Assembly (NCBI GenBank): GCA_016839945.1
Contig: JAEOTE010000095.1
Coordinates: 1 to 29,674, forward strand
Length of the DNA: 29,674 bases
Origin: Candidatus Heimdallarchaeota archaeon
Lineage (GTDB): Archaea; Asgardarchaeota; Heimdallarchaeia; Heimdallarchaeales; Heimdallarchaeaceae
Direction: 5' to 3'
Shown here: piece by piece, positions 1 through 29,674 of the stretch
How positions within the stretch are numbered: the first letter of the stretch is position 1
Layout of the letters: each line of letters opens with the position of its first letter
Position numbers and translations under genes: made by a program
The notes under the pieces: generated by a model
The model's database searches: none
What the model saw: only the letters and a program-made list of their open reading frames with translations
Told to the model about the DNA's origin: nothing

Positions 1-2
1 AA

Positions 3-404
3 TTTCACATTGCAAAACCTAGTGAGGTTCTTAAGGAAAAAGAAACTATACCTGCAGTTAGAATAGATCCTAAAGAAAAAGAGATTCCAGTACCTTATGA
101 AAGAGTAAAGAAGAAAGTTGAAGCTAAAGAGGAAGAAGTTCAACCAAAGAAGAAATCAGATTTACCTTTTGAGATAGAAATTATTGAATCAGAGGAAGAC
201 GAACCATTTAAAATTACTGATATTCTTGGTGTTGGAGATAAAACAGCAATGCTTCTGAAAGATGGAGGATTTGATACTATTGAGTCAGTTATTAATTCAA
301 CTCCTGAAGAATTAAGTAAAATTAGAGGTATTGGAATCACAACAGCAAAAAAAATTCTTTATGGAGCAAGAGCTCTTAAACAACAAATAGACAAAAACCA
401 ATAG
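3..404 (+). CDS. 5'-truncated protein with a charged low-complexity linker and a C-terminal tandem helix-hairpin-helix (HhH_5-like) domain
   Basis: Not in the ORF track because it has no start codon in the window. Frame 3 is open from base 3 to TAG at 402-404 and reads ...PFKITDILGVGDKTAMLLKDGGFDTIESVINSTPEELSKIRGIGITTAKKILYGARAL..., giving two HhH motifs (GVGDKTA, GIGITTA). Confidence 0.85.
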   Translation, partial: FHIAKPSEVLKEKETIPAVRIDPKEKEIPVPYERVKKKVEAKEEEVQPKKKSDLPFEIEIIESEEDEPFKITDILGVGDKTAMLLKDGGFDTIESVINSTPEELSKIRGIGITTAKKILYGARALKQQIDKNQ

Positions 405-497
405 GAAACTAAAGCAAATCTTGGTTCCTGTATGCTTTTCTTAAACCTGCTATTCGAAAATAATCATCCTTAAAAATACTCCTTGATTGTAAGTATA

Positions 498-1025
498 ATG
501 GATGCCCAACATATACTTCAAGTTGTAGGTTTATCACAATCAGGCAAAACCTCTTTTGTTTCAGAGTTAATTAAGAGGTTATCTAACAGAAAAGAATCAG
601 TAACCTCAATTAAATCAGCTAAATCTCACGATTACATGTTCTCTGACAAAGATTCTGATTTATTTTTGAAATCAGGATCAAATCTCTCAGTTGTATCTTT
701 TCGTAACACAACACAATTTACATTAAGAGAGGAAATGGATTTGTCAAAAATAATAGAAATTTCCTCAACTATCAATAAACCAAGTGTGATAATCATTGAA
801 GGATATAAGAAGCTAAATTATACCAAAGTTCTTGTTTGGACCTCTGAAACTCTTTCTAACATATCAGAATTTAATCTTGAAGGAATAAAGTATGTGTATT
901 GTCCACAAGAAAAGTTTATAGAAAACGAAGAGAATATAAAGAAATTAATGAAAGAAATCAACTTTCATTTAGAGACCAACATAGAAGATCTAATCTCCAA
1001 GATTATAGAAGATATGTTTTATTGA
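498..1025 (+). CDS. mobB: Molybdopterin-guanine dinucleotide biosynthesis protein B (MobB)
   Basis: N-terminal ILQVVGLSQSGKTS P-loop, then IKS..H, KDSDLFLKSGS, and VIIIEGYK (the MobB 'DlvlvEGfK' motif). The ATG at 498 is preferred over the TTG at 483 because a TATA-like CTTAAAAA lies about 25 nt upstream. Confidence 0.85.
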   Translation: MDAQHILQVVGLSQSGKTSFVSELIKRLSNRKESVTSIKSAKSHDYMFSDKDSDLFLKSGSNLSVVSFRNTTQFTLREEMDLSKIIEISSTINKPSVIIIEGYKKLNYTKVLVWTSETLSNISEFNLEGIKYVYCPQEKFIENEENIKKLMKEINFHLETNIEDLISKIIEDMFY

Positions 1026-1034
1026 GGAAACTAG

Positions 1035-2120
1035 ATGCATAACTCTCTCAAAATGCTGCTTGAAAAAGCAGAAAAAAATCTTGAAAGGAAAAAAAAGGAA
1101 ACAACTCACATTACAGGAGTTATCCTTGGGTGCGAAACCCAAGAAGAAGATGAAACAATTCTAATTCATCATATTCGAAATCTAAAGAGATATGTTAATG
1201 AAATACTTGTCTCAATACCAGAAGGAAAAGAAACTATAGATGAAAAACTCAAAATTGAGCTAAGAGATTTTTCCATTAAACTAATTGAAAGATCCTTAGA
1301 TTCTAATCCATACTCATTAAAAGTTTTTAATCAAATAATAAAACACAGTGTGAATGATAAATTACTTATTCTTTCGAATCAATATAAGATGTCTAAAGCT
1401 CAGATAAAGCAAATTGTTAGTCAAGATGTTCCTTTAGTATCCTTTTTAGGTCAAAATGGCAATTCTCTCCCGTTCATTGCATCTTACGATAAATGGGTAA
1501 ATAGATTCTTTCTCCAAATTTTACTTATCAATGAAAAAAACAGTCTATACGATCTATTTAGAATAGTATCAGATAAGCTATTTTACAGAATCCCAGCAGA
1601 AGAATCAATAACTTATTACAAAAATGATACTAACAACTCAAAGCAGCATTCAAAGAAAGAACTATATCTAACTCTAAGAGTGCAACATGATTTCAATATC
1701 CAAGATTTAGTAAAAGTGATTGCTTTAATGCAAGTTGTAAAAAAAGAGTTCTCAGAAGATGAAAAAACCCATTCAACTTTTAAAATTCAACAATTATTAA
1801 CATTAAGCAAGAAATTTGCCAACCAAGGAAATTGTTTCTTGTCATATCAAATACCCTATTTCTTTAAATGTGTCAGAAGTGAAAAAATAGAATTTCCCGT
1901 GGATTGGTCACAAGAAAGAATCGAAAAAATGGGGTATGATTTACTTCTAGAAGAATCAGAACTTTATAAGAAAAAAGGTTTGAACCGATTGTTTTACCAA
2001 GTTTTATTGGATAAAATAGAATATGTAAAAATTGAAGATTCTGTACTTAGTAAACTAAAGAAAGACAAAGTAACCATTGAGGAATTGCTCAGAAAAGATA
2101 ATATCCCTTTTCTCGAGTAG
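1035..2120 (+). CDS. Divergent MobA/NTP-transferase-like N-terminal domain plus uncharacterised helical C-terminal domain
   Basis: HITGVILG, ILIHHIRNLKRYVNEILVS, DKLLILS and LPFIASY follow the MobA motif order. The gene lies 9 nt downstream of mobB. The canonical LAGGxSxRMG and ACDMP motifs are missing. Confidence 0.5.
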   Translation: MHNSLKMLLEKAEKNLERKKKETTHITGVILGCETQEEDETILIHHIRNLKRYVNEILVSIPEGKETIDEKLKIELRDFSIKLIERSLDSNPYSLKVFNQIIKHSVNDKLLILSNQYKMSKAQIKQIVSQDVPLVSFLGQNGNSLPFIASYDKWVNRFFLQILLINEKNSLYDLFRIVSDKLFYRIPAEESITYYKNDTNNSKQHSKKELYLTLRVQHDFNIQDLVKVIALMQVVKKEFSEDEKTHSTFKIQQLLTLSKKFANQGNCFLSYQIPYFFKCVRSEKIEFPVDWSQERIEKMGYDLLLEESELYKKKGLNRLFYQVLLDKIEYVKIEDSVLSKLKKDKVTIEELLRKDNIPFLE

Positions 2121-2162
2121 GAAACCATTATACATTTAAATGAAGATAAAAACTGACTTTTA

Positions 2163-3584
2163 ATGAGTTTCAGAACAACTTCTAGGCTGTGGCCACTTTT
2201 ACTTCGAATTTTATTTGGATTAATTCTCCCTTTCATAATTGAACTATCTGTCTATATAATTTATACAGGTCTTAGAACAGGTGATTTTCAATATTCATCT
2301 TTATTGATTTTTGTTTTTCTAATACTACCGATATTGTTCCTTTATTTGATAGCTCCCAAGCTTATGTTCTACTTAGGGAGAGTAAAATCATCTATTTCAC
2401 AGAATTTAAACAAGAATTTTGAAAATATTTTCATTAAACCTAGAAGTTTTAGTTTCAAGGATAAGGCAGTTCCTTTAACTGATATGGAGCTAAAATTAAC
2501 AAAGAAAGAAAGAGGGATTCTTGAGAAGAAAATAAAAGCAAAACTAATTCCAGATTTAGTCGGTGAAGCAAGAAAACAATATGATCAGAATTTCATAGAC
2601 AGATGTCATACAACAAGAAATGAAAGATTACTAACATACAATGAAACACTTTATCTTTTCAGTATTGTAACATCTGGATTACTTCTAGTTAACCTTATAC
2701 TTGTTATCTATCTTTCATTTAGTAGCATAAGACTAGATTTTATAGAATTAGACCAGATTTCAAACAACGTTAATGTAATAATTTTTGCTCTTATTTTCGG
2801 TATTCTACTGATTTTTGGTGTGTTTCTATTATTATCTTCAACCAGAAATCTGTGCAAAATAATTCCAAGAGTTCTTCCAATAATATTCTATGAGCCTGAG
2901 GAAGAAAGAGAAAAAAGACTCTTACAAATATTAGCTATAGCTGATTTTCCAATAAGTAATCTATTTGTAAGAAGGACTCAAAGAGAATTATCTGGAGTAA
3001 TAGAAGAAGCTAAGAAACAACTCCTTCTCCCAAATTTGATAGAAACAATATCTTGGTATCATAGAGACGAGATGGCAAAATCCATAGCATGGAAAATATA
3101 TAGACAAATATTAGAGGAAACTCAGCTTTCAAATGAAACTAAGGAAAAAATAGAGAAACATTTCAAATTCGATCCACTTGCAGGATTAATTTCTAGTAAA
3201 ATACTTACATTAGAAGAAGAACAGGCTATTAAAGCAGACATTGATTATGTTAAAGAGAGGATAGATGATTGGAATAAAATTAGAAATGAAGAACAAACTC
3301 TCGCTTTTCTCTTGATTTATAGAACTTTGGAAACTATTTTTCGAAAAACTATTGAAGATATAACTCCAGAATTTCAACAAGAAGATGTGAATTTTCTAAA
3401 ACTAATAGATATTCTAGAAGAAAACAAACTTCTTGATAAAAATGAAGTAAGTATGCTTCACGAAGTAAGATTCAAACGTAATGTACTTTTTCACTCACCT
3501 GGAAAGTCTCTTGATATCGGTAAATCAACAATGGAGAAACTATTATCTCTAATAAACAAAATAATAGAGAGAATAAGAAGTTAG
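2163..3584 (+). CDS. Integral membrane protein (about 4 TM) with a C-terminal HEPN/DUF4145-like domain
   Basis: Four hydrophobic segments in the N-terminal half. The C-terminus has LAFLLIYRTLE...FLKLIDILEENKLL...LHEVRFKRNVLFH, matching the HEPN N-helix E and the R-x4-H motif at 3477-3494. Confidence 0.7.
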   Translation: MSFRTTSRLWPLLLRILFGLILPFIIELSVYIIYTGLRTGDFQYSSLLIFVFLILPILFLYLIAPKLMFYLGRVKSSISQNLNKNFENIFIKPRSFSFKDKAVPLTDMELKLTKKERGILEKKIKAKLIPDLVGEARKQYDQNFIDRCHTTRNERLLTYNETLYLFSIVTSGLLLVNLILVIYLSFSSIRLDFIELDQISNNVNVIIFALIFGILLIFGVFLLLSSTRNLCKIIPRVLPIIFYEPEEEREKRLLQILAIADFPISNLFVRRTQRELSGVIEEAKKQLLLPNLIETISWYHRDEMAKSIAWKIYRQILEETQLSNETKEKIEKHFKFDPLAGLISSKILTLEEEQAIKADIDYVKERIDDWNKIRNEEQTLAFLLIYRTLETIFRKTIEDITPEFQQEDVNFLKLIDILEENKLLDKNEVSMLHEVRFKRNVLFHSPGKSLDIGKSTMEKLLSLINKIIERIRS

Positions 3585-3608
3585 TAAGATCTCATATGAG
3601 AAATAACA

Positions 3609-4466
3609 TTAAAAATTAAAATATTCAAGTAAACCTTCAACAACTTCTGTTGGTACAAGTACTTCTCCTAATTTTCCTGTATCTCCATGAAAATCAGATC
3701 CTCCTGTTATTAGAAGATCGTTTTTTCTACTGTATTTCTTCATCATTTCTGTACCTTTTTTTAATCTCCTTTGGGGAATATTTGGAGTAACATGACTATA
3801 ATTGTAATATATTTCAATTCCATCCAATCCCCAAGAAAGAAGAGTATCAAAATAGATTTCGAGTTCTGAAATATTTACAATATCAATTAGAAGAGGATGT
3901 GGTAAAACAGCAACTCCATTAGCTGAATGTATGAGCTCTATGACTTCTGCTGGTTCGAAAGTTTCACGACGAACATATCCAGGTCTTCCTTCGGCAAGAT
4001 AGATTTCAAATGCTTCATTGATAGATTTAACATAATTTTTTTCAATTAATGCACGAGCGAAATGAGGTCTCCCTGGACTTGAACCTGAACCAACTTGTCT
4101 TTCAATGTCTTCTAGAGTTAACTCAAGTCCAATAGAATTTAGATTTTCTAAGATTTTCAAAATTCTTCTCTTTCTCGCATCCTGAACATAAGTAAGTTTT
4201 TCTCCCATCTTTGCTTTAGCTACATCTAAATTGTAACCTAGAATTTCTGTTTTCAATCCTTCATGTCTAGCTGAAATTTCAATCCCTGTTAGATAAAAGA
4301 AGGAATAATTGTTAGCAATTTCTTTTGCAATTTCTGTTCCCTCTAAAGTATCATGATCAGTAATGGAGAAAATGATTAATTTTTCCTTTTCTGCAAATTC
4401 CATTAGTTCAAGAGGAGAAAATATCCCATCTGAAAAATTCGAATGGCTATGCATGTCAATTTTCGT
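3609..4466 (-). CDS. PHP-domain metal-dependent phosphoesterase (TrpH/YciV family)
   Basis: Motifs D-M-H-S-H-SNFSDG, SITDHDT, GIEIS, GRPHFARAL, VAVLPHP, LDGIEIYY and TGGSDFHG. The start is extended from the ATG at 4454 to the in-frame ACG at 4466 so that it includes KID (see findings). Confidence 0.9.
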   Translation of the reverse strand, partial: TKIDMHSHSNFSDGIFSPLELMEFAEKEKLIIFSITDHDTLEGTEIAKEIANNYSFFYLTGIEISARHEGLKTEILGYNLDVAKAKMGEKLTYVQDARKRRILKILENLNSIGLELTLEDIERQVGSGSSPGRPHFARALIEKNYVKSINEAFEIYLAEGRPGYVRRETFEPAEVIELIHSANGVAVLPHPLLIDIVNISELEIYFDTLLSWGLDGIEIYYNYSHVTPNIPQRRLKKGTEMMKKYSRKNDLLITGGSDFHGDTGKLGEVLVPTEVVEGLLEYFNF

Positions 4467-4469
4467 ATT

Positions 4470-4883
4470 TTACACCTCTATTCTAAACAATTTCTTATCT
4501 ATTTCTTCTAATTCCGAATAAATCTGAAATATCAGAAATCCAAGTGCTAGTAACCAAGCTAAGCAAATAAGTATGTAGATGAAGTAAGTTACTCCTGAAG
4601 TGAAATATTGGATTGTATATACAATCCCTATTAATGCAAGTAATAATGGTAAAGTGGAATAAATCAAAGGAAACCAGTTTACTCTTCTTTCTACTTCTAA
4701 ATTCTTGTCAATCTTTTGAGCTTTAAAATGGATAAATGAGATTGGAAGTCCTACTTGACAAGATAGTTTTATTGTGTTTTCAGTTTTTTTCTTAACTCTA
4801 AGAGTAACACGTTCTCTAGCAATAGTGTCAACCATCTCTATGAATTCATGTGATTTTAGTGCCAAGAACTCAAATTTTTTCAT
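4470..4883 (-). CDS. Hypothetical membrane protein (soluble N-terminal domain plus 2 TM)
   Basis: 137-aa ORF with two C-terminal hydrophobic helices, directly upstream of and co-oriented with the PHP gene. Confidence 0.7.
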   Translation of the reverse strand: MKKFEFLALKSHEFIEMVDTIARERVTLRVKKKTENTIKLSCQVGLPISFIHFKAQKIDKNLEVERRVNWFPLIYSTLPLLLALIGIVYTIQYFTSGVTYFIYILICLAWLLALGFLIFQIYSELEEIDKKLFRIEV

Positions 4884-5050
4884 TTCTACTGCTCCATTTT
4901 TCTAATTCTTCAATCTCAATTTTAAGGATGATTTTTAGATGTTTTTGTTCTTCTTTTAATTTCCTTTCAGCATTGTTCTGTAATCAATGTAAATAGATTT
5001 AATTCCTACGATAAAAATGTTTCATATATGCAACTAAACAAAAACATTGC

Positions 5051-5083
5051 AATCTAAAAGCTTTTAAAACTGTTTTTTAGATT
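5051..5083. promoter_or_regulatory. Putative TATA box (TTTTAAAA, 5062-5069) flanked by a 9-bp inverted repeat in the divergent intergenic region
   Basis: AATCTAAAA (5051-5059) and TTTTAGATT (5075-5083) are exact reverse complements. An AGGTG SD-like motif precedes the ATG at 5108. Confidence 0.35.
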
Positions 5084-5107
5084 TCAGTCAATCAAAAGGT
5101 GCTCTAA

Positions 5108-5875
5108 ATGACAGAGAGTGAAGTCCTTAATATCAAAGGAATTGGTCCCAAAGCCGCAAAAACATTAATTGATTGTGGTTACAATACAATAGAGAAAATA
5201 GCAACTGCAAAAGCAGAAGAAATGTCACAATTACCAGGAATTGGCGAAACAACTGCTGAAAAAATAATCGCAGGTGCAAAAGAATTACTTAAGCCTAAAC
5301 CTAAACCCAAGCCAAAACCCAAAGTAAAAGTAACACCTAAAAAAGAAATTTCAAAAGATGATATACCCAAACCTCCTAGCACAAAGGAACCCCTAGCTAA
5401 GAAGCCTGCAGCTATGCCCTCAGCTCGTCCTTCAGTGAAAAAACCTGAACCAAAGGTAGTAAAAAAGCCAACAGTCAAACCTTCTAAACCTGGAATCACA
5501 ATTTCAACTCAGAGAGCAATCGAAAAAGCTCCTGCTATACCTGTGATAAAAAAGAAAAAGACTGCTAAGAAAAAAACTACCAAGAAAAAGGTTACTATTT
5601 CTAAAACTTATGGTGTAGTACAAAGCGTTGTACATGACAGAGCAGGAAAGTCTTCAAACAGATCAATAATTTTACATTTACATGAATTGGAAATGCCAAT
5701 AGAGAGTTATATTGGAAGAAAGGTTCGAATTCAATTTCCTAAATCTGAAAAACAAATAACTGGGAAAATAACTAGACTTCATGGTAAAAAATCATCAAAG
5801 AATAATACTGTAATTGTTAGGTTCCAACAAAGTGTGAGTCCCCATATTGTTACGGCTAAAGCGTTATTTCTTTAA
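5108..5875 (+). CDS. HhH domain - Lys/Pro-rich linker - ribosomal protein eL33 (L35Ae)-like domain fusion
   Basis: N-terminal IKGIGPKAA...LPGIGETTAEKI (HhH), then a KP-rich linker. The C-terminal YGVVQSV...SIILHL...YIGRKVRIQFPKSEKQITGKITRLHG...VIVRFQQSVSP matches the archaeal L35Ae pattern (GVVLSY...LIGRxV.W....GKIxRxHG...VRARFxxxLP). Confidence 0.75.
   Translation: MTESEVLNIKGIGPKAAKTLIDCGYNTIEKIATAKAEEMSQLPGIGETTAEKIIAGAKELLKPKPKPKPKPKVKVTPKKEISKDDIPKPPSTKEPLAKKPAAMPSARPSVKKPEPKVVKKPTVKPSKPGITISTQRAIEKAPAIPVIKKKKTAKKKTTKKKVTISKTYGVVQSVVHDRAGKSSNRSIILHLHELEMPIESYIGRKVRIQFPKSEKQITGKITRLHGKKSSKNNTVIVRFQQSVSPHIVTAKALFL
5291..5323 (+). repeat. Coding hexanucleotide-type repeat encoding (KP)5K
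   Basis: aagcctaaacctaaacccaagccaaaacccaaa, with synonymous variation between units. Confidence 0.8.
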
Positions 5876-5928
5876 AAAAATTTTTAACCTGCACTATATT
5901 TTTAAATCCTTTATTCTATATTATAATA

Positions 5929-6288
5929 ATGCCAAGGAAAAGAGATTATCAAAAATGGGGCAAGATAATTTCTCTAATAGGTGGAGCATTATTTGTAATT
6001 GGAGGTATTCTTCTATTCTTTGCATATTTCCTACCAGCTTTTACTTTGGATCAATTAACTTCTAATTTCATTGTCTACCTTTTTGGTATTAATGTTAATT
6101 TTCTTGTTTTAGGAATAATAGGCGTAGCATTAGGTGCTTTTGCAGTAATTACAGCAAATGCAGAATGGTCAGATCTCCTCTCAGGGATTCTTCTTATTGT
6201 AATTGGGATAGTAGGTCTTGGTTTTCCAGGACTATTAACGGTTGTTGGTGGAATTTTGTTTTTAATTGCATCAGCGAAGAAAAGGTGA
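5929..6288 (+). CDS. Small Gly-rich multi-TM membrane protein (paralog 1 of a tandem pair)
   Basis: Basic N-terminus, about 4 Gly-rich hydrophobic segments, and the motifs WGKIISLIGG and GILLIVIGIVG..GLLTVVGGILFLIA. A TATA-like TTTTTAAA lies about 25 nt upstream. Confidence 0.8.
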   Translation: MPRKRDYQKWGKIISLIGGALFVIGGILLFFAYFLPAFTLDQLTSNFIVYLFGINVNFLVLGIIGVALGAFAVITANAEWSDLLSGILLIVIGIVGLGFPGLLTVVGGILFLIASAKKR

Positions 6289-6354
6289 AATACTTCTATA
6301 TGTACTATTTTTTTTCAGAAAAATCTTAAATACTACAAACAAAATCCTTCTTCC

Positions 6355-6708
6355 ATGGCAAAGAAAAATAAAAGCTTAGCTAACTGGGGTTCCATTCTTG
6401 GAGTGATAGGTGGAATCATCGAAGTTGTAGTCGGTGTTTTGTGGATTATAGGAGGAATATTAGAGAGCGTAATAGACATCTTTAACACTGCAAATTGGGT
6501 TGGAGGTAGTCTAGGTCTTAGTTCTTTAATTGCTGCTATAATCTTAATTGTAATTGGTGCTTTATCTATCCTATTAGCATTAGGTCGATTTGGTCTCGAT
6601 TACATAGTTATAGGAATTCTATTAATTGTTCTAGGAATCGTTGGTGGAGGTATCGGTGGTTTACTCGTAATAATAGGTGGAGTTCTATTCTTAATAGCTG
6701 GACTCTAA
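6355..6708 (+). CDS. Small Gly-rich multi-TM membrane protein (paralog 2 of a tandem pair)
   Basis: WGSILGVIGG and GILLIVLGIVG..GLLVIIGGVLFLIA are clearly homologous to the preceding ORF. It has its own TATA-like CTTAAATA at about 6325-6332. Confidence 0.8.
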   Translation: MAKKNKSLANWGSILGVIGGIIEVVVGVLWIIGGILESVIDIFNTANWVGGSLGLSSLIAAIILIVIGALSILLALGRFGLDYIVIGILLIVLGIVGGGIGGLLVIIGGVLFLIAGL

Positions 6709-6718
6709 CAAAAAAATA

Positions 6719-6737
6719 TTTTCCTTTTTTTTCTTTT
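6719..6737 (+). terminator. Oligo-T archaeal-type terminator candidate
   Basis: The T-rich tract ttttccttttttttctttt starts about 10 nt after the stop codon at 6708. Confidence 0.5.
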
Positions 6738-6791
6738 AGCACATTTTGCAATACTTTTTATATTTTCGTTTTCATTTTTCACTGAAGAATA

Positions 6792-9758
6792 ATGTCAGAT
6801 AAAGATGAATTGTCTCCATCTTTACACCTTGGAGTTAATTTTGATACAAAAGAAGATGTTTTTTTGCCTTCAAAAGCTCTTAACAAGCATATAAGTGTAT
6901 TTGGTCAAAGTGGGAGTGGGAAAACTGTTGCTTGTAAAATATTAATTGAAGAAGCAATAAGAAAAAGTATCCCAGCAATAATAATTGATCCGCAAGGGGA
7001 TATCAGTAGTTTAGTAATGGTAGAAGATTATGAAAAACTAAAACCATACGGAATCTCCAAGGAATTTTATGAAGAGTATAAAAATAAAGTTGAAATTGTT
7101 ATATTTACTCCCGCATCTGAGAAAGGAATCCCACTATCTATAAATCCTTTAATTATGCCACCTCAAGAGTTAGACAGAGAGGAAAAAATACTTGCTATAG
7201 ATGGTATAGCAACAACAATTGCAAATGTTTTAGGGTATAGATTAAGTTCCGAAAAAGGCGGTGCTGTAAAAGCTTATTTAGTTTCTTTATTTGAACAATG
7301 TCTAGATAAGGATATTTTAATCGCTGATTTTGAAATGCTTATTGATTTAATTAAAACAGAAGTTGCATATGTTCCAGAAAATATTCGTTCACTTCTGTCT
7401 CAAAAGGAGAAAGATTCTCTAATTAAAAGAATCAAAACCATAACTGTAGGAGCACCTTCTCTTGTCTTTAATTTAGGACCAAAATTATCTATTCAAACTT
7501 TAATACGTTCAACAGATCCAGATAAGATAAGAATTGCTATCATCTTTCTAAATACTCTCACAAATCTCAGACTGCGAGAACTATACATCACTACTTTAGC
7601 TCAGAGTCTTTATACCTACATTAGATCCAATCCTTCAGTAGATCCACAATTAATATTCTATATAGATGAGCTTGCTGGACCTCCTCAACTTATCCCTCCT
7701 CATCCTAAAAATCCTCCAACAAAACAATGGTTACAGCTATTGTTTAAACAAGGAAGAAAGTTTGGTCTATCAATGTTGGTGGCTACGCAGAATATTTCTG
7801 ATGTTGACTATAAATCGTTTGGTCAAGTTAGTACTTTCTTATTTGGACGATTTGTTACTCCTCAAGATTTACGTATAGTTGACAAGATGCTTCAAGCTTA
7901 CCCAGAGGCTCGTTTTATTGTAGATCAACTACAGAATTTCAAAAGTGGTGAGTTCTATATTCTCTCTCCAGATGTCTTTACAAAACCAGAACATATTGAA
8001 ACTCGAAGATTGTATACTATTCATAAAACTCTATCTGATGAAGATGTAGCAAAAATCTATGATAATCCTCCTGAAGTTTTATGTAAACAAATAGGAGATT
8101 ATGATCATGATATCGATGCAATGGATCTGGAAGATATTGAGAAAGAATTGAATCTTGAAGACCTGGAGAAAGAATTGGCATCAATAAAGAAAATATCAAA
8201 GACTCCAACTCTGTTAGATAAACAAGCTGGAATTGAACCATCTCCTGAAGAAGCAAGAGTAGATATGGACACTCCTTCATCTGAGGTTTCAAAAACAGAA
8301 ATAGAATCTGAAGTTGAATCAGTAAAAATTGAGGTAATCGATCTTACAAATGTTATCAAAACAATGAAGGATCAGTACTTGAAATATGAACCCGTTGAAT
8401 TTAAAGAGTTGTTAGATAAATTCTTTGGGAGTCGTAAATTCAGTTTCTTAGGTACTAAAAATCTATCATTAGCTTATGTTCCATTTCTGTATTTAGATTT
8501 TCAAATACTAGCAAAAAGAAGGATTCAAGCAAATTATGCAAATGCTGACAGATGGAATGAAATAAGTCATTCTATACCAATAAAGAGAATTTTTCCATTA
8601 ATTGACAAAATAGAGTTTAGTGATAAAGAAAAAATTTGGAGTCAAGAAAGTATCCCGATTCAACCAGAAGAAGTTTTTGAGGAATTGATTTCAGTTTTAC
8701 CATTAAAGAATCTTAGTAATCTTTTCAGTGCTCCATCAACTAATATTAAACAACTAGAGATTCAAAGAAAACCAGAAACAATCCTTGAATCATTTCATGA
8801 TGTTTTGTTGGTTGATCAAACGCTCTATACTAGTGAATGGCAAAAAGCGATTGAAGAGGGTCTGCTGAAGATTGAAACAGATCATGAAGTTGAAATCAAG
8901 AACTGGTTGGAAGAACTTGAAAAAGAGAGAAACAATTTATGGAAATCAATAAATGAAAAGAGAAAAAAAGTAAAACGATTCCAAGCTAAAATTGAAGAAG
9001 CAAAGGCTCTGTATGTTACACTTAAACCTCTAATGGAAGATAAATACAAGTATAAAAGCACCAGTGATGTTGGGAATTACAGTAAAGCTGTGGAAACACT
9101 CAAATATGGACCTCAAGTGATTAAGAATTTCGTTAAAGAAGTAGAAAATGGAATAGCTACAATTAAATCCCTTGATTCTCAAATTAAAGCATCTCCAAAG
9201 GTTAGACTTCTGCAAGATATAAGTAAAATTCTCAATAGAAAAGAATTCATCATACCAAAAGCTAATGAAATAAAGAACGTTTATGCCGCCCTTATATACA
9301 TCCCTGTCTCCTTAGCTGAAATTTCCATTGTAGATAGTAATGGTAATGAGTTATTACTAAATGGAATTGCAGAATCTGCTCTTGGAACAGAAGTACATCT
9401 ACTATGTGAAATGTGTTTAGAACAAAAATCAAGCAAAATGCTATTTGTGTCTACTCCAGATGTATGCTCTGTTTGTGGAACAGTTTTATGTCAAGATCAT
9501 ACTATAGAGGATTCTATAACAAAGGATATTGTTTGTTCAAAACATGCAGTTGTATGCTCTGATTGTAAAAGAGTTGTATCCTCTGCTTCCTCTCAAAAAT
9601 GTGAATTTTGTGAAGAATATAGTTGTAGTGAACACATCAAACAGTGTTCATCTTGCGGAAAAATTCTATGTAAGAAACATGCGAAGGAAGAAATGAAAAA
9701 AGGTTTGTTTAAAGAAGAAACTCAAATACTCTGTCCAAATCATAGCAAAAGGAAGTGA
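6792..9758 (+). CDS. HerA/FtsK-superfamily (DUF87/DUF853-like) ATPase with an acidic linker, a coiled coil and C-terminal Cys/His zinc-finger repeats
   Basis: KHISVFGQSGSGKT (Walker A), IIIDPQGD, IFYIDE (Walker B) and KQGRKFGLSMLVATQN (HerA Arg-finger/Gln sensor). A coiled coil lies at about aa 700-800, and there are C-x2-C-x4-C-x2-H repeats at the C-terminus. Confidence 0.85.
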   Translation: MSDKDELSPSLHLGVNFDTKEDVFLPSKALNKHISVFGQSGSGKTVACKILIEEAIRKSIPAIIIDPQGDISSLVMVEDYEKLKPYGISKEFYEEYKNKVEIVIFTPASEKGIPLSINPLIMPPQELDREEKILAIDGIATTIANVLGYRLSSEKGGAVKAYLVSLFEQCLDKDILIADFEMLIDLIKTEVAYVPENIRSLLSQKEKDSLIKRIKTITVGAPSLVFNLGPKLSIQTLIRSTDPDKIRIAIIFLNTLTNLRLRELYITTLAQSLYTYIRSNPSVDPQLIFYIDELAGPPQLIPPHPKNPPTKQWLQLLFKQGRKFGLSMLVATQNISDVDYKSFGQVSTFLFGRFVTPQDLRIVDKMLQAYPEARFIVDQLQNFKSGEFYILSPDVFTKPEHIETRRLYTIHKTLSDEDVAKIYDNPPEVLCKQIGDYDHDIDAMDLEDIEKELNLEDLEKELASIKKISKTPTLLDKQAGIEPSPEEARVDMDTPSSEVSKTEIESEVESVKIEVIDLTNVIKTMKDQYLKYEPVEFKELLDKFFGSRKFSFLGTKNLSLAYVPFLYLDFQILAKRRIQANYANADRWNEISHSIPIKRIFPLIDKIEFSDKEKIWSQESIPIQPEEVFEELISVLPLKNLSNLFSAPSTNIKQLEIQRKPETILESFHDVLLVDQTLYTSEWQKAIEEGLLKIETDHEVEIKNWLEELEKERNNLWKSINEKRKKVKRFQAKIEEAKALYVTLKPLMEDKYKYKSTSDVGNYSKAVETLKYGPQVIKNFVKEVENGIATIKSLDSQIKASPKVRLLQDISKILNRKEFIIPKANEIKNVYAALIYIPVSLAEISIVDSNGNELLLNGIAESALGTEVHLLCEMCLEQKSSKMLFVSTPDVCSVCGTVLCQDHTIEDSITKDIVCSKHAVVCSDCKRVVSSASSQKCEFCEEYSCSEHIKQCSSCGKILCKKHAKEEMKKGLFKEETQILCPNHSKRK

Positions 9759-10333
9759 AAACCATCTCCTACAAGAGGAAGAAGCGAAAACCGTTAGTTA
9801 TTTTACTTGCAGGATTACCTGGTACAGGAAAATCAACCCTAGCTCGAAAACTAGCAAGAAGATATAGACTAGAACATATTAGTACTGATTCTGTTCGTAA
9901 AAGAATCTTCCGTGATGTAAGGCATAACACATTTGGAAGAGGATCATATTCTGAAAGGCAAAGAATGATTGTCTATGATGCCATTTTCTATGTCATTTAT
10001 ACCTTACTCAAACACAACGTTGGTGTGGTTTTAGACGGTACATTTTACAGAGAAAGATTACGAAGTAAAGTGAAACGAATAGCAGAACGATTTGATGCTA
10101 AATTTCTCCTAGTTATAGTAACTTGCCCTGAAAGTTTAATAAGAAAGAGGTTTGAAGAAAGAGATACTAGAAAAAGAAGAACTTTAAGTGATGCAGATAC
10201 AAAGATATTTGAGAAATTTAAACAGCTGTTTGAACCTACAAAATTAGAACATCTTGAAGTGGATATGACTTCTGATTATCAAAAAATATTAGAAATGATT
10301 AGTAATGCTCTCTCAGAAAGAAATATTGAATAA
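9755..10333 (+). CDS. P-loop kinase, AAA_33/COG0645 (gluconate/polynucleotide-kinase-like)
   Basis: VILLAGLPGTGKSTLAR, HISTDSVRK, VVLDGTF and a lid R..R...SDAD. Its GTG start overlaps the upstream TGA (GTGA). Confidence 0.85.
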   Translation: MKTISYKRKKRKPLVILLAGLPGTGKSTLARKLARRYRLEHISTDSVRKRIFRDVRHNTFGRGSYSERQRMIVYDAIFYVIYTLLKHNVGVVLDGTFYRERLRSKVKRIAERFDAKFLLVIVTCPESLIRKRFEERDTRKRRTLSDADTKIFEKFKQLFEPTKLEHLEVDMTSDYQKILEMISNALSERNIE

Positions 10334-11300
10334 ATTATTAGAACCTTCAACTTATCCTCATGAAACTGAAAAGGAAATTGAGCTAATTGAAACGAATATA
10401 AGTTGGATTTTCTTGACAGGCTCTTTTGCATACAAAATGAAGAAAGAGATAAAATTCGGGGAAGTTTTAGACTTTTCTACACTTAAGAAAAGGTTGGAAG
10501 CCTGTAAAAATGAAATTATATTAAACAGGAGACTAGCTCCTGATGTTTATCTAAGTGTTGAAGGAATAAATAATGATGGAATTCTAAGTGATAAAGGAGA
10601 ACCTATTGAATATTTAGTCAAAATGAAACAACTACCTCAAGAATCTCTATTATCGTACAAAATAAAAAAAGAAAAAAGTTTGAGAAAAGAAACCATCAAA
10701 AATATTGCTAAGAAAATAGCAGAATTTCATCAACAAAATATAGTTTACCCAGAATATTCTCATTATGAAGACATTTTTGAGAAATGGGATGAAAATTTTA
10801 GAACCACAAAAACATATCCAAACTTTCCTTACGATGTCAAACTAGAAAAAAGAGTTTATGATTATTTAGTGAGAAATAAAGATTTCTGGGAAAAAAGAAA
10901 GGATTTAGGTAAAATCATTGAAGGTCATGGTGATCTTATATTGTCTAATATCTTTGAACTAGATGAAGATGATGAAATAGTTATTTTTGATTGTATAGAA
11001 TTCAATGAAACTTTAAGAATCCAAGATGTGTTGGAAGAGTTAGCATTTCTATCTATGGATTTAGACTTCAACGGATTAACTAAACAATCCGAATTATTCA
11101 TTTTCACCTACTTAGAAGAAACGAATGATAAGATGGAACCTTCATCTCCTTTTATTCAATTCTACAAATCCTACAGAGCTTATGTCAGAGCAAAGGTTTA
11201 CTGCTCATTATCACTGCAAGATATCTCTTCAAGTGAGAAAGATCAATTTCTAGCTTTAACTGAGAAATACAGAGAGCTTGCATCATCATACAGCTTCTAA
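10305..11300 (+). CDS. Aminoglycoside-phosphotransferase/kinase-like protein (COG2187)
   Basis: ELIETNISWIFLTGSFAYKMKK, LDFSTLKKRLEACKNEIILNRRLAPDVY, IEGHGDLILSNI, IFDCIEFNETLR..D..EELAFLSMDL and FYKSYRAYVRAKV. Confidence 0.9.
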   Translation: MLSQKEILNKLLEPSTYPHETEKEIELIETNISWIFLTGSFAYKMKKEIKFGEVLDFSTLKKRLEACKNEIILNRRLAPDVYLSVEGINNDGILSDKGEPIEYLVKMKQLPQESLLSYKIKKEKSLRKETIKNIAKKIAEFHQQNIVYPEYSHYEDIFEKWDENFRTTKTYPNFPYDVKLEKRVYDYLVRNKDFWEKRKDLGKIIEGHGDLILSNIFELDEDDEIVIFDCIEFNETLRIQDVLEELAFLSMDLDFNGLTKQSELFIFTYLEETNDKMEPSSPFIQFYKSYRAYVRAKVYCSLSLQDISSSEKDQFLALTEKYRELASSYSF

Positions 11301-11349
11301 AATCTAGATTTTCCAAACTCATATAAAGAATAACAAAAATGAGAATAAC

Positions 11350-12201
11350 ATGAAAGTTGGGTGTCATGTTTCTATTGCTAAATCAATAGATTTATCCTTT
11401 TCAAGAGCAAAAGAAATAGGCTGTACAACTTTTCAAATATTTACAAAAAATCCAAGAGGATGGTCTGCAAAACCATTAGAAAAAGAAGCGATTGTAAAAT
11501 TTAAGAGTCAAATGGTTCAATATGGTATATCTCCAGTTTTTGCACATATTTCATACTTACCAAATTTAGCATCTTTAGATAAAACTGTATATACAAAATC
11601 AATAGAATCACTATTGGTTGAATTAGAACGTTGCATGATATTAACAATTCCATATTTTATTATTCATGGGGGTTCATATAAGGGAGGTTCCTTTAAACAA
11701 GGATTCGATACATACATAAACTCCATTCTCAAAGGATTAGAAATTCTAGGAAACAAAGTCACTATTCTAGTTGAAAACTCAGCTGGAGGAAAGAATTCTA
11801 TAACAGGAGACATAAACAATATTGCCAAGATACTAGAAGAAATAGGAGATGAGAGGTCTGTTAAATTTTGTTTTGACACTTGTCATGGTTTTAGTGCAGG
11901 TTATGATTTAAGGAATAAAAAAGCAATAGCTAATACACTAGCTGTTATTGAATCTAATATAGGAATAGATAATCTGGTCCTAATTCATGCAAATGATTCT
12001 AAAGGTGATTTTATGTCTCATCGTGATATACATGAACACATAGGTTTAGGGAAAATTGGCGAAGAAGGATTCAAAGAATTAGTTAATCATCCTTTGTTGA
12101 AAAACAAATTTTGGATTCTAGAAACACCAGTAAATGAAATAAGGGGGGATATAGAAAATATCAACTTCTTACTTTCTTTGGTGGAAAATAAAAAAGAATA
12201 A
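11350..12201 (+). CDS. nfo: Endonuclease IV (AP endonuclease 2 family)
   Basis: GCHVSIA, FQIFTKNPRGW, HISYLPNLA, ENSAG, CFDTCHGFSAGYD, HANDSK, HRDIHEHIGLG and ILETP; the Zn-ligand motifs are present. Confidence 0.95.
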   Translation: MKVGCHVSIAKSIDLSFSRAKEIGCTTFQIFTKNPRGWSAKPLEKEAIVKFKSQMVQYGISPVFAHISYLPNLASLDKTVYTKSIESLLVELERCMILTIPYFIIHGGSYKGGSFKQGFDTYINSILKGLEILGNKVTILVENSAGGKNSITGDINNIAKILEEIGDERSVKFCFDTCHGFSAGYDLRNKKAIANTLAVIESNIGIDNLVLIHANDSKGDFMSHRDIHEHIGLGKIGEEGFKELVNHPLLKNKFWILETPVNEIRGDIENINFLLSLVENKKE

Positions 12202-12205
12202 TTCC

Positions 12206-12799
12206 CTATCCTGTAACTAATGGAGGGAATACAAAATTAAAGATTATTATGAAGACTACGGCTAAGATTACTGTGTATAATCCAGCTTTAAATGAAGGGG
12301 CAATTGCGGGGACTCTTTTTTCTCCAGGACGTATATCTGTATCAATATGTTTTCTAGTTGTTTCATCAATAACTTGTCCTGTAGCCATTTCACTGACAAT
12401 TTTCTTCTTTTTCTCTTCTCGAACTATATTTTTAGCTTCCTCAAAAGTTTGTGATTTCCTTGTTATTTTTCCTTTTATCCAAAGCCAAATAACACTCATA
12501 TAATCAAAAGATATGGCTAAACCATATAGAAATGCACTACCACCATAAATTAGTAGAAATATTATAGTTGTACTTAATGAAGAGCTATTAAATCCTAATC
12601 CAAATATAACACCAGTTAACATTGCAGAAAACCAGATAATTGAAGCTAATAGCCATGAAGCTAATGGCATTTGCATCATTTTATCATATAATATCCCTGC
12701 TCTTGAAACTTCGAATGCATACCCGCAATATTGACATTTGTATGTGACACTATCTTCTAAAAGTGAGATATTTTCAAGCTTACAGAATCTACAATCCAT
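12206..12799 (-). CDS. Hypothetical membrane protein with an N-terminal zinc ribbon
   Basis: CRFC-x15-CQYCG at the N-terminus, followed by three hydrophobic segments. Confidence 0.75.
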   Translation of the reverse strand: MDCRFCKLENISLLEDSVTYKCQYCGYAFEVSRAGILYDKMMQMPLASWLLASIIWFSAMLTGVIFGLGFNSSSLSTTIIFLLIYGGSAFLYGLAISFDYMSVIWLWIKGKITRKSQTFEEAKNIVREEKKKKIVSEMATGQVIDETTRKHIDTDIRPGEKRVPAIAPSFKAGLYTVILAVVFIIIFNFVFPPLVTG

Positions 12800-12887
12800 T
12801 CCTTACACCTTAAACTCAACTTTATTTTATACAAGGTCTTTATATTTCTTGTGGAACTGACTTCTTTTTCTAATATTTATGTTTTTA

Positions 12888-13808
12888 CTAAGATTTTTCC
12901 TTTTGATAATAATCACTAATGAAATTAGACAGCTTTTGGTCTCTAACTTCCCATTTTGAATGTTTTAACACTTCTTGGATTAAATAAGAGAGTCTTCTTG
13001 CTTCAGGAAGAGAATTTTCATCTTCTACAGCAATTGAAATTACTATATTCTTTTCTTCTGCGATAAAGAAATAATGAGGATCCACTTTTATCACTTTGAA
13101 TTTCTCTTCACCTAGAAGCTCATCTGTAAAACCACTCAAAGCTTTAAGATAACCTACAAACATTCCAGTATCATCTACAAGATTATGAGGATCATGAATA
13201 AAAAGTGGTGTTCCTATTGAGTCAGATATAATAATAGCTAAAGGTTCTTGATTCTCTATTTCATAGTTTTGTCTTACTTTAGAAAAAAACCATTTCATAG
13301 CATAATTCAAGTTAGATTCTGTTCTCAATGATGTTTTAAAAATCTGAAATGAGATATCAGGTAAACTAGACATTTTTGTTAGATTTAATTCTTCGATTAT
13401 TTCTTCAAGATTCATCGATTTTTTTAGATCCGACTTATTTGCAAGAAACAGAATAACTTTATCCAAAAATGATCCTTGAAGCCATTCATTCATCATTATC
13501 CAGAACCATTTCTTTGCTTCCTCAATTTTCTGTTCATCTGAAGAATCAAAAACAAAAATAATACCAGCTGATGATATGGCATAAGTTTTCCATATTTCTT
13601 CACGAAAAGATTCTTGGCCAGATAAATCAAAGATACTGAAAGTTACATCTCCTATCACAACTTGATCAAATTTAAGACCAATCGTAGGTTTAGGTCGAGT
13701 AAATCTTTTTTCTTTCAACCAATTAACTAATGTAGTTTTCCCTGCATAGGGTAAGCCTATTACAGCAACTGGAATACCTGATTTATTCAGTTTCAGTAAG
13801 TCTTTCAT
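12888..13808 (-). CDS. Arf-like small GTPase fused to a C-terminal longin/roadblock-like domain
   Basis: G1 GLPYAGKTT, G2 PKPTIG, G3 FDLSGQESFR..IWKTY, GIIFVFDSSD, G4 LANKSDL and G5 FKTS. The C-terminal LAIIISDSIGTPLF...MFVGYLKALSGFTDELLG..FKVIKV...FFIAEE..IVISIAV has the longin-type beta-beta-alpha-beta-beta-beta-alpha pattern. Confidence 0.9.
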   Translation of the reverse strand: MKDLLKLNKSGIPVAVIGLPYAGKTTLVNWLKEKRFTRPKPTIGLKFDQVVIGDVTFSIFDLSGQESFREEIWKTYAISSAGIIFVFDSSDEQKIEEAKKWFWIMMNEWLQGSFLDKVILFLANKSDLKKSMNLEEIIEELNLTKMSSLPDISFQIFKTSLRTESNLNYAMKWFFSKVRQNYEIENQEPLAIIISDSIGTPLFIHDPHNLVDDTGMFVGYLKALSGFTDELLGEEKFKVIKVDPHYFFIAEEKNIVISIAVEDENSLPEARRLSYLIQEVLKHSKWEVRDQKLSNFISDYYQKEKS

Positions 13809-13842
13809 AATTCTTCTTCCAATACTAAAATTACTCCATCAA

Positions 13843-16143
13843 TTAAAGGTTTAGTATTAAATAATCAAGAGTCGAGATTAACTCTTGATATGGAACATCT
13901 CTTCTTTTTCTTCTGTCCCTTAAAGCTCCCGCATTTTCTCTGCTAAATAGAGATAAGGTGTAGACTAATTGTGGGAGTTCCCTTTGATCTTCTAAATACT
14001 CAACAATCTTGCCTAATGAATCACTTACTGTATATAGAGAATCTCCAGCTCGTGCATAGCTACCTGCTGCTTTGGAAGTTTTTTTAATTCTAATGAATAA
14101 CTCACCAAGAACGATATTCTTTATTGATTCAAACATCTCCTTGATAGCTGGAACAAAAGCTTCTCTACGTTTAACAAAGTCCCAATTAATTTCATTTCCC
14201 TTTATTGAAACATTTTTCTTAACAGCTATTAGCTCTTGAGTATCGATTAAAATTAAGTCTAACATTTCTTGGAAATCAGTCATTGCGTTTATTTGAGCTT
14301 CGACAGTTTCTATCATAAATTCAGGCAATTGGTCTGCTTCTGATAATAGGGCAATTAATTCCTCAAAAAATTTTCTCACTTCATTCTTGTAATTTGACTG
14401 TAGTCCTAAGGATACTAAACTAGATTCAGTAATCATTCCAGCTTGTTTTGTTTCTAACATCCTTTCACTTATTTTGGCTTTTAGTTTTTTTTCACTTGTT
14501 TTTTTCTTTATTAATGAAATGCTTTGTTCAGCTTTCTTTGCATAATAATGAGCTCTTGCTCGTAAAATTAAATCTAGAACAATGTTATTATCAGCATACA
14601 TGTAGGTTTTATTCTCAGCAATTATCGATCGCAAATAGTATCTAATGGCATGAATTTTATGTCTTTTGGGATCTCTATCTGATACAAATGCTGGCAGTAA
14701 TTCTATAGCTTTTTCTAAATATGATAATCTCTCATCTAATTCCTGTAATTCCTTATAACTTCCCTGTGGATTATTATCATCAACTCTTAAAAATTCCACA
14801 TCTATTTCTGATAATGCTGCACTCATTGCTTTAAGTGGAAAATCAAATTGAGAAACTAGTCGATCTATCATATTCAAATGAGAAGTATCTTGAACTAGAA
14901 GGTCATTCATGATAGATGAAACAGAAGAATAAATAACACTAACACCATAAATATAAGGAAGAGAGCCTGCACCTTCAATTTTCTTCAATAATTTTTCTAC
15001 CCCAACACATGCTTTAGCAGCTTTATCAGTTTCTTGCGCATATAGATCATCAACTATTTCAGAATACTTAACAGCTAATTCAGTTAATGAATTCAAAATT
15101 GATAGTTCAGCTTCATCTGTTTGAAGACTTTTTTGTATTGCAGAACTTTCTGGTGATCCAGATTCATCTAGTAGCTTACTCGCTTTTTTAAATTCTTTAA
15201 GAGCCTCACTATAGTAAGTAGAAGCGTATTTTATATTACCGCTTTCCATTGCATTTTGAGCTAGTAATTTGAAATGATGAACTAATGAAATTGCACTTTG
15301 AGCATCAACTATTGGTAAGAATTCAGTTTGAATAGACAGAGCTCTATTTCCTAGAGTTTCAGGCATTTTATTCCATAGCTCAATTACTGTTTCAAAATGT
15401 TCTTTAGCATGGTTAAGTATACTTAATTCAGAAATTGGATCACTCCACCAGAAATCTTCAGATGCTTTTCTAGATGTATTAATGATATTTGTTAATAGTG
15501 TCATACCTTGAAGATAATCATATTCTCCTTTTCGAGAGAGAACAATAGGATTTTCTTCACTACCTGGTAAACTGTCGTAAATTGGCAAAAGTCTTTTCAA
15601 ATTCTCTAATTGAATTAAAGGCATTAAGATTTGTAGAAGATCATTTCTTGTAGGAGAAGGAGTTAACCCTTCATTTTCAACCTCTGGTAATTCATTATTC
15701 ATAAAACGATAAAGAATTTGATCAATTGTTTCTTTAGCAGTGATATAATACGAATATTGACTTGTCGATGGAGAAAAGCCGAAAACTCCTCTATTTCTTA
15801 CTTGAGAATAGACATAGGTAAGAATCCCCAATTGTAATTCAAATTTATTCAGAGCCATTAATTGATTGCGAAAATCTCCATACAACAATTCATGAAGAGC
15901 TAAAGGATTATCCTTACCTTCTTGTATATCATTAAAAACATCAAAAATTCTCTCAACAGACATGTCTGCAAGACTGTTTATCACTGATAGATTCTTAGAA
16001 CAAGATTCAGCGAAAGATATCCAAGCTTCTGATATCTCTTTAGGTTCATCCAATTTGGTAAAAGAACGATAAAGATTATCTCTTTCAAGTTCCATTTCAA
16101 CAAATTTATTGAAAGGTCTAGTATCTAATAAAGAAAGATGCAT
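13843..16143 (-). CDS. Large predicted all-alpha-helical protein (possible TPR/solenoid), upstream of the GTPase
   Basis: 766-aa ORF, Ala/Leu/Glu-rich, with TPR-like segments (YASTYYSEALKEFKKASKLL; KAAGSYARAGDSLY). It has no TM segment or catalytic motif and ends 34 nt before the GTPase start. Confidence 0.75.
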   Translation of the reverse strand: MHLSLLDTRPFNKFVEMELERDNLYRSFTKLDEPKEISEAWISFAESCSKNLSVINSLADMSVERIFDVFNDIQEGKDNPLALHELLYGDFRNQLMALNKFELQLGILTYVYSQVRNRGVFGFSPSTSQYSYYITAKETIDQILYRFMNNELPEVENEGLTPSPTRNDLLQILMPLIQLENLKRLLPIYDSLPGSEENPIVLSRKGEYDYLQGMTLLTNIINTSRKASEDFWWSDPISELSILNHAKEHFETVIELWNKMPETLGNRALSIQTEFLPIVDAQSAISLVHHFKLLAQNAMESGNIKYASTYYSEALKEFKKASKLLDESGSPESSAIQKSLQTDEAELSILNSLTELAVKYSEIVDDLYAQETDKAAKACVGVEKLLKKIEGAGSLPYIYGVSVIYSSVSSIMNDLLVQDTSHLNMIDRLVSQFDFPLKAMSAALSEIDVEFLRVDDNNPQGSYKELQELDERLSYLEKAIELLPAFVSDRDPKRHKIHAIRYYLRSIIAENKTYMYADNNIVLDLILRARAHYYAKKAEQSISLIKKKTSEKKLKAKISERMLETKQAGMITESSLVSLGLQSNYKNEVRKFFEELIALLSEADQLPEFMIETVEAQINAMTDFQEMLDLILIDTQELIAVKKNVSIKGNEINWDFVKRREAFVPAIKEMFESIKNIVLGELFIRIKKTSKAAGSYARAGDSLYTVSDSLGKIVEYLEDQRELPQLVYTLSLFSRENAGALRDRRKRRDVPYQELISTLDYLILNL

Positions 16144-16250
16144 ATGAGTAAATGTTTTTAATATTCAATAAAGTTTTTGTAAAAATCATTCTAGCAATAA
16201 TAATTAAAAGAATGCAAAAAATCTAAATAGTGAAATGATACACGATAAGT

Positions 16251-17336
16251 GTGAAAGCGATAAATTTTGAAGAAAGGTCTAAAAAAATACAAGATAAAAT
16301 TACAGAGAATGAAATAGATCTTTTTCTAATTACACCATCTATTAATTTTGGATATCTTTTCAGAGGTTTCTTCTCATTAAGTGAGAGATTAATATGTGGA
16401 ATGATTTTTCCTAATAATCATCCTCAATTAATTGCTCCTTCTTTTGAAAAAGAAAGAATGCAAATTGAAACAACTTTCGACGATGTAATTACTTGGCAAG
16501 AAGATGAGAATCCATATGAAGTTCTCAGAAATTCTATAGAAAAAAAAGTCAATACGATTGCTTTAGAATCATCAACACCATTTGATGTATATGTAAGATT
16601 AAAGAAACAATTTCCTGAAACTAAATTTGTTAATGGTGGAAAATATGTTAAGGAGCTAAGATCAATAAAAAATGATGCAGAAATGGAAAGAATGAGAAAA
16701 GCTGCTGAATGTACTTCTAAAGGGATTGTCAACACTCTTGATATTATCAAAGAAGGTCAAAGTGAAATAGAAGCTTTGAAAATAGTTCAAGGACAAATGA
16801 GTTCACTGTCTAATGAACCTGGGTGGGCTATAGTACAATTTGACGAAAATAGTGCTATTCCACATGGTCACCCATCTAAAAAGAAATTGAAGAAAGATAG
16901 TATAGTTCTAATTGATGCGGGAACAACATGTGAACATTATTTCGCTGATATAACAGTTACTTCAGTATTTGGTAAAGCATCCAAAGAATTTTTAGAAATT
17001 TATAGCATTGTTGAGGAAGCAAATCAAGCAGCATTAGATACTTCTAAGGAAGGAATCCCTGCTGAAAACGTTGATTTTGCAGCTAGAACTGTTATAGAAA
17101 AAGCAGGATATGGAAAGTATTTTACTCATAGACTTGGTCATGGTTTGGGTTTAGAAGTTCATGAAGATCCTTATATCGTAAAAGGAAATAAAAATCCTCT
17201 TGTTAATGGAAATGTTCATACTGATGAACCGGGAATCTACATACCTAACAAATTTGGTGTAAGAATTGAAGATGATGTTTTAATCTCTAACAAAGGAGAA
17301 AGACTAGTAACTTTCGATAGGAATTTATGGGAGTAA
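16251..17336 (+). CDS. pepQ: Xaa-Pro aminopeptidase/prolidase, M24B family
   Basis: Creatinase-like N-domain, then LRSIK..AE, SAIPHG, LIDAG....YFADITVT, HRLGHGLGLEVHE, DEPGIY and GVRIEDDV. Confidence 0.92.
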   Translation: MKAINFEERSKKIQDKITENEIDLFLITPSINFGYLFRGFFSLSERLICGMIFPNNHPQLIAPSFEKERMQIETTFDDVITWQEDENPYEVLRNSIEKKVNTIALESSTPFDVYVRLKKQFPETKFVNGGKYVKELRSIKNDAEMERMRKAAECTSKGIVNTLDIIKEGQSEIEALKIVQGQMSSLSNEPGWAIVQFDENSAIPHGHPSKKKLKKDSIVLIDAGTTCEHYFADITVTSVFGKASKEFLEIYSIVEEANQAALDTSKEGIPAENVDFAARTVIEKAGYGKYFTHRLGHGLGLEVHEDPYIVKGNKNPLVNGNVHTDEPGIYIPNKFGVRIEDDVLISNKGERLVTFDRNLWE

Positions 17337-17363
17337 AAATTGGAAAAATAGGTAATGAAAATT

Positions 17364-17549
17364 TTATTGTTCTTTGTTTTTCCTTTTAGCTCTTCTTTCT
17401 CTGAAACCTGCAAAAGTAATAAATCTAAAAATTTTACTCACTAAAACAATAACTAATACGATAGCTGCTACTGCAAGACCTAAAGCTATAATCAAAGGTC
17501 CAAAAATAATTCCTAATATAGTTCCACCTATGATTTTCCACACTTTCAT
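17364..17549 (-). CDS. Small membrane protein (about 61 aa)
   Basis: MKVWKIIGGTILGIIFGPLIIALGLAVAAIVLVIVLVSK...; one long hydrophobic stretch and a basic tail. The ATG at 17549 is preferred over 17588 because a TATAAAAA box lies about 25 nt upstream on the minus strand. Confidence 0.65.
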   Translation of the reverse strand: MKVWKIIGGTILGIIFGPLIIALGLAVAAIVLVIVLVSKIFRFITFAGFRERRAKRKNKEQ

Positions 17550-17613
17550 GATTGATTTATAGTGTCTGAAGTTTTTATATGTTTCCAAACAACGATTAAA
17601 GCGCGGTTCTAAA

Positions 17614-17985
17614 TCACTCTGGAATTTCTAAGTCTACAGTTTCAATAGTTAAGTATTGCATATTCAGATGAGTATCTCGAGAATCACATTTAGAGCATTT
17701 AAAATTAAAGGCAAATTCTTCATCTTTTTCTTTTGATGGTTCTCCTTTATAATCACAATTTAAACAGGTAATTTCAGCAGGTTTCATGATCAATTCTAAT
17801 TTTGATCCTCTAAATTTGTCCAATTCATCGACAATAATATCATATGCTTCATAAAGTAAATCAGGAATTACCATTTCATAAGGTCCTGCTGAAACAGTAA
17901 TTTTCTTTACACGATTTGCCTTATGTTGTTTTACAATAGCTTTGACTTGATCAATTATAGCAACTGCAAGACTATATTCGTGCAT
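17614..17985 (-). CDS. hypA: Hydrogenase maturation nickel metallochaperone HypA
   Basis: N-terminal MHEYSLA Ni-binding motif and a CLNC...CSKC Zn finger; adjacent to hypB. Confidence 0.95.
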   Translation of the reverse strand: MHEYSLAVAIIDQVKAIVKQHKANRVKKITVSAGPYEMVIPDLLYEAYDIIVDELDKFRGSKLELIMKPAEITCLNCDYKGEPSKEKDEEFAFNFKCSKCDSRDTHLNMQYLTIETVDLEIPE

Positions 17986-17995
17986 TTTACTCTTC

Positions 17996-18649
17996 CTATG
18001 GAAATTTTATACCAAGGGTGTTGATAAGTTCGTCTACACCTAAACCAGTTTTTGCACTTGTGCATATCACTTTCATTCCAGATTTGATTTTGGTTGCATC
18101 TTCTCTTAAAACCTTGGAATCAAAGTCAGATCCTTCTATATCACATTTATTTATGATTGCTATATCTGCTCCTTTAAAGATAATAGGGTGCTTCTTTATC
18201 ACATATTCTCCCTCAGTAATGCTTACAACTACTATATTTAATTGAGCTCCAATATCCCATGAAGATGGACAAATTAAATTTCCAACATTTTCAGCAAAAA
18301 AGATGTCATAACTATCAATATCAATTTTATCTAATTCACTAAGGATTAATTTAGCAGTAAGATGACATCCGCCACCAGTGTTGATTTGAACTGTTGTAGC
18401 CCCCTGTTTGGCAATTCTATCTGCATCAATTGTAGTTGCAACATCACCATTTATTACAAAAATCCGATATTTAGAAGACAGTTTTTCTGCTATTCTTTCA
18501 AGCAGAAGTGTTTTTCCTGCTCCAATTGATCCCATTATATTGAAAAAAAGTTTGTTTTTTTCTTCCATTTCAACTCTAATTTGGTCAGCAATTTCATCAT
18601 TTGCAATATATGCTTGCTTCTTAACCACAATTTTCTTCTCTTTTGCCAT
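17996..18649 (-). CDS. hypB: Hydrogenase nickel-incorporation GTPase HypB
   Basis: NIMGSIGAGKTLLLE, GDVATTIDADRI, QINTGGGCHL, ENVGNLICP, SITEGE, KHPIIF and INKCD. Confidence 0.95.
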   Translation of the reverse strand: MAKEKKIVVKKQAYIANDEIADQIRVEMEEKNKLFFNIMGSIGAGKTLLLERIAEKLSSKYRIFVINGDVATTIDADRIAKQGATTVQINTGGGCHLTAKLILSELDKIDIDSYDIFFAENVGNLICPSSWDIGAQLNIVVVSITEGEYVIKKHPIIFKGADIAIINKCDIEGSDFDSKVLREDATKIKSGMKVICTSAKTGLGVDELINTLGIKFP

Positions 18650-18780
18650 AATTAACGTTCACAGAACTTGAAAATGGTATTATAAGTTATTCGTTTAACT
18701 ATTGTTTTTCACTAGGACATCGAAAAAATTTATTACCTCTAAACTCTAACTATCTTTAGTGACCGTTCTGAGGTATAAGA

Positions 18781-20571
18781 ATGAGTATGTTAAACAAAAT
18801 AAAAGGAAAAAAAAGAGCTGTATCACCTGTTGTTGCTACAGTTCTTCTAATTAGTTTAGTAGTTGCAGCTAGTGCAATAGTTGTTGTAGTTGTAGTTCCC
18901 ATGCTTAGAGGGAGCTCAAGTATAAATTTCATCACAGTTCAATGGTTTGATACAGATGGAGATATAGTGGTTGATATAGCCTATGTAACACTACAGAATA
19001 CAGGTACTGCAGATTCTGTGATTAAATCATTAAATATTACAGTGGCAACTTCAGGTGGAGATGAAGTAGTAATTAATGAAACATCAGTTCAAGGAATAAA
19101 TTTGCCATTAGAAATAGATGCAGCTGAAAGATTAGATTTAGTTGTATCTTTTAATCCTGAAGATAATGTAGTGGTTGGATCTAATATATTTAGAGTTCAA
19201 ATGATTGGTGAAAATGACCAAGTAGTTCCCTTTCAAGATAATTTAAAATACATAAATGTAATAGAACCTTTAGATTTTCTTGTATTGAATCCACTTAACA
19301 GTAGTTGGATTAGTGGTATTATCGATGCTCAAGCAGTAGCATCAGGAGGATTCCAAGTGTCACCTATCACTTATGATTTCGTCTTACCTGATGAAACTGT
19401 TGTATTACAAAATCAGGCCATTACTTCTCACATTGATTCAACAGCTTATCCTGATGACATTGGTTATAAAATGATATTTTCTGTAAATGATTCTCTTGGA
19501 CAAAGCAAAGAAGTAACACAAACATTTGGAATAGATAATGTGGGTGTAGGAGTCGATTTATCGCTAAGTGACTCAATCATATACCCAGGAGATTCACTTA
19601 CTGCCTCATGGTCACTAGACTACGCAGGATCTCCCCTGATAAATCAAACTTTAGTACTAAGTGGAACTGTTTTTGGTTATGATCAAGTTTTCACTAGTAC
19701 TGAAGCTACAGTAACAGAATATATTTTACAAGGCACACAAACCTTGTATATGGCAGAAGATGAATTAACTTTCACATTGTATGTCAAAGATGCAGCTGGA
19801 AATACTAACATTTCAGGAGAATTATTCAACTTAATAGATAATATAGATCCTAATACTTACTTTATTTCACCAGCAAATGAGTCTGATTTAAGTGGGTATT
19901 TTGTTATAGAAGTTTTTGCTGATGATGCATCTGGTATAGATACTAATAGATTCGATGTTTACTTCTTTGCAAATAGCAGTGAGTACTATTATTTCTATCA
20001 ACAAAGTGTTGAACACTTAGCAACATATGTTGTGCATCAGAAGAAATGGGTTTTATATTTCAATAGTTATATACTGCCTGATGATAACTTCTCTATTGTA
20101 GCTCAGGTATATGATCTTTCAATCGCTGGAAATGGGAATACCACATCAATTGTTGCGAATGTAGATAATGACGTAATAAATGTATTTGGTGCAACTGCTA
20201 TTGATGGAAGAGGTGGTTTCTTCTTCAGAAGAAGAGGAGTATTATCATTCTACCTCAAAAATTTAGTTCCTTATACAATAACAATATCTGAAATAATGAT
20301 CAATTGGGGTGGAAACAGTAGAATTGATTGGGTTTATAGTATATATGATGATACACTTAATCAATACTGGTTAGAAGCAGGTAACTACGATGAAGATATT
20401 GCTTATCCTGTAGCTGCTGTTCAAGGAGGAATAAATATAACTGATGAGTTAGATCATCATCTAACAATTCAATTTAATTACGGAGATAAACCAACAGGCG
20501 TTGATTTTATTATTTCCTTCTACATAGATCAACTTGGTTCATGGGAAACAGTATACATAACGGAAGTATAA
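18781..20571 (+). CDS. Large archaeal type IV pilin/archaellin-signal surface protein with Ig-like beta-sandwich domains
   Basis: Class III signal peptide KKRA|VSPVVATVLLISLVVAA and pilin-like VTLQNTG. Ig-like ends include VNDSLGQ, VKDAAGNT and VYDLSIAGN, with many N-x-S/T sequons. An SD-like GAGGT precedes the ATG. Confidence 0.85.
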   Translation: MSMLNKIKGKKRAVSPVVATVLLISLVVAASAIVVVVVVPMLRGSSSINFITVQWFDTDGDIVVDIAYVTLQNTGTADSVIKSLNITVATSGGDEVVINETSVQGINLPLEIDAAERLDLVVSFNPEDNVVVGSNIFRVQMIGENDQVVPFQDNLKYINVIEPLDFLVLNPLNSSWISGIIDAQAVASGGFQVSPITYDFVLPDETVVLQNQAITSHIDSTAYPDDIGYKMIFSVNDSLGQSKEVTQTFGIDNVGVGVDLSLSDSIIYPGDSLTASWSLDYAGSPLINQTLVLSGTVFGYDQVFTSTEATVTEYILQGTQTLYMAEDELTFTLYVKDAAGNTNISGELFNLIDNIDPNTYFISPANESDLSGYFVIEVFADDASGIDTNRFDVYFFANSSEYYYFYQQSVEHLATYVVHQKKWVLYFNSYILPDDNFSIVAQVYDLSIAGNGNTTSIVANVDNDVINVFGATAIDGRGGFFFRRRGVLSFYLKNLVPYTITISEIMINWGGNSRIDWVYSIYDDTLNQYWLEAGNYDEDIAYPVAAVQGGINITDELDHHLTIQFNYGDKPTGVDFIISFYIDQLGSWETVYITEV

Positions 20572-20572
20572 T

Positions 20573-20600
20573 CCTTCTTTCTTTTTTCTTTCTTTATTTT
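20573..20600 (+). terminator. Oligo-T terminator candidate
   Basis: A pyrimidine/T tract (ccttctttcttttttctttctttatttt) immediately after the stop codon at 20571. Confidence 0.5.
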
Positions 20601-20655
20601 ATGTGTATCTTTATACATATTAAGCTTCATTAGTGTTTAAGCTATAATTATTTAC

Positions 20656-21264
20656 ATGAAAAAAAGAAATAGGATAATATCTATCTGTTTTTCTGTTATT
20701 CTATTGTTTTCTATAGTTTCCATTATTTTGTGGGAATATGTTTTTGATGTAGAAAAGTTTGATTATGGTTTTGAAACCAACTTTGGAGGTTGGGTAGGTG
20801 ATGCTGATTATTTAGTGGGTGAAGACGAAATTATTGCTGTTGATTGGAATGTAACTAAAGTAACAGAAAATCCATACAAGGGGAGTTATTCTATCTGTTT
20901 AGAGATTGATGGATTTCAAGATGATGGAGCTGTTTGGATTGAGAAGGCTTTCTTTGTAGAAAATGATAACAGTAGATATAAACATGTTAAAGTAAGTTTC
21001 CAATTCTTTTCTGACAATTTTGGTATGAATACAAGGGCTTTAATCTTCGCATCAATAAATACAACTAATCCATCAATAGAAGAGGATTTTGACCACAAGA
21101 TTACAACAATAACTAGTGATAGTTATCTAGATGGTTGGTATAAATTCAGTATAACAGCAAAGATAAAACCATTAGACCAAATTTGGGTAGCTATAGGTAT
21201 AAAAGTAGCATGGGAGACTTTACTTAAATATTACATTGACAATGTTTCTGTTCGAATCAGATAG
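20656..21264 (+). CDS. Membrane-anchored or secreted beta-sandwich (carbohydrate-binding-module-like) protein
   Basis: N-terminal signal/anchor helix, then YGFETNFGGW...PYKGSYSICL...W...YYIDNVSVR, the layout of jelly-roll CBM/MAM-like domains. Confidence 0.65.
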   Translation: MKKRNRIISICFSVILLFSIVSIILWEYVFDVEKFDYGFETNFGGWVGDADYLVGEDEIIAVDWNVTKVTENPYKGSYSICLEIDGFQDDGAVWIEKAFFVENDNSRYKHVKVSFQFFSDNFGMNTRALIFASINTTNPSIEEDFDHKITTITSDSYLDGWYKFSITAKIKPLDQIWVAIGIKVAWETLLKYYIDNVSVRIR

Positions 21265-21306
21265 AACATTCGAAAAGCTAATATTATTAATTTATTATTA
21301 CATGAT

Positions 21307-22203
21307 ATGAAAGTTACGTATAACAGATACCCAGAGCTTGAACAATTTCTAAATACTTTCGTTGAGTTTACTGTAACTTCATTAACTGTAAAATCTATTA
21401 TTCTTTTCGGAGGAATTACTCTAGATGATTTCTCAAAGAGATACAGTGAGATAGATATTGTTGTTGTTTTAGAAAAAGGATTGTGGAAAAAGGATTTTGA
21501 CACTCTTGATGAGATTATATCCAAAATAGGACAACTGAACAAGGAATTTGCACAGATTTTTACAGCCTATTTTGTTCCAGTAACGATGCTTGAAAATCCA
21601 AGGATTGTATATAATGACTTGGAAGGAATTATCGTTCGCAATTTGAATCAAATTATTATTGATCAGTATCCTCTTTCCCTTACTGATGATTTTGTAATTC
21701 AGAAGAAAGGAGAAGTATTATATGGAGAAAACATAATCAACAAGTTCCCTATCCCTCCTTTAGATTGTTTTTGGATCCAATTTGTGGAAGATTTATCAAT
21801 AATTGAAGCAATAGCAAAAGAGTACCCATTTCAACATGCTGATTCTCCTAACTATAATCAAGCTACTAATTGGATTCATTATTTCTCACGAATGCTTTAT
21901 TCTATCAAAAATAATGACATTTTAGGAAAACTAAAGGGTGCTTATTGGTTTTCTAATGAATACTATGGAGAACTAGGAGATTTCGTGACAGAAGTAGCCA
22001 GTTGTCGTCAGAAAAACATCTCCTTATCCAGTTTAATAGGTGTTGTAGAAAATAGTAGAAAATTACTTCTTTTCTTTTTAGAAAAAGCTTTTGAGCTGAA
22101 AGGAGTAAAGATTCCTAATCTGAGTATTTTGGTAAAATATGAAAACGATGTTGCCAATTTTAGTAGAGTATTTATGGAACTTAGGAATTTTGTAAGTGAT
22201 TAG
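21307..22203 (+). CDS. Pol-beta-fold nucleotidyltransferase with an AadA/DUF4111-like C-terminal helical domain
   Basis: SIILFGGITLDDFSKRYSEIDIVVVL is a variant of hGS..GDF....SDhDh. Also GEVLYGE and FSRMLYSIKNNDILGKLKGAYW, similar to the 'CRhhYT...g.hhSK..Aa.W' of ANT(3'')/DUF4111. Confidence 0.75.
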   Translation: MKVTYNRYPELEQFLNTFVEFTVTSLTVKSIILFGGITLDDFSKRYSEIDIVVVLEKGLWKKDFDTLDEIISKIGQLNKEFAQIFTAYFVPVTMLENPRIVYNDLEGIIVRNLNQIIIDQYPLSLTDDFVIQKKGEVLYGENIINKFPIPPLDCFWIQFVEDLSIIEAIAKEYPFQHADSPNYNQATNWIHYFSRMLYSIKNNDILGKLKGAYWFSNEYYGELGDFVTEVASCRQKNISLSSLIGVVENSRKLLLFFLEKAFELKGVKIPNLSILVKYENDVANFSRVFMELRNFVSD

Positions 22204-22209
22204 TTAAAT

Positions 22210-23586
22210 GTGGAAAAAATGAATGATAGGAGCAAAGTGCTTGAAACATTCATTAGTAAACTATTAACAGTTGTGCCAAGAACAATTTGTGTATATGAAT
22301 TTACAAAAGAAATAACTCAATTTGATAAGTGGCTGAAAAATAAGAAAGGTTTAGTTGTAGTTATTGACGATGATGATCATTCTTTAGAAAATCTTCTTCT
22401 TATAGATTTAATTTATGATACAATTCAAGATGAATTTGGCTGGAGAGAGGGAACAGCTTTTGCTTCAGCCTTTTCAAGAGGATATATTCGTACAAGAAAT
22501 AATTTATGGCATATCAATATTCAGAATTCACACTGCCTTTTACCTGAAGATATGATTAACCTAAAAAAAACAAGACAATTACTTCATGGTGAAGATATCA
22601 TATCAAGAATAGGTTTTCCTCATCAAGAAGAAGAAATACTGAGAATCAGCCCAGGACTTACAAGAAAAGAAGCTACAGAAATAGCTAAAAAACATCCTCA
22701 ATACAAACCCTTAGTTGAACCTGAATGTTGTTTAGCAAGGCATGATTTCGTAATAAAACACTCAATAGTAAATCTTCTAGAAGACAATTTAGTAATGTTT
22801 AAGAATTATATAAAACCTGAAAGAAATGCTCATTTATACGGAAGGTATTGGGGTTCAGGTAAAACACAAATCATATACTCCCTCATTAAAAAATGCAAAG
22901 AATTAGAGATTCCTTTCCTCTATAGAACAGAATTTTGGAAAGGAGAAGATGGTAAATATATAGATATAGAACATAATCCTGACAACGATTCCGACAAAGT
23001 TAGTGAATGGGCTGCCTTACATGCTCCTTCTCCACAATTTGTTCTATTTCTTGATGAAGTTGATATTGACATTAACCTTCTTAATGAGAATCTCAAAGTC
23101 AAGTATAAAGACTATGATCCTCTTTTTTATATCATATCCGGAGCTAAGGAAATAAGCTATTTTGTAGACGATGACTTCGATGTTTATGATATTGTAAAAG
23201 AATATCCATTTAATGAAACACAATACAGAGAGTTAGTTGAGAAATTAATGGATAAATCAAATTTAGATAAAACTGTCTTTGCAGAAGAAGTCATAGACAT
23301 TATTGTGAAGAAAACACGTTTATGGAATCACTCCTCAATCAGAAAAACTCCTACAGCTGTTATTTTAACAGCAACATTAGCTTTAATAGAATCAATAAAG
23401 AAATGTGATGATTTAGGTCAACAGCACGTTATTCTTCCTGAGATTGCAGAAAAGTGGGCACTTTTAGGAACTTCTCCTTGGTACCAATTACATGGTGAAT
23501 TGCATGATGTTCATGCTGAATACTTAATTTTTGATGGACAAAAATATACTGAAAAAGATGAGCATTACGATTATCCGCTGCCTTGA
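22210..23586 (+). CDS. Degenerate NTase-like N-terminal domain fused to a P-loop AAA+-type ATPase
   Basis: AHLYGRYWGSGKT (Walker A) and FVLFLDEVD (Walker B). The N-terminal half resembles the upstream NTase (QLLHGEDII vs EVLYGENII). It starts 6 nt after the upstream stop; the start is the GTG at 22210 or the ATG at 22219. Confidence 0.65.
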   Translation: MEKMNDRSKVLETFISKLLTVVPRTICVYEFTKEITQFDKWLKNKKGLVVVIDDDDHSLENLLLIDLIYDTIQDEFGWREGTAFASAFSRGYIRTRNNLWHINIQNSHCLLPEDMINLKKTRQLLHGEDIISRIGFPHQEEEILRISPGLTRKEATEIAKKHPQYKPLVEPECCLARHDFVIKHSIVNLLEDNLVMFKNYIKPERNAHLYGRYWGSGKTQIIYSLIKKCKELEIPFLYRTEFWKGEDGKYIDIEHNPDNDSDKVSEWAALHAPSPQFVLFLDEVDIDINLLNENLKVKYKDYDPLFYIISGAKEISYFVDDDFDVYDIVKEYPFNETQYRELVEKLMDKSNLDKTVFAEEVIDIIVKKTRLWNHSSIRKTPTAVILTATLALIESIKKCDDLGQQHVILPEIAEKWALLGTSPWYQLHGELHDVHAEYLIFDGQKYTEKDEHYDYPLP

Positions 23587-23602
23587 AGCAGAAGTATTTT
23601 TA

Positions 23603-24658
23603 CTACATGAAATAATATTTTGAAATAACTGCATTTGTTTGAGAGAATTTTATAAACTCGCTTAATTCATCTCTCAGTTTATTCACATTTTTCTCATGGT
23701 ATGTTGAAAGATAAATCATTCCTACAGCAAATGAAATACCAGATATCAGAATAATTACAATCAAAATAAATGCAAATGCACCCAAATACATCAATATACT
23801 TGCTATTAGGGAAGGATCAAATTTACCTGTTATTAACTGAACAATATCAATGAAAAAACTAACTCCTGCTAAGATTACTGAAGCACTAAAGAGTCTACTT
23901 ATGATACTTGTTCTGAATCTATCAGAGAGATCATAAACATCGTTTTCTGTTCTTATATACCTTATACGAGAATCTCTTATGATCCAAAAAACAGGTGTAA
24001 CCCAAGATATGAGTACAGGAGACATTAAGATAACAATAGAACCTGCTAGAAAACCAGTATATGAGCTTCTTATACTAAACTTCACAATTGAAGCTAGAAG
24101 AAAACCTATACCTAAAGATGATGTTATCATATCCCTCAAACGTTTTCGTAGAAAATAACTGATTCGACTAATGTCAAGATCATGTGTTTCTTCTTCTAAA
24201 TAATAAGTAGTATCAGGGTCAATGTTAAGGTTAAATAAACTAGCAGAAAACACTCTAAAGAATTTATATTTTTTAAATTGCTGTTCCTTCTTTAATTTTT
24301 TAAACATCTCTTTTATTTCATGATCTTCTTGATTCTTTATTTTTAATGTTTGGTAAACAAGTTTCCTTGTAACAAGCTTTCCTACCCAATTCCATAAGAA
24401 AATTGATATTGTTGGAGATATGATTGACACAGATACGAGAATGATTGCCAGAATCGTATAATCTGAGGATCTTGGGGTGTAATCAGGAAATTTCAAAAAA
24501 CGAATAATTAAATACCAAACTGCATAAGAAACGAAGAATATCAAACCAACTGAAATCCAAGTTTTCTTCGATGGTTTTTTTACATGAAATATAGATCTTT
24601 TTGCACTTATCTCTCTTATTGGAAGAACTAACTGATTTTCTTCTGTCATAGCAATCAC
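23603..24658 (-). CDS. Hypothetical polytopic membrane protein (about 6 TM)
   Basis: 351-aa ORF with three pairs of hydrophobic helices and no recognised motif. Confidence 0.75.
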   Translation of the reverse strand: MIAMTEENQLVLPIREISAKRSIFHVKKPSKKTWISVGLIFFVSYAVWYLIIRFLKFPDYTPRSSDYTILAIILVSVSIISPTISIFLWNWVGKLVTRKLVYQTLKIKNQEDHEIKEMFKKLKKEQQFKKYKFFRVFSASLFNLNIDPDTTYYLEEETHDLDISRISYFLRKRLRDMITSSLGIGFLLASIVKFSIRSSYTGFLAGSIVILMSPVLISWVTPVFWIIRDSRIRYIRTENDVYDLSDRFRTSIISRLFSASVILAGVSFFIDIVQLITGKFDPSLIASILMYLGAFAFILIVIILISGISFAVGMIYLSTYHEKNVNKLRDELSEFIKFSQTNAVISKYYFM

Positions 24659-24780
24659 TGAAACAGTTTAAACAAATTCAATGTTAATCTTAAAGTTTAT
24701 GAGAACTGCAAAGTTGAACACCAAAATAAATATTCTAATTCTCATTAAAGTTTATATACTTAGAATGTCATGCATTCTAG

Positions 24781-27261
24781 ATGGAATTAGAGAAGGAGAG
24801 AAAGTTACACAGTTATCTTTCTAACATATTTTATTATACATTTGTTTTAATAATTGCAATAATTTTTGTTTTGTCATTCCTAGTTACAGATGTGGAGATA
24901 ATTAACAATATACTCTATATTGTTCTAATTGTCTCTTCACTAGTTATTGTCTTCTATTTAGCGGTTCAGATGCTACAATATAATCGCAGAGTAAACAAGA
25001 AAGCCCAATTAGGAATCTTTCTTATTGTTATTGGTTTTCTTCTTATTTTAACCTCAACAAGTAAAGAAATTTCACTTGGGGGTTGGTTTTTACTTGATTT
25101 TCTGGGCGATTATTTCTTTGTATATTGGGGTATAGGTTCTATTGTTACTGGTATTATAGTTGAATTAACTTTCCTTGATCAACTTCTCTGGGATATGTTT
25201 GTTAAACCTTTCAAATTTTTATGGGAAAAACTAGTTGCACTGGCAAAATTAATCTGGAAACATTGGAAGAATATTTTGTTATATACACTAGATTTAGCAT
25301 CCATAGGTGGCATAATTTATGTTGCTGTTATATGGGAAATCTTATGGTGGAAAATTGTAATACTATCTGTTTGTTGTGTTTATCCTATCGCACATCATTC
25401 AAAACGAATTTGGAGAGCAATAAGATTCTTTGCTGTTGAGATCATCTATAAAATGTTTTACGAAATAGGTGTTCTCATAAAAAATGTTGCAGTATCGATT
25501 TGGAATGCTGTTGTTAGATTTTTCAAATTTATCGCAGAACACTGGTGGATTATTCTCAAAGAATTTTTACGTTTAGTAGTAGCTGTTGCTGGTATAGTTC
25601 TCCTCACACTTAAGAATCAGATAGATCCTGCATTTATTGTTCCCACATTTGTGTGGTGGCTCATCATGTTTGGAGCTATCTTGATTGGAGAGCTATTTTC
25701 AAGGAAGATTGTCCTCATAAAAACATGGAATGCAATTAAAAGCTTCTTTACATTCGTATGGAATGTAATTGTAGACACATTCAAATTTTTCTTAGAACAT
25801 TGGTGGATCATTCTCAAGGAATTCTTAAGATTTGCAACTGCCGTTACAGGTATATTCCTTTTCATCTACAATGAAGAGATAGATCCTTCATCTTCTGCTC
25901 CCGCATTTGCATGGTGGCTCATCATGTTTGGAGCTATCTTGATAGGAGAGCTGTTTTCAAGAAGAATAATTCTCATAAAAACATGGAATGCAATTGTAAG
26001 TTTCTCCGAATTCTTATGGAGAATCATTAAAACTCTAGCCAATAAAATGTGGGAAGCTATAAGAAGAATGTTTAGCTACCTTTTAAGAATACTCAAAAAT
26101 ATCTGGGAACTAATAAAAGAGCATGTTAAAAGAGTGCTTAACGAAACAGTTCGATTAATTCTCACTGCTGGTGCTATTTATTTAATTTTCTATGGAGTAT
26201 CCAATGATGCAGACTGGTATCCTTGGCTTGTAGGAATAAGTATTATTTTATTAGTTGAAATCATTCTCAGAAAAGTAGTTCTACTAAAAATTTACAATTT
26301 TATAAAGGAAGCTGCTTTATTCTTCTGGGAAATACTGAAGTTTCTATGGGAACCATTCAGATTCATATTAACAAAGATTTACGATTTACTCAAATTCATA
26401 AAAAAGCACTGGTTGAAAATACTACTCTATACTCTTGATTTAATATCCGTAGTTGCTATAATCTACTTCTCAGTTTCTTGGATTCTAGGCTTATTGTCTT
26501 TGATAATAATCGCAGCTGGTGGAATATATCTTGTGGGACATCATTATAAGACAATCTGGAAAGTAATAAGATTTGTAGCAGTAGATATTTTCTATAAATT
26601 CTTTTACAACGTTGTTAAATTCATTAAAAATATGTTTGAAGCAATCTGGGAGAAAATTGTTTCATTTATTAATTTCTGGAAAGAACATTGGAAGACAATT
26701 TTCAAGGAAGTTATAAGATTAGCAATTGCTGTTGCTGGTATTGTTATCTTTATCATTCAAGATAAAATAGATCCAACATCCTACTTACCTAATTTTGTTT
26801 GGTGGATTATTCTGATTGGAGCCATCCTGATTGGGGAAGTTTTTTCAAGAAAAATTGTTTTCATTAAAACATATGAAGCAATCAAATCAATTGTAACAAA
26901 ATTCTGGGAATGTTTGAAGAAAATACCGAAATTTATAGTAAATGTCTTTTATACTATTGGAATAACTCTACGAACTGTTTCAGTCTATGTTTATGATAAT
27001 TTCATTAGACTATTTTTGTTGTTATTCATGCTTTTCGCTATAGTATATGGTGTTGCTTTGTTATTCTCATTTATCAATCCAAGTGTTGACTTTATAGGAT
27101 TCTTTAGAAGTCTTGAAACATCAGCTAGACTTTCAATAGGTGCTGGTTTCATTATTTTATTCTCTGTTGCTCTCATCCTTTTAAGGAGAGAACTGAAGAA
27201 ACTACGAACAGGTACATCTAGAGTGTTGCTCAGCAAAATCAAGGAGAGGTGGCAGAAATGA
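24781..27261 (+). CDS. Large Trp/Phe-rich membrane protein built of tandem hydrophobic-hairpin plus amphipathic-helix repeats
   Basis: 826 aa. EHWWIILKEFLR...GI...IDP...F.WWLIMFGAILIGELFSR.I.LIKTWNAI occurs three times, and KHW..ILLYTLDL...HH.K.IW..IRF.AV.I.YK.FY occurs twice. A TATA-like TTTATATA lies at about 24751-24758. Confidence 0.85.
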   Translation: MELEKERKLHSYLSNIFYYTFVLIIAIIFVLSFLVTDVEIINNILYIVLIVSSLVIVFYLAVQMLQYNRRVNKKAQLGIFLIVIGFLLILTSTSKEISLGGWFLLDFLGDYFFVYWGIGSIVTGIIVELTFLDQLLWDMFVKPFKFLWEKLVALAKLIWKHWKNILLYTLDLASIGGIIYVAVIWEILWWKIVILSVCCVYPIAHHSKRIWRAIRFFAVEIIYKMFYEIGVLIKNVAVSIWNAVVRFFKFIAEHWWIILKEFLRLVVAVAGIVLLTLKNQIDPAFIVPTFVWWLIMFGAILIGELFSRKIVLIKTWNAIKSFFTFVWNVIVDTFKFFLEHWWIILKEFLRFATAVTGIFLFIYNEEIDPSSSAPAFAWWLIMFGAILIGELFSRRIILIKTWNAIVSFSEFLWRIIKTLANKMWEAIRRMFSYLLRILKNIWELIKEHVKRVLNETVRLILTAGAIYLIFYGVSNDADWYPWLVGISIILLVEIILRKVVLLKIYNFIKEAALFFWEILKFLWEPFRFILTKIYDLLKFIKKHWLKILLYTLDLISVVAIIYFSVSWILGLLSLIIIAAGGIYLVGHHYKTIWKVIRFVAVDIFYKFFYNVVKFIKNMFEAIWEKIVSFINFWKEHWKTIFKEVIRLAIAVAGIVIFIIQDKIDPTSYLPNFVWWIILIGAILIGEVFSRKIVFIKTYEAIKSIVTKFWECLKKIPKFIVNVFYTIGITLRTVSVYVYDNFIRLFLLLFMLFAIVYGVALLFSFINPSVDFIGFFRSLETSARLSIGAGFIILFSVALILLRRELKKLRTGTSRVLLSKIKERWQK
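25537..25995 (+). repeat. Intragenic direct repeat with a 258-nt (86-codon) period
   Basis: An identical 32-mer, tggtggctcatcatgtttggagctatcttgat, sits at 25654 and 25912, and an identical 24-mer, ctcataaaaacatggaatgcaatt, at 25714 and 25972. A third, more diverged copy starts at 26683. Confidence 0.9.
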
Positions 27262-28634
27262 AGGAAGAGAAAAAGAATAAGATTGATGCTGAAGAAGTCG
27301 AAAGAAATCCTGTTATCGCCACACTCTGGGTTGGATTAATAATTGGTGTTCTAGGAGTTCTAGGTATTATCATTTCACAAGTAGCTTTGGATGGAAATTA
27401 CTTCAGAATTTTCTTAGGAGTATTTCTGGGCGGAGTATTAATTTGCTTCTTTGCACTTATTCTTAGAAGATTAAGAAGAAAGGGAATAGAATATTTTGTA
27501 ATTGGCGCAGTTACTGCATATATTGGTTTTCTATTACTTGCTTTTCCAGCACTTTTTGCTACAATGGATATACAACTGTTTGCATTCCAATATGCTTACT
27601 ATATCTTAATGGTCGGAGGTGTTCTCTTAATAATTTTTGGCTTCTTTATGGAAACTTATGATTTAAACGAAAAGATAATTGAACTCTTCAAAAGAATTGG
27701 AGTTGCATTAAAGAACTTACTGAAAAAACTTAATTGGAAAATGATATTATCACCTTGGAACTTTCTATCAGTTGCAGGAATAATTGTTATCATTCTAACA
27801 TCAGAGGAAATTATTCCACTCCTTCCTGTAGTCTTCTATATCATAGGAAGTATATTGATTCTGGCTAACTTCGTGTACCATTTCAAAGAAGAAGTAGTTG
27901 AGGTTTTAAAGAATATTGGAAACATTTTCTATACATTCTTCAAAGCTTGGGCAAAAGCGCTAAAACAAATTCCAAGAATAATAAAGAAACTAGCACAGTG
28001 GTTGTATGATCCTGAAAGATTCAAAAGGATGATTAGGTGGGTATATAAGCAAATTAAACTTGTTGGAAAAGCAATAAAGTACATTGTAGTAAGAAATTAT
28101 ATTTTCCTATTTGCTTTTGGTATAGTAATGTTCTTCATCTTGAAAGATTTAAGTCTGGAAGTAAGAATATCAATCTCCTCCTTAGTTTGCTTCATTGCTT
28201 TAGTAAAACCAATCTTAGACTGGAGAGAACACTTTGGCGAAGAAATAAGCTCAGCAAGAATGTTTTTGTACAAAACAACACAAAAAACAAGGAATGTTTT
28301 CAAAAGGAGAGATATAATACGTTGTCCACATTGTAATTATTCAAACATTGCATCAAGAAGAGAATGTTGGAATTGTAAAGAAACAATACCAAATTGCTGG
28401 ATTTGTAATGGAGTTTTTGAACCTGAAACAGAAGTTGCTGTATGTCCAAATTGTGATAATAATTATCACATAAAACACTTGAAAGCATGGTTAAGATTTA
28501 ATCCAAAATGCCCAGTATGCCATGAACCTATAGAAAAGATTGAAACTGAGATCTACTTACCAGATTATTTTACATTAGCAGAACAAACTACAACTGAGAA
28601 TAACTCGCAAATAAGTGAAGATGTAGATTCTTGA
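27249..28634 (+). CDS. Multi-pass membrane protein with a C-terminal zinc ribbon and RING finger (putative membrane E3 ligase)
   Basis: About 8 hydrophobic segments. A CPHC..CWNC ribbon is followed by CWIC-x12-CPNC-x3-YHIKHLKAWLRFNPKCPVC, a RING with the conserved W and CPxC. The start is either the GTG at 27249 or the ATG at 27258, which forms an ATGA overlap with the upstream stop. Confidence 0.88.
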   Translation: MAEMKEEKKNKIDAEEVERNPVIATLWVGLIIGVLGVLGIIISQVALDGNYFRIFLGVFLGGVLICFFALILRRLRRKGIEYFVIGAVTAYIGFLLLAFPALFATMDIQLFAFQYAYYILMVGGVLLIIFGFFMETYDLNEKIIELFKRIGVALKNLLKKLNWKMILSPWNFLSVAGIIVIILTSEEIIPLLPVVFYIIGSILILANFVYHFKEEVVEVLKNIGNIFYTFFKAWAKALKQIPRIIKKLAQWLYDPERFKRMIRWVYKQIKLVGKAIKYIVVRNYIFLFAFGIVMFFILKDLSLEVRISISSLVCFIALVKPILDWREHFGEEISSARMFLYKTTQKTRNVFKRRDIIRCPHCNYSNIASRRECWNCKETIPNCWICNGVFEPETEVAVCPNCDNNYHIKHLKAWLRFNPKCPVCHEPIEKIETEIYLPDYFTLAEQTTTENNSQISEDVDS

Positions 28635-28734
28635 TAATTTACCCTCATAGTATACATTTAAATGCATGATTTACGTTATTTTCAAATAGAACCATTAAGA
28701 GGTTAAATTCTAAAAATAATAAAGAGGAATAAAT

Positions 28735-29674
28735 ATGGTTGAAGTAATAGAATGGCCCTTAGGACGAGGGGATGAAATCCTATACAGACATCCTCGAGAT
28801 ACCATAAATTGGGGAGACCAAGTGAATTGTCTACCCAATCAGTGTGCAGTTTTCATCAAAGATTCAGTTGTTTATGATGTCTTAAAATCAGGAAGGCATT
28901 TCATGAAAACAAAAAACATTCCACTTCTGACAACTTTTCTATCAAGAATCGTAGGGTTTGATAAATCACCCTTCAATTGTCAAGTGATTTTCATCAATTT
29001 AGCAGACTTTCAAGGAAAGTTTGGAGGACGAAGTCAAACACAAGAACTAGCTCCATTACAATTCTTTGGAGATTATTTCTACAAAATTGATGATATACAG
29101 AAATTCGCTTTTGAAATAGCTGGTAACAGAAATATCTATACTACTGCGGCTTTCAACGATTTCTTTAGAAATTTCGTTGTTCAAGAAGTTATTAGTAAAC
29201 TTTCAGAAAAAGGCATTGTAGATGTAATGTCTAATCTAGGCAAAACTTCTGATTTTATAGAAGGTGAAGTAAAAGCTGATCTACTAGAGATGGGAATCAA
29301 ACTGAAGAACCTGAAATTTGGTGGCATTGACACAACTCCTGAATATCGTGACAGACTCTTCTGGATGAGATCAGGTGTATCAGCAAGTCAAGTACAACAA
29401 TATGCTGGAATGGCTGATGTAGCAGAAGCTCTACCTGAAGGAGGATCTGGTCTAACTGGAGCTGTAATGGTAAACAACCTGTTTTCTAAGAGCGAAATTA
29501 AACAAGCTGATAAAATTGAGAAAAAAGGTGACGTAGAAGCAGCTTTCATAACATGCAATCAATGTAATAACAAAGTTTCTCCAGCATCTGCTTTTTGTGG
29601 AAGCTGTGGAGATCCTATGGACGACGAGAAGAAAGGTGAATTTAAGTTCTGCACTGAATGTGGTGCTAAGAACA
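28735..29674 (+). CDS. SPFH/Band-7 domain protein (YdjI-like) with C-terminal double zinc ribbon; 3'-truncated
   Basis: Not in the ORF track because it has no stop codon in the window. The translation MVEVIEW...ILYRHP...WGDQVNCLPNQCAVFIKD...GRHFMKTKNIPLL...SPFNCQVIFIN...KFGG...FFGDYFYKIDD matches YdjI/Band_7_1, and it ends CNQC...FCGSCG...KFCTECGAK. An SD-like GAGG lies upstream. Confidence 0.9.
   Translation, partial: MVEVIEWPLGRGDEILYRHPRDTINWGDQVNCLPNQCAVFIKDSVVYDVLKSGRHFMKTKNIPLLTTFLSRIVGFDKSPFNCQVIFINLADFQGKFGGRSQTQELAPLQFFGDYFYKIDDIQKFAFEIAGNRNIYTTAAFNDFFRNFVVQEVISKLSEKGIVDVMSNLGKTSDFIEGEVKADLLEMGIKLKNLKFGGIDTTPEYRDRLFWMRSGVSASQVQQYAGMADVAEALPEGGSGLTGAVMVNNLFSKSEIKQADKIEKKGDVEAAFITCNQCNNKVSPASAFCGSCGDPMDDEKKGEFKFCTECGAKN

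Follow-up and report, generated by a model that had tools for sequence, protein, structure and literature searches.

A conserved two-gene cassette of Heimdallarchaeia pairs a repeat membrane protein with a candidate membrane-embedded RING ligase

Introduction

The eukaryotic membrane-embedded RING-H2 ligases Hrd1 (synoviolin) and gp78 (AMFR), which act in ERAD, are built from a multi-pass membrane domain followed by a cytoplasmic C-terminal RING finger. They belong to hosts with ubiquitin, E1 and E2 and with an ER, and they have conserved membrane partners, among them Hrd3, Der1 and Usa1. The SPFH proteins erlin-1/2 are found together with the RING proteins RNF170 and gp78. Tandem Zn-ribbon and RING domains also form the C-termini of IFT-A subunits (WDR19/IFT144, IFT121), GATOR2 subunits and alpha-COP-type proteins, where they have a structural or assembly role, assembly being the main function of the RINGs in IFT-A and GATOR2.

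Two prokaryotic systems are also relevant. Operon-encoded cascades of E1, E2 and (RING) E3 proteins are known from Asgard archaea and Aigarchaeota (Hennell James et al. 2017, cited in PMC9192718). In Bacillus subtilis, the soluble SPFH protein YdjI is brought to the membrane by membrane partners (PMC8581546), and YdjI/SamI works with YdjG and YdjH in the PspA-YdjGHI system (PMC8581546, PMC13713150).

Here we analyze a locus of an Asgard archaeon whose relatives are named Heimdallarchaeaceae. The window, that is, the whole stretch of DNA that was analyzed, is an entire contig of 29,674 nt (G000:C68:1-29674). A first-pass annotation of its last three genes had proposed a proto-ERAD or membrane-remodelling module composed of a repeat membrane protein, a membrane RING E3 and an SPFH scaffold.

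Results

ORF reading and translation place three co-oriented genes on the + strand at 24781-29674. The first, at 24781-27261, encodes an 826-aa protein that we call REP. The second, RING-TM, runs from 27258 to 28634 (458 aa), or from an alternative in-frame GTG at 27249 (461 aa), and the third, SPFH, begins after a gap of exactly 100 nt and has an ORF at 28735-29673 that is open at its 3' side, the gene running off the contig end. The RING-TM ATG (27258-27260) overlaps the REP stop codon TGA (27259-27261), producing an ATGA start/stop overlap at 27258-27261 (+ strand); the junction overlaps or abuts in orthologous loci as well, and its sequence indicates translational coupling of REP and RING-TM. 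A TATA-like box, TTTATATA, lies at 24751-24758 (+ strand), about 25 nt 5' of the REP ATG, and is likely to be the promoter of the REP and RING-TM unit, with a leader that would be short or absent. The first-pass description of the layout was accurate throughout: three co-oriented genes, ATGA at the first junction, a Zn ribbon and RING at the end of the second gene, and an SPFH-DZR gene 100 nt further on.

The translation and internal repeats of REP (24781-27261, + strand) identify it as a polytopic membrane protein made of tandem units of about 86-98 aa, which are 54-62% identical. Each unit contains long amphipathic helices and a transmembrane (TM) hairpin, and the number of repeats varies. 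A repeat search of the DNA detected three 241-nt direct repeats within 25522-26908 on the + strand (25522-25762, 25780-26020 and 26668-26908), two of which match the reference copy at 78% and 66% of positions; judged by their sequence, these repeats record intragenic duplication in REP. REP matched no Pfam or NCBIfam family, and its relatives, 526-938 aa in length, are labelled Heimdallarchaeota, Asgard-group or, for one fragment, Thorarchaeota. Because the all-helical AF2 model is unreliable (pLDDT 54) and the relatives are of no known family, any role assigned to REP within a complex would be a guess.

REP and RING-TM travel together. Wherever both ends are on the contig, the two genes adjoin or overlap in every locus of the genus, and its genomes have either both genes or neither: neither full-length RING-TM nor REP was matched in four genomes (G008, G010, G020 and G024), and in a fifth (G012) REP is reduced to an 85-aa remnant with two stops. 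In f2 and f3, two further families of the order, eight loci have an upstream gene for a protein of 500-850 aa with 11-24 TM segments, and only a few nt part its end from the start of RING-TM. An hhalign comparison shows the upstream proteins of other families to be homologues of REP (probability 96.6%, E 6.8e-10). The pair, adjacent or overlapping, also occurs on a Hodarchaeota contig and on two more contigs. Families f4-f7 of the class gave nothing at E<=1e-15, and this patchy distribution speaks against the ligase complex proposed below. On this comparison of sequences, REP and RING-TM form a real two-gene cassette, mainly of one order of Heimdallarchaeia, with more distant versions in the Hodarchaeota and two other contigs. 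A synteny survey across Asgard genomes had been suggested at the outset; it upheld the linkage of REP with RING-TM and did not uphold the linkage of RING-TM with SPFH.

The neighborhoods of the family f3 pair raise the possibility of an accessory role in signalling or motility: the cassette might be, for instance, a chemotaxis-coupled membrane sensor or effector whose RING acts on signalling proteins and not in protein quality control at large. There the pair adjoins che genes in two layouts: a CheC-CheD-REP-RING series on one strand (L046, also L044), and a pair flanked by a P2-domain protein and a CheY-receiver protein (L040, L041, L043 and L064). However, both layouts fall within one family and may be inherited synteny, and the pair has no che genes nearby in the genus of the window, where HypA/B and nucleotidyltransferase (NTase) genes are found instead, or in Hodarchaeota, f2 and the other loci. 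Of the explanations considered here, we regard this as the most improbable.

RING-TM (27258-28634, or from 27249; + strand) is, from its translation, AF2 model and orthologue alignment, an eight-TM protein that continues on the cytoplasmic side into a long stalk helix, then a Zn ribbon and finally a RING-H2-like finger. The AF2 model (pLDDT 76.6) has eight predicted TM segments. The TM domain, delimited by alignment, AF2 and loop charges, spans aa 21-322 (27309-28214, + strand) and contains a loop, RRLRRKG, that is conserved and, following TM4, the motif E-x-YDLN. The loops on the side of the N-terminus contain 5, 1 (plus the RRLRR that closes TM2), 7, 17 and 17 K+R residues, and those on the opposite side 0, 0, 0 and 1, which predicts an N-in/C-in topology with a cytoplasmic RING. 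The view of REP and RING-TM as tightly coupled polytopic proteins, the second with a cytoplasmic RING-H2-like domain, is supported. When a profile of the TM domain was searched against 1.84 billion representatives there were 63 matches, and every source-named one is Asgard. A profile search of the PDB returned nothing relevant to the TM domain, and no Hrd1 or gp78 chain was present among the Foldseek and VIA-align matches of the RING-TM model, whose pTM of only 0.43 leaves room for a shared fold.

The C4 Zn ribbon of RING-TM (C359, C362, C373 and C376; 28323-28376, + strand) is invariant in 17/17 aligned orthologues. Pfam, PDB sequence and fold matches, and conservation identify the following segment (28395-28520, + strand) as a RING-H2-like cross-brace finger with ligands C383, C386, C399, C402, H407, H410, C421 and C424, and with W414. 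Its pattern, C-x2-C-x12-C-x2-C-x4-H-x2-H-x10-C-x2-C, departs from canonical C3H2C3 spacing in having C-x2-C-x4-H-x2-H in place of C-x-H-x2-H-x2-C; in the alignment with RNF24, Asn stands at the His-4 position, and the ligand is supplied instead by a Cys further upstream, within a CPxC knuckle. This C4H2C2 variant is constant across the family: all eight ligands, in cross-brace arrangement, are present in 68 relatives. In the orthologue alignment the eight RING ligands, W414 and the four ribbon cysteines either do not vary or are conserved in 90% or more of the sequences. A single orthologue (L042) has lost C383, C386, H407 and H410 together and retained the other four ligands, as predicted by a cross-brace with sites 1+2+5+6 and 3+4+7+8.

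Conservation extends to the positions that we take to contact E2 and to activate E2~Ub in known RING E3s, as in the c-Cbl and RNF4 structures. Among the 68 relatives, the I/V before C2 and the Pro after C7 are both found in 68/68, the helix Trp in 67/68, and the basic "linchpin" K/R/H after C8 in 66/68. The second half of the finger, H/C-L-K-x-W-L-x5-C-P-x-C-[KRH], resembles that of Hrd1 and gp78, including the E2-contact Trp and Pro. The best PDB sequence matches are RING-H2 ligases, RNF24 (4.3e-6) and then Arkadia, RNF38 and RNF165. By fold, the finger matches RNF165 (rmsd 1.9 over 49 columns), RNF4-UbcH5a-Ub (Z 8.0, rmsd 2.2 over 61 residues) and Ring1b (Z 8.0, rmsd 1.6 over 58 residues), and U-boxes matched too. 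A six-frame search of the genome with zf-RING_2 (PF13639) scored 29.7 bits, above the 27.3 cut-off, and a precomputed PF13639 match is present on many RING-TM orthologues. From these sequence features the finger looks able to bind ubiquitin E2 enzymes.

Alternatively, the finger could be a Zn module with a role in structure or assembly rather than a ligase, in which case the cassette would be a membrane complex of another function, such as a scaffold, a sensor or a transporter, that its Zn domain regulates or holds together. The tandem arrangement of Zn ribbon and RING is shared with the C-termini of IFT-A and GATOR2 proteins, and subunits of these complexes are the top Foldseek matches of the whole model. 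The Zn ribbon and RING are aligned by phmmer with WDR19 residues 1252-1323 (E 0.0014), and an Atlas shape search led to the Zf_2nd_IFT121 and Zf_IFT144 clusters (TM 0.44 by target). This layout and these matches also count against a ligase, as do the non-canonical ligand pattern and the whole-protein hmmscan scores (zf-RING_2 24.4 bits, Prok-RING_1 24.1 bits), both below the gathering cut-offs. In addition, no ubiquitin, E1 or E2 gene adjoins the cassette in any locus examined. However, the IFT-A and GATOR2 likeness is weak (E at least 1e-3, and every Atlas TM-score below 0.5), the Pfam IFT zinc-finger models gave no match at E<=1, and in IFT-A and GATOR2 the Zn domains come after beta-propeller or solenoid regions, whereas those of RING-TM come after a membrane domain. 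The closest sequence matches are active RING-H2 ligases, and a purely structural finger would not need E2-binding positions and a basic residue after C8 that are near-invariant in 68 diverged relatives. We consider a structural role unlikely, although it is the alternative that deserves most weight.

Components with which a ligase could act are encoded in the same genome, which has matches to four UQ_con (E2), two ubiquitin, three ThiF (E1-type) and two JAB domains, and a ubiquitin/E1/E2 operon on another contig (C69) with its own RING ORF. The general statement that Asgard archaea encode ubiquitin, E1, E2 and RING proteins, on which the first-pass annotation relied, is thus matched at the level of this genome, which does not lack ubiquitin, E1 or E2. 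As in the Asgard and Aigarchaeota cascades, an archaeal RING-type domain occurs in a genome with eukaryote-like ubiquitin, E1, E2 and JAB. The differences are that the cassette does not belong to a ubiquitin operon and that RING-TM is polytopic, has a membrane partner dedicated to it and carries a TM domain of a distinct family.

The third gene (28735-29674, + strand, cut by the contig end) encodes an SPFH protein with Pfam matches to Band_7_1 (4.7e-19) and Band_7 (1.2e-12). It scores 69.3 bits against Band_7_1 (PF13421; cut-off 24), and DZR and Zn_Ribbon_1 matches mark a C-terminal double Zn ribbon. Neither it nor its orthologues, of 327-349 aa, have a hydrophobic segment. By its domain, the absence of a membrane anchor and the C-terminal Zn finger, the protein is classed from sequence as a soluble SPFH of the YdjI/SamI type; it also shares a low-complexity linker with YdjI as described (PMC8581546). 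Upstream, at 28657-28727 (+ strand), lie TTTAAA (28657-28662), a palindrome AACC-N7-GGTT (28690-28704) and GAGG (28724-28727), and this layout of TATA box and leader is kept in 12 loci of the genus whatever the upstream gene. The leader matched no Rfam family, and no conserved RNA structure was found in it. The conserved layout marks the SPFH gene as a separate transcription unit with a putative promoter of its own. Two cautions attached to the original proposal, that the SPFH protein is of YdjI type rather than of the erlin clade and that it may have its own promoter, were therefore well placed.

These properties bear on the idea of a three-part module in which SPFH scaffolds the RING protein as erlin-1/2 do with RNF170 and gp78. 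The SPFH and membrane RING genes do stand side by side and co-oriented with REP, here and in about six other loci of the genus. In one subclade RING-TM bears a C-terminal tail and Zn ribbon that share 48% identity with SPFH aa 250-299 across 50 aa (E 6e-16), a common module that could point to a common partner, and SPFH proteins of the YdjI type require membrane partners for recruitment (PMC8581546). Against this, among 16 genomes outside the genus eight have the full-length pair without an SPFH orthologue, five have SPFH without a full-length RING-TM match and none has both. Within the genus, G008 and G012 keep SPFH, and full-length RING-TM and intact REP were not found there. In four loci of relatives, GT2 (on the opposite strand) and/or FTR1 genes separate RING-TM from SPFH. 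Synteny in the genus is general, the HypA/B and NTase genes being equally conserved in place, so that the RING-SPFH linkage cannot be distinguished from it. Across the genus SPFH is 84-88% identical versus 40-55% for the pair, suggesting that their evolutionary rates are uncoupled, as are their phyletic patterns. Unlike the erlins, this SPFH is soluble, has a promoter apart from that of the RING gene and belongs to a different clade. A third component in the manner of the erlin-RING arrangement had been proposed with the proviso that linkage should persist in related genomes; outside the genus it does not, and we judge such a module highly improbable.

Discussion

We propose that REP and RING-TM constitute an Asgard-specific membrane-embedded RING E3 ligase complex that recruits E2 and ubiquitinates membrane proteins. 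The proposal starts from the observed gene order, coupling, co-inheritance, conservation of RING ligands and E2 contacts, RING fold, and presence of ubiquitin, E1, E2 and JAB genes, and we hold it to be rather more probable than any other account, if by no means secure. In the model, REP and RING-TM would assemble into one membrane complex, and the RING would recruit an E2, charged with ubiquitin, whose gene lies elsewhere in the genome. Membrane proteins, perhaps clients held by REP or REP itself, would then be ubiquitinated on their cytoplasmic lysines, and the products could be sorted by ESCRT or passed to Cdc48 and the proteasome. The wider idea is more tentative, and we would put it somewhat short of probable: that Heimdallarchaeia possess a dedicated membrane RING E3 complex, an eight-TM RING protein with a giant repeat subunit, that feeds ubiquitinated membrane proteins into ubiquitin-ESCRT or Cdc48-proteasome machinery.

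The candidate complex resembles Hrd1 and gp78 in its order of domains, with eight predicted TM segments here, in its conserved membrane partner, REP, and in a host with ubiquitin, E1 and E2. It differs from them in several respects. The RING-TM TM domain has no sequence or fold match to any solved structure in the searches run with the model described above, and its source-named relatives are confined to Asgard archaea. Ligand 4 of the RING comes from the CPxC knuckle rather than from C-x-H, and the RING is preceded by an additional Zn ribbon. In place of Hrd3, Der1 or Usa1, RING-TM has a unique repeat protein as its partner, and there is no ER. Of the "proto-ERAD" module, the two-gene membrane RING unit survives, whereas SPFH membership does not; since the TM domain gave no match to Hrd1 or gp78 in these searches, the term is unsupported as a statement of homology, and as a functional analogy it may hold. 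If the ligase reading is true, the cassette would predate eukaryotes, either as a counterpart, built independently, of the membrane RING ligases of the ER and endosomes or as their very remote ancestor, in a lineage that is among the close archaeal relatives of eukaryotes.

The SPFH gene has neighbors of its own. In the window's genus the conserved gene near it encodes a 342-367-aa two-TM protein without a Pfam family, and the loci read around SPFH showed no PspA gene, both in contrast to the PspA-YdjGHI system. Outside the genus, in families f3 and f4, SPFH adjoins membrane proteins of about 330-380 aa that start with a CPNCG-type Zn ribbon. These neighbors resemble B. subtilis YdjG, a likeness of layout.

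A two-gene cassette beside a probably unrelated SPFH gene

The first-pass annotation had taken three neighboring genes as a candidate module for membrane-protein quality control. The observation is real and is to be redrawn as a two-gene cassette beside an unrelated YdjI-type SPFH gene. ORF translation confirms three consecutive forward-strand genes: the 826-aa repeat membrane protein, here REP (24781-27261); RING-TM (27258-28634; 458 aa, or 461 aa if translation begins at the in-frame GTG at 27249 instead of the ATG); and the SPFH ORF (28735-29673), which runs off the contig. The ATG of the second gene overlaps the TGA of the first in an ATGA, and 100 nt separate the second gene from the third. 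The zinc ribbon and RING assigned to the end of RING-TM were also borne out, as a C4 ribbon and a RING-like finger, and the third gene does encode an SPFH (Band_7_1/Band_7) domain and a double zinc ribbon, with no hydrophobic segment. There is no NCBIfam match for any of the three proteins, and an Rfam scan of the entire window found no RNA family.

The window is the complete 29.7-kb contig C68 of genome G000 (3.0 Mb, 88% complete), and close relatives of its proteins carry the source labels Candidatus Heimdallarchaeaceae or Heimdallarchaeota. Upstream lie a 306-aa Arf-family GTPase (12888-13808), the nickel-insertion genes HypA and HypB (17614-18649), and a nucleotidyltransferase gene and, after it, a 458-aa ORF without a Pfam match (21307-23586). 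HypA/B and the nucleotidyltransferase pair are syntenic throughout the genus.

REP and RING-TM form a conserved pair

A profile of the RING-TM transmembrane domain detected full-length orthologs in 23 of the 30 other genomes of the family, in the single genome of family f2 and in 8 of the 12 genomes of family f3, and none in f4 or three further families of the class (E≤1e-15). At every genus locus with enough sequence, the REP ortholog lies directly 5' of RING-TM, abutting or overlapping it. At eight f2 and f3 loci, the gene that ends a few nucleotides from the RING-TM start encodes a protein of ~500-850 aa with hardly any cysteines, for which a crude hydropathy scan gives ~11-24 hydrophobic segments. 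Compared by hhalign, the profiles of these proteins and of REP match over their whole length (probability 96.6%, E 6.8e-10). The same layout is found with distant RING-TM relatives, a Hodarchaeota protein named RING finger protein by its source and two others, whose upstream proteins have 850-1150 aa, 23-30 transmembrane segments and no Pfam family. Four genus genomes (G008, G010, G020 and G024) have neither a full-length RING-TM nor a REP match. REP and RING-TM very probably constitute a functional unit, and the cassette has so far been found in Asgard archaea wherever the contig source carries a name.

Genome G012, otherwise without the pair, contains an 85-aa N-terminal REP remnant with two stop codons (G012:C187:153-407), likely a decayed copy. 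In family f3, the pair adjoins chemotaxis genes in two layouts (L046:10382-11532; L044:12267-13423; L040:6079-7269 and 10675-11385; also L041, L043 and L064). In one, CheC-CheD genes are directly upstream on the same strand as the pair; in the other, a P2-domain protein is encoded upstream and a CheY-receiver protein downstream.

REP has no Pfam match. It is built of repeats of ~86-98 aa with 54 to 62% protein identity between units, each composed of long Trp/Lys/Phe-rich amphipathic helices and a transmembrane hairpin, and 241-nt DNA repeats start at 25522, 25780 and 26668. REP proteins of the close family range from 526 to 938 aa, so the repeat number is not fixed. An ESM Atlas feature search with REP returned no usable match, and the AF2 model was too poor for a fold search (pLDDT 54, pTM 0.26). 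Paralogy between RING-TM and REP is unsupported, with a BLASTP E value of 0.49 and a single 31-column hhalign match of 58% probability at the last transmembrane helix.

The RING-TM membrane domain

RING-TM consists, in order, of eight predicted transmembrane helices with two long amphipathic insertions, a stalk helix, the C4 zinc ribbon and the RING-like finger. Lysine plus arginine counts in the loops are 5, 1 (plus RRLRR at the end of TM2), 7, 17 and 17 on one face vs 0, 0, 0 and 1 on the other; by this positive-inside count the N terminus, the RING and both amphipathic insertions are assigned to the cytoplasm. A search of 1.84 billion representatives with the membrane-domain profile returned only 63 proteins, which belong to Heimdall-, Hod-, Hermod- or Promethearchaeota where the source is named. 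The outermost matches have in common only the first four transmembrane helices and the C-terminal zinc ribbon. Such proteins are P0102, P0103 and P0108 (Promethearchaeota, Hermod- and Hodarchaeota; 745-1412 aa), which share only the first four helices of RING-TM, end in a plain zinc ribbon without a RING, and represent a wider uncharacterized Asgard membrane family.

No specific fold match was obtained for the membrane domain, starting from a RING-TM model with a pTM of only 0.43 (pLDDT 76.6): Foldseek against the PDB gave nothing at E≤0.001, a wide VIA-align search gave generic helical-hairpin matches only, an Atlas feature search gave nothing, all Atlas shape matches fell below a TM-score of 0.3, and the transmembrane-domain profile found nothing relevant in the PDB. 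At the cytoplasmic end of TM4 is an E-x-YDLN motif (27648-27668; residues 134-140), in which L139 and N140 are invariant and Y137 is at least 90% conserved across orthologs that are otherwise ~20% identical; the motif may be a functional or interface site.

The RING finger and its proposed activity

Scored on the whole of RING-TM, zf-RING_2 reaches 24.4 bits and Prok-RING_1 24.1 bits, each slightly under its gathering score, and in a six-frame genome search the RING stretch passes the zf-RING_2 cut-off of 27.3 with 29.7 bits. Most orthologs carry a precomputed PF13639 match. Judged by sequence matching, the nearest PDB relatives of the tail are active RING-H2 ligases: RNF24 is closest (4.3e-6), followed by Arkadia, RNF38, RNF165, EL5 and RLIM. 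In the RNF24 alignment, the canonical His-4 position is occupied by Asn and the ligand is supplied by a Cys three residues upstream of C3, in a CPxC knuckle, which gives the pattern C-x2-C-x12-C-x2-C-x4-H-x2-H-x10-C-x2-C. This C4H2C2 RING variant is constant in the RING-TM family. In an alignment of 17 orthologs with identities down to 19%, the four ribbon cysteines and W414 are conserved. Among the RING ligands, C399, C402, C421 and C424 do not vary, and conservation of C383/C386 and H407/H410 is at least 90%. The sole divergent ortholog, from family f2 (L042), has lost C383, C386, H407 and H410 together and kept the other four ligands; joint loss of ligands 1, 2, 5 and 6 is the pattern expected if these form one zinc site, as in a cross-brace. 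Residues 378-439 of the AF2 model superpose on RNF165 (rmsd 1.9 over 49 columns), on RNF4 of the UbcH5a-ubiquitin complex (Z 8.0, rmsd 2.2, 61 residues), on Ring1b (Z 8.0, rmsd 1.6, 58 residues) and also on U-boxes.

The main rival explanation is that the finger is structural rather than E2-binding, since subunits of IFT-A and GATOR2 have C-terminal domains with a tandem zinc-ribbon and RING layout like that of RING-TM. However, in all 68 relatives carrying the motif, the residue before C2 is I or V and C7 is followed by Pro; 67 of them have the helix Trp, and 66 have K, R or H after C8. In solved RING-E2 complexes (c-Cbl-UbcH7, RNF4-UbcH5a~Ub), these positions make the E2 contacts and supply the "linchpin". 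Their near-invariance in a family otherwise ~20% identical argues for an E2-binding and not a purely structural finger. On balance, we slightly favor the RING of RING-TM being an active E3. The two-gene cassette is a candidate for a membrane-embedded RING E3 complex, in which ligase activity, complex formation and substrates are all inferred.

The SPFH gene is probably an independent neighbor

Within the genus, HypA/HypB, the nucleotidyltransferase, its partner and a divergent 351-aa gene hold their place as well as SPFH does. The whole neighborhood is syntenic, so adjacency of the RING and SPFH genes within the genus carries no specific signal. At four genus loci the two genes are 1.8-2.8 kb apart, and in the three of these that are resolved, an opposite-strand family-2 glycosyltransferase gene stands between them; two of these loci also have an FTR1 permease gene there. 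A fifth genome has a divergent MFS transporter gene upstream of SPFH. The suggestion that SPFH may have its own promoter held: the 110 nt before its start have a common layout in 12 to 13 loci regardless of the upstream gene, with a TTTAAA(A) box ~75 nt upstream, an AACC-N7-GGTT palindrome 25-30 nt later and GAGG before the ATG (28657-28727 in the window). The promoter is independent and probably regulated. The palindrome resembles an operator placed at the transcription start; consensus folding of the leader gave no conserved RNA structure, and Rfam no family.

Genomes G008 and G012 retain SPFH together with its downstream genes, for a two-TM protein of ~360 aa and then an M14-type peptidase homolog, and both yielded neither a full-length RING-TM nor an intact REP. 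Outside the genus, the full-length pair occurs without a detected SPFH ortholog (E≤1e-20) in eight genomes, and five have an SPFH ortholog (51-55% identity) and only domain-level RING matches. No genome outside the genus was found with both, a pattern consistent with separation of the pair from SPFH in genomes that are 63 to 94% complete, where not found does not mean absent. Identities across the genus are also unlike, 84 to 88% for SPFH vs 30 to 57% for REP and RING-TM. The lack of co-occurrence outside the genus, the intervening genes, the separate promoter and the unlike identities speak against SPFH as a third member of the module, and we consider it likely that the gene is not part of the cassette.

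The sole positive hint of a relationship between RING-TM and SPFH comes from one subclade, in which RING-TM (P0010, P0012, P0013 and P0015; L028:9059-9196 in G013) has an added C-terminal tail and zinc ribbon 48% identical over 50 aa to SPFH residues 250-299 (E 6e-16). Duplication or fusion of adjacent genes explains this tail as well as a functional link does. P0021 retains the tail linker without the ribbon.

In the five out-of-genus genomes, SPFH adjoins two membrane proteins of ~330-380 aa with an N-terminal CPNCG-type zinc ribbon, and a small Cys-rich membrane protein is also beside it in three of the four loci read. This neighborhood recalls, by layout only, that of YdjI in B. subtilis, a soluble protein with a C-terminal zinc finger that is brought to the membrane by YdjG and YdjH (PMC8581546; PMC13713150). 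In four genus genomes, a two-TM protein of 342-369 aa without a Pfam family is encoded directly 3' of SPFH on the same strand (L038:9634-10737; L035:9420-10448; L057:4816-5892; L058:4808-5917), and it is a few genes from SPFH in other genus genomes. It is a candidate membrane partner for the soluble SPFH protein.

Relation to membrane-protein ubiquitination

Eukaryotic ERAD and ESCRT-dependent sorting rest on membrane-protein ubiquitination, and ubiquitin, E1, E2, soluble RING proteins and ESCRT are known components of Asgard archaea. In architecture, RING-TM is like Hrd1 and gp78: its membrane domain is multi-pass, its RING-H2-like finger is C-terminal and cytoplasmic, and it has a membrane partner. 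Sequence relatives of its membrane domain were detected only in Asgard archaea wherever the source is named, and membership in the Hrd1/gp78 type is not supported. The earlier analogy with erlin-RNF170/gp78 falls, as both of its defining features fail. Leaving SPFH out of the model avoids a false claim of "erlin-like" homology and places the gene with the YdjI-type membrane-stress SPFH proteins. In the literature covered, which leaves out most subscription journals, we found no account of a polytopic membrane RING ligase paired with its own membrane partner in Asgard archaea, and no description of an ERAD-like module or ERAD precursor in these organisms. The cassette defines two uncharacterized families without a Pfam match, that of the RING-TM membrane domain and that of REP, both Asgard-labeled wherever the source names them. 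It is of interest for the origin of membrane-protein ubiquitination and introduces no new principle. As a candidate it is concrete and small enough to be tested, with a single cytoplasmic tail of about residues 340-461 that carries the ribbon and the RING, four E2s, a single E1 and a single ubiquitin.

The ubiquitin-system genes that the annotation proposed to look for beyond the window were sought genome-wide in G000 and are present, with matches to UQ_con E2 (four), ubiquitin (two), ThiF (three) and JAB (two). The four E2s lie on contigs C4, C69, C129 and C144. The two ubiquitin gene clusters are at C69:24268-29710 and C129:7-1810, the former in the classical operon order of E2, JAB, a 367-aa RING ORF with N-terminal hydrophobic segments, ubiquitin and E1. 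The genome has ten zf-RING_2-like ORFs, and in seven of them a crude hydropathy scan picks up one or more hydrophobic segments. In one genome only, G025 of family f2, a Cdc48 gene (CDC48_N and two AAA domains; L042:7322-9439) lies ~4.5 kb from the pair, with Cdc6-like and HTH genes in between.

Follow-up and report, generated by a model that had tools for sequence, protein, structure and literature searches.

Among the known systems closest to the locus analysed here are the reticulon-type membrane-shaping proteins. In FAM134B the hairpins of the reticulon-homology domain are short (5-6 turns) and turn through a polar Gly/Pro loop, and a wedge placed in the cytoplasmic leaflet makes the membrane curve away from that leaflet (PMC6542808). 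Ubiquitination within the reticulon-homology domain promotes clustering of FAM134B, and AMFR-linked ubiquitination within this hairpin and amphipathic-helix domain regulates membrane remodelling (PMC10247366). The Heimdall-group locus places a gene for tandem short hairpins and amphipathic helices directly before the gene of a multi-pass RING-H2 protein.

Within the stretch of DNA that was analysed (29,674 nt, referred to as the window), the target gene lies at 24,781-27,261 on the forward strand, and its open reading frame translates into a polytopic repeat membrane protein of 826 aa (P0001). The ATG start is kept in the orthologues, whose consensus N-terminus is MExEKEK, and comparison with a close orthologue gave a dN/dS of 0.16; the target is under purifying selection and is therefore a real gene, not a chance ORF. 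It has 28 homologues, every one of them in Heimdall-group MAGs, and a search of 1.84 billion representative proteins returned only 24 relatives. The gene is single-copy, at a chromosomal locus conserved over four genera, and is present in 21 of the 28 genomes of one Asgard family. It was found in none of 272 genomes from 29 other families and is also absent from two closed genomes within its own taxonomic family, so the target family is very narrow and is no general Asgard feature. Neither a unit-level search in longer proteins nor a search with a profile of the RING-TM protein added new lineages.

The target has no known family by sequence, profile or fold. Pfam gave no match to the whole protein at E <= 0.01 and none to pieces of it at E <= 5; a PDB sequence search with the target-family profile returned nothing (E 0.94); the PADLOC defence models matched neither the target nor the RING protein; and an exhaustive profile search recovered members of its own family only. 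The initial annotation had stated that the protein has no soluble or catalytic domain, and this agrees with our searches of Pfam, NCBIfam and PADLOC, which detected none. It had also called for a fold and family comparison, and there too a known-family match was absent: the best Foldseek hit in the PDB had an E value of 1.0 (TRPV2), the ESM Atlas gave TM scores of 0.18 or below by query length, with a feature search that returned no usable match, and in VIA-align wide the unit model reached Z scores of up to 8.1 with generic long-helix proteins, which is under the noise that the tool states for models made of helices. The fold comparisons were uninformative. The AlphaFold2 model of the full-length target (pLDDT 60, pTM 0.28) and the unit model (pLDDT 69.6, pTM 0.32) are reliable for secondary structure alone. 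Since the models are of such low confidence, the helices may instead form a compact bundle, or the amphipathic ones a bundle in the cytoplasm.

The protein begins with a domain of four TM helices (aa 1-136, 24,781-25,188, forward strand, as are all the features below) that was delimited by hydropathy and invariant columns and carries a YWGIG...ELT..DQ..W motif; with a mean identity of 0.62 it is the best-conserved part of the target. Its TM2-TM3 loop, QYNRRVNKK, is basic, and the N-terminus is therefore predicted to be inside; by hydropathy the protein has an even total of 18 TM segments, with both termini predicted inside. The tandem units follow. They were located with an HMM built from the orthologues' B2 unit and searched against the target, and by diagonal scoring for internal repeats, which gave offsets of 86 aa (B1/B2) and 382 aa (A1-B1/A2-B3) and weaker ones of 189 and 193 aa. 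Unit A1 (aa 137-210, 25,189-25,410; HMM match 2.5e-7) has an amphipathic helix with Trp at 137, 148 and 159 (a spacing of 11) and a hairpin with an invariant Asp171 within a TM helix and an invariant His205-His206 at its exit; the identity of this hairpin among orthologues is 0.63. Unit B1 (aa 211-310, 25,411-25,710; 4e-20) consists of a long amphipathic helix, LKEFLR at the hairpin entry, a short hairpin and SRK at the exit, and unit B2 (aa 311-396, 25,711-25,968), placed by offset alignment, is a tandem copy of B1 with 66% amino acid and 75% nucleotide identity to it (offset 86 aa, or 258 nt). Unit C (aa 397-499, 25,969-26,277; 3e-17), again a helix followed by a hairpin, has the longest and most amphipathic helix of the target (muH up to 0.8), with Trp at 402, 413, 424 and 442, that is, at spacings of 11, 11 and 18.

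Unit A2 (aa 500-592, 26,278-26,556; 3.5e-4) is a copy of A1 with invariant Asp553 and His587-His588, and Y168 of A1 and Y550 of A2 are also invariant across orthologues; unit B3 (aa 593-692, 26,557-26,856; 2e-18) is a copy of B1, and A2-B3 shares 48% amino acid identity with A1-B1 at the offset of 382 aa. The last part (aa 693-826, 26,857-27,258), placed by unit alignment, is a degenerate seventh unit together with a conserved C-terminal module, made up of a KKIPKFI helix, two TM helices and a basic tail; the seventh unit (from 693) is not significant with the B2 unit HMM. All six units (A1, B1, B2, C, A2 and B3) are homologous. The order A-B-B-C-A-B that the initial annotation had read from the sequence is recovered by the B2 HMM, which detects A1, B1, C, A2 and B3, and the helix that had been quoted as an example lies at residues 313-342. 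Among orthologues the middle units vary in number (five to seven) and are poorly conserved.

Amphipathic segments alternate with TM pairs along the target, and the proposed pairing of two hydrophobic segments with an amphipathic helix in each unit holds up in a hydrophobic-moment check (segments of 30-60 aa, muH 0.4-0.8). The helices are 30-64 aa long with Trp ladders (W-W spacings of 11, 14 and 22 are enriched), surface-type amphipathic helix accounts for about 36% of the protein, and all seven helices have a hydrophobic period of 3.64-3.75 residues, with no heptad. Amphipathicity is conserved in the orthologues: for five of seven segments, at 34-51% identity, muH is 0.48-0.55, against 0.24 +/- 0.08 for shuffled sequences. 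On the helix wheel, the middle of the apolar face is aliphatic, its boundary is taken by Trp and Lys/Arg, and the middle of the polar face by Asp/Glu, a layout that, as projected from the sequence, is of the lipid-surface, class-A-like kind. Charge is distributed unequally, with 64 K+R against 27 D+E in the helices and 4 against 11 in the loops; 41 of the 60 Lys residues of the target are in the cytoplasmic helices. Across 94 unit instances the invariant Arg pair that brackets a hairpin encloses 32-47 residues, with a median of 38; the arms are about 15 and 18 residues long, and the slightly acidic polar loop of about 6 residues contains Pro/Asp. Only E37, R40 and R84 are invariant in all 94, and an invariant Glu/Arg pair marks each hairpin entry. 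In the unit model the order is helix-TM1, loop, TM2, 2-residue kink and next helix, and AlphaFold makes each amphipathic helix continuous with TM1 through an unkinked junction. Since each helix follows a TM2 by a 2-residue kink and runs into the next TM1, the model puts both of its ends at the same, cytoplasmic, membrane face.

Directly downstream (27,258-28,634, forward strand) is a gene that the initial annotation left unmentioned; it encodes a multi-pass membrane protein of 458 aa that carries a Zn ribbon and a RING-H2-like domain at its C-terminus. Its ATG (27,258-27,260) overlaps the TGA of the target (27,259-27,261) in a 4-nt ATGA, with a Shine-Dalgarno-like run, GGAGAGGTGG, just upstream of the start, and the 4-nt overlap recurs in every locus with enough flank. 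In genomes of four genera, every occurrence of the target has a full-length orthologue of this RING-TM protein directly 3' of it on the same strand; the exception is G045, where a partial match is on another contig. The scored genomes that lack the target have unrelated RING-domain matches only, except that in G003 a single partial match of 204 aa aligns with the RING protein's C-terminal part. In G154 the locus is otherwise conserved and the pair is missing as a unit, and in L018 the two genes are adjacent though their neighbourhood is completely different. The target and the RING gene are gained and lost together and are genetically coupled. Among the other neighbours of the target are cellular genes (HypA/HypB, an M24 peptidase and SPFH). 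We considered a divergently transcribed 351-aa membrane protein and a trio of pilin-like, NTase-like and P-loop genes as further parts of the module and rejected them: they occur in genomes that lack the target and are relocated in G154, and the 351-aa protein has no similarity to the target. The contig of the distant relative P0046 stops within the gene of a soluble Zn-ribbon protein further downstream, after 233 aa of it.

The RING domain of the partner (28,395-28,520, forward strand, delimited by orthologue alignment) has the pattern C-x2-C-x12-C-x2-C-x4-H-x2-H-x10-C-x2-C. This C4-H-H-C2 order of ligands is atypical, and the Zn ribbon precedes it. The eight zinc ligands of the cross-brace site are invariant in eight orthologues, as are Ile382 (after the first Cys), Trp411 (after the His pair) and Pro419 (in CPxC), which we take to be the usual hydrophobic E2-contact positions in RING-E2 structures. 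A profile of the domain matches Arkadia (4.7e-7) and also the RING domains of RNF165, RLIM, RNF38, synoviolin (0.004) and AMFR (0.0095), the best matches being soluble E3s (Arkadia, RNF165); the Pfam zf-RING_2 match (3.5e-5) is under the gathering score. The genome has four UQ_con and two ubiquitin matches over the Pfam cut-offs. Because the ligands and E2-contact residues are invariant, the profile matches are to RING-H2 domains and the genome carries UQ_con and ubiquitin, the partner looks like a working E3. Profile searches detected no homology of the partner outside the RING domain. Within the pair, hhalign aligns the C-terminal module of the target with the membrane part of the partner (probability 64%, E 6.6e-5, 13% identity), and BLASTP between the partner's membrane part and the C-terminal third of the target is not significant; paralogy of these two regions is no more than hinted at.

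Our preferred reading, to which we assign a probability of roughly 0.4, is that the target is a cytoplasmic-leaflet scaffold that acts as the partner, and possibly a substrate, of a membrane E3. It would be a lineage-specific polytopic scaffold with six (to seven) tandem units behind its conserved 4-TM N-terminal domain; the short TM hairpin of each unit would be clamped by the invariant Glu/Arg/Arg triad, and each Trp/Lys-edged amphipathic helix would lie in plane on the cytoplasmic membrane face. Together, about 300 residues of interfacial helix and seven short hairpins should put an asymmetric load on the cytoplasmic leaflet and make the bilayer thinner. The target would be an obligate partner of the translationally coupled RING-H2 protein and possibly its substrate or regulatory target, for which the ubiquitination of FAM134B offers a precedent. 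Counting against this reading are the low confidence of the tertiary models, the unkinked passage of each amphipathic helix into TM1 in the AlphaFold drawing, and the narrow distribution of the family. Complex prediction with target residues 497-826 and RING protein residues 1-345 gave scores of 0.30, 0.47 and 0.26 against a mark of 0.32, in a run that was uncontrolled; these scores speak neither for binding nor against it. A more specific form of the scaffold reading, that the pair is a non-homologous archaeal counterpart of the FAM134B-AMFR circuit, in which ubiquitin on the Lys-rich interfacial helices would control clustering of a curvature-inducing scaffold, we hold to be improbable; were it true, it would mean ubiquitin-regulated membrane remodelling in a Heimdall-group archaeon.

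An alternative that we consider unlikely is that the target serves an ERAD-like quality-control ligase as the subunit that recognises substrates or thins the membrane, as Der1 or Hrd3 does with Hrd1. Its hairpins, with charged residues in or near the membrane, would then pick out or destabilise misfolded membrane proteins so that the partner can ubiquitinate them. The partner has a layout of the Hrd1/gp78 type (multiple TM segments, then a C-terminal RING-H2) and its RING profile reaches synoviolin and AMFR, and the target has the invariant Glu/Arg pair at every hairpin entry and hairpins so short that hydrophobic mismatch is implied; in addition, an SPFH gene is nearby in several genomes. However, Pfam and PDB sequence searches found no Der1/rhomboid or Sel1-repeat homology in the target, the TM region of the partner has no homology to Hrd1, the top RING matches are the soluble E3s, the SPFH gene is absent from L018, and no Cdc48 or proteasome gene is linked within the window.

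The conservation of the target bears on another alternative. Its best-conserved parts are the N-terminal 4-TM domain (0.62) and the A-type hairpins (0.63 for A1) with their in-membrane Asp and the His-His pair at the cytoplasmic exit, an observation that goes against the scaffold reading; the pattern resembles that of a binding or transport site more than that of a scaffold with a passive role. The protein might then be a transporter, channel or membrane enzyme, with the N-terminal domain and A-type hairpins as a metal- or substrate-binding core, the amphipathic helices as gating or packing elements and the RING protein as a regulator. The invariance of D171/D553, H205-H206/H587-H588 and Y168/Y550 would fit such a core, as would the even number of TM segments with both termini predicted inside. 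But no transporter or enzyme family matched in Pfam, NCBIfam, PDB sequences or the fold libraries, the poor conservation and variable number (5-7) of the middle units would be unusual for a transport core, and more than a third of the protein (the 36% given above) is helix of the surface type, so that we give this alternative rather little weight.

The initial annotation had proposed a possible reticulon/REEP-like shaper. In the pure form of this reading the target tubulates membranes by itself, and the RING neighbour would be incidental or only a turnover factor. The geometric part of the analogy stands: the hairpins are short, the helices that flank them are of the lipid-surface, interfacial kind with both ends at the same face, and the elements follow the order of the FAM134B reticulon-homology-domain model. 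The flanking amphipathic helix expected of a reticulon-type protein is present (muH 0.4-0.8, class-A-like wheel, conserved in orthologues), and in place of two hairpins there are six to seven per chain, short (the median of 38 residues between the Arg) and able, as far as sequence tells, either to span the membrane fully or to act as wedges. Homology, which the annotation itself had disclaimed, is absent: neither Pfam nor the exhaustive profile search matched Reticulon (PF02453) or TB2_DP1_HVA22 (PF03134) in the target. That the target is inherited strictly together with the RING gene, and is translationally coupled to it, argues for a RING protein that takes part in the function, and we know of no oligomerisation motif in the target. 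The suggested relevance to Asgard protrusions is geometrically unfavourable, since a cytoplasmic-leaflet wedge at the plasma membrane would be expected from the direction of curvature (PMC6542808) to give inward tubules or the necks of protrusions, not outward shafts. A shaper that acts alone is hence, in our estimate, a rather doubtful explanation.

Finally, an origin of the target as a viral tail tape measure protein (TMP), now domesticated or a remnant, is very improbable, even though phrog_58 (tape measure) matches at E 6.3e-5 and phrog_1272 at 0.005, all 11 of 11 tblastn matches in a phage collection are TMPs, the TMP of phage Lilo matches pairwise at E 1e-8 with common "hWNxI" helices and Trp 11 apart, and the enriched Trp spacings of 11, 14 and 22 and the 11-11-18 run of unit C agree with a Trp pattern described for TMPs (PMC5099701): tail, capsid and chaperone genes are not nearby, there are no PHROG structural matches and cellular genes surround the target; four genera keep it as a single copy at one conserved place in the chromosome, always followed by the RING gene; the exhaustive profile search reached no TMP at E 0.001, and no Pfam TMP family matched; the aligned Lilo region has no TM hairpins; and the similarity is limited to an 11-residue amphipathic motif that could be convergent.

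No closer relatives of eukaryotes are known than the Heimdall-group archaea, and the origin of eukaryotic endomembranes and of ubiquitin-based control is an open question. The locus would put a multi-pass RING-H2 protein and a reticulon-like physical design into one membrane as a two-gene module, in an organism with ubiquitin and E2. Provided that the two proteins bind each other and the ligase works, they would form an archaeal membrane E3 complex that is open to experiment, possibly one that remodels membranes. Because the family does not extend beyond one taxonomic family, and eukaryotes have no homologue of it except for the RING domain, a parallel invention is a likelier account of the module than an ancestral role for the ER-shaping or ERAD machinery.

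Set beside the known systems, the locus resembles each in a different part. The class A helices of exchangeable apolipoproteins and the 11-mer lipid-surface helices of alpha-synuclein have a period of about 3.67 residues, a basic boundary and an acidic centre of the polar face; those proteins are soluble or peripheral, whereas in the target TM hairpins hold each helix at both ends and Trp is prominent at the boundary. Siphophage TMPs share with the target the "hWNxI" motif and a Trp every 11 (or 18) residues (PMC5099701), but are encoded in tail modules and, in the aligned region, have short linkers between helices where the target has TM hairpins; the resemblance, at E 4e-3 to 1e-2 against the database, is weak. 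Similar to Hrd1-Der1-Hrd3 and AMFR/gp78, the partner combines several TM segments with a cytoplasmic RING-H2-like domain behind them, and the gene pair behaves as a unit; the partner differs from Hrd1 and AMFR in its C4-H-H-C2 pattern, in the Zn ribbon ahead of it and in having no homology beyond the RING, and the target is a repeat protein without a counterpart in ERAD complexes. RTN, REEP/Yop1 and FAM134B share with the target short TM hairpins with a polar, Pro-containing turn and charged anchors, flanked by cytoplasmic interfacial amphipathic helices; the hairpin arms are 5-6 turns in FAM134B (PMC6542808) and about 15 and 18 residues in the target. The reticulon-type proteins have two hairpins, and the target, which has no sequence or profile similarity to them and is archaeal and limited to one family, has six to seven in a single chain. 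Its helices are also much longer and carry Trp ladders, a conserved 4-TM domain is present in addition, and a RING-H2 gene is its obligate partner.

The best-supported reading of P0001, the 826-aa repeat membrane protein, is that of a cytoplasmic-leaflet membrane scaffold obligately paired with a membrane RING-H2 ligase, the product of the next gene. Its ORF lies at 24781-27261 on the forward strand (826 codons, with an ATG start) in a window of 31% G+C, and its composition is very hydrophobic (Ile, Leu, Phe, and Val 47%, Trp 4.7%, Lys 7.3%). Compared with a close orthologue (locus L014; 86% amino acid identity), dN is 0.058, dS 0.367, and dN/dS 0.16; thus, the gene is real and under purifying selection. 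The assembly that contains it, 88% complete at 3.0 Mb in 186 contigs, has no second copy. The initial annotation described hairpin-plus-amphipathic-helix units in tandem along the 826 residues, in the order A-B-B-C-A-B, and we confirmed both the observation as a whole and the unit order: an HMM of unit B2, made from the orthologue alignment, recovers A1 (residues 135-186, E = 2.5e-7), B1 (228-310, 4e-20), C (421-498, 3e-17), A2 (518-580, 3.5e-4), and B3 (613-692, 2e-18). From residue 693 onward, a seventh copy can be aligned by eye but is not significant with this HMM, which detects between five and seven units per orthologue. In diagonal BLOSUM scoring, the protein strongly resembles itself when shifted by 86 aa or 382 aa, and less so at 189/193 aa; at the DNA level, B1/B2 share 75% and A1-B1/A2-B3 61% identity. 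The repeats are old, nested duplications, and all units descend from one unit of ~86-100 residues.

Each unit opens with an amphipathic helix of 30-64 residues (muH 0.4-0.8) terminating in (E/K)HW and the LKExLR motif. Next come two hydrophobic arms, separated by a short polar loop that is often IDP, and then xRK. Among 94 instances of the unit, taken from 27 proteins, invariance is limited to three residues, namely Glu and Arg in LKExLR and Arg in xRK. The two arginines enclose 32-47 residues (median 38), the arms have median lengths of 15 and 18 residues, and the loop, with a median length of 6 residues, has on average a net charge of -0.7. Lys and Arg outnumber Asp and Glu by 64 to 27 in the seven amphipathic segments, against 4 to 11 in the loops, so the positive-inside rule places the long helices on the cytoplasmic side. 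Read from the sequence, an N-in/C-in protein with 18 membrane helices would fit the N-terminal domain, whose TM2-TM3 loop is basic, and the likewise basic C-terminal tail. Both copies of the A-type unit carry an invariant Tyr-x-x-Asp within the first hairpin arm (P0001 168-171 and 550-553) and an invariant His-His where the second arm exits on the cytoplasmic side (205-206 and 587-588), at about 25282-25398 and 26428-26544 of the window. These residues could form a metal or ligand site. A transporter or enzyme centred on the N-terminal domain and the A-type hairpins is a main rival to the scaffold: both regions are well conserved, and the membrane Asp and His-His pairs are invariant.

Four observations address whether the helices lie on the membrane. 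All seven amphipathic segments have a hydrophobic period of 3.64-3.75 residues, indicating a straight stripe rather than a heptad coiled coil. Plotted on a helical wheel, most of the Ile/Leu/Val/Met (64 of 99) fall no more than 60 degrees from the hydrophobic moment, most of the Trp (15 of 24) at 60-120 degrees, the Lys and Arg at or past the boundary, and nearly all Asp/Glu (19 of 21) past 120 degrees, the class-A layout of lipid-surface helices. In five of the seven segments the orthologues keep a muH of 0.48-0.55 (0.24 +/- 0.08 when shuffled) at only 34-51% identity, so what selection maintains is the physical property. As the unit is modeled, the end of TM2 leads through a two-residue break at Ser-Arg into the next amphipathic helix, and this into the next TM1; both ends of every helix would thus be pinned at the same membrane face, the helix either lying in the membrane plane or folding back as a cytoplasmic helical hairpin, two arrangements that models of this quality (pLDDT 60 and 69.6, pTM 0.28 and 0.32) do not separate.

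These parameters are nearly equal to those of the reticulon-homology domain of FAM134B, modeled as short TM hairpins (5-6 turns per helix) with polar, Gly/Pro-rich loops of 3-4 residues, charged-residue anchors, and flanking interfacial amphipathic helices; these elements act jointly as a wedge, thinning the bilayer and bending it away from the cytoplasmic leaflet (PMC6542808). The architectural analogy to reticulon-type shapers proposed in the initial annotation therefore holds, and the interpretation as a whole is supported in part. The suggested link to outward cell protrusions would fare poorly: from the geometry, a cytoplasmic-leaflet wedge in the plasma membrane would favor inward tubules, vesicles, and protrusion necks, not shafts. 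Homology to such shapers is absent: P0001 has no match in Pfam, NCBIfam, or the fold libraries, its family has no sequence match in the PDB, and 1.84 billion representative proteins, searched exhaustively by profile, yielded only 24 proteins, each a member of its own family or a fragment of one. P0001 belongs to no known family.

The partner gene (27258-28634, forward strand, 458 aa) is directly preceded by a GGAGAGGTGG run, and its ATG (27258-27260) overlaps the P0001 stop codon (TGA, 27259-27261); the same 4-nt overlap occurs in all fetched loci having enough flank. The protein has about eight hydrophobic segments and amphipathic stretches of its own, followed by a CxxC...CxxC Zn ribbon and a RING-like domain (C-x2-C-x12-C-x2-C-x4-H-x2-H-x10-C-x2-C) with an atypical C4-H-H-C2 ligand pattern. 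All 12 Cys/His are invariant among eight orthologues, as are Ile382, Trp411, and Pro419, which match the usual E2-contact positions of RING-E2 structures. The family profile matches structures of RING-H2 E3 ligases (Arkadia, 4.7e-7; RNF165; RLIM; RNF38; synoviolin, 0.004; AMFR, 0.0095), with no structural match outside the RING domain; the membrane part gives a weak hint of paralogy to the C-terminal third of P0001 (hhalign probability 64%). In the window's own genome (contigs C4, C69, C129, C144, and others), UQ_con (E2) scores above its Pfam cut-off four times and ubiquitin twice, and at least nine ORFs have RING domains related to the partner's. C69 and C129 each combine an E2 match with a ubiquitin match, and the RING ORFs include a ~696-aa family that almost all genomes of the taxonomic family share.

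The partner family is as narrow as that of P0001 (37 proteins, only in Heimdall-group MAGs). Among 31 family genomes, wherever P0001 is present a full-length partner orthologue lies directly downstream on the same strand, with one exception (G045, partial match on another contig). Six genomes scored as lacking P0001 (G026, G068, G074, G080, G139, and G154) have only RING-domain matches unrelated to the partner; G003, also scored as lacking P0001, has these plus one 204-aa partial match to the partner's C-terminal part. In locus L018, a divergent 543-aa member sits between aminotransferase and AMP-binding enzyme genes, with a partner orthologue directly after it (40% identity, E 6e-117). Found and lost together, and adjacent in L018 too, the two genes form one module, whatever the surrounding synteny. 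Two further main rivals are an ERAD-like quality-control subunit and an autonomous reticulon-like shaper.

An SPFH/Band-7 gene with a C-terminal double Zn ribbon (28735-29673, forward strand, continuing past the window end) follows the pair; its linkage is loose, since GT2 and FTR1 genes intervene in L001 (it is also near the pair in L002) and it is absent from L018. Upstream, a conserved trio (18781-23586, forward strand) encodes a 596-aa protein with an archaellin/type IV pilin-like N-terminal signal (TIGR02537, 5.9e-4), a 298-aa NTP_transf_2-like protein, and a 458-aa P-loop protein (weak KAP_NTPase match, GSGKT Walker A); it is a separate module, since G154 (same genus, 92% complete) retains it, together with HypA/HypB, and lacks the pair. 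A 202-aa signal-anchored protein between the pilin-like and NTase-like genes (20656-21264, forward strand) has no counterpart at this position in L001, L002, or L016. The divergent gene for a 351-aa multi-pass membrane protein (23603-24658, reverse strand, 122-nt spacer) probably lies outside the module, being present in genomes lacking P0001 and in a changed position in G154.

P0001 also resembles phage tail tape measure proteins: there is a weak PHROGs match (phrog_58, 6.3e-5), and all 11 tblastn matches in a phage collection (23-24% identity, E 4e-3 to 1e-2) were to tape measure proteins, from phages of Paenibacillus and Bacillus. A pairwise alignment traces the resemblance to "hWNxI" amphipathic helices with Trp every 11 residues, which P0001 shares with the phage Lilo protein (P0001 137/148/159, 316/327, and 402/413/424/442, the last run spaced 11-11-18); the family as a whole shows a strong excess of Trp pairs 11, 14, or 22 residues apart, with z-scores that overstate significance because orthologues are not independent. 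The 11/18 Trp/Phe pattern matches the one reported for tape measure proteins (PMC5099701). However, the aligned Lilo region has short linkers where P0001 has TM hairpins, the exhaustive profile search found no tape measure protein at E 0.001, and the neighbors are cellular genes, with no tail gene among them; we therefore rejected family membership, and a domesticated tape measure protein is unlikely. The likeness is better treated as one of a helix motif that both have, through convergence or a very ancient relationship.

Homologues (800-940 aa, 35-87% identity) are all MAG-derived and labeled Heimdallarchaeota, Heimdallarchaeaceae, or Asgard group; a Thorarchaeota label is carried by the two closest partial records. 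Among 301 genomes sampled from the phylum, P0001 was found in 21 of 28 genomes of its own taxonomic family (four of five genera) and in none of 272 from 29 other families; two closed genomes of a sister genus lack it. A distant relative (P0046, E 3e-8 to the family profile) on a 2.6-kb contig of JGI metagenome 3300041080 (L017, 4-1938) has about five ~89-aa units, some near-identical, with the amphipathic helix, WKEILR, and hairpin as in P0001, and may represent a second lineage of the unit; downstream, a soluble Zn-ribbon protein is interrupted by the contig end. With so narrow a distribution and no eukaryotic homologue, P0001 is more likely a lineage-specific invention than an ancestor of ER machinery.

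P0001 is best described as a hairpin-plus-amphipathic-helix membrane scaffold of a new variety, with any curvature effect, any binding to the partner, and any E3 activity of the partner inferred. Since 41 of its 60 lysines are on cytoplasmic helices, P0001 may also be a substrate: the putative RING-H2 ligase would ubiquitinate the Lys-rich helices of the scaffold. A eukaryotic precedent is FAM134B, where ubiquitination inside the reticulon-homology domain promotes receptor clustering, in a paper that also treats AMFR, a multi-pass RING-H2 ligase, extensively (PMC10247366). What is distinctive in P0001 is the six-fold repetition, the tape-measure-like Trp ladders, and the obligate RING-H2 partner.
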